Origin: Myxococcales bacterium | GTDB taxonomy: Bacteria > Myxococcota_A > Polyangia > Haliangiales > Haliangiaceae | DNA: 64,000 nt | Assembly: GCA_016708565.1 (NCBI GenBank) | Contig: JADJFN010000001.1 | Span: 476,863-540,862, forward strand | Direction: 5' to 3' | In this document: in pieces, positions 1 through 64,000 of the stretch | Position numbering within the stretch: the stretch's first letter is position 1 | Layout: every line of letters begins with the position of its first letter | The notes under the pieces: model-generated | Databases searched by the model: none | The model's input: only the letters and a program-made list of their open reading frames with translations | Told to the model about the DNA's origin: nothing | Translations under genes and position numbers: made by a program

Positions 1-678
1 CGAGGTGACGCCGGCGACCAGCGGGCCGCGGGCGTCGAGCAGGTACATCGGCCCGCCGGAGTCGCCGGGGCAGGTGTCGACGCCGGCGCCGCCGGCGCCC
101 AGCTCGCCGGCGGGCCGCAGGGTCGGATCGCAGCCGCTCGAGCGCGTGCAGGCCGCGTCGGTGATCGTGGTGCGGGCGGCGCGCAGCGCGTCGACGAACT
201 CGCCGCCGCTGGCGTCGATCGCGCCGTAGCCGACCAGCGCGACGGGCGCGCCGTCGACGACGCCGGTCCGGGCCCAGCCGGTGGCCAGCCGCCGCGGCGG
301 CACGTCGGCGTCGCGATCGAGCAAGAGCAGCGCGACGTCGAACGCGCCGGGCCCAGGGACGACGGCCGCCACGCCGACGAACTCGCCGGCGCTCGGCCGG
401 GCCAGCGAGTTGGTGCCGAGCAGCACCTCGTCGGCCGCGATGTCGCGGCAGTGATCGGCGGTGAGCACGACCCGCGGGGCGATCAGCACGCCGGTGCAGT
501 ACTGCTGGCGGTTCGACAGCACCGCGGCGACCTCGCGCCACTGGCCGGCGGGCACGTCGCTGCCGCCGATGACGGCGGACGGCTCCGGCGTCGCGGCGGG
601 GGCCGGCGCGTCGTCACCGGGCGCCGCGGCGGCCACGCCGGCGCCGAGCAGCACGGCGAGGACCGGGAGCGACCGCAT
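1..678 (-). CDS. Trypsin-like (S1 family) secreted serine protease. Only the N-terminal part is in the window; the gene continues beyond position 1.
   Basis: Reverse-strand translation from the ATG near 676-678 gives MRSLPVLAVLLGAGVAAAAP (signal peptide), then IGGSDVPAGQWREVAAV, CTGVLIAPRVVLTADHC (catalytic His region) and, near the window start, CPGDSGGP (catalytic Ser motif). There is no stop within the window, so the ORF track does not list it. Confidence 0.75.
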   Translation of the reverse strand, partial: MRSLPVLAVLLGAGVAAAAPGDDAPAPAATPEPSAVIGGSDVPAGQWREVAAVLSNRQQYCTGVLIAPRVVLTADHCRDIAADEVLLGTNSLARPSAGEFVGVAAVVPGPGAFDVALLLLDRDADVPPRRLATGWARTGVVDGAPVALVGYGAIDASGGEFVDALRAARTTITDAACTRSSGCDPTLRPAGELGAGGAGVDTCPGDSGGPMYLLDARGPLVAGVTS

Positions 679-734
679 GGCTCCGACGATGGCACGCCGG
701 CCGCCCGAACGGGAGGCCGCTCGGTTCCCGCAAT

Positions 735-1664
735 TCAGTAGCGCTTGACGGTGGGGTCGATCTGCACCGACCAGGCGTCGATGCCGCCGGCGAGGTTGTA
801 GACGGTGCGGAAGCCCTGCTGCAGGAAGTGCTCGGCGGCGTTCTGGCTGCGCCCGCCGTGATGGCAGAAGAAGGCGAGCGGGGTCGACTTGTCGAGCTGC
901 TCGATCGCGGCGGCGGCGGTGTCGTCGAGCAGCGTCGAGCCGGCGATCGTGGCGGTCGCGCGCTCGCCCGGGGTGCGCACGTCGTAGAGGTGCTTGACCT
1001 GGCCGCTGTCGAGGAGCGCCTTGAGCTCCTTGGGCGGGATCGCCTTCACCGCGGCCGGGCGGTTGGGGTTGTCGATCTTGAAGCCGGCGCCGCCGGGCCC
1101 GTCGACGTAGTCGATCACCACGCCGGCGGCGCGGCGCGCGCTGGCCGCGTCGAGCTGCACGGTGATGCCGTTGGTCACGACCGTCAGCGAGGCGGCCTCG
1201 CGCGGGCCGACGTCGAGGCCGTGATCGAAGCGCGCGTCGATCGACAGGTGGATGACGTCGTCGGCGCCGGCGTCGGCCAGGGCGCCGCGCAGCACCTCGG
1301 CGGCGCGCGGGGTGACCGTCACCGCCGGCGGCGCGGCCGGCGCGGCCAGGTCGCCGAGCCGCGTGGCCAGCTCGCCCGAGGCGTGGAGCTGGCGGACGAT
1401 GTCGGAGCCGCCGACGAACTCTCCCTTGACGTACAGCTGGGGGATCGTCGGCCAGTCCGAGAACGCCTTGATGGCGTCGCGGATCGCCGCGTCGGCCAGC
1501 ACGTTGACGGTGGTGTAGTTCGGCAGCATGGTGTCGAGGATCTGGACCACGCTGGCGGAGAAGCCGCACTGGGGAAAGTTCCGGCTACCCTTCATGAACA
1601 GGACCACCGCGTCGGACGCGATGAGTGATTCGATCTTCTGGCGAAGCTCTGGTGCGAGGCTCAT
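735..1664 (-). CDS. Three-domain protein: monothiol glutaredoxin (Grx4-type, CGFS), then an IscA/HesB-like A-type-carrier fold without Cys ligands, then a rhodanese domain.
   Basis: N-terminal [20 protein letters not shown] carries the CGFS monothiol Grx active site. The middle segment ([35 protein letters not shown]) follows the IscA/HesB pattern but has no Cys. The C-terminus ([23 protein letters not shown]...LAGGIDAW) is a rhodanese active-site Cys loop. ATG at 1662-1664 verified. Confidence 0.85.
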
Positions 1665-1724
1665 GGAGACAACTCCGGCTCAATGCGTGGGGCGCAAGGT
1701 TTGCGCGAATTTCAGGTGCTGGTG

Positions 1725-2891
1725 ATGGCTAGCACGGACTTGGCGGTGCGGGGGGTGACTTCGGTCGAAGCCGTCGACCGCGCCGCCTGGGACGCCCTCG
1801 ACCATGGCCCATCGCCGTTCTTGCGCCACGGCTTCCTCACCGCGCTCGAGGCGTCGGGCTCGATCGGCAAGCGCTCGGGCTGGCGCCCGGTGTACCTGCT
1901 GGCCGAGGCCGGCGGCCAGCTCCAGGGCGCGGTCGCCGCGTTCGTCAAGCAGCACTCGTACGGCGAGTACATCTTCGACTGGGCGTGGGCCGGCGCCGCC
2001 GAGCGCGCCGGGCTCGACTACTACCCCAAGCTGGTGATCGCCGCGCCGATCACGCCGGCCACCGGCCGCCGGATCCTGCTCGCGCCGGGCGCCGATCGCG
2101 CGCGCACCGCCGCCGCGCTGATCGCCGCGGTGCGGGCGGTGGCCGACGACGCCGGCTGCTCGTCGATCCACTGGCTGTTCTGCACCGACGACGAGCAGGC
2201 GCTGCTGGCCGGGCACGGGTTCTTGCCGCGGGCCAGCTTCCAGTACCACTGGCACAACCGCGGCTACGCGAGCTTCGACGGCTTCCTCGGCGCCCTGGCC
2301 TCCCGCAAGCGCAAGCAGCTCCGCAAGGAGCGGGCGCGGGTGCACGCGGCGATCGATCGGCTGACCTGGGTGCCGGGCGGCGAGCTCACCAGCGCGCAGC
2401 TCGACCGGATGGATCGCTGGTACCGCGCCACCACCGAGGAGCACGGCGGCCACGACTACCTGCGGCCCGGGTTCTTCCACCGGGTCGCCGCCGAGCTGCC
2501 CGACCTGACCTGGATCGCCGAGGTCACCGTCGGCGACCGCCCGGCGGCGGGCGCGCTGTTCTTCGAGACGCCGCAGGGGTTGTACGGCCGTTACTGGGGC
2601 AGCGACGTCGAGCTCGACTGCCTGCACTTCGAGACCGCCTACTACGCCGGCATCGAGCGCTGCATCGCGCGCGGCCTGCCGCTGTTCGAGGCCGGCGCCC
2701 AGGGCGACCACAAGCTGGTGCGCGGCTTCGATCCCAGCCCGACCTACTCGGCGCACTGGCTGCGCCACGAAGGCCTCGCCGCGGCGATCGACGAGTTCCT
2801 CGGCCGCGAGCGGCGCGCGGTGGCGCGGCAGATGGCCGAGCTGGCCGCGTACGGGCCGTACCGGCAGGCCGAGGGCGACGAGCCCGCGTGA
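1725..2891 (+). CDS. GNAT-superfamily, FemAB-like acyltransferase (DUF482-type).
   Basis: 389-aa product ([10 protein letters not shown]...) resembles the BioF2/FemAB-like N-acyltransferase family ([46 protein letters not shown]). The track ORF starts at 1683; the in-frame ATG at 1725 is the more likely start. Confidence 0.6.
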
Positions 2892-2894
2892 GGG

Positions 2895-4223
2895 TCAGAC
2901 CTCGGCGGCGGCGCGCAGGCCCGAGGCGATCGCGCCGTCGATGTAGCCGCTCCAGGCGGTGGCGGTCTCGGTGCCGGCCCAGTGCAGGCGGCCGACCGGC
3001 GTGCGGATGACCCGGCCGACGGTGGTCCAGACGCCGGGCGGGCAGAACGCGCCGTAGCAGCCGCCCGCCCACGGATCGTGCTCCCAGACGTGATCGACGT
3101 AGGCGCGGGGCGTCGCGGCGCCGTCGCCGTAGGCGCGGACGAAGCACGCGACCGCGGCCGAGCGGCGGCCGGCGAGGTCGAGGGCGCCCAGCCGGCGCGC
3201 GGCGTCGGCCTCGGCGAAGCCCATCAGCACGCCGCAGCTGCCGTCGGGCGGCGAGTTGTCGAACGCGACGTGGATCGGCCCGCGATCCGACAGCGACAGG
3301 CCCGACAGCCCGGCGTCGCGCCAGAACGGGCGATCGTAGATCGCGGTGCACTTGATGACCGCGCCCATCGGCGTCTGCGCGATCAGCGCGGCGCGCTCGG
3401 GTGGCAGCCGCGGCGTGAAGTCGATCGCCGCGATCAGGTGCGGCGGGATCGCGATGATCGCGCGCTCGGCGGTGACCGCGCCGCGATCGTGGTGCACGGT
3501 CACCGCGGCGCCGTGCTCGATCCGCCGCGCCGCGCAGCCCAGCCGCACGTCGAGCCCGCTGGCCAGCCGCTCGGCCACGCCCTGCATGCCGCCGTCGACG
3601 CGGGTGGCCTGGGCGCCGTCGGTGGTGCCGAACAGCGTGTCGAGATCGCGGCCGCTGTGGATGTAGAACAGCGCGTGCAGGAGCGACATCTGCCCGAGCT
3701 CGGCGGCGAACACCGACTCGAGGCCGGCGGTGAGCAGGTCGCGGGCGACCGCGGTGCGCAGGTTGCGCGCCAGCCACGCGCCCAGCGTGGTCGCGTCCCA
3801 GCGCGCGGCGTGGCGCGCGGTCCACGGCGCGTCGAGCGGCACCTGCCGCGCCATCCGCTCGAGCCGCCACTGCGCCTGGCCGACGTCGAGCAGGCTGGCG
3901 ACGCCGAGCCGCGGGATGGTGCCGCGGTAGCGCCGGGCCTTGCCGTCGACCAGCACCAGGTTGTCGCCGGTGGTCCAGGTGGGGAACGTGCGCGCGCCTT
4001 GCTCGGCCAGGAGCCCCAGCAGGTGATCCTGGGTCGGGCCGGCCCACTGCCCGCCGAGGTCGACCCACGGCCCGCCCGGCGCCGGCGCGGTGTAGACCCG
4101 GCCGCCGACGCGATCGCGGGCCTCGAGCACGATCGCCGCCCGGCCGGCCTTGCGCAGCGCGCGCGCCGCGGATAGCCCGGCGAACCCGGCGCCGATGATC
4201 ACCACGTCGGTCCGCTCGCTCAT
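2895..4223 (-). CDS. Flavin-containing amine oxidase (MAO-like, FAD-dependent oxidoreductase).
   Basis: The C-terminal 442 aa of the 864-aa track ORF begin MSERTDVVIIGAGFAGLSAARAL, a Rossmann FAD-binding GxGxxG, followed by the amine-oxidase body. The upstream 422 codons of the track ORF are Arg/Gly-rich antisense nonsense overlapping the C69 gene. Confidence 0.8.
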   Translation of the reverse strand: MSERTDVVIIGAGFAGLSAARALRKAGRAAIVLEARDRVGGRVYTAPAPGGPWVDLGGQWAGPTQDHLLGLLAEQGARTFPTWTTGDNLVLVDGKARRYRGTIPRLGVASLLDVGQAQWRLERMARQVPLDAPWTARHAARWDATTLGAWLARNLRTAVARDLLTAGLESVFAAELGQMSLLHALFYIHSGRDLDTLFGTTDGAQATRVDGGMQGVAERLASGLDVRLGCAARRIEHGAAVTVHHDRGAVTAERAIIAIPPHLIAAIDFTPRLPPERAALIAQTPMGAVIKCTAIYDRPFWRDAGLSGLSLSDRGPIHVAFDNSPPDGSCGVLMGFAEADAARRLGALDLAGRRSAAVACFVRAYGDGAATPRAYVDHVWEHDPWAGGCYGAFCPPGVWTTVGRVIRTPVGRLHWAGTETATAWSGYIDGAIASGLRAAAEV

Positions 4224-4274
4224 GCGTCGAAGTGCATCACGCGGCCGCGGCGTCCGCCAGGTATCCTCCGGTCG

Positions 4275-5459
4275 ATGTGCGACACGCTGGTGACGATCGC
4301 GCCCGGGCGCGTGCGGTTCGCCAAGAACTCCGACCGCGATCCCAACGAGGCGCAGGCGCCGACGTGGCGGCCGGCGCGCGACCACGTCGCCGGCGCGCCG
4401 CTGCGCTGCACCCACGTCACGATCCCGCAGGTCGCGCACACCCACGCGGTCTTGCTGTCGCGGCCGTTCTGGCTGTGGGGCGCCGAGATGGGCGCCAACG
4501 CGCACGGCGTGGTGATCGGCAACGAGGCGGTGTTCACCGATCAGCCGTTCACCGCCGCCGGCCTCACCGGCATGGACCTGGTGCGGCTCGGGCTCGAGCG
4601 CGGCGCCACCGCGGCCGAGGCCGTGGCGGTGATCGAGGACCTGGTCGCGCGCCACGGCCAGGGCGGCGGCTGCGGCCACGAGCACCCCGGGTTCCGCTAC
4701 CACGCGAGCTTCCTGGTCGCCGACGCCCGCGGCGCGTTCGTCGTCGAGACCGCCGGTCGCGCGGTCGCGGTGCAGGCGGTGGTGGACGCCGCGACGATCT
4801 CCAACGCGCTGACCCTGCCGGCGCTGCGCGGCCACCGCGATCGGCTGCGCTCGTGGGTGGCGGCCGCCGATCATCGGCAGGCGTGCACGCTGGCCGCGGC
4901 CCGGGCCGCCCGCGGCGTCGGCGATCTGTTCGCGGCGCTGCGCGACCACGGCGACGGCGACGACGGCGCGCGCCCGCGCTACCGCTGGCACCACGGCGCG
5001 ATGGCGGCGCCGTGCATGCACGCCGGCGGGCTGATCGCCGCGTCGCAGACCACCGCGTCGTGGGTCGCCGAGTTGACGCCGGCCGGCGCGCGTCACTGGA
5101 TCACCGCGACCGCGGCGCCGTGCTTGTCGATCTTCAAGCCGGTCGCCGTCGACGATCCGCTCGCGCTGGGCCCGCCGCCGCGCGATCGCGCCGACGCCGG
5201 CCTGTGGTGGCAGCACGAGCGCCTGCACCGCCGGGTGATCGGCGACGCCGCGTGGTGCCGGACGATCGCCGCCGAGCGCGACGAGGTCGAGCGCCGGTGG
5301 CTGAGCGCGCCGCCGGCGCCGACCGCGGCCTTCGCCGAGCACCGCGCGCTGGTGGAGCGCTGGCTGGCGGCCAGCGCGGCCGCGCCGGTCGCCGACGATC
5401 GGCCGTGGTACGTGCGCCGCTACTGGGCGGAGCGCGACCGCCGCGCCGGCCTGGCGTGA
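4275..5459 (+). CDS. C69-family / secernin-like Ntn-hydrolase (dipeptidase-like).
   Basis: N-terminal Met-Cys (MCDTLVTIAPG...) is typical of self-processing Ntn hydrolases of the C69/secernin type (nucleophile Cys2). Also AHGVVIGNEAVFTD. Confidence 0.65.
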   Translation: MCDTLVTIAPGRVRFAKNSDRDPNEAQAPTWRPARDHVAGAPLRCTHVTIPQVAHTHAVLLSRPFWLWGAEMGANAHGVVIGNEAVFTDQPFTAAGLTGMDLVRLGLERGATAAEAVAVIEDLVARHGQGGGCGHEHPGFRYHASFLVADARGAFVVETAGRAVAVQAVVDAATISNALTLPALRGHRDRLRSWVAAADHRQACTLAAARAARGVGDLFAALRDHGDGDDGARPRYRWHHGAMAAPCMHAGGLIAASQTTASWVAELTPAGARHWITATAAPCLSIFKPVAVDDPLALGPPPRDRADAGLWWQHERLHRRVIGDAAWCRTIAAERDEVERRWLSAPPAPTAAFAEHRALVERWLAASAAAPVADDRPWYVRRYWAERDRRAGLA

Positions 5460-5469
5460 GCCGGTTCCG

Positions 5470-5545
5470 TTTGGAGGGTTTGTCGCCAAACCCTCCCCCG
5501 CGGGGTCACGCCCCCGCGGGGCCCCCGCCCAAGACGCGAGACTCC
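5470..5545. repeat. Palindromic double-hairpin repeat element, copy A (REP/MITE-like).
   Basis: GGAGGGTTTgtcgccAAACCCTCC hairpin, then CCCCGCGGGG-tcacg-CCCCCGCGGGG, then CCCAAGACGCGAGA. Sits between the convergent C69 gene (stop 5459) and the GFA gene (stop 5595). Related copies at 46336-46413 and 61179-61412. Confidence 0.7.
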
Positions 5546-5594
5546 CGGGCGACGTTCCGGAGGTGCGGCGTCACGGCGCGATGAGCCGCCCCGA

Positions 5595-6020
5595 TCACGG
5601 CGCGATCGGCCACGGCGTCGGCCGCAGCCCGGCCTGCCAGTTGTCGTGGCGGCCGTCCCAGTAGCCGACCTCGACCGCGGCGAGCTCGACGTCGTCGAGG
5701 CAGTTGAGGTTGATCGAGACGAAGTCGCCGCCGAGCTGGGCCAGGTGGCCGCGGCCGTAGACGCCGACGTGGCACCGCGGGCAGAAGTAGCGCCCGGCGA
5801 TCTCCGGGTGGCGCGCGTAGGTGTGGAGCGTGCCTTCGTCGGTCAAGAGCGTGAAGGCGTCGGGGCGGACGATCGCGCCGGTCCACCCCAGCTTCGTGCA
5901 GATGGTGCAGTTGCAGCGGGTGCCGCGCGTCGCGTCGACGCGGACGGTGAAGCGCAGGTGCCCGCAGTGGCAGCTGCCGCGGTGGACGGAGAGGACCGGG
6001 TCGGGGCTGGAGGTCGTCAT
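5595..6020 (-). CDS. GFA (glutathione-dependent formaldehyde-activating / CENP-V-like) zinc-finger domain protein.
   Basis: CHCGHLRF ... CNCTICTK ... CPRCH cysteine pattern of the GFA family. The start is probably the internal MTTSSPD rather than the track start at 6071. Confidence 0.65.
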   Translation of the reverse strand: MTTSSPDPVLSVHRGSCHCGHLRFTVRVDATRGTRCNCTICTKLGWTGAIVRPDAFTLLTDEGTLHTYARHPEIAGRYFCPRCHVGVYGRGHLAQLGGDFVSINLNCLDDVELAAVEVGYWDGRHDNWQAGLRPTPWPIAP

Positions 6021-6267
6021 GGGATCGACGGTGCCGGGGCCGCGTGACAGCCTTCTGTCAGGTATCGCCACGGCCAGGTCGGTCCACCTGTCGGACCGCA
6101 GAATTCGCGCGTCGCCCCGGCGCCGCGAAGTCGGTGCGCGTTCGCGGCGCGCGAGCGCCGGTCATCGGTCATGGACGCGTCACGAGCCGCGATCGCCGAC
6201 CGACTTCTGATCGAACTCTGGCCCGGCGGCGCGGGCAGCCGACGCGCCGCGGCGGCACGCTGGCGGC

Positions 6268-7146
6268 ATGACACCCACCGACCCTCGCGATCGCCTGCGC
6301 TGGATCGACAACCTGCCGTTCTGGGGCGTCCACCTGGCCGCGATCGCCGGCCTGGCCTGGCTGGGCTGGTCGTGGACCGGCTTCTGGATCGCGCTCATCG
6401 CCTACGTCGTGCGGCTGTTCGCGATCACCGCCGGCTACCACCGCTACTTCTCGCACCGCGCGTACAAGACCAGCCGCGCGTTCCAGCTCGTGCTGGCGGT
6501 GCTGGGCCTGACCTCGACCCAGAAGGGCCCGCTGTGGTGGGCCGCGCACCACCGCATCCACCACAAGTACTCCGACCAGCCCGGCGACCTGCACTCGGTG
6601 CGGCAGCGCGGCTTCTGGTGGGCGCACATGTTCTGGATCCTGGTTGAGCGCAACGCCAAGGCCGATCACGACAAGATCAAGGACCTGACCAAGTACCCCG
6701 AGCTGCGCTTCGTCGACCGCCACGCGATCTGGTTCACGGTCGCGTACGCCGCCGCGCTGTACCTGCTCGGCGGCTGGACCGCGCTGATCTGGGGCTACTT
6801 CGTGTCGACGGTCGTGCTGTGGCACGGCACGTTCACGATCAACTCGCTGTCCCACGTCTGGGGCTGGCGCCGCTACCGCACCACCGACGACAGCGTCAAC
6901 AACCCGCTGCTGGCCATCCTCACGCTGGGCGAGGGCTGGCACAACAACCACCACTACTACCAGCGGTCGGCGCGCCAGGGCTTCTACTGGTGGGAGGTCG
7001 ACCTCAGCTTCTACGTGCTCAAGCTGCTCGAGGTGTTCCACATCGTCTGGGACGTGCAGGGCGTGCCGCGCCACGTCCGCGATCACCGGCCGCCGGCGCC
7101 GGTCGACGCCGACGGAGCCGAGGCGATCGCGTCGTCCGGGCGGTGA
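6268..7146 (+). CDS. Acyl-CoA (stearoyl-CoA Delta9-type) fatty acid desaturase.
   Basis: Three His boxes (HRYFSH, HHRIHHKYSD, HNNHH) within a hydrophobic membrane protein. Confidence 0.9.
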   Translation: MTPTDPRDRLRWIDNLPFWGVHLAAIAGLAWLGWSWTGFWIALIAYVVRLFAITAGYHRYFSHRAYKTSRAFQLVLAVLGLTSTQKGPLWWAAHHRIHHKYSDQPGDLHSVRQRGFWWAHMFWILVERNAKADHDKIKDLTKYPELRFVDRHAIWFTVAYAAALYLLGGWTALIWGYFVSTVVLWHGTFTINSLSHVWGWRRYRTTDDSVNNPLLAILTLGEGWHNNHHYYQRSARQGFYWWEVDLSFYVLKLLEVFHIVWDVQGVPRHVRDHRPPAPVDADGAEAIASSGR

Positions 7147-7206
7147 CAGCCGAGGTACCGACGTTCGGGCTTGGGGCGGCGGCGGCGTGACGTACCATCG
7201 GCGGCG

Positions 7207-8586
7207 ATGCGGCGCGTCCTCCTCGGCTCGGCGATCTTCCTGACGGCCTGCGGCGGCGACGACGGGGCCACGCCGCCGCCGCTGTGCACCGGCGCCTGGC
7301 ACGTGTGCGGCGGCCACCTGCGCGACGCCACCGGCCGGGCCGCGATCCTGCGCGGCATGAACGTCGGCAAGAAGGAGGCGCCGTACCTCGACTTCCACGC
7401 CGCCGCCGACTTCGCGCGGATGCGCGACGACTGGGGCATGAACGCGGTCCGCTTCTACTTCCCGTGGGCTGCGGTCGAGCCCAGCCCCGGGCAGTACGAC
7501 GACGCGTTCCTGGATCAGGTGCGGCAGCGGCTCGACTGGGCGGCCGCGGCCGAGGTCGACGTCGTGCTCGACCTGCACCAGGACGTCTACGGCGAGGGCT
7601 TCGGCTTCGACGGCGCGCCGCGCTGGACCTGCGACCAGGCGCGCTACGACGCGTTCGTGCCGGCGGCGCAGTGGCCGCTCAACTACCTCGAGCCCAACGT
7701 CAAGGCGTGCTTCGACGGGCTGTGGAACGACCCGGCGCTGGGCGAGGCCCACGCCGCGGCGTGGCGCCACATCGCGGGCCGGCTCGGCGATCACCCCGCG
7801 GTGATCGGCTTCGACGCGATCAACGAGCCGCACTGGGGCAGCCACGACCTGTTCACCTTCGAGCGCGAGCGGCTGCAGCCGTTCTACGATCGCGACGTCG
7901 CGGCGGTGCGCGCCGTCGCGCCGCGCTGGGTGGCGTTCCTCGAGCCGGCCGGCTCGCGCAACATCGGCATCCCGACCTCGCTGCAGCCGTTCGCCTACCC
8001 CGACGTGGTCTACGCGCCGCACGCCTACGACTCGGCGGCCGAGCAGCAGCAGGGCTTCGACGAGGCGCGCCGGGCGGCGTTCCTCGAGAACGTGGCGCTG
8101 CAGCGGACCGAGGCCGAGGCGCTGGGCACCGCGCTGTGGATCGGCGAGTACGGTGGCCTGGGCACCGATCCCGGCATCGTGCCGTACATGGACGCCGCCT
8201 ACGACGCGGCCAGCGCGGTCGCCGCCTCGAGCATGTACTGGGCCTACAGCAGGGGCGGCGGCTACTCACCGCTCGACGCCAGCGGCGCCGAGATCGCGCC
8301 GCTGGTGGGCGCGATCGTGCGGCCGTACCCGGCGCGGATCGCCGGCGACCCGATCGGGTGGACCCACGACGAGGCCGCGCGCACGCTGACCGTGCGCTAC
8401 CGCCCCGACGCGCGGATCGCGACGCCGACCGAGCTCGTCGTGCCGCCGCGGGTGTCGACCGCGCCGGCGGTGACCTGCGATGGCTGCGCGAGCGAGCGGC
8501 GCGGCGACACGCTGCTGATCACCGCGCCGCCGGCGGTCGACGCCGCGGGCGTGGCGACGGTGGTGGTGACGCTGCCCGCGCCGTGA
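7207..8586 (+). CDS. Glycoside hydrolase family 5 (cellulase/mannanase-type) lipoprotein.
   Basis: Signal peptide and lipobox MRRVLLGSAIFLTAC. GH5 acid/base FDAINEPHWG (NEP) and nucleophile WIGEYGG. Confidence 0.8.
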   Translation: MRRVLLGSAIFLTACGGDDGATPPPLCTGAWHVCGGHLRDATGRAAILRGMNVGKKEAPYLDFHAAADFARMRDDWGMNAVRFYFPWAAVEPSPGQYDDAFLDQVRQRLDWAAAAEVDVVLDLHQDVYGEGFGFDGAPRWTCDQARYDAFVPAAQWPLNYLEPNVKACFDGLWNDPALGEAHAAAWRHIAGRLGDHPAVIGFDAINEPHWGSHDLFTFERERLQPFYDRDVAAVRAVAPRWVAFLEPAGSRNIGIPTSLQPFAYPDVVYAPHAYDSAAEQQQGFDEARRAAFLENVALQRTEAEALGTALWIGEYGGLGTDPGIVPYMDAAYDAASAVAASSMYWAYSRGGGYSPLDASGAEIAPLVGAIVRPYPARIAGDPIGWTHDEAARTLTVRYRPDARIATPTELVVPPRVSTAPAVTCDGCASERRGDTLLITAPPAVDAAGVATVVVTLPAP

Positions 8587-8587
8587 C

Positions 8588-9448
8588 TTAGCGCTTCGCG
8601 GCGCGCTTGCCGGCGCGCGCCGGGTAGCCGGCCAGCACCAGCACCTCGTCGACGTCGCCGCGCCGCGACGGGTCCGAGTTGATCGCGCGCGGGCACTTCA
8701 CGCGATCGATGCGCAGGCCCTTGTACATGGCGCGGATGCGCGGCGTGTCGGCGTTGGACAGCACCACCGCGCAGCCGCGGTCGGCCAGCCCGCGCACGGT
8801 GTCGGCCAGCGCCTGCTGATCGGCGGGGCCGAAGCCGTCGCCGGTGTACGCGGTGAAGTTGGCCGTCGTCGTGACCGGATCGTAGGGCGGGTCGAAGTAG
8901 ACCAGGTCGCCGGGGCCGGCGTCGGCGACCGCGGCCTGGTAGTCGCCGCACAAGAGCGTCGCGCGGCGCAGCACGGCCGAGGCGCGGTGGACCGTGTCGG
9001 CGTCGCAGATCGACGGGTTCTTGTAGCGGCCCATCGGCACGTTGAAGCCGCCGCCCTTGTTGACCCGCCAGAGGCCGTTGAAGCAGGTGCGGTTCAGGTA
9101 GATGAACGTGGCGGCGCGGTCGAGCGTCGTCCACGACACCGAGCGATCGTTCCAGCGCGCGCGGGTCTGGTAGTAGTGGTCCTCGGCGTGGGCCTGCTGG
9201 TGCAGCGCGAGGCGGCGCAGCACGCCGTCGGGATCGGTGGCGACGGCGCGGTACATGCCGATCAGATCGGGGTTGCGATCGGAGAGGACCGCGGCCTCGG
9301 GGCCGAGGTGGAAGAACACCGCGGCGCCGCCGGCGAACGGCTCGAAGTAGCGGCCGTAGGTGCGCGGCAGCCGGGTCAGGATCTCGGGCAAGAGCTTGGT
9401 CTTGCCGCCGACCCACTTGACGATCGGCCACGCGGCCGACGGCGGCAT
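8588..9448 (-). CDS. Dam-type (D12 class) N6-adenine DNA methyltransferase, with no adjacent endonuclease (apparently solitary).
   Basis: WPIVKWVGGKTKLLPEI (motif X/I) and FDPPY (motif IV). The track ORF extends to 9538; I prefer the ATG giving MPPSAAWPIVKW, about 10 aa before the KWxGGK motif as in E. coli Dam. Confidence 0.8.
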   Translation of the reverse strand: MPPSAAWPIVKWVGGKTKLLPEILTRLPRTYGRYFEPFAGGAAVFFHLGPEAAVLSDRNPDLIGMYRAVATDPDGVLRRLALHQQAHAEDHYYQTRARWNDRSVSWTTLDRAATFIYLNRTCFNGLWRVNKGGGFNVPMGRYKNPSICDADTVHRASAVLRRATLLCGDYQAAVADAGPGDLVYFDPPYDPVTTTANFTAYTGDGFGPADQQALADTVRGLADRGCAVVLSNADTPRIRAMYKGLRIDRVKCPRAINSDPSRRGDVDEVLVLAGYPARAGKRAAKR

Positions 9449-9676
9449 GGCCGGGGCGTCGGCGCGGTGGGCGCGCGCCAGGCGAGGCGCGACGGGCGAG
9501 GAGCGGACGAGGCGCGCGCGGCGCTTGGACGTGGCCATCGAGCGCTCAATGTCGAGCGAGCCGCGGCCGTGGGCAAAAAAGCGGAGTATTTTCGTTTAGT
9601 TATGAAACTGGGCCGGGAAGTGCTTCGATAAGCGCCGATCCCGCCGCTGGGCAAGCGGGGGCGGACCGGTCAACGT

Positions 9677-10795
9677 GTGCGGGTGGGGAACCGGGTGCCT
9701 CCCGATCGTCGGCCCGACGACGCGCCGCCGCCGACGGTGATCGACGGGCGGGGCGCGGTGTCGAACCCCGACGGCCGCTACGCCGCGTTCGCGCGGGCGA
9801 GCTTCGATGACGGCTGGGGCGAGCAGGGCGCCGACGACCCGCGGCCGGCGCCGGCGACGACGGTCACCGACGAGGCGATCCAGTCGATCATCGCGACCAA
9901 CGACTCGCCCGACGTGCCGTTCGATCAGTCGGTGAACCCGTACCGCGGCTGCGAGCACGGCTGCGTGTACTGCTTCGCGCGCCCGACCCACGCGTACCTC
10001 GGGTTGTCGCCCGGGCTCGACTTCGAGACCAAGCTGCGGGCCAAGCCCGAGGCGGCGGCGACCTTGCGCCGCGAGCTGGCGCGCGCGAGCTACGCGTGCG
10101 CGCCGATCAACCTGGGCGCCAACACCGATCCGTACCAGCCGATCGAGCGCGAGCGGCGCCTGACCCGCGCGGTGCTCGAGGTGCTGGCCGAGACCCACCA
10201 CCCGGTCACGATCATCACCAAGAGCGCGCTGGTGGTGCGCGATCTGGATCTGCTGGCGCCGATGGCGGCGCGCGGCCTGGCGCAGGTGAACGTGTCGCTG
10301 ACGACGCTGGCGCCGGCGCTGGCCGAGATCCTCGAGCCGCGCGCGGCGCGGCCGCACCGCCGGCTGGCGACGATCGAGCGGCTGGCGGCGGCCGGCGTGC
10401 CGGTCGGCGTGCTGACCTCGCCGATGATCCCGGCGATCAACGACGGCGAGCTGGAGGCGCTGATGACCGCGGCGCGCGGCGCCGGGGCCAGCTACGCGTC
10501 GTACGTCGTCCTGCGGCTGCCGCACGAGCTCAAGCAGATCTTCGACGACTGGCTGCGCGCGCACTTCCCCGATCGCGCCGCGCGGGTGCTGGCGCTGATG
10601 CGCGGCATGCGCGGGGGCCAGCTGTACGACAGCGACTTCGCGCAGCGCATGCGCGGGACCGGGCCGTACGCCGAGCTGCTGGCGCGGCGGTTCGCCGTGG
10701 CGCGGGATCGGCTGGGGTTCGAGCCGGAGGCGCGGGCGCTGGATCGGACGCAGTTCGTGCGGCCGGAGCGGGGAGGGCAGCTGCGGCTGTTCTGA
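9677..10795 (+). CDS. Radical SAM protein, PA0069/Rv2578c (SplB-like, putative DNA photolyase) family.
   Basis: CEHGCVYC CxxxCxxC cluster motif directly after NPYRGC, and family-typical length and architecture. Confidence 0.8.
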   Translation: MRVGNRVPPDRRPDDAPPPTVIDGRGAVSNPDGRYAAFARASFDDGWGEQGADDPRPAPATTVTDEAIQSIIATNDSPDVPFDQSVNPYRGCEHGCVYCFARPTHAYLGLSPGLDFETKLRAKPEAAATLRRELARASYACAPINLGANTDPYQPIERERRLTRAVLEVLAETHHPVTIITKSALVVRDLDLLAPMAARGLAQVNVSLTTLAPALAEILEPRAARPHRRLATIERLAAAGVPVGVLTSPMIPAINDGELEALMTAARGAGASYASYVVLRLPHELKQIFDDWLRAHFPDRAARVLALMRGMRGGQLYDSDFAQRMRGTGPYAELLARRFAVARDRLGFEPEARALDRTQFVRPERGGQLRLF

Positions 10796-10878
10796 GGCCG
10801 CGGCCGGGAGCCGAGCCGGAGCCGGATCCGGAGGCCGGGGGCCTCGACGCGACGGGGGCGGGTGACCATATAGGGAGC

Positions 10879-12150
10879 ATGACCGCGCTCGTCCGTCCCT
10901 CGCCGCCCTCGAGCGGCCAGCTCCTCGGCCGCGTGCTGGCGCAGCCGGCGCTGGTCGAGGCCGTCCAGCACCTGCCGGCCAGCGCGCTGGCCAAGCTGAT
11001 CGAGCACGTCGGGCTCGAGGACGCCGGCGAGCTGATCGCGCTGGCCACGACGGCGCAGCTCGCCGACGTGTTCGATCACGATCTGTGGCGCGGGCGGCCG
11101 GGGCAGGCCGAGGCGCTCGACCCGGCGCGGTTCGCGGTGTGGCTGGAGGTGATGGTCGAGGCCGGCGCCGGCTTCGCCGCGCGGCGGCTGGCCGAGCTGC
11201 CGGAGGATCTGCTGACCCACCTGATCCACCAGCGGGCGCTCGTGCTCGAGCTGGACCAGCTCGAGCGCGAGCTGGCCGAGCTGGGCGATGACGCCGACTA
11301 CGTCGAGAAGGCGTGCGACGATCGCCTGCACGTCGAGCTCGACGTCTACCGGCTGGTGGCGCGCGGCGCCGATGGCTGGGACGCGCTGGCGGCGGTGCTG
11401 GTCGCCCTCGACGAGGCGCACCACGACCTGCTGGCACGGGTGCTCGAGCGCTGCGCGTACCTGGCGCGGCGCGACGTCGTCGACGACGGCGGGCTGACCG
11501 CGGCGCTGTCGGCCGAGGCGTCGCTGGCCGACGACGTGGCCGGCGAGCGGGAGGACCGGCGGGCCGCCGACGGCTACGTCGAGCCGCGGGCGGCCGCGGG
11601 CTTCCTGCGCCTGGCCGCGAGCCAGGACGCCGACGCGGTCCGCGCCGCCGGCCGCGACCCGACGACCCGCTCGTACTTCCGCGAGCTGGCGCCGCGCCCG
11701 GTGCCGCGGCCGTCGGCGGCCGCCGACGCGCTGGTCGCGCTGCTGGTGGCCAACGGGGTGCTCGACGAGGGCGCGCGGGCGCTGCCGCTGCTGCCGGGCG
11801 GCGACGACGGTGGACCGGCGGCGACCCTGCGCGCGGCGCTGGCCGACCTCGACGACGCCGCGCTGCACCAGCGGCGGATCGCCGAGCTGGTGTACCTGGC
11901 CAACGTCCTGACCGCGGGCGCCGCGGTCGACGGCCGGACGTTCCGCCGCGGCGAGGCGGTCACGGCGGCGGTGACCGCGTGCGGCCTCGGGCTGGCGCAC
12001 CTGGTGGCCACCACCGGCGAGGACGCGGCGGCGATCGTCCGCCGCGACGGCGCCGACCTGCTGTTCCGGATCGGCTGGCACCAGCTGAGCGCGGGCGGCC
12101 GCGACCCGGTGCGCGCGCTGCTGGGCGGCGCGCCGCGCGATCGGCCTTGA
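10879..12150 (+). CDS. Hypothetical protein (424 aa), acidic and Ala/Leu-rich.
   Basis: Real start inferred at the ATG about 10879 (MTALVRPSPP). Upstream of it the track ORF is a frame overlapping the radical SAM gene. No motif recognised. Confidence 0.45.
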   Translation: MTALVRPSPPSSGQLLGRVLAQPALVEAVQHLPASALAKLIEHVGLEDAGELIALATTAQLADVFDHDLWRGRPGQAEALDPARFAVWLEVMVEAGAGFAARRLAELPEDLLTHLIHQRALVLELDQLERELAELGDDADYVEKACDDRLHVELDVYRLVARGADGWDALAAVLVALDEAHHDLLARVLERCAYLARRDVVDDGGLTAALSAEASLADDVAGEREDRRAADGYVEPRAAAGFLRLAASQDADAVRAAGRDPTTRSYFRELAPRPVPRPSAAADALVALLVANGVLDEGARALPLLPGGDDGGPAATLRAALADLDDAALHQRRIAELVYLANVLTAGAAVDGRTFRRGEAVTAAVTACGLGLAHLVATTGEDAAAIVRRDGADLLFRIGWHQLSAGGRDPVRALLGGAPRDRP

Positions 12151-12285
12151 CGATCGCCACGGCGCCTGGCATCGATCGAGTCGCGCGACGCCTGCGTCGC
12201 GCCCGCATGGAGCGCTGAGCCCGTCCCTCGCACGTCCTCGCCGTCGCAGCCGCGGCGGCCGTCCGATCTGCAACGCGGAGGCTCC

Positions 12286-13779
<1,494 letters not shown>

Positions 13780-13924
13780 CGCGTCCCCGGGCGCGCCGCC
13801 GTCCCGGCCCGCCTTCCGGACCGCCTGGCTTCCGGACCGAAACCCCGGACGGTCGGGAATGCCGGCCGCCGCGCGGCGGTTCGGCGGCTGTCGCACCCCG
13901 TCGCAGCACCGCGGGGGGGCCGGC

Positions 13925-13954
13925 TTGACATCAGGGCGACACCTCACCTAAAAG
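13925..13954 (+). promoter_or_regulatory. Candidate sigma70-type promoter for the ABC/GldG/DUF4340 operon.
   Basis: TTGACA, a 17-18 nt spacer, then CTAAAAG (TAAAAG -10-like), about 50 nt upstream of the 14004 ATG. An AT-rich hexamer like this stands out in roughly 73% GC DNA. Confidence 0.35.
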
Positions 13955-14003
13955 CGCAGCTCTTTCCACGATCTCCAACCGGGGATGGCCCCGGGGAGCC
14001 TCC

Positions 14004-14981
14004 ATGATCCAAGTCTCAAATCTCACCAAATATTACGGTGGGAAGCGTGCCCTCGGCCCGGTCTCGTTCGAGATCGACAAAGGCGAGACGGTGGGCTTCC
14101 TGGGCCTCAACGGCGCCGGCAAGACGACGGCGCTCCGCATCCTGGCCTGCGATCTCCGCCCGACGGCGGGCGCGGTGTCGGTCGGCGGCATCGACGCGCT
14201 GGCCAACCCGCACGAGGTCCGCCGGCGCATCGGCTTCCTGCCCGAGACGCCGCCGCTCTACCCGGAGATGACCGTCCAGGCGTTCCTCGGCTTCGTCTGC
14301 GACCTGCGCGAGGTCGCCTCGAGCGACAAGAAGGCCAAGATCGGCGACGCCCTCGCGCTGACCGATCTCACGCTCGTCGCCGGCGAGCCGATCGGGACCT
14401 TGTCCCACGGCTACCGCCAGCGCGTCGGCGTGGCCCAGGCCATCGTCCACCGCCCGCAGCTGGTCATCCTCGACGAGCCGACCCGCGGCCTCGACCCGCG
14501 GCAGATCGTCGAGATGCGCAAGCTGATCCACGAGCTCAAGGACAAGCACACCGTGCTGCTGTCCTCGCACCAGCTGGCCGAGGTCAGCCAGACCTGCGAC
14601 CGCCTGCTGGTGCTGGGCCGCGGCCAGGTCGTCGGCGCCGGCACCGAGGCCGAGCTGGGCGCGCTGCAGGAGCCGATGTTCTCGGTCGAGCTCACGGTCC
14701 GCGTCCCCGACGGCAAGGACGGCGGCGCCGCCGCGGTGCTCGCCGCGCTGGGCGGCATCGACGGCCTGCTCGGCAAGAGCGTGCCTACCGAGCGCGGCGA
14801 CGGCTGGGAGCTGCTCATCTCGAGCAAGCGCGACGTCCGCGCCGAGGTCAGCCGCGCGGTGATCGGCGCCGGCCTCGACCTGCTCCGCCTCGACGCCCGC
14901 GCGGTCGACCTCGAGAACACCTTCCTCCGCCTGGTCGCCGCCGCCCCGGCCGCGGCCCCGGCGCCGGCCCCCAAGGAGTGA
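14004..14981 (+). CDS. ABC transporter ATP-binding protein (GldA-like, ABC-2 type).
   Basis: GLNGAGKTT Walker A, LSHGYRQRV signature, LVILDEPTRGLD Walker B. Confidence 0.85.
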   Translation: MIQVSNLTKYYGGKRALGPVSFEIDKGETVGFLGLNGAGKTTALRILACDLRPTAGAVSVGGIDALANPHEVRRRIGFLPETPPLYPEMTVQAFLGFVCDLREVASSDKKAKIGDALALTDLTLVAGEPIGTLSHGYRQRVGVAQAIVHRPQLVILDEPTRGLDPRQIVEMRKLIHELKDKHTVLLSSHQLAEVSQTCDRLLVLGRGQVVGAGTEAELGALQEPMFSVELTVRVPDGKDGGAAAVLAALGGIDGLLGKSVPTERGDGWELLISSKRDVRAEVSRAVIGAGLDLLRLDARAVDLENTFLRLVAAAPAAAPAPAPKE

Positions 14982-14983
14982 CG

Positions 14984-15706
14984 ATGCGGGCGATATACAT
15001 GATCTTCCGCCGCGAGTTCGCGGCCTACCTCCGCTCGATCATGGGCTGGATCGTCGTCGGCGTGGCGCTCCTCGCCATGGGCATCACGTTCCAGGCCTTC
15101 GGCTACAAGAGCGCGCTGGCCAGCGAGATGCTCCAGCAGTTCTTCTGGTCGAGCTCGGGCGTCGTCATGATCATCTCGGTGATCCTGTCGTTCCGGGTCA
15201 TCGCCGAGGAGCGCCAGTCCGGCTCGCTGATGCTGCTGTCGACCTCGCCGGTGCGTGAGCACGCGATCGTGATCGGCAAGTTCCTCGCGACGCTGGCCTT
15301 CCTGACGCTGATCCTGGTGCTGTCGGCGTACATCCCGCTGCTCATCAAGGGCCAGGGCAAGATCACCGGCACCCAGATCTTCGTCGGCTACCTCGGCCTG
15401 TGGCTGCTCGGCGGCGCCTGCCTCGCGGTCGGCGTGTTCGCGTCGAGCCTGACCCGCGAGATGGTCATCGCCGCGGTGGTCGCGGCGATCATCGTCGGCG
15501 GCATGGTCCTGCTCTACAAGCTGTCCTTGGTGCTCGACCCGCCGCTGCGCGCGGTGTTCGCCGAGCTGGACCTGTGGTGGATCCACTTCCAGAACGGCTT
15601 CATGCGCGGGATCTTCAACCTCAAGGACCTCGTCTACTACCTGGCGATGATCTACTTCTTCCTGCTGCTCGCGGTGAAGACGCTGGAGGCGAAGCGATGG
15701 CAATGA
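14984..15706 (+). CDS. ABC-2 type transporter permease (GldF-like).
   Basis: 240-aa polytopic membrane protein (MRAIYMIFRREFAAYLRS...). It starts 3 nt after the ATPase stop, and its stop overlaps the next start (ATGGCAATGA). Confidence 0.8.
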   Translation: MRAIYMIFRREFAAYLRSIMGWIVVGVALLAMGITFQAFGYKSALASEMLQQFFWSSSGVVMIISVILSFRVIAEERQSGSLMLLSTSPVREHAIVIGKFLATLAFLTLILVLSAYIPLLIKGQGKITGTQIFVGYLGLWLLGGACLAVGVFASSLTREMVIAAVVAAIIVGGMVLLYKLSLVLDPPLRAVFAELDLWWIHFQNGFMRGIFNLKDLVYYLAMIYFFLLLAVKTLEAKRWQ

Positions 15707-17694
15707 ACACTCCCGCGAAGCTGTGGGTCCGGGTGTCGCTGCTGGTCTCGGTGGCGCTCCTGGTCACCGCCCGCCGCACCCTCGACGCCGTGCCCGGCCT
15801 GGCCAAGGCGCTGACCGTGATCGCCGTGCTGGCCTTCCTGGGCGGCCTCGGCGCCCAGGTCTGGCGCTGGCTCAAGGCCACCAACAAGCGCAAGCAGGCC
15901 GAGACCACGCTCCTGGCCTGCTTCCTCGGCCTGCTCGCCGCCGGCGTCATGTACTACCTGACGACCAAGGGCGGGCTGGCGCTGATCGGCCGCGCCGACG
16001 CCACCCCCAAGAGCGCCGCCAAGTTCGACACGGTCATGACGATCGGCTGGCTGATCGTCGGGCTGTGCGCGCTCTTGCCGACGATCTTCATGGAGGCCAC
16101 CGTCGGCGAGTGGACCGCCGACGACCCCGACGACGTCGTCGAGTTCCAGCGCACCCGCGAGATGGGCGTGTCGGGCCTGACGATCGCGCTGGCCGCGGCG
16201 TTCCTGATGGTGACGTGCAACGTCGCCAAGCAGAAGAACGTGCGCAAGGACGTCTCCTACTTCAAGACCTCGTCGCCGGGCGACTCGACCCGCAAGATCG
16301 TCGAGAGCATGAAGGCGCCGATCAAGGTGCTGATGTTCTTCCCCGAGGTCAACGAGGTCGGCGAGGAGGTCCGCGGCTACTTCCAGGAGCTGGGCCGCCA
16401 GACCGGCAAGGTCACCGTCGAGCGCTACGACCGCCTGGTCTCGGCGCAGCTGGCCCAGAAGTACCAGGTCCAGCGCGACGGCACCGTCGTGCTGGTCCGC
16501 GCCGGCGACGACGCCACCGCCACCGGCGCCGCCGCCGAGAAGAGCGGCAAGTTCGAGATCGACACCGACTTCGACAAGGCCCGCCGCCAGACCGGCAAGC
16601 TGCGCATCCTCGATCAGACGGTGAACACCGAGCTGCTCAAGCTGGTGCGCGAGAAGCGGAAGGCCTACCTCACCGTCGGCCACGGCGAGATCAACGACCC
16701 CGACTCGCTGCCGGCGCAGGTGCGCGCGCGCTTCCCCGACGCCAAGGCGATGGTGATCAAGGCCATCCTCGGCCAGCTCAACTACGAGGTGAAGACGCTG
16801 CCGACGATGGACCTCAACCGCGAGGTCCCCGCCGACGCCACGCTGGTGATGGCGCTCGGCCCCAAGCTGCCGTTCGAGCCGGGTGAGCTCACCACCCTGG
16901 CCGGCTACCTCGAGCGCGGCGGCCGCGTGCTGATCGCCGTCGACCCCCAGGGCGACTTCGAGCTGGGCCCGCTCGCGGGCTACTTCGGCGTCAGCGTCGA
17001 CCGCCACCTCATCCACGACGACAAGAACTACACGCCGGAGCGCGGCCAGCCGACCGACAAGATGCTGGCGCTGACCAACGGCTTCTCGTCGCACCCGGCC
17101 ACCACCTCGCTGTCGCGCGGCGCCGCCAACCAGGCGATCCTGCTGCAGACCTCGGGCGCGCTGATCGAGCAGGACTTCAGCGGGCCGGCCGCGGCCGCCG
17201 CCGAGAAGCCCAAGCGCACGATCATCATCCGCTCGATGAGCGACGCCTGGCTCGACCTCGATGGCAACCACGCCTTCGACGCGCCGGCCGAGAAGCGCGA
17301 CCGCTACTCGATCGGCGCCGCGATCGAGGGCCCGAAGGCCAAGCAGCCCGACGGCACCGACGGCGAGCCGTGGCGGGCGTTGGTGTTCGCCGACAACGAC
17401 CTGTTCGCCGACCGCATGTTCCGCACGCTCACCGGCCAGCAGGGCCTCGACACCAACAGCCGGACCTTGCCCGACGACAGCATCCGCTGGCTCGGCGGCG
17501 AGGAGGCGTTCGCCGGCATCGTCAACACCGAGAAGGAGAACGAGGTCCGCCAGACCAAGCGCCAGCAGGCGCTGTGGTTCGTGGCCACGACGCTGTTCGT
17601 CCCGGTGCTGGTGGTCGGCCTGGGCCTGGCCTACGCGCTGTCGTATCGCCGCCGCCGGCCGCTGGCGGTCGCCAAGATGGAGAAGACGTCATGA
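15697..17694 (+). CDS. GldG-family ABC-transporter-associated protein.
   Basis: Internal start MAMNTPAKLW overlaps the permease stop. It has N- and C-terminal TM helices with a large extracytoplasmic domain, the GldG architecture, and sits after GldA/GldF-like genes. Confidence 0.75.
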   Translation: MAMNTPAKLWVRVSLLVSVALLVTARRTLDAVPGLAKALTVIAVLAFLGGLGAQVWRWLKATNKRKQAETTLLACFLGLLAAGVMYYLTTKGGLALIGRADATPKSAAKFDTVMTIGWLIVGLCALLPTIFMEATVGEWTADDPDDVVEFQRTREMGVSGLTIALAAAFLMVTCNVAKQKNVRKDVSYFKTSSPGDSTRKIVESMKAPIKVLMFFPEVNEVGEEVRGYFQELGRQTGKVTVERYDRLVSAQLAQKYQVQRDGTVVLVRAGDDATATGAAAEKSGKFEIDTDFDKARRQTGKLRILDQTVNTELLKLVREKRKAYLTVGHGEINDPDSLPAQVRARFPDAKAMVIKAILGQLNYEVKTLPTMDLNREVPADATLVMALGPKLPFEPGELTTLAGYLERGGRVLIAVDPQGDFELGPLAGYFGVSVDRHLIHDDKNYTPERGQPTDKMLALTNGFSSHPATTSLSRGAANQAILLQTSGALIEQDFSGPAAAAAEKPKRTIIIRSMSDAWLDLDGNHAFDAPAEKRDRYSIGAAIEGPKAKQPDGTDGEPWRALVFADNDLFADRMFRTLTGQQGLDTNSRTLPDDSIRWLGGEEAFAGIVNTEKENEVRQTKRQQALWFVATTLFVPVLVVGLGLAYALSYRRRRPLAVAKMEKTS

Positions 17695-18932
17695 AGGGAG
17701 TCATCGTCCACGGCGCCCTGCTGGGCGTGATGCTGGTCTACGGCTACCGGACCTGGACCAAGGAAGAGGCCACCAAGCCGGTCGGCGGCGAGGTGGTGAT
17801 GTGGACCCGCGGCGAGGCCGATCTCTCCAAGATCGAGTTCCAGACCGAGAACCGGCTGGTGCGCATCGAGCGTCGGGGCACCGGCGCCGCCGCGTACTGG
17901 TGGGGCAGCGAGTCCAAGACGATCAAGAAGCCCAAGCCGATCGATCCGCGGCCGCCGGCTGATCCCGCCGCGCCGCCGCCGCCGCCGCCGGCGCCGGAGT
18001 TCGTCGACGAGACCACGACCACCGAGTTCCCGATCGGCCCCGAGGGCGAGAAGCTGGTGAAGCAGTTCGCCCGGATGCGCGCGATCAAGTCGGTGGGCGT
18101 CCCGAAGGACGACAGCAAGAAGGACTACGGCCTCGCCGACGCGCAGACGTCGATCGCGGTGGTGTTCGCCGACGGCGCCAAGACGCTGGTGGTCGGCGGC
18201 CGGGTGTTCGGCGGCGGCGATCGCTACCTGCAGGACCTCGACACCAACAAGGCCTTCGTCGTGCTCGGCAGCCTGGTCGCCACCCTCGAGGGCGGCGAGC
18301 CCAGCCTGCGCCCGACCGACCTGCGCTCGTTCGACCCGAAGGCCGCGACCGCGGTCGAGGTGGCGGCCAAGGACAAGAGCAAGCGGGTGCAGAAGATCAA
18401 GGTCAAGGCGCCGGCGCCCGACGCCGACGATCCGCACGCGCCGCCGCCCAACGCCGACGAGCTGATCGAGACCTGGGGCCAGGGCGCGACCGCCGACACC
18501 GTCGTCGCCAACTTCCTCGACAAGCTCGAGAAGCTGCGCCCGACCAGCTACGACGCGAAGCTCGACGTCGCGTCGCTCGAGCTGGTGGTGGCCGCGACGT
18601 ACAAGGACGGCAAGGGCGCGCAGCTCGGCACGATCAAGCTGTACCGCCGCACCACGCCGGCCCCGGCCGACGCGACGCCGCCGACCCCGCCGGCCGACCC
18701 GACCAAGCCGGCGACGCCGGCCGCGCCGGCCGACCCGACCAAGCCGGCGACGCCGGATCAGCCGCCGGCCGACCCGACCGCGCCGGCGACGCCGGATCAG
18801 CCGCCGGCCGCCAAGCCGGCCGACAAGGTCGAGTACTTCCTGTGGACCGAGCGCACCCGCGTGCCCGGCCTGCTGACCACGATGGCCGCCGAGCGCGTCG
18901 AGCAAGACGTGCCCACGCTGTTCGGTCAGTAG
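17691..18932 (+). CDS. DUF4340-like protein with Pro/Thr-rich tandem repeats.
   Basis: Start MKGVIVHGALLGV overlaps the GldG stop (ATGA). This is the typical fourth gene of GldAFG-type operons. The C-terminal region carries ADPTKPATP-type repeats. Confidence 0.65.
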   Translation: MKGVIVHGALLGVMLVYGYRTWTKEEATKPVGGEVVMWTRGEADLSKIEFQTENRLVRIERRGTGAAAYWWGSESKTIKKPKPIDPRPPADPAAPPPPPPAPEFVDETTTTEFPIGPEGEKLVKQFARMRAIKSVGVPKDDSKKDYGLADAQTSIAVVFADGAKTLVVGGRVFGGGDRYLQDLDTNKAFVVLGSLVATLEGGEPSLRPTDLRSFDPKAATAVEVAAKDKSKRVQKIKVKAPAPDADDPHAPPPNADELIETWGQGATADTVVANFLDKLEKLRPTSYDAKLDVASLELVVAATYKDGKGAQLGTIKLYRRTTPAPADATPPTPPADPTKPATPAAPADPTKPATPDQPPADPTAPATPDQPPAAKPADKVEYFLWTERTRVPGLLTTMAAERVEQDVPTLFGQ

Positions 18933-18963
18933 CACCGCCGCGCGCCGTGTCCAGGCCGCACCC

Positions 18964-18997
18964 ACGAGCCGCCGCCGGGCGGCTCGTCGCATTTTTC
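18964..18997 (+). terminator. Rho-independent terminator after the ABC operon.
   Basis: Hairpin ACGAGCCGCC-gccgg-GCGGCTCGT followed by CGCATTTTTCGG, about 30 nt after the 18932 stop. Confidence 0.5.
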
Positions 18998-19077
18998 GGC
19001 GCCGCGCGCCGCGTCCCTGACGATGGAATACGGGCAACCGTCTTGGCGGTCTGACGGATCGAACTCACGGAGACCCC

Positions 19078-20364
<1,287 letters not shown>

Positions 20365-20410
20365 GCGCGTCGCGGCCCGGCTGTCAGACGCGTCGGTCAC
20401 GATCGCCGGC

Positions 20411-20941
20411 GTGCCTCGCCAGCTGCTGATCGCCGCGCTCGCCGCGCTGCTCGCGCTGGTCGCGGTGCGCGCGCTGGCCGCCCGCGGGCGGTCGCGGCGG
20501 GCCCGGCGGGTCGGGCGGATCGCCGCCGACGGTGAGCTCGCCGGCGCTGCGCTGCTGGCCGCGGCCGGTTTCGCGATCGTCGACCGTCAGGCGCGCCACG
20601 TGCTGCCGGTCGACGTCGACGGCGAGCGCTACGACGCCGGGCTGCGCTGCGACTACCTGGCCGAGCGCGCCGGCGAGCGCTGGGTGGCCGAGGTCAAGAC
20701 CGGCAAGGACGCGCCCAGCCTGGCCAACCCGGCGACCCGGCGCCAGCTGCTCGAGTACCAGGTCGCGTACGGCGCGGTCGGCGTCGCGCTGGTCGACGCG
20801 ACCGCCGGCGTCGTCCACGAGGTGCGCTTCGACCTCGCCCCGTCGCCCGCCGCGGCGGCGCCGCCCCCACCGCGCTGGCCGCTGTTCGCGCTCGGCGTCG
20901 CGGTCGGCCTGGGCGCGGCGGCGGCGCTCGCGCTCGTGTAG
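20411..20941 (+). CDS. Hypothetical protein (GTG start).
   Basis: ORF with an N-terminal hydrophobic segment and no recognisable motif. Retained because it fills an otherwise empty intergenic interval. Confidence 0.3.
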   Translation: MPRQLLIAALAALLALVAVRALAARGRSRRARRVGRIAADGELAGAALLAAAGFAIVDRQARHVLPVDVDGERYDAGLRCDYLAERAGERWVAEVKTGKDAPSLANPATRRQLLEYQVAYGAVGVALVDATAGVVHEVRFDLAPSPAAAAPPPPRWPLFALGVAVGLGAAAALALV

Positions 20942-20952
20942 GATCGTCCGCG

Positions 20953-21285
20953 ATGATCCGCCTCGCGCTGGCCGCGCTCCTGCTCCTCACCGTCGCCTGC
21001 GGCGACGATCCGCCCAACGTCGGCGCCACCTGCACCGCCACCAGCGGCTGCGACGAGGGGCTGACCTGCAACACCGCCGCGGCCGGCGGCTACTGCACCC
21101 AGGCGTGCACGATGCCGGGCGAGACCACCGAGTGCCCCGAGGGCTCGCTGTGCGACGGCGTCATCGGCGCCGCCACCGAGTGCGTCAAGATCTGCGAGAA
21201 GGCCAGCGACTGCCGCGCCGATCAGGACTGCAACGGCACCACCGGCGGCAGCACCAAGGCGTGCAAGCCGAAGGCGGCGCAGTAG
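20953..21285 (+). CDS. Small Cys-rich secreted lipoprotein.
   Basis: MIRLALAALLLLTVAC lipobox, with 14 Cys in 110 aa (CTATSGC, CTQAC, CPEGSLC, CVKIC, CRADQDC). Confidence 0.6.
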   Translation: MIRLALAALLLLTVACGDDPPNVGATCTATSGCDEGLTCNTAAAGGYCTQACTMPGETTECPEGSLCDGVIGAATECVKICEKASDCRADQDCNGTTGGSTKACKPKAAQ

Positions 21286-21288
21286 GCG

Positions 21289-21882
21289 CTACTTCAGGTT
21301 GGCGTTCGCGAAGTCCCAGTTCACCAGCTTCCAGTACTCCTCGATGTACTTGGGGCGGGCGTTCCGGTAGTCGATGTAGTAGGCGTGCTCCCAGACGTCG
21401 ATCGTCAGGATGCACGACTTGCCGACCGCGAACGGGGTGTCGGCGTTGGCGCTCTGCTCGATCGCCAGGCCGCCGTCGGCGTTCTGCACCAGCCACGCCC
21501 AGCCCGAGCCGAACTGGGTGGCGGCGGCCTTGCTGAACTTCTCCTTGAAGTCGGCGAAGCTGCCGAAGCTCTTGTCGATCGCGGCGGCGATCGCGCCGGT
21601 GGGCGCGCCGCCGGCGCTGGGCGCCAGCGAGTGCCAGTAGAAGGTGTGGTTCCACACCTGCGCGGCGTTGTTGAAGAACGGCTTCTCCGAGGCCTGGCCG
21701 TGGGACGCCTTGACGACCTCCTCCAGCGACATCGCCTCGTACTTGGTGCCGGGGGCGAGGTTGTTCAGGTTGGTGACGTAGGCCTGGTGGTGCTTGCCGT
21801 AGTGGTAGTCGATGGTCTCGGCCGACACGATCGGCGCGAGGGCGTCCTTGCCGTAGGGCAGGGGGGGAAGCGTGAATGCCAT
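21289..21882 (-). CDS. Fe/Mn-family superoxide dismutase.
   Basis: 197-aa product MAFTLPPLPYGKDALAPIVSAETIDYHYGKHHQAYV ... DVWEHAYYIDY, with the canonical Fe/Mn SOD metal ligands. It is the C-terminal part of the 523-aa track ORF, and the ATG matches the sequence. Confidence 0.9.
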   Translation of the reverse strand: MAFTLPPLPYGKDALAPIVSAETIDYHYGKHHQAYVTNLNNLAPGTKYEAMSLEEVVKASHGQASEKPFFNNAAQVWNHTFYWHSLAPSAGGAPTGAIAAAIDKSFGSFADFKEKFSKAAATQFGSGWAWLVQNADGGLAIEQSANADTPFAVGKSCILTIDVWEHAYYIDYRNARPKYIEEYWKLVNWDFANANLK

Positions 21883-22068
21883 GGGATCCTCCTGGGTGGG
21901 CCGGGGTTCCGGCGGTGGACGCACCGTACCAGGGTGGGGCGCGCGCGTCGGCCAACCGATGGCCAACCTATGGAACTTCTGCCAATGGATTGGCAGACGC
22001 GCGCCGGCCCGCGGGCCCGCACGATCGGCGCCGGCGGCGGCTGCGGCCACCGCACGGTCGGCGCTACG

Positions 22069-23007
22069 ATGCGGCGCGTGCTCGGACCCCTCGGCCACCT
22101 GGCGGCGCTCGCCGCCTACGGCGCGCGCCGCGGCCGCCAGGTCGATCACGATCTCGACGCGCACCGCGCGCTGACCTGGACCGCCGGTGACGGCCTGCCC
22201 CGCGGCCTGACGCTCGAGTGGCTCGGCACCGCCGGGTTCCGCCTCACCTACGAGGGCCAGCACCTGCTGATCGATCCGTACCTGACCCGGCTGCCGCTCG
22301 GCGATCTGTTGCGGCGGCGGGTGGTGCCGGCGGACGCGGCGGCGCTCGCCGGGGTGCCCGATCCGCTGGCGATCCTGGTCGGCCACACCCACTTCGATCA
22401 CGCGCTCGACGTGCCGGCGCTGGCCCGGCGCGCCGGCTGCCCGGTCTACGGCTCGGCCTCGCTGGCGCGGTTGATGGCGCTGCACGGCCAGCCCGAGCGC
22501 GCGGTCACCGTCGCGCCGCACCGCACCTACGACGTCGGGCCGTTCGCGGTGACGTTCGTGCCCAGCCTGCACAGCAAGCTGGCCGGCGGCCTGTGGGTGC
22601 CGTACGGCGGCGAGATCACCTGCGAGCACGTCGACGAGCTGGTGCCGCAGGCCTACAAGTGCGGCCAGGTCTGGGGCATCCACGTCGCGGTCGGCGGCGC
22701 GACCTTCTACCACCAGGGCTCGTGCGACCTCATCGACGCCGAGGTCCGGCACCGCGGCGTCGACGTGCTCCTGTGCGGGATCTCGGGCCGGCGCTTCACC
22801 CGCCGCTACGTCGCGCGGCTCCTGCGCGCGCTCGAGCCGCGGCTGGTGGTGCCGCACCACTTCGACGACTTCTTCCGGCCGCGGGCCGCGCCGATGGCGA
22901 TGAGCCTCAACGTCAACCTGGCCGGCTTCGTCGACGAGGTCGGCGCGGTGTCGCGCGACTTCGCGATCAAGACGCTGGGTTGCGGCCAGCCGGTGGGGGC
23001 GGCGTGA
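22069..23007 (+). CDS. MBL-fold metallo-hydrolase.
   Basis: LAILVGHTHFDHALD is the HxHxDH metal-binding motif of the metallo-beta-lactamase fold. Real start MRRVLGPL is internal to the 540-aa track ORF. Its stop overlaps the next gene's GTG (GTGA). Confidence 0.7.
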   Translation: MRRVLGPLGHLAALAAYGARRGRQVDHDLDAHRALTWTAGDGLPRGLTLEWLGTAGFRLTYEGQHLLIDPYLTRLPLGDLLRRRVVPADAAALAGVPDPLAILVGHTHFDHALDVPALARRAGCPVYGSASLARLMALHGQPERAVTVAPHRTYDVGPFAVTFVPSLHSKLAGGLWVPYGGEITCEHVDELVPQAYKCGQVWGIHVAVGGATFYHQGSCDLIDAEVRHRGVDVLLCGISGRRFTRRYVARLLRALEPRLVVPHHFDDFFRPRAAPMAMSLNVNLAGFVDEVGAVSRDFAIKTLGCGQPVGAA

Positions 23008-24524
23008 GCTTCCTCGACGCGCTGGTCGCCTACGCCCGCGCCGGCCACGTGGTGTGGATGGCGCCGGCCTGGCTCGCGGTGATCGTCGCGGTCAAGCGCT
23101 GGGCGCCCGAGGCGCGCCGGCGGGTGTGGCCGTCGACCGTGCTGTTGATCCTGGCGGCGCTGCTGGTGGTGTGGGGCGCCAGCGCCGACGCGCTCGGCTA
23201 CGACGATCAGCCGATCGCGGCCGCCGCCCTGGCGTTCGAGCTGCTCGCGGTGGTCGGCCTGGCCCAGGTCGCGGTGTTCACCGTCGCGCTGCCGCGGATC
23301 GGCGTGGTGGTGCCGCGGATCCTGGTCGACATCGCCACCGGCGTCGCGTCGGTGGTGGTGCTGATCGTCGTCGGCAAGCGCGCCGGCTGGTCGCTGGCCG
23401 GGCTGATCACCACCTCGGCGGTGCTGACCGCGGTGATCGGCTTCTCGCTGCAGGACACGCTCGGCAACCTGATGGGCGGCCTGGCGCTGCAGGCCGACAG
23501 CTCGATCAAGGTCGGCGACTGGATCACGCTCGGGCCCGGCGGCCCGGCCGGCCGGGTCAGCGAGATCCGCTGGCGCTACACCGCGATCGAGACCCGGGCC
23601 TGGGAGACCGTCGTGATCCCCAACTCGGTCTTGATGAAGAGCCAGGTCACGGTGCAGGGCCGCCGCGCCGGCGAGCCGCTGCAGCTGCGCCGTACGTTCG
23701 AGCTGTTCGTCGACTTCCGCACCGCGCCCACCGAGGTGATCGCCGCGGTGCTGCGCGAGCTGGGCGGCGATCCGGTGCCCAGCATGGCGACCACGCCGGC
23801 GCCCCAGGTGCTGTTCGCCGGCGTCCGCGACAGCTACGCGGTCTACACCGTGCGCTACTGGCTGACCGACCTCGCGATCGACGAGGTCACCGACAGCGCG
23901 GTGCGCATCCGCGCGTACTTCGCGCTGCGACGGGCCGGCATCCCGCTGTCGATCCCGGCCCAGGCGCTGTTCGTCACCGCCGAGACCGAGGACCGCCGCG
24001 CCCGCAAGCACGACGAGGAGCAGGCGCGCCGCCTGGCCGCGCTGGCCCGGGTCGATCTGTTCGCGCCGCTGGGCGCCGAGGAGCGCGCGACGCTGGCCGC
24101 GGCGCTGCGGCCGGCGCCGTTCGCCACCGGCGAGGCGGTCACGCACGAGGGCGACCCCGGCGACGGCCTGTACCTGATCACCGCGGGCGCCGCGGTGGTG
24201 CAGCTGGGCATGGGCGAACGCGCCCGCGAGATCGCGCGGCTCGGCCCCGGGCAGTTCTTCGGCGAGATGTCGTTGATGACCGGCGCCGCGCGCTCGGCCA
24301 CCGTCGTCGCGGCCACCGACCTCGAGTGCTACTGCATCGACAAGGCGGTGTTCCAGACGCTGGTCACCGCGCGCCCCGAGATCGCCGAGCAGATCGCCGA
24401 GGTGCTCGCGGCGCGGCGCGAGGCGCTGGAGTCGGCCCGCGGCCAGCGCGCCGCGACCAGCCAGGCCGAGGCCAAGGCCGATCTGGCCGATCGCATCCGC
24501 GGCTTCTTCGGGCTGCGCGGGTAG
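23004..24524 (+). CDS. MscS-family mechanosensitive channel with a C-terminal cyclic-nucleotide-binding domain (bCNG-like).
   Basis: TM helices, then the MscS core (GFSLQDTLGNLMGGLALQADSSIKVGDWI) and a C-terminal cNMP-binding domain (GDPGDGLYLITAGAAVV...FGEMSLMTGAARSATVVA). GTG start overlapping the upstream TGA. Confidence 0.8.
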   Translation: MSFLDALVAYARAGHVVWMAPAWLAVIVAVKRWAPEARRRVWPSTVLLILAALLVVWGASADALGYDDQPIAAAALAFELLAVVGLAQVAVFTVALPRIGVVVPRILVDIATGVASVVVLIVVGKRAGWSLAGLITTSAVLTAVIGFSLQDTLGNLMGGLALQADSSIKVGDWITLGPGGPAGRVSEIRWRYTAIETRAWETVVIPNSVLMKSQVTVQGRRAGEPLQLRRTFELFVDFRTAPTEVIAAVLRELGGDPVPSMATTPAPQVLFAGVRDSYAVYTVRYWLTDLAIDEVTDSAVRIRAYFALRRAGIPLSIPAQALFVTAETEDRRARKHDEEQARRLAALARVDLFAPLGAEERATLAAALRPAPFATGEAVTHEGDPGDGLYLITAGAAVVQLGMGERAREIARLGPGQFFGEMSLMTGAARSATVVAATDLECYCIDKAVFQTLVTARPEIAEQIAEVLAARREALESARGQRAATSQAEAKADLADRIRGFFGLRG

Positions 24525-24566
24525 GCGCTGCGGTCGGCCGCGCGCGTCGGCGCTGCGATGGCGAGC

Positions 24567-26708
24567 TCAGGGGACGGCCAGGATCTCGATCCAGGGCTGT
24601 CGCAGGTTGTAGACGCCGATCAGGGCGACGTGGCCCTGGTTGTCGCTGATGAGATCGTACGGCTCGACGGCGTCGAACCCGGGGCCGCCGTAGTCCGAGG
24701 CGCCGTTGGTGTCCTTGTCGAGTCGCCACACCTCGGCGCCGGTGGCGTCGTGGGCCAGGACCAGCGCGCCGGCGGCGAACGCGGAACGGCCCTGGAAGCG
24801 ATGCGCGCGGGCGGTGACGATGCGGCCGTCACGGTCGATCGCGACGAAGCGCCCGACGGTGCCGTCGACCTCGGGGACGCTGAAGGTGGTGGCGCCGGTG
24901 GCATCGAGGCGGACGAGCGCCGCCTCCGTCGCCATGACCAGGCCGCTCTGGTGATCGTAGGCGAGCTTGGTCCTCGTCAGGCCGCTGATGGTCCACGGCG
25001 CGCCTCGCGGTGTGCCGTCGAACGCGAAGCGATCGATCGTGGTCGCCGAGGCGGCGACGTCGTAACGGGCGACGGCCAGTTCGGCGGCCGATGCGGTGAT
25101 GGCCAGGGGCAGCTCGATCGGGGTGCGCCAGCGCACCGTGCCGTCGGTCGCCGCACGCACCGCCAGCTCGTCGTTCCACGCGAGCGCCACTTCGTCGCCG
25201 ACCGGGGCCAGCACCGGCACGAAGGCCGGCGTTGTCGTGGGCAGCGGCTGGGCCCAAACGGTCGCGCCGGCGCCGTCGAGCCGGAGCAACGTGTAGGTGG
25301 TCTGGTCCGGACCAAGCACGACCAGGTACGCGGCGCCGGTCGCGGTGGTGGCGGCATCGACGACCCACCGGAACTCGGACGGCAAGGCGCGTGACCAGCG
25401 CATCGCGCCCGTCGGCGCCAGGCGCGACACGATGAGCGCAGGAGGTTCTTGCAGGCGATCGTCGCCGGCCGCCAGCAGATCGCCGTCGGCGAAGAACGCG
25501 GCGGCTGCGACCGGGACCTCGGGCAGGAGCGTGGTTACCTCGCCATCGTCCTTGGCGAACGTGGCGGTGGCCGCGCGATCGTTCACGGTCAGGCCGAGTT
25601 CGCACGTCCGACCGATGCCGCCACAGGCGCCCGACCAGCCGGTGAACCGCGACGGCGTGCGGGCCCGCAGCACCGGGTGGTCGCCGGGCTCGACGTGGAG
25701 CGTGCAGTCGTCGGTGCAGGTGCTGGCCACGGGGTCGTAGCTCACCGTGCCGACCGCCTCGCCGTCGAGGCTGAGCGCGATGGCCTTGGCGGCTGGGCTA
25801 GCGAAGTGCACGATCCAGCTCGGCGTGAACGAACGCGGCACGAGCGAGATCGTGCGCGTCGCCGAGGCGCCGGCAAGATGGCTGCCGCCGGTCGGCGTCG
25901 CGGTGAGCGTGACGCGGTCGTCGTCGAAGGCCCGCGCGCAGACGCCGACATCACCAGTGCCGCAATCGATGCCCGCCGGCGACGAGGTGATCGTGCCAGT
26001 GCCGGCGCCGCGGGGGTAGACCTCGACGCCGCTGATGAAGCGACCATCGATGGGGACGGTGGCGCCGCCGAGGTGCATCGCGCCGATCGCGCAGCCGCGG
26101 GCGAGCGGCGTGTACGCGACGCGCATCGTGCACGCCGCGCCGCCGGTGAGCATCGGGCCGCAGTCCGAGGCGGTGTTGCCGATGAAGCCGGCGCCGCTGA
26201 AGGCGGGCGCGCCGAGCGGGATCGGCGTGGTGCCTTGGTTGGAGACGATGAACTCCGAGATCCCGAGCGCGACCGCGCCGCGGCTGAACGATAGGTTGGC
26301 GGCGCCGATGAACAACCCGGTGGTCGTGGCGATCGCGGTGCCGGTCAGCGCGATGCGCGTGGCGCCGACGCGCAGCGATGCCCGCTTCGCGCCGAGCGAC
26401 TGGGGCGCGAAGTCGACCTGTACGAAGCACAGGTCGCCGGTGCCGAGGCGGCGGCCCTCGTCGCAGTCGGTGACCGGGGCGATCACGAACTCGGCGGCAT
26501 CGGCGCCGTCGAGCGCCAGCGAGATCGGGCCCGGCGCGCCGTCGTTGCGGAAGGTGATGACCGTGGTTGCGCGCTGCACGAGCTGGGTGTCGGGTGCCGC
26601 CCAGGCGGTCGCGGGCGCGCAGGCGATCTCCGCGTTCGGCGCGGCCTCGTCGGCGCCGCCGCAGGCGAGCACCAGCCCGCAGAGGGCAACAACGACGTGG
26701 CCGCGCAT
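24567..26708 (-). CDS. Large secreted lipoprotein, probably beta-rich, possibly beta-propeller-like.
   Basis: MRGHVVVALCGLVLAC lipobox. 713 aa, Gly/Thr/Ala-rich with recurring D-G-T/A-V-W-type strands in the C-terminal half. No catalytic motif. Confidence 0.55.
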   Translation of the reverse strand: MRGHVVVALCGLVLACGGADEAAPNAEIACAPATAWAAPDTQLVQRATTVITFRNDGAPGPISLALDGADAAEFVIAPVTDCDEGRRLGTGDLCFVQVDFAPQSLGAKRASLRVGATRIALTGTAIATTTGLFIGAANLSFSRGAVALGISEFIVSNQGTTPIPLGAPAFSGAGFIGNTASDCGPMLTGGAACTMRVAYTPLARGCAIGAMHLGGATVPIDGRFISGVEVYPRGAGTGTITSSPAGIDCGTGDVGVCARAFDDDRVTLTATPTGGSHLAGASATRTISLVPRSFTPSWIVHFASPAAKAIALSLDGEAVGTVSYDPVASTCTDDCTLHVEPGDHPVLRARTPSRFTGWSGACGGIGRTCELGLTVNDRAATATFAKDDGEVTTLLPEVPVAAAAFFADGDLLAAGDDRLQEPPALIVSRLAPTGAMRWSRALPSEFRWVVDAATTATGAAYLVVLGPDQTTYTLLRLDGAGATVWAQPLPTTTPAFVPVLAPVGDEVALAWNDELAVRAATDGTVRWRTPIELPLAITASAAELAVARYDVAASATTIDRFAFDGTPRGAPWTISGLTRTKLAYDHQSGLVMATEAALVRLDATGATTFSVPEVDGTVGRFVAIDRDGRIVTARAHRFQGRSAFAAGALVLAHDATGAEVWRLDKDTNGASDYGGPGFDAVEPYDLISDNQGHVALIGVYNLRQPWIEILAVP

Positions 26709-26717
26709 CGCGCGATG

Positions 26718-27743
26718 TTACCGCGCGCGCGGCAGGTCGCCCAGCGAGACCGCGACGTCGATCCGGTAGCGCAGCCGGTCCTGCCACGAGGTCGCCGGCA
26801 CGCCGCGGCGCGTGCGCACGCCAACGAGCACCAGCATGATGATCAAGCACACCGCGACCAGCGCGGTGGTGCCGCGGGCCCGGCCGGTATCGACGACGGC
26901 GTCGGCCCGATCGTCGGCGAGGACTGTCGTGAGCGCGATCACGATCGCCGCGAGGCCCACCGCGATGCCAGCGTGGGCCGGACGGGTCGGCGGCACGGCC
27001 AGCGCGATCGCGGCCGCGGTGAGCGCGAGCGCGACGAGCTGCGCGCGTCGCCCAGGGACCGTGCGCGCGGTCACGTGCGCGGCGAGGATGAGCGCGATGA
27101 GCGTCCAGCGCGGCGCGAGGTCATGGCCGTCGAACGGCAGGGCTGCGAGCACGAGCACCAGCGTGACGCGGCCGATGGCGTGTCCGGCGTCGAGGCGCGT
27201 GAAGATCAGGCCGAGCACCAGCGCGAAGCCCCAGCCGTCGTCGAGGAGATGCGCGCTCGCGGCGACCCGATGGGTGAGCAGATCGAGCCCGGCCTGGAGC
27301 CCGCGTGGGTGGTGCGCGGCGCTGCCGAGGCCGTGGTGATCGCCGGCGCCGGCGAGGATGGCCAGCCCGGCGAAGGCGCAGGCGATGGCGACCGGCGCCC
27401 GGGGCCATCCTCGCGCGCCGAGCGGCGTCGGGGACGCGGCCCAGGCCCCGCCGAGCGCGGCGCCGAGCCCCAGGGCGATATCGATGAGCGCGGTCGGCGC
27501 ACCGCGCTGCACGAGCGCCCCCAGCGGCGCGACGAGCGCGAGGCCCCAGGAGATCGCCAGCGCGACCGGCGCGTCGTCGCGAGCAAGCGCGCGCCCGACG
27601 ACGCGCCCGAGGCCGTGTAGCCCCCCGGCGACGCCGAGCGTGCCGGCGACGAGTGCGAGCCGCACGTCGAGCCCAGGCACGAGCGGGAGCGCCTGCGCGC
27701 CGACGATCAGGGCGACCACCGCGACGGCGCGCGCGCGCGGCCT
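26718..27743 (-). CDS. Polytopic membrane protein (about 341 aa), unknown function.
   Basis: GTG start inferred where the upstream lipoprotein's stop overlaps it (GTGA). Multiple hydrophobic helices and several His (HHGLGSAAHH). Confidence 0.5.
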   Translation of the reverse strand, partial: RPRARAVAVVALIVGAQALPLVPGLDVRLALVAGTLGVAGGLHGLGRVVGRALARDDAPVALAISWGLALVAPLGALVQRGAPTALIDIALGLGAALGGAWAASPTPLGARGWPRAPVAIACAFAGLAILAGAGDHHGLGSAAHHPRGLQAGLDLLTHRVAASAHLLDDGWGFALVLGLIFTRLDAGHAIGRVTLVLVLAALPFDGHDLAPRWTLIALILAAHVTARTVPGRRAQLVALALTAAAIALAVPPTRPAHAGIAVGLAAIVIALTTVLADDRADAVVDTGRARGTTALVAVCLIIMLVLVGVRTRRGVPATSWQDRLRYRIDVAVSLGDLPRAR

Positions 27744-28306
27744 CACCGCGCCGGCTCCCAGCGCACGCCGTCGAGCCGTGCCGCGGCCATGCGCGACGGC
27801 TCGCGCATCGGCTCGCCGACCGACGACAGGATCACGTATACGTCCTGCCACGCGCCGCTCGGGTGGACGTCGAGCGTGACCTCGAAGCTGCCGTCGGGGG
27901 CGAGCGCGCCGGCGTAGGCGACCGCGCCAGCGAAGGTGACGGTGAGGTCGGGCTCGGTGAGCACCCGCGTGCGATCGACGCGGCCGTGGAGCCACAGCCG
28001 CATGGCGCCGGTGCCGCGCACCCGCAGCCGCGCGGTCGCGCCCATCCACCGCGCCGGCGCGGCCTCGCCGCTCTTGCACCGCTGGCCGCGATCGCGATCG
28101 ACCACGGAGCCATCGGGGGCCACGCACTGGATCGCCGAAAGGTCGTCTTCGAAGCGAAGGTCGCTGCGGTTGCCGAGCTGCCATGCCGCCACCAGGCCCT
28201 CGCGCACCGCGAGGTCGCGGACGAAGGCCTCGCGGGCCCGGACGCCGGCCGACGGCGCCGGCTCGCTGCACGCGGCGAGGGCGATCGTCAGCGCGAGGCG
28301 CTTCAT
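27743..28306 (-). CDS. Lipoprotein (187 aa).
   Basis: MKRLALTIALAAC lipobox. Start ATG overlaps the upstream gene's TGA (ATGA), and its stop overlaps the downstream gene's GTG. Confidence 0.6.
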   Translation of the reverse strand: MKRLALTIALAACSEPAPSAGVRAREAFVRDLAVREGLVAAWQLGNRSDLRFEDDLSAIQCVAPDGSVVDRDRGQRCKSGEAAPARWMGATARLRVRGTGAMRLWLHGRVDRTRVLTEPDLTVTFAGAVAYAGALAPDGSFEVTLDVHPSGAWQDVYVILSSVGEPMREPSRMAAARLDGVRWEPAR

Positions 28307-30207
28307 CGCCGGCTCTCCAGATCGAGCAGCACCATGCCGTCGCGTTCGAAGAGGATCGCGCGGGTGGTGGCCAGCGCCGCCGATGTCTCGACCGCGTCGA
28401 CGGTGTGCGCGCCGATCACCTGCCACAGCTCGCTGTCGAACAGCGTGCGCAGCACCCAGTAGTCGCGACGGTAGAAGTAGCGCGAGCGATCGCCGCGGAC
28501 GAACGCGTAATAGCGGATGCCCTGGCCGCGCAGGTAGGTCGCCAATGCCTCGGGGCCGGCGAACGCGGGCCAGCCCGGTGCCGGGCTCACGTAGCCGGGG
28601 GTGTCGACGTTGATGATGTCGTTGCGCCGGTAGTCAAGCAGGAACGGCTGATCGAGCAGCACGGCGAGCGTCGCCCCAGGCGGGGTCGCGGCCTGAAGCT
28701 CGGCGTAGAGCGCGCGTGGCGCGGCGATTTCCTCGGCGGCGGGGCCGCGGTGGGCGCCGTCGAGATCGCGTGCGAGATTGGCGTAGCTGCTGATCATGCT
28801 GGGCGCGGTGATCGCGAGCTGGGTCAGGAGCGCCACGAGCGCGATCAGGCGGGCCAGCGCCGGGGTGGTCACTGCTGCGTCGGGCTGGTGGCTGGGCTCG
28901 ACGATGGCGACCACGGTCCACGCGGTCATGAAGCCGAACGCGTACCGCCACAGGTTGGGCGGATCTGACAGCGAGAAGGCGTGGACCAGCTCGACGAAGC
29001 CGAGCGTGCACGCGACCGCGAGCGCGGTGAGCGGCGCGCCGGGGCGGCGATCGCGGATCGCGAACAGCACCAGCGCCAGCGGCAACATGACGCGGATCGG
29101 CGTGGGCTCGACGGCGACCTTGCCGAAGAACTGCAGCTCGCGCCACAGCGACCCGGTCGCGCCGAGCTGGATGTCGGGGTTGAAGTTGCCGGGCCACAGC
29201 GGATACAGCGGTGTGCCGCAGGTGCGCCATGCGGCGATCGCGTAGGGCAGGAGCCCGACGGCGAAGCCGAGCGCCAGCGCAGTCCAGCGATCGCGGCGGG
29301 CGAACGGCTGCGGCGACCACGCCAGGGTGGCGAGTACGAACACGCCGGCGATGAACAGGTTGGTCTGGCGCAGCGACGCCGCCGCGGCGGCGACCAGCGC
29401 CACCATCACCCACCGACGCGTGGTGTCCTCAAGTGTGGCGGTGCGGTACAGCGCCAGACACAGCGCCAGCCCGGACCAGTGGCTGCCGGTGTTGATCGAC
29501 GTGTCGGGCAGGACCGCCAGTACGAGCAAGAGCGCGGCCACCAGCGCGTGATCGATCGCGGCGCGACCGCGGGCCAAGCCGATCACCAGCGCGAACGTGA
29601 TGAGGCGGAACAGGCCGTGGTCGACGAGGTACGGGTTGGCCAGCGTCCCGCGCACCGCGCCGAGCGACGCCAGGATCGTCTGCCCGCCGTACGCCGAGAT
29701 GCGGCGGAAGCTGAAGCGCTCGTCGAGGTCACCGATCTGTAGGAGGCGGCGCACCAGCGCGGTGTAGGCGAGATCGTCGTCGTTGACGTTGACCTGGCGG
29801 TTGGCGATGCCGTGCAGCACGTCGATCGCCACCGCGAGCGCGATCAGGCCGTAGAGCGCCAGCGCCGGGCGATCGCGGAGCGCGTGCCAGGTGGCCCCGA
29901 CGTCCGGCGGCGCCGCGGTGACGACGTGCCAGCCGTAGCCGACCGCGCCGACGCCGAGCAGCGCGAGCTGTACCGGCGCGCTGAGCACGCCGAGCATCAT
30001 CAGCCAGCCGCCGACGGCGAGGTAGGCGGCGCAGCCCCACGCCAGGCGGAGGCCGAGATCGACGTCGAGCCGCGCGGCGCGCGCGACCCACCGCCCCCAG
30101 CCGGCGAGGCTGGTCGCCAGCACCAGCAGCCACGCGGCGCCGCCGAGCAGCCGATCGTCGGGCCAGCCGAGGCCGACGACGGCGCCGGTCGCCGGCGCGG
30201 CGAGCAT
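28303..30207 (-). CDS. Large polytopic membrane protein (about 634 aa) with a C-terminal soluble domain; GT-C-like architecture.
   Basis: About 12-14 predicted TM helices followed by a roughly 150-aa soluble tail. Real start taken at the ATG giving MLAAPATGAVVGLGW. The upstream 300 codons of the 939-aa track ORF are Arg-rich nonsense. Confidence 0.55.
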   Translation of the reverse strand: MLAAPATGAVVGLGWPDDRLLGGAAWLLVLATSLAGWGRWVARAARLDVDLGLRLAWGCAAYLAVGGWLMMLGVLSAPVQLALLGVGAVGYGWHVVTAAPPDVGATWHALRDRPALALYGLIALAVAIDVLHGIANRQVNVNDDDLAYTALVRRLLQIGDLDERFSFRRISAYGGQTILASLGAVRGTLANPYLVDHGLFRLITFALVIGLARGRAAIDHALVAALLLVLAVLPDTSINTGSHWSGLALCLALYRTATLEDTTRRWVMVALVAAAAASLRQTNLFIAGVFVLATLAWSPQPFARRDRWTALALGFAVGLLPYAIAAWRTCGTPLYPLWPGNFNPDIQLGATGSLWRELQFFGKVAVEPTPIRVMLPLALVLFAIRDRRPGAPLTALAVACTLGFVELVHAFSLSDPPNLWRYAFGFMTAWTVVAIVEPSHQPDAAVTTPALARLIALVALLTQLAITAPSMISSYANLARDLDGAHRGPAAEEIAAPRALYAELQAATPPGATLAVLLDQPFLLDYRRNDIINVDTPGYVSPAPGWPAFAGPEALATYLRGQGIRYYAFVRGDRSRYFYRRDYWVLRTLFDSELWQVIGAHTVDAVETSAALATTRAILFERDGMVLLDLESRR

Positions 30208-30510
30208 GAACGCGCGCGCGGCGAGCCGGCCGCGCGCGGTCACACCGGCCCCGCGGCGGCGTGCTCCTCGGGGCTCACCGTCCTGGCCCCGCGCCGCGAC
30301 GCCGTGCTGTCGGCGAGCGCCATCGGGCTGAACACGTGCGCGCGCCGATCGCGCAGATGCTCGACGATGGACGGCCTGCAGCGCATCGGGGCGGAAGCTA
30401 ACCCAAGCCCGGGAGCGCCGCAATCCGGCCGCTGAGGCCAAGGCCGTGGCGCCGCGCGCGCGCGACGTCGAGGAGGCGCTGCGGTCGGCGGCGAGCCGCG
30501 GCATCGGCCC

Positions 30511-31008
30511 ATGGCGCAGCCGCTGCACCACCGCGCGACCCACGCCGACCTGGCGGCGCTGCCGGCGCACGTGGTCGGCGAGATCGTCGATGGCGAGCTG
30601 TACGGCCCGTTCGGCAAGGGCCGCGGCGGCCCCGGCGGCGGGATCATCCTCGACGAGCCCGAGCTGCACCTCGGGGCCGACGTGGTGGTGCCCGACCTGG
30701 CCGGCTGGCGGCGCGCGCGGATGCCCGAGCTGCCCGACGTCGCGGCGTTCACGCTGGCGCCGGACTGGGCCGCCGAGGTGCTGTCGGCGTCGACCGCGCG
30801 GCTGGATCGGGTGGGCAAGCTGCCGGTCTACGCGCGCGAGGCGGTCGGCCACGTGTGGCTGATCGATCCGGTGGCGCAGACGCTCGAGGTGTTCAAACTC
30901 GACGGCGCGCGCTACGCGCTGATCCTGACCGCGGGCGGGGACGCCGTGGTGCGGGCCGAGCCGTTCGACGCGATCGAGCTGGCGCTGGCGTCGCTGTGGG
31001 CGCGGTGA
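30511..31008 (+). CDS. Uma2-family (DUF820) putative restriction-endonuclease-fold protein.
   Basis: PDWAAEVLSASTARLDRVGKLPVYAREAVGHVWLIDPVAQTLEVF matches the Uma2 (D..EVxS...D...K...Y...GV.EYW..DP) core. Confidence 0.7.
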   Translation: MAQPLHHRATHADLAALPAHVVGEIVDGELYGPFGKGRGGPGGGIILDEPELHLGADVVVPDLAGWRRARMPELPDVAAFTLAPDWAAEVLSASTARLDRVGKLPVYAREAVGHVWLIDPVAQTLEVFKLDGARYALILTAGGDAVVRAEPFDAIELALASLWAR

Positions 31009-31036
31009 CGGCCGCCGGATCGGGCATGCTGCCGGC

Positions 31037-31585
31037 ATGGCCACCCATCCGCGGTATCGCGTCGACGCGGGCGCGCACTGCATCGACGTCCGCCTGACCT
31101 CGATCGAGCAGCTGTTCGACAACCGCGATCCCGCGCCGTTCCGCAGCCGCGACCTCGACCCCGACCTGCTCGAGTACCTGGTGGCCGCCGGCGAGGACCT
31201 GCTGGCCCACGGCCCGCTGCGCGTCGTGCTGTGGTTCCCGACCGCGGTCGACGCCGACCGCGTCGTGCCGGCCTACCGCGCGCACCTCGACTACGAGCTG
31301 GCACGGCTGGCGCGCCGGCGCCGCCGCGAGCGCCGCACCGCGCTGGCCCAGCTCGCCCTCGGCGCGCTGTTCCTGGTCGCGCTGGTGTCGCTGGCCCAGC
31401 TCGCCGGCGACCTGCCGCGCCTCGGCGCCATCGCCCGCGAGGGCCTCACCATCTCGGCCTGGGTCATCCTGTGGCGCCCGATCCAGGCGCTGGTCTACGA
31501 CTGGATCCCCGCCCACCGCGAGCGCCGCGTGCTGGCCCGGCTCCGCGACGCGCCGGTCGCGATCGCGGTGGGGGAGGCGGGGTGA
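31037..31585 (+). CDS. Hypothetical protein with two C-terminal hydrophobic helices.
   Basis: ORF directly downstream of the Uma2 gene. No motif recognised. Confidence 0.3.
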   Translation: MATHPRYRVDAGAHCIDVRLTSIEQLFDNRDPAPFRSRDLDPDLLEYLVAAGEDLLAHGPLRVVLWFPTAVDADRVVPAYRAHLDYELARLARRRRRERRTALAQLALGALFLVALVSLAQLAGDLPRLGAIAREGLTISAWVILWRPIQALVYDWIPAHRERRVLARLRDAPVAIAVGEAG

Positions 31586-31991
31586 GGGCGTCCGGGGAGG
31601 CGTCCTCCGCGTCGACGAACTGGCGCGGTTTGACTCGGCGAGCGGCGGGGGGCGGCTCGTCGCCAGCGCGGGCAATTAGGGCGCCAGCGCGCCGGGGCAC
31701 GGTCGGCGCCCGACCTCTCGCCTGGCGCAACAACGGACGGCACGCGCGGGGAACCGCGCTCCGTGCGCATCGCGATGGCGAGCGCGGCGCTACGGCGGCA
31801 CCGAGGTCCGTGGCGGTCCAAGGTGACGGCCCCCCAAGAATCCTCGGTCGAACTGAGCGACACCTCTGATCGCCCAATCGAGGCCCGCAGTCCCGGGCCT
31901 GAGGGGACCTGCGGCGCCTCGGCGTGAGGGTGTGGATGGCCGGCGACTTCGACGGTGTGCAGGGGCCTTTTCGGCCCGTGAGGGTGGTCGG

Positions 31992-32768
31992 CTAGTTGCC
32001 CGCGGCCCACGTGAGCGCGTGGGCCACGAGGTCGAGGAAGGCTGGCTCGGCGTAGGACTCGGGCGTGTGCCCCATCGCGGTGTAGAACATGCGGCCGCCG
32101 AGGTGATCGTCGGTCCAGGCGATCGGGTGGTAGCCGACACGCTGATCGTCGGGCAGCGGCGGCTGGGCGCTGGCCTCGTCGAGCGCAAGCACGACGTGGA
32201 CGCCTTGATCCTCGGGCCGCTCGTGGAACGCATACCACTCGTCGGTCCGGGACCAGCGCGCTGGTAGCCCGGTGGCGCTCGGCGCGGCGGGATCCTCGAC
32301 GGTGACGTCGGCGACGGTCAGGACCGGCGGGTGCGTGCGGAAGCGGGCGCCGATCAGCTCGACGAAGAACGGCCAGTCGTACTCGGTGGCCGAGGCCGAG
32401 TGCAGCCCGACCACGCCGCCGCCGGCCCGCACCCACGGCTCGAACGCGTCGCGGGCCGGCTCGTCGAGCACGTTGCCGCTCGTGACGGCGAAGACGACGA
32501 CGTCGACGTCGGCCAAGACGCCGGAGGTGAATGCCGCCGGGTCGCTCGACGCGGTGACCGTGAAGCCGCGGGTCGCGCACATGTCGACAAGCGCTGCGCG
32601 CGCCACCGGCGTCGACGGATGCGTCCACAGGGTCTCGCGCGAGAACACCAGCACCCGAGGCTGGTCCGCGGTGCCACGGCACGCCGCGTCGATCACCGGA
32701 TCCCGTCGTACGACGAGATCGTCGCCGCACGCGGCGGCGAGCGCGAGCAGGAGCACGAGCGGCCGCAT
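31992..32768 (-). CDS. ThuA-domain (class I glutamine-amidotransferase-like) lipoprotein.
   Basis: MRPLVLLLALAAAC lipobox. ThuA-like core (RVLVFSRETLWTHPS...VVFAVTSGNVLDEP...GGGVVGLHSASATE...YHPIAWTDDHLGGRMFYTAMGH). Confidence 0.75.
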   Translation of the reverse strand: MRPLVLLLALAAACGDDLVVRRDPVIDAACRGTADQPRVLVFSRETLWTHPSTPVARAALVDMCATRGFTVTASSDPAAFTSGVLADVDVVVFAVTSGNVLDEPARDAFEPWVRAGGGVVGLHSASATEYDWPFFVELIGARFRTHPPVLTVADVTVEDPAAPSATGLPARWSRTDEWYAFHERPEDQGVHVVLALDEASAQPPLPDDQRVGYHPIAWTDDHLGGRMFYTAMGHTPESYAEPAFLDLVAHALTWAAGN

Positions 32769-32805
32769 CAGCGCCAGGGTATCAGCTCGACGCGGCCGCA
32801 GCCGG

Positions 32806-33669
32806 TCAGAGTCGCGCGACCGCGAGCAGCTCGCCGGTCGAGAACGGGAGCGGGAACGCGCGCACGGCCGCCGGCGCGACGCGGGTGACCGCCCGGGCGA
32901 CCTTGGTCAGCGCCGGGTGTGGGTACACCTCGAACTGGTGACCGATGTAGTCCAGCGTCAGCGACTTCCACAGCGTGTGGAAGTCGACCGACGCGAAGCC
33001 GACGTCGGTGAGCAGGCGCCGGAGGTTCTGCTGGTTGAAGTAGAACAGGTGTTCGACCTTGTAGTGGGTCCAGCCGGTGCGGAGCACCCGGCGCGAGGGC
33101 GAGCCGGCGTCGGGCGTCGTGATCGCCAGGACGCCACCTGGGCGTAGCAGCTTGCGGGCGAGTTCGAGGGTGCACCGCGGATCGCGCACGTGCTCGATGT
33201 AGTCGCACATCGTGATGACCGCGAAGTCACCGGCGCCGGCGTCGGCGAAGCGCGCGTCGGCCAGCTCGCCGCAGAACACGCGGTCGGGGCCGAACTTGGT
33301 GGCGATCGCCTGAGCGCCAAACTCCGACAGCTCGAGGCCGTAGGGCTGGTACCCGAGGTCGCGTGCGACCTCGAGCAAGAAGCCGGTCGCGGCGCCGCAA
33401 TCGAGCAGCTTGTCGCCAGGCTGGGCCGCTGGCAACTTGCCGAGCACGAACTTGAACGTGCCGCGCTTGAGGTTGGCCACCGTGGCCTCGTTGTCGTGGA
33501 GCCCCCAGGCGTCGTAGTAGTGCGCACCGTAGATCTTGGCGAGCGTGTCGTCGGACGGCTGCGGCGAGATCCGCTCCAGCCCGCAGCCGTCGCAGCGCAC
33601 GAAGTGGTGCTCGGCCTTGTCGAACATCGGCCGGAACTGAGACGAAGCGCACACCTCGCAGGCGATCAT
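32806..33669 (-). CDS. Class I SAM-dependent methyltransferase with an N-terminal zinc ribbon.
   Basis: CEVC...CDGCG zinc ribbon, then LLDCGAATGFLL (motif I GxGxG) and the rest of the Rossmann methyltransferase fold. Confidence 0.75.
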   Translation of the reverse strand: MIACEVCASSQFRPMFDKAEHHFVRCDGCGLERISPQPSDDTLAKIYGAHYYDAWGLHDNEATVANLKRGTFKFVLGKLPAAQPGDKLLDCGAATGFLLEVARDLGYQPYGLELSEFGAQAIATKFGPDRVFCGELADARFADAGAGDFAVITMCDYIEHVRDPRCTLELARKLLRPGGVLAITTPDAGSPSRRVLRTGWTHYKVEHLFYFNQQNLRRLLTDVGFASVDFHTLWKSLTLDYIGHQFEVYPHPALTKVARAVTRVAPAAVRAFPLPFSTGELLAVARL

Positions 33670-33844
33670 CGCGTGTGTGTGCCACCGTCGCAGCGGCGCG
33701 TCAATGGCGCGGGGAGGTCACGGCGGCGTCAGGACCTCGATCCACGTCCGCCGCGTGTTGAACCGCCCGGCGACGATCACCCGGCCGGTGGCGTCGACCG
33801 CGAGGTCGGACACCTCGAACGCCGTTGAACCGCTCGCCCGCGGG

Positions 33845-34819
33845 TCATCCTCGCGACGGCGCGACGGCGGCCGCCAGCTCGGCTGGTGACACCGTCGAGG
33901 TGCCCCGTCGCGACACGACGATGCCCGCGGCCAGGCTAGCCAGTTCCATGGCCACCTCCAACGCAAGGCCAGCGGCGAGGCCCAGCGTGAGCGTCGCCAC
34001 CACGGTGTCGCCCGCGCCGGTGACGTCGAAGACCTCGCGCGCGGCCGCCGGGACGTGCGCGCCGCGGTCACCACCACGATACAGCGTCATGCCATCGGCG
34101 CCGCGGGTCACCAGCAGCGCCGCGCCGTCGAGCGCTGGGGCCAGTCGGCGCGCGGCGGCGTCGATCTCCGCGAGCGTGTGCACCGGGTGGCTCACCGCGC
34201 GCTCGAGTTCGGCCAGGTTCGGAGTGATCACGGTGGCCCGCGCGTAGACCGAGAAGTCGCGCTGCTTTGGGTCGACGACCACGGGGATGCCGCGCCGGTG
34301 GCCGGCGTCGATCGCGTGGCGTGCCAGATCGCGGGTGACCACGCCCTTGTCGTAGTCCGACAGCACGATCGCGTCCGCCCCTTCCAGCGCGCGCTCGAGC
34401 GCATCGCCGAGCGCCGCGGCGACCGCGCCGCTGACGGGGGTCCGCCGCTCGCTGTCCACCCGGGCGATCTGGTGGCCGCCGGCGACCAGCCGGGTCTTCC
34501 GGGTGGTCGGACGTGCGGGATCGACCACCGTCTCCGCCTTGATCGCGGCGCGGCGTAGCGCGCCGTCGAGCGTCCGCGCACCTTCGTCGTCGCCGACCAC
34601 GCCGACCACCGTCGCGTGCGCGCCGAGCTGGGCCAGGTTGTGGGCGGTGTTGGCGGCACCGCCCAGGCGATGCTCCGTGGTGCGGAGATCGAGGACCGGC
34701 ACGGGCGCCTCGGGGGACACCCGGTGGACCTCGCCGCGGAGGTACTCGTCGATCATCAGGTCGCCGAGCACGATCACGCGGCGACCGCGCAGCTCGTCGA
34801 CGAGGGCCGGGCTCAACAT
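33845..34819 (-). CDS. hldA: D-glycero-beta-D-manno-heptose-7-phosphate kinase (RfaE/HldE domain I only; PfkB carbohydrate kinase).
   Basis: VIVLGDLMIDEYLRGEVHRVSPEAPVPV (heptose kinase N-terminus) and DVTGAGDTVVA (PfkB ATP-binding motif). 324 aa, kinase domain only. It is the C-terminal part of the 965-aa track ORF. Confidence 0.8.
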   Translation of the reverse strand: MLSPALVDELRGRRVIVLGDLMIDEYLRGEVHRVSPEAPVPVLDLRTTEHRLGGAANTAHNLAQLGAHATVVGVVGDDEGARTLDGALRRAAIKAETVVDPARPTTRKTRLVAGGHQIARVDSERRTPVSGAVAAALGDALERALEGADAIVLSDYDKGVVTRDLARHAIDAGHRRGIPVVVDPKQRDFSVYARATVITPNLAELERAVSHPVHTLAEIDAAARRLAPALDGAALLVTRGADGMTLYRGGDRGAHVPAAAREVFDVTGAGDTVVATLTLGLAAGLALEVAMELASLAAGIVVSRRGTSTVSPAELAAAVAPSRG

Positions 34820-34924
34820 GCGGCTCGACGCTACTCTACCCCCCTCGCCGATGCAACGCGGTGGCGAGAGGCGCGCGTGCGCCTCGCCACGCTTCCGAAT
34901 CGTGACCATCGGTTGACACCGTCG

Positions 34925-37081
34925 ATGCTCACGACTAAAGCTCGCACGCGCGTGAGTTCCTTGTCGACGACCAGCGCGCCCGCGGGGCGCGCGCGCGTGC
35001 ACCCGGCGGCGCTGCTTGGCCTGGCGTTGGCCGCCGCGTTCCTGTTTGCGACACGCACCGAAGGCTTCCGCGTCAACTGGGGCGATCCGTGGTCCGACGG
35101 CAACGCGCTGACCTCGGGACGCTACTTCGCGAGGGATGGCTTCGCCGCCACCGGCATGACGCCGGTGCTCGACGTCGGGCCGTTGACCCCGGACTCGCTG
35201 CGCTACACCCACTATCCACCGCTGCCGGACCTGGTGAACGGCGTCCAGCAGCGCGTGGTTGGGACCATGTCGATCGGCGGTTTTCGCTTGCTCGCCGATC
35301 TGTTGAGCTTGCTCAGCCTGGTGTTCTTCTATCGGTTCGTCCGCCGCTTCACGTCGGCGGCCGTGGCCGGCTACGCCGTGTTGCTGGTCGGGACCAACCT
35401 GTTGTGGCTCCAGTACGCCGACACCTTGCACCACGTGCCGCTGTACACCGCGCTCGGCTATGCCGCGCTCGATCAGGTCGGCGCCTGGACCGAACGACCG
35501 GCGCGGCGCCGCCTGGCCGTGATCCTGATCGCGACGACGTTGTGTGCGCTGGCGTCGTACGACTTCGGCCTGTACCTGCCGATCATGACCGTCGCCGCGG
35601 TCGTGTGGAGTGGGCGGCGGCTGCGCGACCGCGAGTCGTGGCCGGTGATGATGGCGGTGGGCGCCGGCCTGATCCTCGGCGTCGTCGTCAAGTTCGCCCT
35701 CATCGCGTGGGCGGTGGGGCCGGTGCATCTCGTCCACGACCTGCTGTTTCAGTTCGAGGAGCGCGCCACGGCGCGGCATTCGACCAACTACACGGCGGGG
35801 CTCATGCCGATCGTCAGCGCCCGCCTGTGGCGGTTCTTCACGCCGCTGTTCCTCGTCCTGTTGCTCGCCGGCCCGTGGCTGGCATGGCGCCGGCGCCGGA
35901 CCGGCGTCGACGCGCCGGTCGCGCTTCGGCCGTTGTGGTTTCTGGCGGCGGGGGTGCCGTTCTGCGTGGTGTTCTCGCAGCTGCTCGTCGAACAGTTCCA
36001 TCCCACGCTGCAGTTCGTGCCGTTCTACGCGGTCGGGTTCGCCGCGATCATCGTCGCGATGCGCGAGCATGCCCGGCCGGCGCTTCGGCGCGGCGGCCTG
36101 GTGCTGGCCGCGTTCCTCCTCGCCTGGCAAGCGCGCGAGCTCGTCCGGTTCCCCAAGGTGGTGCTCGCCGAGTCCGATCTCCGTGCGGTCGGCGGTCACC
36201 TGGCGCGAGTCGACGATCGCCGCTTTGTGCTGTCCAACCTCCTGGTCGACGGGCCGGTGCGATACTACTGGCAGCGGCACCTCATGGGGTTGCCGGCGAT
36301 GTCGGAGGCTGCGGCCGACGCGTACTTTCGGGACCTGTTCTGGCGGTACGGCAACCGCCCGGTGCGGTTCGTCGCGATCAGCGGCGCCCCCGACGTCGCC
36401 TACGACAAGCTCGTGTTCGCGTTGCTGGCTGGCCAGCGGCGCTGGTCGTGGATCGCTAGCCCGTACGCGAACCGCGCCAAGATCCGCAAACGGCTGGGCC
36501 AGATGAACGACGACCTGATGGAGGCGATCGAGGCGCGTGGCACGCTCGAGTTCGAGCGCGGACCCTTCCGCGTGTACCGCATCGATCCTGCGATCGGCGA
36601 TCGGGGCTGGGCCTTGCCGATCACCGATGACGTGGCGATGGTCGAGCTCGGCGACCCGCAGGCGGTCCGCTACAAGCTGTACGGGCTCGGGCCGGCGACG
36701 ATCGGCCCCGATGGGGTCGCCGCGGCGGCGCTGACCGGTCACGAGGTCGCAGACGTGCGCTTCACCATGCAGGGCCTCGTCGATGTGCCCTCCGGCCGCG
36801 ACCCGCGCGGGGCCGTCCAGCTACACGTCCCCGGTGCCGACGCCGTGATCGACGTCGCCGTGTGGTCGGCGGGCGACGGGCAGTTGCGGGTGCAGGTCAA
36901 CGGCGTGGACCTCGGTGAGCAGCGGCTCGTGGCCGGGTGGCAGCAGGTCACCTACGCGGTGCCGCCCGCCGCGGTCGAGGCCGCGCGGCGAGTGGTCGGC
37001 GCACCCGGCGCACCCGACGTCGTCGCGTTGATCGCTGGCACCGAGTTGCGCGTCGCCCGCGTCAGCGCTGCGGTGCGCTGA
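34925..37081 (+). CDS. Large membrane protein (718 aa) with GT-C-like architecture (about 10 TM helices plus a roughly 300-aa soluble C-terminal domain).
   Basis: Real start MLTTKARTRV is internal to the 821-aa track ORF. The hydrophobic N-terminal half has the Tyr/Trp-rich loops typical of GT-C glycosyltransferases. It lies inside the heptose gene cluster. Confidence 0.55.
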   Translation: MLTTKARTRVSSLSTTSAPAGRARVHPAALLGLALAAAFLFATRTEGFRVNWGDPWSDGNALTSGRYFARDGFAATGMTPVLDVGPLTPDSLRYTHYPPLPDLVNGVQQRVVGTMSIGGFRLLADLLSLLSLVFFYRFVRRFTSAAVAGYAVLLVGTNLLWLQYADTLHHVPLYTALGYAALDQVGAWTERPARRRLAVILIATTLCALASYDFGLYLPIMTVAAVVWSGRRLRDRESWPVMMAVGAGLILGVVVKFALIAWAVGPVHLVHDLLFQFEERATARHSTNYTAGLMPIVSARLWRFFTPLFLVLLLAGPWLAWRRRRTGVDAPVALRPLWFLAAGVPFCVVFSQLLVEQFHPTLQFVPFYAVGFAAIIVAMREHARPALRRGGLVLAAFLLAWQARELVRFPKVVLAESDLRAVGGHLARVDDRRFVLSNLLVDGPVRYYWQRHLMGLPAMSEAAADAYFRDLFWRYGNRPVRFVAISGAPDVAYDKLVFALLAGQRRWSWIASPYANRAKIRKRLGQMNDDLMEAIEARGTLEFERGPFRVYRIDPAIGDRGWALPITDDVAMVELGDPQAVRYKLYGLGPATIGPDGVAAAALTGHEVADVRFTMQGLVDVPSGRDPRGAVQLHVPGADAVIDVAVWSAGDGQLRVQVNGVDLGEQRLVAGWQQVTYAVPPAAVEAARRVVGAPGAPDVVALIAGTELRVARVSAAVR

Positions 37082-37094
37082 CCGTTCCCCCCGG

Positions 37095-37604
37095 TCACGC
37101 CGCGAAGAACGCGGCCAGCGTCGCGCTGGCGGCCGGCCAGCCAACCACGTCGACGCCGGGACCGGGATCCTCGGCGAACCGCAGCGCCGCGCACCCGGCG
37201 GCGCGCCCGGCCGCCACGTCAGCCGCCTTGTCGCCGATCATCAGCGACCGGTCGAGGTCGAGCCCGAGGTCCCGGGCGGCGTCGAGCAACATGCCGGGCG
37301 CGGGCTTGCGGCAGCGGCAGCCGTCGTCGGGGCCGTGGGGGCAGACGTAGACCCCGGCGAAGCGCACGCCGGCGGCGGCGAACTCGGCCTCGACCTGGGC
37401 CTGCACCGCGGCGGCCTCGGCCGAGGTCACCAGCCCGCGGGCCAGCCCCGACTGGTTGGTCACGATCACCAGCGCGACCTCGGCCGGCAGCGCGGCCAGC
37501 GCCGCGGCCGCGCCCGGCAAGAGCGCGACGGTGGCGGGGTCACGCGGGTAGCCGACGTCGACGATCAGCGTGCCGTCGCGATCGAGGAACAGCGCGCGGG
37601 TCAC
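37095..37604 (-). CDS. gmhB: D-glycero-D-manno-heptose 1,7-bisphosphate phosphatase (HAD family).
   Basis: [15 protein letters not shown] (HAD motif I DxDGT), VIVTNQSG (motif II), MIGDKAADV (motif III/IV). GTG start overlaps the upstream TGA. Confidence 0.8.
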
Positions 37605-38674
37605 TCGGCCAGCAGCCGGGCCAGGGTGTCGGTCGACGAGCGCCCCGGCACCAGCGGCACGAACTCGACCTTGCCGCCCCAGCTCGCCACCAGCGCGGCC
37701 TCGGGGATGGGCTTGCCGTGGGGCGGGGCGTAGTCGGCGCCCTTGACGTGGACGTCGGGTCGCACCGCGGTCAGCACCTCGACCGGGGTCGGCGCGTCGA
37801 AGACGGTGATCGCGTCGACGCACTCGAGCGCCGCCAGCAGCTCGCACCGCTCGATGGCCGGGAAGATCGGCCGGCTCGGCCCCTTGTTGCCGCGGACGCT
37901 GGCGTCGCTGTTGACGCCGACGATCAGCACGTCGGCGAAGCCGCGCGCGGCCCGCAGCGACTGCAGGTGGCCGACGTGCAGCACGTCGAACACGCCGTTG
38001 GTCCACGCCACCGTGCGCTTGTGGGCGCGGCAGCGCTCGCGGAACGCGACGACGCCGTCGAGGTCGTACAGCTTGGGGGCCGCCGCCACAGGGGCGGGGT
38101 GGGCCGCGCCGTAGCCGGCGTCGACCTGCGCGCACCACACGTGGCCGATCGCGATGTGGCACTCCTGGATGCGCGCGGTGTCGCCCGACGGCACGACCAC
38201 GCCGGCGTCGCACGCGTCGACGAACGCGCGGCCGCGGGCCCCGGTCAGGCCGATCACCTTGACGCCCAGCGCCCGCGCCGCGTCGGCGGCGGCGACCACG
38301 TTCTTCGACGTGCCGCTGGTGGTGATCGCGATCAGCACGTCGCCGGGCCGGCCCAGCGCCTCGACCTGCCGGCGGAACACCAGCTCGTAGCCGTAGTCGT
38401 TGCCGATCGCCGTGAGCGCCGAGGTGTCGGTGGTGAGCGCGATCGCCGGCAGCCCGCGCCGCTCGACGACGAACCGCCCGACCAGCTCGGCGGCGATGTG
38501 CTGCGCGTCGGCGGCCGAGCCGCCGTTGCCGCACAAGAGCACCTTGCCGCCGGCGGCCAGCGTCGCGGCGATCAGCTCGCCGGCCGCGACGATCGCCGGC
38601 AGCTCGGTGGCGATCAGCTCCTGGCGCACGCGCACGCCGTCGACCAACGCGGCGCGCGCGACGTCGGCGGTCAT
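37601..38674 (-). CDS. Fusion of phosphoheptose isomerase (GmhA, SIS domain) with D-beta-D-heptose-1-phosphate adenylyltransferase (RfaE/HldE domain II).
   Basis: N-terminal half [19 protein letters not shown]...[10 protein letters not shown] (SIS/GmhA). C-terminal half [18 protein letters not shown]...VGVNSDASV (HxGH nucleotidyltransferase, HldE-II-like). ATG overlaps the upstream gene's TGA (ATGA). Confidence 0.8.
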
Positions 38675-39924
38675 GGCACCGCGCGCGCGGCGGTGGGCGC
38701 CGTGGCCTCGAGGACCTCACGCACCTGCACCATCACGTCGTCGACCGCCACCGTGCAGGCCGCGGTGTTGGTGATCTCCGACGACGGCCGCCCGCCCGAG
38801 ATGTCCTTGCCGTTGTACACGGTGAACAGCGGGATCGAGTACAGCGGCGGCACCACCGAGCGCACCCGCGAGCCCTGGGGCGCGAACAGCACCGGCGAGT
38901 CGGCGAAGAACAGCCCGACGATCGGCGCGTCGACCAGGCAGGCCAGGTGCATCGGGCCGCTGTCGTTGGACACCACCAGCGCGGCCTCGGCGAACAGCGT
39001 CACCAGTTCGCGCAGGTTGAGGTCGCCGGCCACCGCGACGGCCCGCGGCGTCCGGCAGTGGCCGACCACCCGCTCGACGTAGGCGCGCTCGCTGGGCGCG
39101 CCGATGAACAGCACCCGGGCCCGCGGGCGCTCGGCGACGATCCGATCGGCCAGCGCGGCGTAGCGAGCCTCGGGCCACTTGCGGGCCTCGGGCGCCAGAT
39201 CGGGCGACGTGTTGGCGTTGATCACGACCAGCTCGTCACCGGGGGCGATCTTGCCGGCCAGCTTCTTGCGCACGCCGGCGCGCTCGAGCTCCGACGGGTC
39301 GAGCCGCGGGTAGCGGTAGCGGGCGGTCCACGCGGCGAAGTCGAGGAAGTACGGGTCCTCGGTGGCGATCAGGTACGGCAAGGACAGGAAGATGTCCTTG
39401 GTGTGGAAGTAGTGGTTGTAGATGCCGGTGACGTCGAGCAGCGACCGCCGCCACGCCTCCGACTGCAGGTAGAACCCGGCCTTCTTGGGGATGCCGGCCA
39501 GGCTGGCCAGGGTCAGCGGGAACTTGGCGAAGAACTCGAGATCGACGGCCAGCTCGCAGCGCGCCGCGCGCAGCGCGCGGATGACGCCGAGCGTGGTGCG
39601 GGTGAAGCTCGCCGGCGTCGACGGGTCGATGTAGTGGTTGACGTCGGTCAGCCCGAGGATCTCGAGCACGTCGCGGTTGCCCTTGAACGTGACGAAGTGG
39701 ATGCGCGCGCCGGGGTGCTGATCGCGCAGCGCCGCGACCGCCGGGCTGGCCACCACGATCGACCCCATCCCGAAGAACTTCATCACGACGATGTTCTTCA
39801 CCGGCCCGGGCGGCGCGGCGAACGGGCGCGACAGCTCCTTGCCCGCGGCCAGCGCCGAGCAGAGCAGGTTGCCGACCAGGCCGTCGATGCGGCGCATCAT
39901 CTTGACGTTCACGAGGCCGTGCAT
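38671..39924 (-). CDS. Glycosyltransferase family 9 (LPS heptosyltransferase, RfaF/WaaC/WaaQ-like).
   Basis: [36 protein letters not shown] (GT9 N-terminus) and the C-terminal [19 protein letters not shown] motif. Confidence 0.8.
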
Positions 39925-40011
39925 CCCACGCTCCCGCCGGGAGCGTCAAGTCGGCGCAGCTCTTGCGGGAGTTGCGCGTGCGCCAGGCCACGGACCGGGT
40001 GGGGCCGACCG

Positions 40012-40782
40012 CTACTTCGGCGGCATGCGCAGCGCGCCGTCGAGGCGGATGGTCTCGCCGTTGAGGTAGCCGTTGCCGACGATGGCGGCGACCAGCTCGG
40101 CGTACTCGGCGGGATCGCCGAGGCGCTTGGGGAAGACGACGTCGGCGGCGAGCGCGGCGCGCTTGTCCTCGGGCAGGGCGGCCAGCATCGGCGTGTCCAT
40201 CAGGCCGGGCGCGATCGTGCACACCCGGATGCCGGCGGGGGCGAGGTCGCGGGCGGCGGGCAGGGTCATGCCGACGACGCCGGCCTTCGACGCGGCGTAG
40301 GCGATCTGGCCGATCTGGCCGTCGTAGGCGGCGACCGACGCGGTGTTGACGATGACGCCGCGCTCGCCGCTGGCGGTGGGGGCGGCGTGGCTCATCGCGC
40401 TGGCGGCCAGCCGCAGCACGTTGAACGTGCCGATCAGGTTGATGCCGACGATCGTCTGGAACAGGTCGAGCTTGTGCGGCGCCCCGGTCTTGTCGAGGGT
40501 GCGCGCGGCCCAGCCGACGCCGGCGCACGACACCGCGATCCGCAGCGGGCCGAAGTGCGCGGCGGCGGCGATCGCGGCCTCGATCTGGGCGGCGTCGGTG
40601 ACGTCGGCCTGGGCGAAGCGGGCGCGGTCGGTGCCCAGCTCGTCGGCCAGCGCGGCGCCGCGGGCCAGGTCGCGGTCGACGATGACGACCTTGGCGCCGC
40701 CGGCGACCAGGCGGCGGACGGTGGCGGCGCCCAGGCCCGAGGCGCCACCGGTGACGAGAGCGACGGAGTCGGCGAGCTGCAT
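40012..40782 (-). CDS. SDR-family oxidoreductase (HSD17B10-like / 3-hydroxyacyl-CoA dehydrogenase type II-like).
   Basis: [11 protein letters not shown] (TGxxxGxG) and YAASKAGVV (YxxxK). 256 aa from the internal [13 protein letters not shown]. Confidence 0.8.
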
Positions 40783-40831
40783 GGCGCGACCATGCCGGCG
40801 GCCCCGGTTGGGGTCAAGCCGGGGCAAGCGA

Positions 40832-43800
40832 TCACGGCGCGTCGTCGGCCGGGCGCACCACCACCGCGTCGACGCCGTCGGCCAGGCGCCAGCCACCGGC
40901 GGCGGTCTCGATGATCTCGCGCTCGTCGGCGATCAGCCCCTTGAGCGTCTGGCGCAGGCGCTTCACCGCGACGTAGACGGTGTTGCGGTGGCGCAGCGGG
41001 TGGTACTCGCGGCCGCCCCAGACGCCGAGGAACAGCTGCTCGGCCGGCACCACCGCGCCGCCGGCCTCGACCAGCGCCGCGAACAGCTCGCACGCCAGCG
41101 GCCGGCCGCGATCGATCGCGACCTGGCCGGCGTGGTTGCAGGTGATCACCGCCCGCACCGGCTCGATCACGAAGGCGTGGCCGGCGCGCAGCCGATCGAG
41201 CTCGCCGTCGTCGACGATCCGCACGCCGCCCTTGCCGACGACGCGGTAGCTGGCGCCCGGGGCCAGCCCGAGCGCGGCCAGCATCGCGCGCTGCCCCGGC
41301 GACGGTGGCGCCTCGCCCAGCGCGACCCGCAGCGCGCGGCCCTCGCCGTGCTCGAGCGACGCGACGCCGGCGTGGACCGCGGCCAGGAGCTCGGCGCGGC
41401 CGCCGACCGCGTCGCCGCGCCGGGTGCGCAGCGCGCCGCGCAAGAGCGCGCACCGGGCCAGCACCCGGCCGTGGCCGGTGGCGGTGGCCAGCGCGGCGGC
41501 CTCGGCGGTCAGCGCCTCGGCCTCGACCAGCCCGGCCGGATCGGCGGTGGCGATCAGCGCCGCGGCGCGCGCCACCAGCGCCCGCGCGTGCTGGCCGCGG
41601 CGCCCGCGCTTGCGGTAGTGCTCGAGGGCGCGGCCGGCGGCGGCCAGCGCGACCCGGGCGTCGCCGCCGTGCAGCTCGACGCCGGCGCGATCGAGATCGA
41701 GCGCGGCCTGGGCGGCGGCGGTCTCGAGATCGGCGGGGCGGGCGGCGAGATCGGCGGCGATCGCGTCGAGGTGGCGGCGCGCGCTGCCGAGGTCGCTGTC
41801 CTGGGCGGCCAGCCGGGCCAGCACCGCCTGGGCGGTGCGCCGGGTCTGGGTGCCGGCGAAGTCCTCGGCGAGCGCCGCCTCGGCCAGCGCCCGGGCCTCG
41901 GCCGGCTTGCCGGCGATCAGCAGCGCCTCGGCGGTGGTGGTGCGGCCGTGGCAGCCCAGCGAGTCGAGCTCGGCGGCCTGGGCCAGCCGCGCCATCCGCG
42001 CCGACAGCTCGATCGCCGCGTTGACCTCGCCCTGGGCCAGCAGCGCGCGCGCGATGTAGTAGCCGGCGATCGACGCCATCACCTGATCGCCGTGATCGTC
42101 GAGGTACGCGAACGCGCGCTCGAGCTTGTCGCGGGCCTCGGGCAGCTCGCCGGCGGCCTGCGCGACGACGCCGGCGTAGAGCGCGCTGACGTGCTCGCGC
42201 AGCGCGCCCCCGGCGGCGGCGCCCAGCACCCGCTCGAGCAGGCCGCGGGCGGTGGCGACGTCGTCGCACTCGGCGCGGGCCAGCACCTCGAGCATCACCA
42301 GCATGACCTCGAGATCGTCGACGCCGGTGCCGCGCAGCGCGAGCACCGCCTCGCGCGCGCAGCCGATCGCCGCGGCGAACTGCTCGGGGATGATGTACGA
42401 CAGCGTCATCGACCAGCCCCAGCGCGCGCGCTCGCGCGGCCCGGCCTCGGGGTAGTCGCCGAGCGCGGCGGTCAGCACCTCGCGGGCGGCCGCGCCGTGG
42501 CCGCGCAGCCCGGCGATGTCGGCCAGCTCGAGCGCGACGCCGAACCGCTCGGCGGCGGTGTCGGCCGCGTCGCGGGCCTGGCGGAACAGCGCCTCGGCCT
42601 CGGTCAGGCGGCCGCGCTGCTGCGCGACGTCGCCGGCCAGCCGCAGCCCGCGCACCGAGCCGCGGGCCGCCGCGCTGATCCGCGCCAGCACGTCGGCGGC
42701 CTCGGCGATCAGCGAGCGCCGCACCAGGATGCGCGCCAGCATCAGCCCGATCGCGTCGCGGGCGTCGTCGACGGCGTCGGCGATCGCGCGCAGGCTGGCG
42801 ATCAGCAGGTGATCGAGGCCGGCCGCGGCGATGACCCGGTAGTGGGTCTCGCAGCGCTCCCACGCCTCGTCGACGTCGCCGGCCGCGGTCAGGTGGTAGA
42901 CCGCCTCGACCAGATCGGCGGCGTCGCCGGGCGTCGCCGGCCGGGTCCCGTCGCCGGCGCGCGCCAGGTGCAGCTCGGCCAGCTGGCGGTGGGCGGCGGC
43001 GCGCTCGCGGCGGGTCGCGACCCGCAGCACCGCGTCGCGCACCAGGTCGTGGACGAGCGCCACGCCGCGGCTGGCGTCGACCAGCAGGTGGCGGCCCAGC
43101 TCGCGCACCCGGGCCGCGCCGGGGCCGGGGCCGCCATCGGGGTCGGGCGCGCCGCCGGCCAGCGCCTGGGCGTCGCCGGTCGACAGCCGGCCGCGGCTCA
43201 GCGCCAGCGCCAGCAGGAGCGCCCGGGCGTCGGGGGCCAGCGCGCGGACGGTGTCGTCGAGGCCGCCGGCCGCGCTGGCGTCGCCGGCGACCTCGCGCAC
43301 GACGAAGAACGGGCTGCCGCCGGAGCGCGCGAACACCGCGCCGGCGTCGGGCACCGGCACGCCCAGCCGCACCGCCAGCTCGCGCACCAACGTCGCGGTG
43401 GCCGAGGCGTCGAGCGGCCCCAGCCGGTGCATCACCGGCGGCGGCAGCTCGGCCGGCAGCGCCAGCTCGACCCGCGACGCCACCAGGATGCGGCTGTTGC
43501 GCACCCGCCGCGACAGGAAGCCCAGCAGCTCGGCCAGCTCGTCGGCCGGCAGGTGGTGCAGATCGTCGAGGAACACCAGCGTCGGCCGGGCCTCGAGCGC
43601 GGCGGCGATGTCGGCCAGGTCGTCGGCCGCCGACGCGCCGCTGGCGGCGAAGTCGATGCGCCGTCGCCGCGCGCCGAGCTGCGACTTGAGCAGCGCCACC
43701 AGGTCGGCGCCGCTGGCGCCCGGCTGCGCCGCCAGCACCAGCGCCTGGGCGTCGGCCCACCGCGGCGTGCGCTGCGCCTCCTCGACCAGCTTGTAGACCA

Positions 43801-43975
43801 GCTCGCTCTTGCCGACGCCGCCGACGCCGTAGAACAGGTGCAGCGTCTCGCGATCGAGCAGCGCCACCGCCCGGGCCAGCTCGTCGGCGCGGCCGACCCA
43901 GCTCGCGACGGCCCGCGGGAAGGGCGGGCTGGTCGGCGGCGGCACCGTGCGGCGACGGGCGAGGCGTTCGCTCAC
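40832..43975 (-). CDS. STAND-class P-loop NTPase with TPR-like helical repeats and a C-terminal OmpR/PhoB-type winged-helix DNA-binding domain.
   Basis: Walker [14 protein letters not shown] and Walker [12 protein letters not shown] in the N-terminal NB-ARC-like region. A long Ala/Leu-rich helical-repeat region follows. The C-terminal ...[24 protein letters not shown]... matches the trans_reg_C winged helix. Confidence 0.7.
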
Positions 43976-44086
43976 GCGCCGATCGTAGCCGTCCGGTCGC
44001 GCCCGGTCACGGCCGGCGCGCCGCGATCCTCGGCGGGGAATCCCGACCCCAGCGCTGGTGACGGTCGTCCCGGCGCGTGCCCGGCG

Positions 44087-45208
44087 TCACGGCACCAGCC
44101 GGTAGCGGAACGTCAGCCGGCGGCCGGCGCGGCGCACCCGCACCTGAGCGGTGGCGTCGACCGGCAGCGCGGCCGCGGCGGCGACGATCGCGGCCAGCGG
44201 GCCGGCCGGCCCGCGCGCCAGGTCGATCAGCAGCACGTCGTCGCTGGCGAAGCCCAGCGCCCGCAGCGGCGAGGTCGGCGCCACGTCGTGCAGCGCCAGC
44301 GCCGGCGCGTCGCCGATGGCCCGCAGCTCGATCGCCGCGCCCAGCGCGGGCAGCGCGAGGATCCGATCGCGCACCGCCGCCGGCACCCGCACCTCGCCGC
44401 TGGCGCAGCTGACGCCCCACGCGGTCATCGCGGTCGCCGCCGGGCACGGCATGCGCTCGTCGAGGAACGTGCCGGCGATCATCGCGGTGGCCAGGAGCGT
44501 CGCGGCCTGGCCGTCGGGCAGCCGCAGGCCCAGCGCCAGCGTCGGATCGCCCGGCGTCGGCCCGGCGACGGTCAGCGCCGCCACCGCGGCCCACGCGCCG
44601 CCCAGCCGATCGCGATCGGCGTTGGCGCGCCAGCGCTCGATCCGCGCGCGCACGCCGTCGGCGGCGCTGCCGGCGTCGAACCGCACGCTGGCCCGGGCGT
44701 CGACGCCGGCCCGCGGATCGAGCGTCACGTCGGCGCGCGCCACCACCCCGGCCGACAGCTCGTAGTCGGCGATCGCCCGGGCCGGCGCCTTGGGCAGGCG
44801 GGCGAAGCGCGCGCGGCGATCGCGATCGGTGAAGAACCCCGGCTCGCCGTCCGCGCGCGGCGCCAGGCCGTGGCTCCACAGCGCCAGCGCGCCACGCTCG
44901 ACCAGCGCCGGGCACCCGCCGCGCGGCCCGCCGTCGATCGCCAGCAGGTAGCCGTCCTCAGGCAGCATGTGGGCCCACGCGATCACCACCCGATCGGCGG
45001 CGGCGGCGCGGGCCAGCACGCACGCCGGCACCTCGCCGCGCCGCGCGACCGCTCGGGCCTGGGCCTCGGCCCAGGTGCCGCCCACCGCCCGCGGGGTCAG
45101 CTCGACCACCACGCCGGCCTCCTCGGGGATGGCGTCGAGCGCCCGGCTCGGCGCCCGCGACCCGCGGCACGCGGCCACGAGCGCGCAGATCGCGAGGCAC
45201 CAGCGCAT
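44087..45208 (-). CDS. Hypothetical lipoprotein.
   Basis: MRWCLAICALVAAC lipobox and no other motif. Preferred over an overlapping alternative-frame ORF. Confidence 0.4.
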   Translation of the reverse strand: MRWCLAICALVAACRGSRAPSRALDAIPEEAGVVVELTPRAVGGTWAEAQARAVARRGEVPACVLARAAAADRVVIAWAHMLPEDGYLLAIDGGPRGGCPALVERGALALWSHGLAPRADGEPGFFTDRDRRARFARLPKAPARAIADYELSAGVVARADVTLDPRAGVDARASVRFDAGSAADGVRARIERWRANADRDRLGGAWAAVAALTVAGPTPGDPTLALGLRLPDGQAATLLATAMIAGTFLDERMPCPAATAMTAWGVSCASGEVRVPAAVRDRILALPALGAAIELRAIGDAPALALHDVAPTSPLRALGFASDDVLLIDLARGPAGPLAAIVAAAAALPVDATAQVRVRRAGRRLTFRYRLVP

Positions 45209-45274
45209 CGGGCGCCCACGCTACCACGCCGGATCGGGATGACGCCGGTCGGCCTCCGCGTTACATCCGCAGCC

Positions 45275-45901
45275 ATGAAGCTCGCGTTCGCCTCGTCGCT
45301 CCTGCTCGCCGCGGCCGCCTGTGGCGGCGGCGCCCACGCCACCGCGCCCATCGCCAACGGCGGCACGCCCGCGCCGGCGGCCGGCGACATCCACGCGGTC
45401 GACTGGGCCAACCGCACGTACCAGTCGGGCGACGGCACGTTCACCGTCAAGGACGGCGCCGCCGAGTTCGCGTTCGACGAGGAGGGCAACGAGGTCGCGC
45501 CCGACTACCAGCCCAAGGATCCCGACGGCTTCGTCGAGCACGGCTACTTCAACGTGACGCCGCCGCGCTTCGGCGACGTCGACGGCGACGGCGCCGACGA
45601 CGCGCTGGTGATCCACGTCTACAACGGCGGTGGCACCGGCCAGTTCGACGGCGTCACGCTGTACACGATGCGCGGCGGCGCGCCGGTCGCGCTCGGCGAG
45701 ATCCCCGGCGGCGATCGCGGCGACGGCGGCATCAGCGACGCCCACATCGAGGGCGGCGTCGTGCTGGTCGATCGGATGATGTCGCAAGAGGGCGACGGCG
45801 CGTGCTGCCCGTCGAAGCTGCAGCAGGAGCGGTGGGCGTGGAAGGGCGGCGCGTTCGTCGAGGACGAGGCGGCGCGGCGGCTGGTCGACATGCCGCAGTG
45901 A
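45275..45901 (+). CDS. Hypothetical lipoprotein (208 aa).
   Basis: MKLAFASSLLLAAAAC lipobox, Asp/Gly-rich (FGDVDGDGADDALV). It is the only credible part of the 1852-aa track ORF. Confidence 0.55.
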   Translation: MKLAFASSLLLAAAACGGGAHATAPIANGGTPAPAAGDIHAVDWANRTYQSGDGTFTVKDGAAEFAFDEEGNEVAPDYQPKDPDGFVEHGYFNVTPPRFGDVDGDGADDALVIHVYNGGGTGQFDGVTLYTMRGGAPVALGEIPGGDRGDGGISDAHIEGGVVLVDRMMSQEGDGACCPSKLQQERWAWKGGAFVEDEAARRLVDMPQ

Positions 45902-45923
45902 CCGCGGTGGGGTAGCCTCGGGC

Positions 45924-46328
45924 ATGGACCTGCGCGCCATCCTCGAACGCAGCCGCACCGTCGCCGTCGTCGGCATCCACCACGACGCGGCGCGGCCGGC
46001 GCACTACGTGCCGGCCTACCTGCACGACCACGGCTACCGCATCCGCGGCGTCAACCCGGCGCTGGTCGGGCGCGTGCTGTTCGGGCACCCGGTGGTCGCC
46101 ACCCTGGCCGACGTCGACGAGCCGATCGACCTGGTCGACGTGTTCCGCCGCGGCGACGCGCTGCCCGACCACCTCGCCGAGCTGCTGGCCTGCCCGGCGC
46201 CGGTGGTGTGGTTCCAGCTCGGCATCACCAACGATGCGGTGGCGGCGGCGCTGACCGCCGCCGGCAAGCAGGTGGTGCAAGATCGCTGCACGCTCGCCGA
46301 GCACCGCCGGTTGGGGCTGGGCGCATGA
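45924..46328 (+). CDS. CoA-binding domain protein (YccU/CoA_binding_2 family).
   Basis: RTVAVVGIHHDAARPAHYVPAYLHDHGYRIRGVNP matches the small CoA-binding Rossmann protein. Confidence 0.7.
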   Translation: MDLRAILERSRTVAVVGIHHDAARPAHYVPAYLHDHGYRIRGVNPALVGRVLFGHPVVATLADVDEPIDLVDVFRRGDALPDHLAELLACPAPVVWFQLGITNDAVAAALTAAGKQVVQDRCTLAEHRRLGLGA

Positions 46329-46335
46329 GCTCTCT

Positions 46336-46413
46336 GGAAGGGGCTTTCGCAAAGCCCCTTCCCCGTCGGGTCATGCCCCGACGGGGCCCCAACCCGAAAC
46401 GCGAGATCGTGTT
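46336..46413. repeat. Palindromic double-hairpin repeat element, copy C (inverted orientation).
   Basis: GGAAGGGGCTTTcgcAAAGCCCCTTCC hairpin, then CCGTCGGG-tcatg-CCCGACGG, then CCCGAAACGCGAGA. Its reverse complement aligns almost base for base with the 61343-61412 copy. Confidence 0.7.
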
Positions 46414-46508
46414 CGGGGATCCGCGTGCTGATCAACCCGGTGATCGCCGCGCGCCTGCGCGGGCCGATCCGCGTTGCTCCCAGGCCCGGCATCGGGCATG
46501 GTGCCAGG

Positions 46509-46883
46509 ATGCTCCTGTGGATCGTGCTCGGCATCGCCGGCGCCATCACCACCTACGTGGTGGTGGGCGTGTGGTCCGATCGCCGGGTCGCGCTGCCGCC
46601 GGCCGGGACGCCCGAGGTGCCGCCGCCCGGGCCGCTGCCGGTCGCGCCGCCGGCGCCGCCGGCCGCGCCGATCCTGCGCGGCGACACCGCGGCCACCGCC
46701 GTGCCGGTGCCCGCCGCCTGGCGCGAGAAGCTGGCGGCCGGCAAGTGCGGCTGCGGCCAGGCGCTAGCGATCGCCAGCGACGAGGCGCTGCGCTACGACG
46801 GCCGGCTGATGGTGGTGGTGCGGCTGGCGTGCGCGGCCTGCGGCCACGCGCGGTCGGTCTACCTGGCGCCCGCCGAGGCGTGA
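46509..46883 (+). CDS. Hypothetical small membrane-anchored protein with a C-terminal Cys cluster.
   Basis: MLLWIVLGIAGAITTYVVVGVW TM helix, a Pro-rich linker, then CGCG...CAACGH. Start uncertain (the track has 46425). Confidence 0.35.
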   Translation: MLLWIVLGIAGAITTYVVVGVWSDRRVALPPAGTPEVPPPGPLPVAPPAPPAAPILRGDTAATAVPVPAAWREKLAAGKCGCGQALAIASDEALRYDGRLMVVVRLACAACGHARSVYLAPAEA

Positions 46884-47546
<663 letters not shown>

Positions 47547-47643
47547 GAGCGATCGAGTACGCGATCGCTCTGACACCGCCACCGCCACCGCCACCGCCCA
47601 GCTCTCGTCCCGGGGCTGGGCTCGTCGGGGACCGCCCCAGGTC

Positions 47644-49881
47644 TCAGAACTTGTAGGTCGCGCCGACGCGGGCGTAGGTGTTGTAGTCGGTCGTCAGCAT
47701 CGGCTGGTTGAAGTCGTCGACGAACAGCGCGCGCTCGCTCTGGAACGGGGCGCCCTCGAGCATGACCCACAGGTTCCAGCGCTGGCGCAGCGCGATCTCG
47801 GCGATCACCGCGGTCATCAGCCGGACGCCGCCGTCGCGGCTGAAGAAGTCGTTGCCGCTCTCGCCGGTGAGGTCCTCGACCCGCTTGGCCTCCTCGGCCG
47901 TGTAGCCGTCGGCCATCGGCGCCGGGCCGCCGGCGCGGTGCAGGTACTTGGTGCACGCGGCGATCGGATCGCCGTCGAACGGCATCGCGTCGGTCGGCGC
48001 GACGCCGCTCTTGAGCTCGGGGCAGTGGCGGTCGCTCCAGAACTCGAGGTAGGCGCGGGCGCTGACCGTGACGTGGGTGAACGCGGTCAGCGACGCGACG
48101 CCGCCGGCGCTGAACGTCGCGCCGTTGCGCTTGGAGTCGTCGAACAGCTTCGAGCCCCACCACAGGTTGCCGAACACGCCGGCCGAGAACGGGTCGTTGT
48201 CGACCAGCTGGAACCGCGCGCCCAGGCCGATCTCCGAGCGCTCGATCATCGAGCGCACGCCGACGTTGGCGTCGAAGCCGATGCCGGACTTCTTGCCGGC
48301 GCCGACCGCGACCCGGACGTCGAAGAAGTACGGGTAGCCCAGGCTGATGTCGACCGTCGACCGGCCGCGCGGCATCGTCCGCGCGCCCCACGACGCCAGG
48401 CCCCGCTGCTGGGCCTTGAGCTGGTCGTCGGACAGGCCCTCGACCTTGAGCGTCGCCGAGACGATGTCGCTCTTGCCGCCCTCGAGCATGTGGGTCTCCT
48501 CCCACGGCTGGTAGCCGGCCTTCTGGACGCGGATGATCGTCGTGCCGACCTCGATCTCGGTCAGCTCGAGCGGGGTCACGCCCTGGGGCAGGCCGTTGAT
48601 CATGACCTCGGCGCCGGGCGGATCCGACAGCACCCGCAGCCGGGCCACGGCCTTGAGGTCGGCCGACACCGTCAGGGTCTGGCCCTCCTCGAGGCGGACC
48701 TTGGTCTCGAAGGTCTTGTAGCCGGCCAGCTTGACCACGACGAAGTGATCGCCGCGGGCGACCTGCTTCTCCTGCGGCACCTTGCCGATGCCGGCGCCGT
48801 CGAGGAAGACGTCGGCGTCGGGCACCGCCGACAGCACCTTGAGCGTGCCCTTGCCGCCGGCCCCGGCCTCGGCGTTGAGGTCGAGCTTGAGCACGGTCGA
48901 CTGGCCGTCGTTGATCGTGATGCGCTCCTCGTGCGGCTGGTAGCCGGGGGCCTTCACCTCGAGCACGTGGTCGCCGCCCTTCACCTGCTTGATGTCGAGC
49001 GGCACCTTGCCCATGGGGGTGCCGTCGAGGAAGACCTCGGCGCCGGTGACGTTGGACAGCACGCGGATGGTGCCGCCCTGGCCGCCCAGCGTGGCCTTGA
49101 GCTCGCCGCGCACCTTGGCCTGCTGCCCGGCCAGCACCTGGATGGTCTGCTTCCACGGGATCGCCGGGTCCTTGCGCAGCTCGACCACGTGCAGGCCCTC
49201 GATCACGTCGTTGAGCACCAGCGGGGTGGTGCCGTTCTGCTTGTTGCCGTCGAGGTACACCTCGGCGTCGGCGACGTCGGCCTCGACCACGATGATGCCG
49301 ACCTTGGGCTTGGCCACCGCCTTGAGCACCGGGGTCAGGTTGGCCTTCTCGTTGTCCTTGACCTCGACCCAGGTCTGGAAGTTGTCGAAGCCCTCGCGCT
49401 TGAGCTCGACCAGGTGGCGGCCGGCGGTGGTGGTGAGCAGCACCGGCGCCGAGCCCTGGGACTGGCCGTCGAGGTAGACCGTCGCGCCGAAGACGTTCTG
49501 ATCGGCGTCGGCGCGGATGTCGATGCGCGGCGGGTCGACCTTCTTGATCAGCGGGATGAAGACGCTCTGCACCTTGCGGGTGCGGGCCACCTTCTGGTTC
49601 TTCTGGGCCAGCTGGTAGCCGTCGAGCTCGACGATGATCAGGTAGTCCCCGTTCTTCATCTTGCCCTGCCACGGGGTCACCCCGACCGCGCCGAGCTCCT
49701 TGCGGTCGATGTAGATGGTGGCGCCGGGCGGGGCCGACTCGATCTTGACGGGGTACTTGCCGCCGGACAGGGCGGGGTGGCTCTGGGCCGCGGCCGGACC
49801 GGCCAGGCACAGCGCCACGATCGCGAGCGCAAAGATCGACGCGCCGCGGAGCCAGCGCAGAGGCAACTCGGTGAGCTTCAT
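47644..49881 (-). CDS. Multi-PEGA-domain secreted protein with a C-terminal beta-rich (possibly outer-membrane barrel) domain.
   Basis: Signal peptide (LRGASIFALAIVALCLAGPAAAQ). At least six repeats of the PEGA pattern (PPGATIYIDRKELG, FGATVYLDGQSQGSAP, ADAEVYLDGNKQNGTTP, TGAEVFLDGTPMGKVP, PDADVFLDGAGIGKVP, PGAEVMINGLPQGVTP). Lys-rich composition unlike the overlapping alternative ORFs. Confidence 0.8.
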   Translation of the reverse strand: MKLTELPLRWLRGASIFALAIVALCLAGPAAAQSHPALSGGKYPVKIESAPPGATIYIDRKELGAVGVTPWQGKMKNGDYLIIVELDGYQLAQKNQKVARTRKVQSVFIPLIKKVDPPRIDIRADADQNVFGATVYLDGQSQGSAPVLLTTTAGRHLVELKREGFDNFQTWVEVKDNEKANLTPVLKAVAKPKVGIIVVEADVADAEVYLDGNKQNGTTPLVLNDVIEGLHVVELRKDPAIPWKQTIQVLAGQQAKVRGELKATLGGQGGTIRVLSNVTGAEVFLDGTPMGKVPLDIKQVKGGDHVLEVKAPGYQPHEERITINDGQSTVLKLDLNAEAGAGGKGTLKVLSAVPDADVFLDGAGIGKVPQEKQVARGDHFVVVKLAGYKTFETKVRLEEGQTLTVSADLKAVARLRVLSDPPGAEVMINGLPQGVTPLELTEIEVGTTIIRVQKAGYQPWEETHMLEGGKSDIVSATLKVEGLSDDQLKAQQRGLASWGARTMPRGRSTVDISLGYPYFFDVRVAVGAGKKSGIGFDANVGVRSMIERSEIGLGARFQLVDNDPFSAGVFGNLWWGSKLFDDSKRNGATFSAGGVASLTAFTHVTVSARAYLEFWSDRHCPELKSGVAPTDAMPFDGDPIAACTKYLHRAGGPAPMADGYTAEEAKRVEDLTGESGNDFFSRDGGVRLMTAVIAEIALRQRWNLWVMLEGAPFQSERALFVDDFNQPMLTTDYNTYARVGATYKF

Positions 49882-49997
49882 GGTGCGGGAACTCCCCTTC
49901 ATGCGAGGGCGAACGTAGCAGGTCCGGCGACCGCCCGAGGCGTCCGGTCCCTGGTTTCGACGCCGCGGTTCACCCGGTGTTCACCGTGCGTGACGGC

Positions 49998-50825
49998 TCA
50001 CACACCGGCCATGTGCGAGACGGTGCCGGAGATCAACAGCGACGCGACCGCGATCGCCACCGCGCCGCGGTACAGCGCGAAGCCGACCAGGCGGTGGCTG
50101 CCGAGGAAGCGCAAGAGCCACGCGATCGACGCGTAGCCGCTGAGCGCGGCCACCACCAGTGCCACCGTCATCGGCTTCCAGGCGCCGGGCCCGAGCTCGG
50201 CCATCGACTGCTTGGCCTCGAGGATCGCGGCGCCGGCGATCGCCGGGATGCCCAGCAAGAACGAGAACCGCGCGGCGTCGGTGCGGCGCATCCCGACCAG
50301 CAGCGCCGCGACGATCGTCGCGCCCGAGCGCGACACGCCCGGGCACAGCGCCATGGCCTGGGCCCCGCCGATGATCAGCGCGTCGCGCACGCCGAGGTCG
50401 TCGAGCGTGCGCGCGCCCTGGGCCCGGGCGTCGATCACCGCCATCAGCACGCCGACCACCATCAGCGACGCGGCGATCACCCACAGCGAGCGCGCGTCGC
50501 CCTCGACGAGGTCCTTGGCCAGGAGGCCGAGCACGACGATCGGCACGGTGCCGAGCACGATCAGCAGCGGCAGCCGGCCGCGCGGGCTGCGCGGATCGCG
50601 GAACATCGCGCGCGGCAGGTCGATGAACAGGTCGCGCGCGAAGTAGACGATCACGGCGGCCAGCGTGCCGAGCTGCAGCACCGCGGTGAACGCGGCGCCA
50701 GGATCGTGCTGGCCGAGCAGCGCCGGCGCCAGGCGCAGGTGCGCGGTCGACGACACCGGCAAGAACTCGGTGAGCCCCTGGATCAGACCCAGGACGATCG
50801 CGAACCAGATCGGCACGGCGCGCAC
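49998..50825 (-). CDS. uppP: Undecaprenyl-diphosphate phosphatase (BacA/UppP).
   Basis: GLIQGLTEFLPVSSTAHL and GVSRSGATI are conserved UppP motifs. 275 aa, polytopic. Confidence 0.9.
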   Translation of the reverse strand: MRAVPIWFAIVLGLIQGLTEFLPVSSTAHLRLAPALLGQHDPGAAFTAVLQLGTLAAVIVYFARDLFIDLPRAMFRDPRSPRGRLPLLIVLGTVPIVVLGLLAKDLVEGDARSLWVIAASLMVVGVLMAVIDARAQGARTLDDLGVRDALIIGGAQAMALCPGVSRSGATIVAALLVGMRRTDAARFSFLLGIPAIAGAAILEAKQSMAELGPGAWKPMTVALVVAALSGYASIAWLLRFLGSHRLVGFALYRGAVAIAVASLLISGTVSHMAGV

Positions 50826-50841
50826 GCTATCATGCGCGCCG

Positions 50842-51237
50842 ATGCCTCGCTTCGCCTCGCTGTCGCTCGCGCTGGTGCTCGCCGCCTGTCCGCACGCCGC
50901 GCCGACCGCGCCGCCGACGCCGCCGGCGGCGATCGACGCCGGCCCCGAGGTCGTGGCGCCGACCGTCGACGCCGCGCCGCCGGCGCTGACCGCCGACGAG
51001 TGCGGCGCCTATGTCGATCACGTGCTGGCGGTGGCGCTGACGGCGATGCGCGGCACCCGCGCCGCCGACGAGATCCCGACCGGCGAGCAGGTCGCGGCGA
51101 TCCGCGCGAAGCTGGTGGCCAGCGAGCCGTGCCGCGAGCTGGATCGCGCGGCGTGGACGTGCGCGCTGGCGGCGAGCGATCAGGCGGCGCTGTACGCGTG
51201 CGCCGGGCCGGCGACGCCGGCTACCGGCGCGCGCTGA
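50842..51237 (+). CDS. Small lipoprotein.
   Basis: MPRFASLSLALVLAAC lipobox, with four Cys downstream. It is the C-terminal part of a track ORF. Confidence 0.5.
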   Translation: MPRFASLSLALVLAACPHAAPTAPPTPPAAIDAGPEVVAPTVDAAPPALTADECGAYVDHVLAVALTAMRGTRAADEIPTGEQVAAIRAKLVASEPCRELDRAAWTCALAASDQAALYACAGPATPATGAR

Positions 51238-52261
51238 GGCGCGGCAGGGCGGCGGTCATGCGCGGCAGCGCGGCGTGCGGCGGCGCGGGCGGGAGCGGCG
51301 CGGGCGGGAGCGGCGGCGCCGCCGGGCGGGCGACGTCGACCGAGGTCACGTCGCCGACGCCGAGATCGGTGACGTCGGTCGTGATCTCGGAGGTGTCGTC
51401 GTTCATGACCCGCGCCGGCGGCAGCTTCGCGGCGGGCTGCGCGGCCGGCAGCTGCGCCGGGACCAGCGGACCGGTGCCGCGGGCGAAGCGGCGCGGCGGC
51501 GACGGCGGCAGCGGCGTGACTGGCAGCGGCGCCGGCTGCGCGACCACCGGCGGCGGTGGCAGCGGCGGGGGCTGGAGGCGCGCGGGCAGGGGCGCGGCGG
51601 CGATCGGGCGCGCGGGCGGCGCGACCGCGGCGCCGGCCGACGTGGTGCGTCGGACCCGGGCAGGCTCCGCGACGGGGCGGGCGATCGGCGCCGCCGGGCG
51701 GGCGATCGGCGCGGCATGCGCGCGGGCGACCGGCGGGGCGCTCGGCGCTGCCGCCCGAGCCGGGCGCTGCGGCGGGGTGGCGGGCGGCGCGAGGCGGCGC
51801 GCGACCGTGGCGTTGGGCAGCGCGCGGATCGCCGGCGCCGGCACCTTGGCGGCCTCGGTCTCGGCGGCGGCGATGCGCGCGCGGGCCAGGGCCAGCTGCC
51901 ACTCCCACTCGTCGTCGTCGGCCAGGCCGTCGTCGCCGTCGTCCGGCAGCACGTCGGCGGCGATGATCACCGAGGGCATGCTGGCGGATCGAGGCGCCAC
52001 CGGGGTGGCGACTGGCGCCACCGGCGCGGCGAGCCGCGGGGCGGGGAGCGGCGGTGGCGGCGTGGGCTGCGCGATCGGCGCGACGGTCGGACCGGGCACC
52101 GGGGCCGCGAAGGCCACGTCGCTGGTCATCGCGTGCAGGTCGACGATTCTCCCGTCTGGAGTCAACATCATCCCGTACCGCGACAGCTTCACGTACCCAG
52201 CGCGCGCGAGGATGCTCTCGATGACCGCCATGGGGACCGGCTTCTGCACGGCCCGGGCCAT
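51221..52261 (-). CDS. Proline-rich protein with a compact N-terminal domain.
   Basis: MARAVQKPVPMAVIESILARAGYVKLSRYGMMLTPDGRIVDLH, then about 250 aa of Pro/Ala-rich low complexity and an acidic DDTSEITTDVTD segment. It is the only plausible part of the 1503-aa track ORF. Confidence 0.45.
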   Translation of the reverse strand: MARAVQKPVPMAVIESILARAGYVKLSRYGMMLTPDGRIVDLHAMTSDVAFAAPVPGPTVAPIAQPTPPPPLPAPRLAAPVAPVATPVAPRSASMPSVIIAADVLPDDGDDGLADDDEWEWQLALARARIAAAETEAAKVPAPAIRALPNATVARRLAPPATPPQRPARAAAPSAPPVARAHAAPIARPAAPIARPVAEPARVRRTTSAGAAVAPPARPIAAAPLPARLQPPPLPPPPVVAQPAPLPVTPLPPSPPRRFARGTGPLVPAQLPAAQPAAKLPPARVMNDDTSEITTDVTDLGVGDVTSVDVARPAAPPLPPAPLPPAPPHAALPRMTAALPRLSARR

Positions 52262-52395
52262 GTTCGCGGGGATCGCGCGTCGCGCAACTCGTCGGATCGA
52301 CGATCCCGCGTCGGTGCGGTCCGTCACCTCCGGAGCCCCAGCCCTCGGGACGGTTGTCCCCGGGCGGATCGCCGCACCCCGCCGCGCCTGGCTTC

Positions 52396-53172
<777 letters not shown>

Positions 53173-53239
53173 CGCCGGCGATGGTACGCAGGCCGGCGAT
53201 TGTCGCAACCGATCGCGCGCGCCGGTTGTCGCACCGCCC

Positions 53240-55669
53240 ATGCGTCCACTCGTGTGTGCGGTCGTGCTCGCCCTCCTGGCCGCGCCGGCGTCGGCCGACG
53301 TCCTCGGCGCCGCTCTCGATCAACCGCTGACCGAGGTGTCGCACGCCGTCGACGTGTCGGTCGTCGACGGGATCGCGACCTACAAGGTCCAGCGGGTGTT
53401 CGCCAACGGCGGCACCAAGGCCGACGAGGTACGCCTCGAGATCGATCTGCCCTACGGCGGCGCCGCCACCGGGCTGCGCATCCGGGCCCGCGATCGCTGG
53501 TACGACGGCGAGCTGATGGAGGCCGAGAAGGCCGAGAAGCTGTACCTGGAGCTCACCGGCAAGGGCCGCTGGGAGCCCAAGGACCCGGCGCTGCTGTACT
53601 GGCGGTGGGCCGACAAGCTGCGGCTGCGGGTGTTCCCGGTCATGCCCGGCGGCACCAGCACCGTCGAGTACACGCTGACCGTGCCGACGCGCTACGAGCG
53701 CGGCAAGGTGTTCCTGTCGTACCCGCGGCTGGCCGAGGGCGCCGCCGACAACCTCGCGGTGCCGGTGTTCACGATCCGCCCGGGCTGGGGCAACGCGATG
53801 ACCGCGATCAAGATCGACGGCGCGCGCAAGGCGCCCGGCGCGCCGATCGTGCTGGCTCGGCCGACCGAGCCGGCGTGGCTCGCGGCGATCAGCCACACCA
53901 GCGGCGCCAGCTACGTGGCGAGCGTGGTCGAGGTCGAGGACACCGCGCCGGCGCGCCGCGCCTTCGCCAAGGCCACCGTCACGCTCGACATCGAGCACAC
54001 CTACCGGAGCGATCTGCGGGTCGCGCTGATCACGCCCAAGGGCGACGAGGTCGAGGTCTTCGACGGCAGCGGCGGCAGCGACAACGACGTCCGCGGCGCG
54101 TTCCCCGTCGACCTGCCGGCCAAGACCGCGGGCGTCGGCGCGTGGCGCCTGGTGGTCTCGGATCACGCGGCGCTCGACGCCGGCACGCTGACCGCGTGGA
54201 AGCTGACGCTGGGCGACAAGGCGCCGGTGGTCGTCGACGCCAGCGACCTGCCGCTGTTCATCCCCGACGCGCCCGAGAACGAGTCCGACGGCGGCGTCGC
54301 GATGATCGAGCTGGCGCCGCCGCCGATCGACGCGGTGGCCAACCGCTACGGCAAGGTGGTGGCGTCGAAGGCCCACGCCTTCGGGCGTCTCGAGATCGAC
54401 GCCGCGCCCGAGCTGCGGCCGCTGCCCAAGAAGGCGCAGGTGGTGTTCGCGATCGACGCCTCGTACTCGATGGACGTCGAGGGCGTCGCCAGCCAGGTCG
54501 CGCTGATCAAGGGCTACCTGGCCCACGTCCCCGACGCCGAGGTCGAGGTGGTCGTCTATCGCCGCGCCGCGGCCCGGCTGTTCGGCGGCTTCGTCCCGGC
54601 CGGCCAGGTCGCGGCCAGGCTGGCCGCCGCCGAGCAGGCCGGCCGGCTGGCGCCGGGCAACGGCAGCGCGCTCGACGAGGGCGCGAAGCTGGCGGCGGCG
54701 CTCTTGGCCACCCGCAAGGGCGCGCTGCGGATGGTGCTGACCACCGACAACCGGCTGCGCGGCCGCTGGACCAACGACCTCGCGCTGGCCGGCCTGGCCG
54801 CGGCGCCGGCCGGCGCGGTGGTCCACGTCGTCGAGGCCAACCCGGAGGGCTTCGCGGTCGAGCTGACGCGGGACGACGCGCACCCGCTGGCGCCGCTGGC
54901 GCTGACCCACCACGGCATCGCCGCCACCGTCGTCGGGCTGGGCATCGGCGACAAGCGGCTGAGCGAGCGCGTGCTCGGGCTGGTGCGCCCGGTGCGGATC
55001 GATCACTTCGCGATCGGCGGCCTCGACCTGGTCAACGGCAAGTACGACCAGTCGATCCCCGACGTGCTCGACGAGGGCGCCGGGCTGCGGGTGGTGGTCG
55101 CCGCCGCCGCCGCGCCCGACAAGGTCGAGCTCACCGGCATGATCTGGGGCGACAAGTTCCGCCGGGTGGTCACCGCCGACGCGGCGTTCTCGAAGGCCGC
55201 CGCGGCGTGGGTGTTCTCCGAGGACGATCACCAGGAGCTGTCGCACGAAGAGATGATGACGGTGGCGATGATGGGCAAGGCGGTGTCGCCGGTGACCTCG
55301 TACCTGGCCACCGAGCCCGGCGTGCGGCCGTCGGTGATCGGCCTCGAGGAGGGCCTGGCCGGCTTCGGCGTCGGCTCGGGCATGGGCGGCATGGGCATGT
55401 CCGGCGTCGGCGGGGTGCCGCTGGCGCCGCCCGACCCGATGACGCTCCTGGCCCGCGCCGCCGCCGCGTGCGTCAAGCGGCACCAGCCCGCCGCCGGCTG
55501 GGCGGTGCACCTCGACATGGAGACCACCGGCCACGAGGTCGTCGACGTGGTGCCCGGCGCTGGCGCGACCACGCCGGTCGGCGCGTGCCTGATCGAGGCG
55601 GTGTGGGCGCTGCCGCTGCCGACCAGCTACGTCGCCGCGCGCGCGACGCACCCGCTCGACTTCCAGTGA
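53240..55669 (+). CDS. Secreted VIT-domain protein with a proprotein-convertase-like P-domain and a C-terminal Gly/Met-rich segment.
   Basis: Signal peptide MRPLVCAVVLALLAAPASA. The N-terminal region fits the VIT pattern (VDGIATYKVQRVFANGGTKADEVRLEIDLPYGGAATGLRIRARDRWYDGELMEAEKAEKLY). VTLDIEHTYRSDLRVALITPKGDEVEVFDGSGGSDNDV...TAWKLTL resembles a P-domain. GMGGMGMSGVGGV near the C-terminus. Confidence 0.65.
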   Translation: MRPLVCAVVLALLAAPASADVLGAALDQPLTEVSHAVDVSVVDGIATYKVQRVFANGGTKADEVRLEIDLPYGGAATGLRIRARDRWYDGELMEAEKAEKLYLELTGKGRWEPKDPALLYWRWADKLRLRVFPVMPGGTSTVEYTLTVPTRYERGKVFLSYPRLAEGAADNLAVPVFTIRPGWGNAMTAIKIDGARKAPGAPIVLARPTEPAWLAAISHTSGASYVASVVEVEDTAPARRAFAKATVTLDIEHTYRSDLRVALITPKGDEVEVFDGSGGSDNDVRGAFPVDLPAKTAGVGAWRLVVSDHAALDAGTLTAWKLTLGDKAPVVVDASDLPLFIPDAPENESDGGVAMIELAPPPIDAVANRYGKVVASKAHAFGRLEIDAAPELRPLPKKAQVVFAIDASYSMDVEGVASQVALIKGYLAHVPDAEVEVVVYRRAAARLFGGFVPAGQVAARLAAAEQAGRLAPGNGSALDEGAKLAAALLATRKGALRMVLTTDNRLRGRWTNDLALAGLAAAPAGAVVHVVEANPEGFAVELTRDDAHPLAPLALTHHGIAATVVGLGIGDKRLSERVLGLVRPVRIDHFAIGGLDLVNGKYDQSIPDVLDEGAGLRVVVAAAAAPDKVELTGMIWGDKFRRVVTADAAFSKAAAAWVFSEDDHQELSHEEMMTVAMMGKAVSPVTSYLATEPGVRPSVIGLEEGLAGFGVGSGMGGMGMSGVGGVPLAPPDPMTLLARAAAACVKRHQPAAGWAVHLDMETTGHEVVDVVPGAGATTPVGACLIEAVWALPLPTSYVAARATHPLDFQ

Positions 55670-55771
55670 AGGCCGGGCGGCCACGGCGCCGCCGCGCAAG
55701 GTTTCTTCACGTCCGCGGCGGCACTGGCGCAACGTCGGGCCCGCAGCTTGGGTAGCGAAAAGGAGCTACTC

Positions 55772-56287
55772 ATGCTGTGTCTCGCACTCGGTCTCGGAGT
55801 CCTCGGCGCCATCGGCTTCGCGCGCATGCACCGGCGCCACCACGGCTGGCACGGCGGCGGTTGCCACGGCGGCGGTTGCCACGGCGGCGGTTGCCACGGC
55901 GGCCACGGCCACCACCACGGCGGCTGGCGCCACCGCCGCGCCCGCCGCTGGATGCTGGGCCGGATGTTCGAGCGCATCGACGCAAGCCCCGCGCAGGAGC
56001 GGGCGCTGGTGGCCGAGCTCGATCAGCTCGAGCAGCGGCTGCGCACCGCCCGCGGCAACCTGACCGCGCTGCGGCCGACGCTGGCCGAGGCGCTGCACGC
56101 CGACACGCTCGACGCCACCGCGGCGGCCGGCCTCGAGGCCGGGGTCGACGCGGCGATCGCCGACGCCCGCGCCGCGCTGTTCGACTCGCTGCGCGCGATC
56201 CACGGGCTGCTCGATCCCAAGCAGCGCGCCACCCTCGCGGCGATGCTCGGCGGCGCGGCCCGCGGCGCCGGCCCCTACCGCGTCTGA
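55772..56287 (+). CDS. Periplasmic Spy/CpxP/ZraP-family protein with a Cys/His-rich metal-binding repeat.
   Basis: AGGAG ribosome-binding site 7 nt before the ATG. Signal peptide. HGWHGGGCHGGGCHGGGCHGGHGHHHGGWRH, then a helical LTXXQ-type stress-protein region (SPAQERALVAELDQLEQRL...LDPKQRATL). Confidence 0.65.
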   Translation: MLCLALGLGVLGAIGFARMHRRHHGWHGGGCHGGGCHGGGCHGGHGHHHGGWRHRRARRWMLGRMFERIDASPAQERALVAELDQLEQRLRTARGNLTALRPTLAEALHADTLDATAAAGLEAGVDAAIADARAALFDSLRAIHGLLDPKQRATLAAMLGGAARGAGPYRV

Positions 56288-56317
56288 GCGCGGCAACCGT
56301 GCGAGGATGAACGCCCG

Positions 56318-57004
56318 ATGCGGGTCCTGCTCATCGACGACGACGCCCGGCTCGCCGAGCTGCTCGTCGCGTACCTGGCGCCGCAGGGCGTCGCGCTCAC
56401 CCACGCGCCCGGCGGCCAGGCCGGGCTGGCCCAGGTCGCGGCCGGCGGCTGGGACGCGGTCCTGCTCGACGTGATGATGCCGGGGCTCGACGGCCTGGCG
56501 GTGCTGCGCCAGCTGCGCGCCAAGGACGCGCGGCTGCCGGTGCTGATGCTCACCGCGCGCGGCGACGAGTCGGATCGTGTCGTCGGGCTCGAGCTCGGCG
56601 CCGACGACTACGTCGCCAAGCCGTTCTCGCCGCGCGAGCTCCTGGCCCGGCTGCGCGCGGTGGTGCGGCGGGCCACGCCGAGCGCGGTCGCGGCGCGGAT
56701 CGCCGCCGCCGGCATCGAGGTCGACGTCGCCGGCCGGCAGGCGTGGGTCGACGGCGCGCCGCTCGAGCTGACCGCGCTCGAGCTCGACCTGCTGACGGTG
56801 CTGGTGCAGCGCGCCGGCCGGGTCGTGCCGCGGGCCGCGCTGCTCGAGCTGGCCGGCCGCGACGACACCACCGTCGGCGATCGCACGATCGACGTCCACA
56901 TCTCGCGGTTGCGCAAGAAGCTGGGCGAGCCGGCCGCGGCGCGGCTCAAGACCGTGCGCGGCATCGGCTACACGCTGGCCCGCGGCGCCGACGAGGCGCC
57001 GTGA
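56318..57004 (+). CDS. OmpR-family response regulator.
   Basis: MRVLLIDDD...DAVLLDVMMPGLDG receiver domain, and C-terminal winged helix ...RTIDVHISRLRKKL...GIGYTL. Confidence 0.9.
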   Translation: MRVLLIDDDARLAELLVAYLAPQGVALTHAPGGQAGLAQVAAGGWDAVLLDVMMPGLDGLAVLRQLRAKDARLPVLMLTARGDESDRVVGLELGADDYVAKPFSPRELLARLRAVVRRATPSAVAARIAAAGIEVDVAGRQAWVDGAPLELTALELDLLTVLVQRAGRVVPRAALLELAGRDDTTVGDRTIDVHISRLRKKLGEPAAARLKTVRGIGYTLARGADEAP

Positions 57005-58047
57005 GATCGCGGCGGCGCTGGCGCGAGGAGCTGCGCGCCGAGCGCGAGTTCTGGCGGCGCCACCACGCGATGCACCACGCGATGCACCACGCGCGGCGCC
57101 ACCGCCACGGGCCGTGGTGGCTGCAGGGCAAGCTGCGGCTGCGCATCTTCCTCGGCTTCGGCGTGGCGCTGGCCGCCGGCGCGTGGGTCGGCGCGCGCCA
57201 GCCGCACTGGTGGCAGCTCGCGCTGATCCTGTCGGCGCTGTGGATGGTGGCGGGCGCGATGGCGTGGCGGCTGACCCGGCCGCTGGTGGTGACGATCGCC
57301 GCGGCCCGGGCGATCGGCGACGGCAAGCTCGACACCCGGGTCGACGTCGGCCACCGCGGCGAGCTGGCGATCCTCGCGAGCGCGCTCAACCACATGGCGG
57401 CGCGCATCGAGCAACAGCTGCGCGATCAGAAGGCGCTCCTGGCCGCGGTCTCGCACGAGCTGCGCACGCCGCTGGGCCACCTGCGGGTGATGATCGAGAC
57501 CGCGCGCGAGCAGGCCGACTGGCGCGCCCTCGACGCGGTCGAGCGGGAGCTGCTGGCGCTCGACGATCTGGTGGCGCGGCTCCTGGCGTCGTCGCGCCTC
57601 GAGTTCGGGCGGATCGAGCGGCGGCCGCTCGACGTCGCGGCGCTCACCGCCGACGTCGCGCTGGCCAGCGGGGTCTCGGCCGACGTGATCGCCGCCGAGG
57701 GCGACGCCACCGCGGCGATCGATCCGACGCTGGTGCGCCGCGCGATCGCCAACCTGATCGACAACGCCGCCCGCCACGGCGGCGGCGTGACCGCGATCCG
57801 CATCGAGCGGCGCGCCGACGAGGTGGTGGTCGAGGTCGACGACGCCGGCCCCGGGCTGCCCGCCGATCGGGTCGGCGACGTCGGCCGCGCGTTCGTGCCG
57901 TCGACCGGCGGCGGCCTGGGCTTGGGCCTGGCGCTGGTCGCGCGGATCGCCGCCGCCCACGACGGCCGGAGCTGGGCCGGCGAGCGCCCCGGCGGCGGCG
58001 CCCGGGTCGGGCTGAGCCTCGCGGTGGCGCCGCGCGCCGAGCCGTGA
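57001..58047 (+). CDS. Sensor histidine kinase with a His-rich N-terminal tail and a minimal periplasmic loop.
   Basis: GTG start overlaps the response regulator's TGA. RRHHAMHHAMHHARRHRHG, then two closely spaced TM helices, a HAMP-like region, the H-box AAVSHELRTPL, and the N (IDNAARHG) and G (DDAGPGL, GGGLGLGLALV) boxes. Confidence 0.8.
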   Translation: MRSRRRWREELRAEREFWRRHHAMHHAMHHARRHRHGPWWLQGKLRLRIFLGFGVALAAGAWVGARQPHWWQLALILSALWMVAGAMAWRLTRPLVVTIAAARAIGDGKLDTRVDVGHRGELAILASALNHMAARIEQQLRDQKALLAAVSHELRTPLGHLRVMIETAREQADWRALDAVERELLALDDLVARLLASSRLEFGRIERRPLDVAALTADVALASGVSADVIAAEGDATAAIDPTLVRRAIANLIDNAARHGGGVTAIRIERRADEVVVEVDDAGPGLPADRVGDVGRAFVPSTGGGLGLGLALVARIAAAHDGRSWAGERPGGGARVGLSLAVAPRAEP

Positions 58048-58050
58048 GCG

Positions 58051-59430
58051 TCAGCCCGCGAGCGTGAGGATCGCGATCGCCGCGTCGAGCCGGGTCGCGG
58101 CCTGATCGTCGGCCAGCGCGCCCCACAGGCCGGCGGTGATGGCGCCGGCGCCGACGTGGGCCTGCACCACCGCGCGCCGCACGTCGGCGTCGGGCGAGCC
58201 GGCGAGCTCGGTGAGGATCGCCGCGCCGTGCGGGTCGCCGAGCCGCGCCAGCTCGGCGGCGGCGTCGGCGCGATCGGCCGGGGCCGCGGTCGCCGCGAGC
58301 GCGGTCAGCGCGGTGAGCGCGGCGCCGTGCTGACCCAGGTACGCCAGCGCGCGGGCCGCGGCCAGCTTCACCGTCGGCGCCGGATCGGCGAGCGCCGCGG
58401 TGGCGCGGGCGATCGCCGCGTCCTGCGGCAGCGCCGCGGCCAGCAGGTTGACCACGCCGGCGCGGGTGCCGACGTCGGTGGCGCCCAGCGCGCGATCGAA
58501 CACCGCCACCGCGGCGGCGCGATCGCCGCGCCGGTGCGCCGCGGTCGCCGCCACCATCGGATCGGCGTGGGCGAGCAGCGCCTCGAGCGCCGGCTTGCCG
58601 CCGGCCTTGGCCACCAGCGCCACCGCGGCCAGCCGCACGGCGAGCGACTCGTCGGCCAGGAAGCGCGTCGCGTCGGGCAGGGCCGCCCGGCCACCGCCGC
58701 CGGCGGCCAGCGCCGCGATCGCCGCGGCCCGGACCTCGGCCGCGCCGTCGCCGGTCATCGTCACCAGCTCGGCCGCGCCGTCGCCGCCGACCGTGCCCAG
58801 GTAGCGCGCGACCGCGGCTCGCACCTGCGGGTCGGGATCGCCGGCCAGCGGCCGCAGGTCGTCGATCGCCAGCCGCCGGACCTTGCGGCCGATGCCTTCG
58901 ACGGCGATCGCCCGGGCCCGCGGGTCGTCGGAGCGCAGCATCTGCTGGGCGACGTCGGGGGCCTGGCCGAACGAGCGCAGCACCGCCACCGCCGCCGCCG
59001 CCGCCACCGCGTCGTCGTCGTCGCCCATCGCCTTGCCGACGTCCTCGGCCAGCTCCTCGAGCTCGAGGCGCTCGATCGCGCGGATCGCGGTCAGCCGCAG
59101 CGCCGCCGACGGCGACGTCACGCCCTGCCACACGGTGGTCAGCGCCATCGTGCGCAGCGCCTTGCGATCGTCGGTGCCGCCGTGCTGCGCGCGCCACGCC
59201 CGGTAGTCGGCCACCGCGCGGCCGGGATCGCCCAGGCCGAGCAGCGCGCGCAGCCGGATGCGGTGCAGCTCGGCGTCGCCGGGGTGCTTGGACAGCTCGG
59301 CCGCGGTGTAGTCCGAGGCGCCGCGGTAGTCCCCGCGGGCCAGGAGCGTGTTGGCGTGCTGGACCGACGCCGACGGCCCGCAGGCGGTGGCGGCGATCAC
59401 GACGAGGGACAGGAGCAGGGCAGGGCGCAT
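58051..59430 (-). CDS. HEAT/PBS-lyase-repeat lipoprotein.
   Basis: MRPALLLSLVVIAATAC lipobox. Repeated DPxVRxxAxxALGxxG-type HEAT-like units (DPRARAIAVEGIG, DPQVRAAVARYLG, DADVRRAVVQAHVG). Confidence 0.65.
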   Translation of the reverse strand: MRPALLLSLVVIAATACGPSASVQHANTLLARGDYRGASDYTAAELSKHPGDAELHRIRLRALLGLGDPGRAVADYRAWRAQHGGTDDRKALRTMALTTVWQGVTSPSAALRLTAIRAIERLELEELAEDVGKAMGDDDDAVAAAAAVAVLRSFGQAPDVAQQMLRSDDPRARAIAVEGIGRKVRRLAIDDLRPLAGDPDPQVRAAVARYLGTVGGDGAAELVTMTGDGAAEVRAAAIAALAAGGGGRAALPDATRFLADESLAVRLAAVALVAKAGGKPALEALLAHADPMVAATAAHRRGDRAAAVAVFDRALGATDVGTRAGVVNLLAAALPQDAAIARATAALADPAPTVKLAAARALAYLGQHGAALTALTALAATAAPADRADAAAELARLGDPHGAAILTELAGSPDADVRRAVVQAHVGAGAITAGLWGALADDQAATRLDAAIAILTLAG

Positions 59431-59549
59431 GGCGGACTCCGACGGCAAGGATGCACCGCCCGACCCGGGCGGGCCAGGCGCGCGTGCCTGAGGTGTGTGC
59501 CTGCGTAGTGGCGGCGCCCGCCGCCGCGGTTACGTGCTACCCACAGCGC

Positions 59550-60242
59550 GTGACGCTGCGCGCGATCCTCTTCGATCTCGATGGCACCCTGGTCGACAGC
59601 GAGGCCGACTACGCCGAGGCCATCGCCCGCTGCGTCGCCCGCGAGTTCGCGATCACGCTCACCGCCGCCGATCGCGCCTACGGCACCGGCCGCTCGTGGG
59701 TCGCGATCCACGCGTACCTGCGCGAGCGCTACCCGGCGCTGGCCTGGGATCGCGACGCGTTGATCGCCGCGACCGCCGCCGAGAGCCGGGCGCTGTTCGC
59801 CGAGCGCGGCATCACCGTGCTCCCCGGGGCCCACGCCGCGGTGGCGCGGTTCGACGCCTTCGCCCGGGGCCTGGTGACCGGCAGCTCGCGGGCCGAGGCC
59901 GGGCACATGCTCGAGCTCCTGCGCCTGAGCGACGCGTTCGCGATCACGCTGTGCGCCGAGGACGTGCCGCGGTCCAAGCCGGCGCCCGACGGCTACCTGG
60001 CGGCGTGCGCCCACCTCGGCGTCGCGCCGGCCGAGGCGCTGGTCATCGAGGACTCGGCGGCCGGGTGCGCCGCCGGCCGCGCCGCCGGCTGCGCGGTGGT
60101 CGCGGTGCGGGCCGGCAACCGCGGCGGGCAAGATCAGGGCGCGGCCCACGTCGTGGTCGACACCCTCGACGCGATCACCATCGAGCTGGCCCACGAGGTG
60201 GCGCGATCGGTCGACCGTGGGTATGGTGCGCCGACGGCATGA
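59550..60242 (+). CDS. HAD-superfamily hydrolase (beta-phosphoglucomutase / phosphatase-like).
   Basis: LRAILFDLDGTLVDSE (motif I DxDGT), LVTGSSR (motif II), SKPAPDGY and VIEDSAAG (motifs III/IV). GTG start. Its stop overlaps the next gene's ATG (ATGA). Confidence 0.75.
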   Translation: MTLRAILFDLDGTLVDSEADYAEAIARCVAREFAITLTAADRAYGTGRSWVAIHAYLRERYPALAWDRDALIAATAAESRALFAERGITVLPGAHAAVARFDAFARGLVTGSSRAEAGHMLELLRLSDAFAITLCAEDVPRSKPAPDGYLAACAHLGVAPAEALVIEDSAAGCAAGRAAGCAVVAVRAGNRGGQDQGAAHVVVDTLDAITIELAHEVARSVDRGYGAPTA

Positions 60243-61171
60243 AGCTCCCGCCGCGCGTCACCGTGTACGAGGTCGGGCCCCGCGATGGCCTGCAGAACGA
60301 GGCGCGGCACGTGCCGACCGCCGAGAAGATCGCGTTCATCACGGCGCTGATCGACAGCGGCCTCTCGCGCATCGAGATCACCAGCTTCGTCAGCCCCAAG
60401 TGGATCCCGCAGCTGGCCGACGCCGCCGAGGTCGCGCGCGGCGTGCCGCGCAAGGAGGGCGTCGTGCTGTCGTGCCTGGTGCCCAACCGCCGCGGGCTCG
60501 ACACCGCGCTGGCCGCCGGGATGCGCGAGGTCGCGGTGTTCATGTCGGCGTCGGAGACGCACAACAAGAAGAACGTCAACAAGACGATGCGCGAGACGCT
60601 GGCGGCGTTCGCCGACGTCGTGCCGCCCGCGCTGGCCGCCGGCGTGCCGGTGCGCGCGTACCTGTCGACGTGCTTCGGCTGTCCCTACGAGGGCGACGTC
60701 GATCCCGCGGTGGTGGTCGAGCTGTGCCGCGAGCTGCGGGCGATGGGCGTCTACCAGGTCTCGGTGTCCGACACGATCGGCGTCGCCAACCCGGCGCAGG
60801 TCGAGGACGTGCTCAGCCGGGTGCTGACCGAGGTGCCGCTCGAGGCGGTGGCGGTGCACTTCCACGACACCCAGGGCACCGCGCTGGCCAACTGCGTCAC
60901 CGCGCTGCAGCTCGGCGTCACCACGATCGACTCGTCGGTCGGCGGCCTCGGCGGCTGCCCCTACGCGCCCGGCGCCTCGGGCAACCTCGCCACCGACGAT
61001 CTGGTCGGCATGCTGCACTCGATGGGCATCGCGACCGGCATCGATCTCGACAAGCTGGTCATCGCCGCGCGCCAGGCCGCCACGTTCATCGGCCACGACC
61101 TGCCGTCGAAGTTCCTCAAGGCCTACCTCGGCAAGCAGGCGCGCGCGCGCCGCCGCGCCGAGCTGGGCTGA
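60239..61171 (+). CDS. Hydroxymethylglutaryl-CoA lyase.
   Basis: TVYEVGPRDGLQNE (catalytic Arg/Asp), EITSFVSPKWIPQ, VHFHDTQGTALAN and GLGGCPYA are canonical HMG-CoA lyase motifs. Confidence 0.9.
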   Translation: MKLPPRVTVYEVGPRDGLQNEARHVPTAEKIAFITALIDSGLSRIEITSFVSPKWIPQLADAAEVARGVPRKEGVVLSCLVPNRRGLDTALAAGMREVAVFMSASETHNKKNVNKTMRETLAAFADVVPPALAAGVPVRAYLSTCFGCPYEGDVDPAVVVELCRELRAMGVYQVSVSDTIGVANPAQVEDVLSRVLTEVPLEAVAVHFHDTQGTALANCVTALQLGVTTIDSSVGGLGGCPYAPGASGNLATDDLVGMLHSMGIATGIDLDKLVIAARQAATFIGHDLPSKFLKAYLGKQARARRRAELG

Positions 61172-61178
61172 GACATGC

Positions 61179-61412
61179 GGAGGGTTTCTCGCGAAACCCT
61201 CCCCCCGGCATTCGCCGGGGCCCCCCTCCCAAGACGGCCCAGATCCTCGGCGCGTCTGTCCGAGCCTTTCGCTGGGGCCGAAACGGCCGAAGGCCGGATC
61301 CGCGTGGACCCGGCCTTCGTCTCGCAGTCTCCTGTGCCCCGTGCCGAACGCTCTCGCGTTTCGGGTGGGGGCCCCACGTCTTGTGGGGGAGGGGCTTTGC
61401 GAAAGCCCCTCC
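61179..61412. repeat. Two copies of the palindromic double-hairpin repeat element in opposite orientations (B1 61179-61260, B2 61343-61412).
   Basis: B1 is GGAGGGTTTctcgcgAAACCCTCC...CCGGcattcgCCGG...CCCAAGACGG. B2 is CCGAACGCTCTCGCGTTTCGGG...GAGGGGCTTTGCGAAAGCCCCTCC, the reverse-orientation form matching the 46336-46413 copy. Both lie between the convergent genes ending at 61171 and 61426. Confidence 0.7.
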
Positions 61413-61425
61413 AGGAAACAGGATC

Positions 61426-62208
61426 TCAGCCGCCGATCTGCCACTCGCCGCCGACGCGGACGTAGACGTTGCCGCGCAGCTCCCAGCGCACCGGCGCCCA
61501 GCGGTGGCCGGCCTTGGCGCGCTCCCAGTGGCCGGGGACCCACTCGTACTGGCGGGCCTGCTCGCTCCACGCGTAGGCGCCCTCGATCCAGACGTAGCCG
61601 CGGCGCGCCGCGCCGGGGTTCTCGACGCGCGGCGGGGGCGGCGCCATCGTCGGACCGACGATGACGACCTGGCCGCCCGACGAGATCACCGTGCCGGCGC
61701 CGTTGGTGGCGATCACGCCGCCCTGGCCGTTGTTGACGATGACGCCGCCGTTGCCGCCGACCACGCCGCCATTGCCGCCCACCACCACGCCGCCGCCACC
61801 GGGCTGGTCGTAGCGGTGATCCTGGTTGTGCGGATCGATCACGGTGCCGCCGCCGCCGCCGGTGACGACCACGCCGCCGCCGACCACGACCCAGCTGCCG
61901 TCGACCCAGTGCCAGCTACCGTTGCGCGGCTCCCAGCGGCCGTCGTTCCAGGCGTAGCCAGAGCGCTCGCGCTCCCAGTGGCCATCGACCCACACCCACT
62001 GGCCGCCCTGCCACTGCCAGTTGCCCTTGACCCACACGTGGCCGCTCATCGGCTGCGGGTTCTCGGCGCGCGGGGGCGGCGGTTGATCGTAGGCGACGAC
62101 GGCGCCAGTGGCGATGCGGCCCCGGGCCGTGACGACGCAGGCGGGGAGCGTGGTGCCGAGCAGGGCCGCGAGGCCCAGGGTCGACAGGATCCGACGGGTA
62201 CGGTTCAT
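61426..62208 (-). CDS. Lipoprotein with Trp-rich YXWGXW-like repeats and Gly-rich tracts.
   Basis: LAALLGTTLPAC lipobox. Repeats HVWVKGNWQWQGGQWVWVDGHWE, YAWNDGRWEPRNGSWHWVDGSW, YVWIEGAYAWSEQARQYEWVPGHWE. Central GGGVVVTGGGGG/GGNGGV tracts. Confidence 0.65.
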   Translation of the reverse strand: MNRTRRILSTLGLAALLGTTLPACVVTARGRIATGAVVAYDQPPPPRAENPQPMSGHVWVKGNWQWQGGQWVWVDGHWERERSGYAWNDGRWEPRNGSWHWVDGSWVVVGGGVVVTGGGGGTVIDPHNQDHRYDQPGGGGVVVGGNGGVVGGNGGVIVNNGQGGVIATNGAGTVISSGGQVVIVGPTMAPPPPRVENPGAARRGYVWIEGAYAWSEQARQYEWVPGHWERAKAGHRWAPVRWELRGNVYVRVGGEWQIGG

Positions 62209-62342
62209 CTCGAGTCTCCTTTAGGTCGTCCAGCCGGAGCGTCCGGGCCGGGAACAACTCTTGGACGGCCAGGTCCATGATTGTTTCAACCGCGAGTATT
62301 CCCACCCGCGATCGTCCTGTCAACGCACCGGGTTCCGCGAAC

Positions 62343-63983
62343 TTACGGGCCCTTGCTGGCCTTCAAGGCCTCGAGATCAGCCGGGGTCGCGGTGCGCAGC
62401 CACACCAGGTAGTCGGCCATCGCACGGATCTGGTTGGGCTCGAGGTCGTCGTCGTAGGCCGGCATGTCGTCGAGCTTGCCGAACAGGTTGGGCGCCCCGC
62501 TGTCGCGCAGCACCGCCTCGTAGTAGCGGCGCGATCCGTAGCCGGCGAGGTTGGGCCCGGTCGAGGCGTCGGTGCCGGCGCGGTTGTGGCAGTCGGCGCA
62601 CGGGCCGTCGTCGAACAGCGGCTTGCCCTGCTCGACCTTGGCGGCGTCGACGTCGGTGGCGCCGGTCTCGGCGTAGAGCAGCTCGACCAGCGCGTCGAGG
62701 TCGGCGCCGGCGGCCTCGGTCTTGGGCATCGCGTTCTCGTCGTCGACGATCTTCTTCGACGTGCCGAAGTGCTCCGGCGCCGACGGATCGAGCAGGAGCG
62801 AGCGGATGTGCGCGCGGCTGGCCAGGCCCGGCCCAATCACCGGCGCCTTGCGATCGTCGCCGTCGTGGCAGCTCGCGCACTCGCTGGCCCACAGCGTCCG
62901 CGCCACGTAGAAGCGCGGCGTCGTGAACACCGCCAGGCCGCCTGGCGACGGCACGCCGTTGGTCTTGGCCAGCGCCCGCGCTCGCGCCGCCTCGCGCGCG
63001 AACCGGTGGCTGCGCCGCTGCAGCTCCTGATCGTCGTCGTCCTTGGCGTACGACTGCATCGACACGCCGATCGCGCCGACCAGGCCGACGAACAGCATCG
63101 CCAGCACCGCGTAGTGGCGGCGCGGGCGCCCGGGGCGGCCGTCGAACAGCGGCACCGCGGCGAGCACGCCGAACACCACCAGCGGCAGGCCCAGCGCCAT
63201 GAACGTGCGCAGCGAGCCGAAGGTGTTGACCAGCGCGAACAGCGGCCGGAAGTACCACTGCGGGCGCGCGTCGTAGGCCGCGGTCGGGTCGGCCGGCCCG
63301 TCGAGCCCGGCGCCGCCGGCGTGCTCGCTCCACGCCACCAGCGCGATCAGCGCCAGCGCCGCCACCACCCAGTTGCGCAGGCTCTGGTACGGCCACGCCG
63401 CGCGCGCCGGCCCGCCGGTCGGCAGCACGCCGTGGCGCCGGGCCTGGGCGCGGAGCGCCCACGCCAGCAGCAGCGTGACGATCGGCAGCACCACCGCGTG
63501 CAGCGCGTAGAAGTGGGTCAAGGTCAGGTTGCCGAACTCGTTGCCGCCCTGGACCGCCTGCACCAGCTGCCGCCCCGGGCCGGGCGCGTCGTTGACGTAG
63601 GCCAGCTCGACCTTGGTCGCCCAGTAGCCGTACTGATCCCAGCGCAGCACGAAGCCGGTCACCGAGTACAGCGTGATGACGCCGATCAGCCCGAGCCCGA
63701 GCCACCACTGCAGCTCGCGCGGCCGGCGGTAGCCGCCGCGCAGCGCGGTCACCACCAGGTGCAGGCCGGCGACGATCACCACCGCCGACATGCCCCAGCG
63801 GTGGACGCCGCGGACGACGCTGCCCATCGTCACCTGGTCCTCGATGTACGCGACCGAGGCCCACGCCGCGCCGGTCGACGGCGCGTAGTACAGCGCGAGC
63901 AGCGCGCCCGACGCCGCCTCGATCACCAGCAGGAACGCCACCAGGAACGACAGCGTGTGGGCGAACGACGCGCCGCCCGCCAC
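62343..63983 (-). CDS. Cytochrome b (bc-complex type, N-terminal) fused to a C-terminal dihaem cytochrome c domain; the 5' end possibly continues beyond the window.
   Basis: The N-terminal half has cytochrome b helices (SFLVAFLLVIEAASGALLALYY, HRWGMSAVVIVAGLHLV). The C-terminal soluble half has two CxxCH haem c sites (CASCH, CADCH). The ORF start at 63983 is 17 nt from the window edge, and cytochrome b usually has about 30 more N-terminal residues. Confidence 0.75.
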   Translation of the reverse strand: MAGGASFAHTLSFLVAFLLVIEAASGALLALYYAPSTGAAWASVAYIEDQVTMGSVVRGVHRWGMSAVVIVAGLHLVVTALRGGYRRPRELQWWLGLGLIGVITLYSVTGFVLRWDQYGYWATKVELAYVNDAPGPGRQLVQAVQGGNEFGNLTLTHFYALHAVVLPIVTLLLAWALRAQARRHGVLPTGGPARAAWPYQSLRNWVVAALALIALVAWSEHAGGAGLDGPADPTAAYDARPQWYFRPLFALVNTFGSLRTFMALGLPLVVFGVLAAVPLFDGRPGRPRRHYAVLAMLFVGLVGAIGVSMQSYAKDDDDQELQRRSHRFAREAARARALAKTNGVPSPGGLAVFTTPRFYVARTLWASECASCHDGDDRKAPVIGPGLASRAHIRSLLLDPSAPEHFGTSKKIVDDENAMPKTEAAGADLDALVELLYAETGATDVDAAKVEQGKPLFDDGPCADCHNRAGTDASTGPNLAGYGSRRYYEAVLRDSGAPNLFGKLDDMPAYDDDLEPNQIRAMADYLVWLRTATPADLEALKASKGP

Positions 63984-64000
63984 CGGGCGCTGCCACTGCG

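Follow-up and report, generated by a model that had tools for sequence, protein, structure and literature searches.

What occupies the 254 nt between the convergent HMG-CoA-lyase-like and WXXGXW-repeat genes (positions 61172-61425), and why does it begin at their stop codons? An earlier reading of the 64,000-nt stretch of DNA analysed here (the window), made from the sequence only, had placed two inverted copies of a palindromic repeat in this spacer and one further copy at each of two other loci, and had taken them for an undescribed family of REP/BIME-like or MITE-like elements able to act as bidirectional terminators. The window has a G+C content of about 74% and is identical to part of the metagenome-assembled genome (MAG) GCA_964269055.1 and to several metagenome contigs. 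Homologues of its HMG-CoA lyase with 77-92% identity are named Kofleriaceae.

All four copies were present where they had been reported (5470-5545, 46336-46413, 61179-61260 and 61343-61412). The length of about 75-90 bp assigned to them was too short, as copy B runs to 46440 and the spacer holding copies C and D is repeat-related over its full length. With revised limits the copies extend over 5460-5554, 46329-46440 and 61172-61277 on the plus strand (A, B and C) and approximately 61320-61425 on the minus strand (D). Read in order, each unit has a head, two hairpins (H1 and H2) and a C-rich tail, after which there is usually one more hairpin (H3). Units are approximately 75-150 nt long and non-coding, with no conserved reading frame. 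The head (7-14 nt) is A+T-richer than its surroundings and has the consensus TGAGAYCYTKG, GTGAYC.. or GTAACC.., with T(G/A)A 6-8 nt from H1. H1 is a perfect hairpin of 10-12 pairs with the loop CGC or TCGC (23-27 nt overall), in which the outer GAGGG/CCCTC and the loop core TCG are invariant. H2 contains 5-10 pairs (16-27 nt overall), the tail reads CCCCMACCCRARACG followed by CGAGA or GCCCRGA, and H3 pairs the tail with a variable partner. Three subfamilies were distinguished, between which H1 and H2 vary jointly; CGTC is confined to H2 of subfamilies II and III. The features of the window copies are as follows.

5457..5459, plus strand: TGA stop of gene 4275-5459, with copy A beginning immediately 3' of it
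5460..5554, plus strand: copy A, subfamily III; head 5460-5472, H1 5473-5496, H2 5497-5520, tail 5518-5541, H3 5526-5551
46326..46328, plus strand: TGA at the 5' edge of copy B, the present stop of the CoA-binding gene 45924-46328
46329..46440, plus strand: copy B, subfamily II, long form; head 46329-46335, H1 46336-46362, H2 46363-46384, tail 46383-46406, H3 46393-46417, 3' extension ending GATCAACCCGG at 46440
46441..46443, plus strand: TGA, the native stop in the strain without copy B, kept at the 3' end of copy B
61169..61171, plus strand: TGA stop of the HMG-CoA-lyase-like gene 60239-61171, with copy C directly after it
61172..61277, plus strand: copy C; head 61172-61178, H1 61179-61202, H2 61203-61220, tail variant 61218-61243, H3 61232-61257
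61278..61320, no strand assigned: tail-like CCGAAACGG and a hairpin at 61289-61318 (GAAGGCCGG...CCGGCCTTC)
61321..61425, minus strand: copy D, subfamily I; head 61425-61413, H1 61412-61388, H2 61387-61373, tail 61375-61352, H3 61372-61336
61426..61428, minus strand: TGA stop (TCA on the plus strand) of the WXXGXW-repeat gene 61426-62208

All four copies lie immediately downstream of a stop codon, as had been stated, and four of the 56 genes called in the window carry a copy. Copies A and C/D occupy the two convergent-gene sites of the sequence-only reading, and copy B lies between co-directional genes. The gene upstream of copy A has homologues named C69 dipeptidase/secernin. Copy A may extend to 5581, in which case a TGA follows at 5582-5584; a TGG (61273-61275) is found at the right junction of copy C, and the likeness of copy D to the other copies fades at about 61320. 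The segment 61278..61320 looks like a tail/H3 unit of the C-type subfamily standing alone, and its hairpin has no T-tract on either strand. The assignment of this hairpin to copy C was weakened by its presence in a strain that lacks copy C.

Several details of the structure first proposed required correction. In the GGAAGGGGCTTT hairpin the loop has 3 nt (CGC) rather than 4 nt. The H2 motif CCGNCGGG...CCCGNCGG, thought to be common to every copy, was found in A and B, whereas H2 is CCCCGGC-ATTC-GCCGGGG in copy C and CCCCAC-AAGAC-GTGGGG in copy D. The conserved tail was confirmed as a pattern, although copy C carries the variant CCCAAGACGGCCCAGA, and the near-identity claimed between copy B and the reverse complement of copy D holds for H1 and the tail but not for H2. 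When aligned, copies A-D have a mean column identity of 71%. The tail pattern GGGGCCCCNNCCCRARACG matched the window four times against 0.23 matches expected, a number reached in 0 of 100 shuffles, and the H1 pattern matched the four loci only (0.00 expected). An nhmmer profile built from 105 family members recovered the same four window copies and no others. RNA folding predicted H1, H2 and a third hairpin in all four copies, with z-scores between -2.3 and -4.7, and the entire C-D spacer gave a z-score of -6.1. A scan for tRNA genes found none in the window, and a scan for consensus promoters and terminators found none around copies C and D. A repeat search across the window returned mainly similarities between G+C-rich coding segments; at 18672-18795 the coding sequence itself repeats every 9 nt (CCGACCCGACCAAGCCGGCGACGCCGG...), probably as a Pro/Thr/Ala-rich linker.

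The repeat proved to be dispersed well beyond the window. Confinement to three loci had been named as the result that would refute a family, and scanning with the tail pattern in one genome per species gave at least 110 loci in other genomes, nearly all from three Myxococcales/Kofleriaceae MAGs. At least 275 copies were present in 1.67 Mb of related Kofleriaceae DNA. By contrast, an H1+H2 core scan of metagenome contigs returned only 94 stretches from a handful of samples; the family was absent from 48 kb of other Kofleriaceae DNA, and neither a scan of viral contigs nor BLAST against phage and plasmid records gave a match. The family is limited to a narrow clade of uncultured Kofleriaceae. 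Its description as novel also stood: Rfam gave no match at the gathering score for the whole window and only sub-threshold matches at chance level around copies C and D, and literature searches returned no description of it. There was no orthologous overlap between the window and the loci from the three MAGs; L030, which at first appeared orthologous to the HMGL locus, was ruled out by alignment. Two short contigs that carry the element have been assigned to bins of unrelated phyla, L038 under the label Phycisphaerales and L042 under the label Ideonella. As L038 shares 93-94% identity with the Myxococcales loci L025 and L076, both are probably mis-binned. The element also lies within about 150 nt of the contig end in at least 15 metagenome contigs (L131, L141, L143, L145, L146, L151-L153, L155-L157, L159, L165, L172 and L186), and the repeat seems to break short-read assemblies.

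Many family copies are nearly identical, and the tail was kept in 68 of 71 copies ascertained without the tail pattern. Head+H1 units, tail+H3 units and whole elements are all repeated in tandem, and some copies have an extra extension of about 35 nt that ends in GATCRACCC. We also observed a long variant with an additional module between a truncated H1 and H2/tail, at L070:~4546-4640 (minus strand), L056:~5076-5170 (minus), L105:220-300 (plus), L089:6620-6704 (minus) and L022:910-1026 (plus). This module consists of AGGTGGAGG, 3 nt, GTG, five codons and TGA (GCATGAACC), that is, a Shine-Dalgarno-like site and a 6-codon mini-ORF closed by another TGA. In a more distant relative (L119:2940-3020; HMGL 86% identical in amino acid sequence) an imperfect H1-like hairpin directly follows a TAG stop. 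It shares the TGTCGCCA loop region with H1, is accompanied by a second hairpin and may represent an older or diverged branch of the family.

The most unusual feature of the family, overlooked earlier, is its strict co-orientation with the upstream gene, whose stop codon it either abuts or supplies. Genes were called by codon usage. Training used the genes called on a locus that matches part of the window exactly, and was followed by retraining on the fetched loci plus the window. A co-oriented gene 3' end lay on the 5' side of 122 of 127 arrays, within 20 nt in 113 of them; 96% of arrays were in sense orientation and none of 130 overlapped a gene. The downstream neighbour was the start of a co-directional gene in 76 cases and the end of a convergent gene in 49. 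The distance from the stop codon to H1 ranged from 0 to 15 nt with a peak at 6-8 nt, and the same peak was found in the 71 copies ascertained independently of the tail. Two copies sit behind tRNA 3' ends. Where two arrays occurred in a single locus (≤8 kb), 11 pairs had the same and 11 the opposite orientation, indicating that orientation tracks the gene and not the direction of replication.

Genes with a copy ended in TGA, TAG and TAA in 90, 13 and 10 cases, compared to 472, 151 and 22 for genes without one, such that TAG is under-used before the element (11.5% vs 23%). The tail-independent set gave 44 TGA, 6 TAA and 5 TAG stops. Since stop TGAs constitute only 22% of the TGAs outside genes, a TGA target alone does not explain the placement. 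Before a co-directional gene, the spacer minus the element had a median length of 121 nt, compared to 29 nt in element-free pairs, indicating that the element avoids tight operon junctions; copies were found mostly at the ends of transcription units. Genes of every kind carry copies, at a frequency of approximately 7%. Few canonical hairpin-plus-T terminators occur in these genomes, with 7% of the gene ends that lack the element having one. Our early impression that they often lie downstream of the element was corrected by the count, which gave only about 6 of 113 cases; in these cases the element is not the sole 3' signal.

Comparison of filled and empty sites established that the family is mobile, with copies gained or lost between strains and between sister species. 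A locus with flanks 99.2% identical to the window (L210) lacks 61173-61277, corresponding to copy C, and retains the hairpin at 61289-61318 and copy D. Its empty site reads GGGC TGA G CGCCA CCGAAACGG. Two more distant orthologues with conserved gene order (L117 and L118) lack both C and D; in L117 (2935-3200; HMGL orthologue 90% identical in amino acid sequence) the spacer holds a different tandem repeat of about 80 nt in 3.5 copies. Copy B was missing from L123-125, in which the CoA-binding protein is 98% and the flanking DNA approximately 90% identical. There the empty site is ...GGCGCG CCGCTGCCGCGT TGA TCGCCGCGCGCC, compared to ...GGCGCA TGA [112 nt] TGA TCGCCGCGCGCC in the window, so that the native stop (46441..46443) and its downstream flank TCGCCGCGCGCC now lie at the far end of the element. 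The TGA at 46326..46328, which belongs to the 5' edge of the element, has no counterpart at that position where copy B is missing. The CoA-binding gene now ends at this TGA and is four codons shorter; the four extra C-terminal residues are present in all element-free orthologues. No empty site was obtained for copy A, the nearest non-identical homologue being only 76% identical.

Two sister genomes that are about 93% identical provided five further filled/empty sites. At a sixth, a convergent spacer (L111:7286-7361 vs L092:6163-6342), the copy lies on the opposite side in reversed orientation: the full element follows the left gene in one genome and the right gene in its sister. An additional short variant with only H1 and tail is found behind the right gene of L111. 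Comparison of L197:~820-899 with L018:~7418-7511 identified an exact 78-nt insertion, CATGTCTG-H1-H2-...ACGCGAGAC, with no duplication and with TGA at neither junction. This copy, an exception to the stop-codon placement, is antisense and in frame (26 codons), a few codons into an oppositely oriented ORF that starts MRTYGFGGLCLALALASAC (read by eye) with a signal-peptide-like sequence; it recalls the in-frame palindromic elements of Rickettsia. The other young polymorphic copies examined in detail had the canonical place and orientation. L069/L133 gave clean junctions with TGA at both, and TGA was present at both ends of copy B, L074 and L069, with one-base variants in copy C (TGG) and L108 (GGA). 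T(G/A)A is preferred at the insertion point, but not absolutely, and a strict TGA target-site duplication as a universal rule is contradicted by L197. The empty counterpart of the L074 site (L059:5427-5467) contains three copies of a 14-nt unit, TGATCGCTGACGAC, each beginning with TGA. The initial description of a palindromic, dispersed, high-copy, non-coding, mobile repeat at gene 3' ends was supported.

Having established mobility, we asked how well the hairpins are conserved. Counted against a structure supplied by hand, 93% of the cells in the 105-sequence alignment were paired, and 92 cells had changed on both sides compared to 32.8 ± 3.8 in shuffles. Sliding the structure reduced paired cells to 38-73%. 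RNAalifold applied to the MAFFT alignment returned a partial structure only, with subfamily III shifted by one column. At least eight variants with perfect pairing were found for H1, and likewise for H2, and the stems contained 14 mismatches among 1926 pair cells. These compensatory changes between subfamilies indicate that the hairpins are under selection. A test for an excess of G-U wobbles, which would favour an RNA over a DNA hairpin, had no power with only 14 mismatches, and the near-absence of G-T pairs from the stems means that an RNA hairpin looks the same here as a single-stranded DNA hairpin. Nine pairs of orthologous copies were compared between the sister genomes, some of them with a rare H1 variant in common; H1 and H2 showed about one change in approximately 330 nt, whereas coding flanks differed by 5% and the 6-nt head by about 28%. 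Conservation of these inherited resident copies therefore exceeds that of the genes beside them. At two further orthologous sites the copies belonged to different subfamilies, indicating replacement, and repeated conversion or re-insertion could account for part of the hairpin conservation.

Hundreds of copies directly behind stop codons and in the direction of the gene look like a mobile, ready-made gene-end module. The explanation that we prefer, and consider on balance probable, is that the family is a REP-like, mobile, non-autonomous element retained as a 3'-UTR hairpin cassette. We infer transcription, 3'-end formation and an effect on mRNA or translation as follows. Transcription would make the element the opening ~80-150 nt of the 3' UTR, and its stacked stable hairpins may work as RNA that defines and protects the mRNA 3' end, either by blocking exonucleases or by acting as a U-tract-free site of pausing or termination; this role would be set in genomes with few canonical terminators. 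With H1 starting 6-8 nt after the stop codon, the element may also affect the terminating ribosome, as do E. coli REPs located <16 nt from the stop, which are described as stalling ribosomes and lowering expression (Liang et al. 2015, as cited in PMC12306157). Copying would depend on the hairpins and be carried out by an enzyme acting in trans, presumably favouring T(G/A)A at the insertion point and often leaving it at both element ends. A bolder version, which we offer tentatively and regard as rather doubtful, is a new mobile element whose insertion reads gene polarity, entering at or just behind T(G/A)A stops in sense orientation and bringing its own stop and a three-hairpin 3' UTR. Insertion might then target the strand exposed by transcription at gene ends or involve an RNA-linked step, and if this version were true the family would be a transposable gene-end cassette, acting as terminator or stabiliser for roughly 5-10% of genes.

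The observed mobility and the near-identity of many copies would equally be expected of a purely selfish element in which the hairpins serve transposase recognition without host function and the position merely reflects tolerated insertion sites. Hairpins that co-vary by subfamily are what a protein-recognised structure should produce. However, old copies of such an element need no preservation, and inherited H1 and H2 were nearly unchanged while the head diverged by about 28% and coding flanks by 5%. Tolerance also predicts antisense and stop-distant copies, leaving 96% sense orientation unexplained, and the young polymorphic copies other than L197 were already in the canonical place and orientation. 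We consider this explanation unlikely. A site acting at the DNA level for a dimeric protein (a nucleoid protein, gyrase or a regulator), spread by recombination and not acting as RNA, would suit the perfect palindrome of H1 with its invariant outer GAGGG/CCCTC and loop core TCG; BIMEs bind IHF and gyrase. Yet a symmetric duplex site requires neither a fixed gene orientation nor a position 6-8 nt from the stop, the free co-variation of the inner H1 stem and all of H2 better fits a folded strand, and an asymmetric tail was retained in 68 of the 71 independently ascertained copies, which makes such a site very improbable. A stable hairpin 6-8 nt after UGA is also the geometry of known read-through and SECIS stimulators, and one frame of the element has no stop codon. 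That the family is a recoding signal promoting UGA read-through or selenocysteine insertion is nevertheless scarcely credible: copies are also found behind TAA and TAG stops and behind tRNA genes, the spacing of 0 to 15 nt means that the downstream frame is not kept, approximately 7% of genes of all kinds bear copies, and the head evolves fast.

We also considered an origin as true REPs moved by a RAYT (TnpA-REP), or as a derivative of an IS200/IS605-type single-strand transposon for which a gene at another genomic site supplies the Y1 transposase. Insertion of IS200/IS605-type elements is oriented by the replication strand, whereas the family's orientation follows genes and flips within a few kb. 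The palindrome lacks an adjoining GTAG or CGTC and its units are direct rather than REP/iREP. A RAYT/IS200-like gene had been proposed as a thing to look for; tblastn with RAYT, IS200 and IS608 protein queries (three hand-typed Y1 transposases) gave no match at E<0.1 in 1.67 Mb of element-rich DNA. Pointing the other way, the hairpins are subterminal, terminal inverted repeats are absent and insertion tends to occur beside T(G/A)A. The 10-12 bp perfect palindrome of H1 with its 3-4 nt loop has the size of group-3 REPs (PMC8266576), the layout is mosaic with tandem units, and GTAG REPs likewise supply stops (PMC3733652). We judge this origin distinctly unlikely, and return to the retained 3'-UTR cassette as the preferred explanation.

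The family is an example of a small repeat that still moves actively while purifying selection preserves the copies already in place, which bears on the long-running question of whether REP-like repeats are parasites or host tools. The 96% sense orientation together with stop adjacency points to a targeting rule beyond TGA that is open to experiment. In genomes of about 74% G+C with few canonical terminators the family may be a major definer of mRNA 3' ends, and it could provide a candidate portable 3'-UTR part for engineering high-GC bacteria. Insertion alters C-termini, copy B having shortened its protein by 4 residues. For metagenomics, the many copies at contig ends suggest that the element breaks assemblies, and it can travel with mis-binned contigs.

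How does the family compare to known element classes? REP/BIME elements are defined by a GTAG tag, REP/iREP pairs and an associated tnpA-REP gene (PMC8266576), and the GTAG tetranucleotide lies 5' of the REP palindrome (PMC8266576, PMC3733652), where GTAG REPs often provide the TAG stop of the upstream ORF (PMC3733652). The repeat shares with REPs a palindrome of 20-50 nt, high copy number and a mostly extragenic location. Neither GTAG nor CGTC was found directly 5' of the palindrome in the head consensus, and there were no REP/iREP pairs, the repeated units being in direct orientation; inverted pairs arise only where two convergent genes each bear a copy, as at C/D. Without tag or inverted pairs it is not REP/BIME as defined in PMC8266576, and the membership first suggested is not supported. 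The family is nonetheless like REP/BIME with RAYT from E. coli, Pseudomonas and Stenotrophomonas (SMAG) in being short, extragenic, high-copy and palindromic at gene 3' ends, in its mosaic and tandem layout, in strain turnover and in that the stop of the upstream gene may be supplied (PMC3733652). Unlike REP/BIME, it pairs two different hairpins with a conserved single-stranded tail, is 96% sense with about 90% of copies hugging a stop codon (vs 11-50% of E. coli REPs), and yielded no RAYT in 1.67 Mb. Small, non-coding and polymorphic for presence/absence, it also resembles MITEs. The ends of copy B (GCTCTCTGG... and ...GATCAACCCGG) and of the L197 insertion (CATGTCTGG... and ...ACGCGAGAC) do not pair, however, and in the absence of terminal inverted repeats it is not a classical MITE, contrary to the sequence-only reading. 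No gene enclosed by an H1...tail pair, as in an autonomous element, was found in the loci examined.

The family is similar to palindrome-associated elements derived from IS200/IS605 in having no terminal inverted repeats, subterminal hairpins, a single orientation and a preference for insertion by a short specific sequence, with clean insertion without duplication being possible (L197); it differs in that its orientation follows transcription, TGA is often found at both ends, and no TnpA/TnpB partner with family ends was seen. MIRUs of mycobacteria are high-GC, intergenic, tandem, oriented with flanking genes and touching the upstream stop, and in these respects the family is alike: high-GC intergenic tandem units, gene-oriented, at the upstream stop. 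However, MIRUs are translated mini-ORFs inside operons, whereas the family, built of hairpins and lacking a conserved frame, stays away from tight operon junctions. BOX elements of pneumococcus, ERIC and Correia elements are modular with variable unit number, are transcribed with their neighbours and have a proposed effect on mRNA stability; the family is likewise modular with variable unit number. Correia and ERIC elements have terminal inverted repeats and a TA duplication, and we know of none of the three types being tied to the stop codon in a single orientation. A U/T-tract after a hairpin was found neither in the window copies nor across the family, so the element is not the canonical bidirectional terminator that had been proposed. 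Its G+C-rich hairpins at the ends of transcription units are nonetheless like those of intrinsic (Rho-independent) terminators, including the U-tract-less ones proposed for high-GC bacteria; unlike these, the family is mobile, places one sequence at hundreds of loci and combines three hairpins with a conserved C-rich linker. Given these comparisons, the small palindromic intergenic repeats are the class to which the family is best assigned, as a variant that is REP/MITE-like in spirit.
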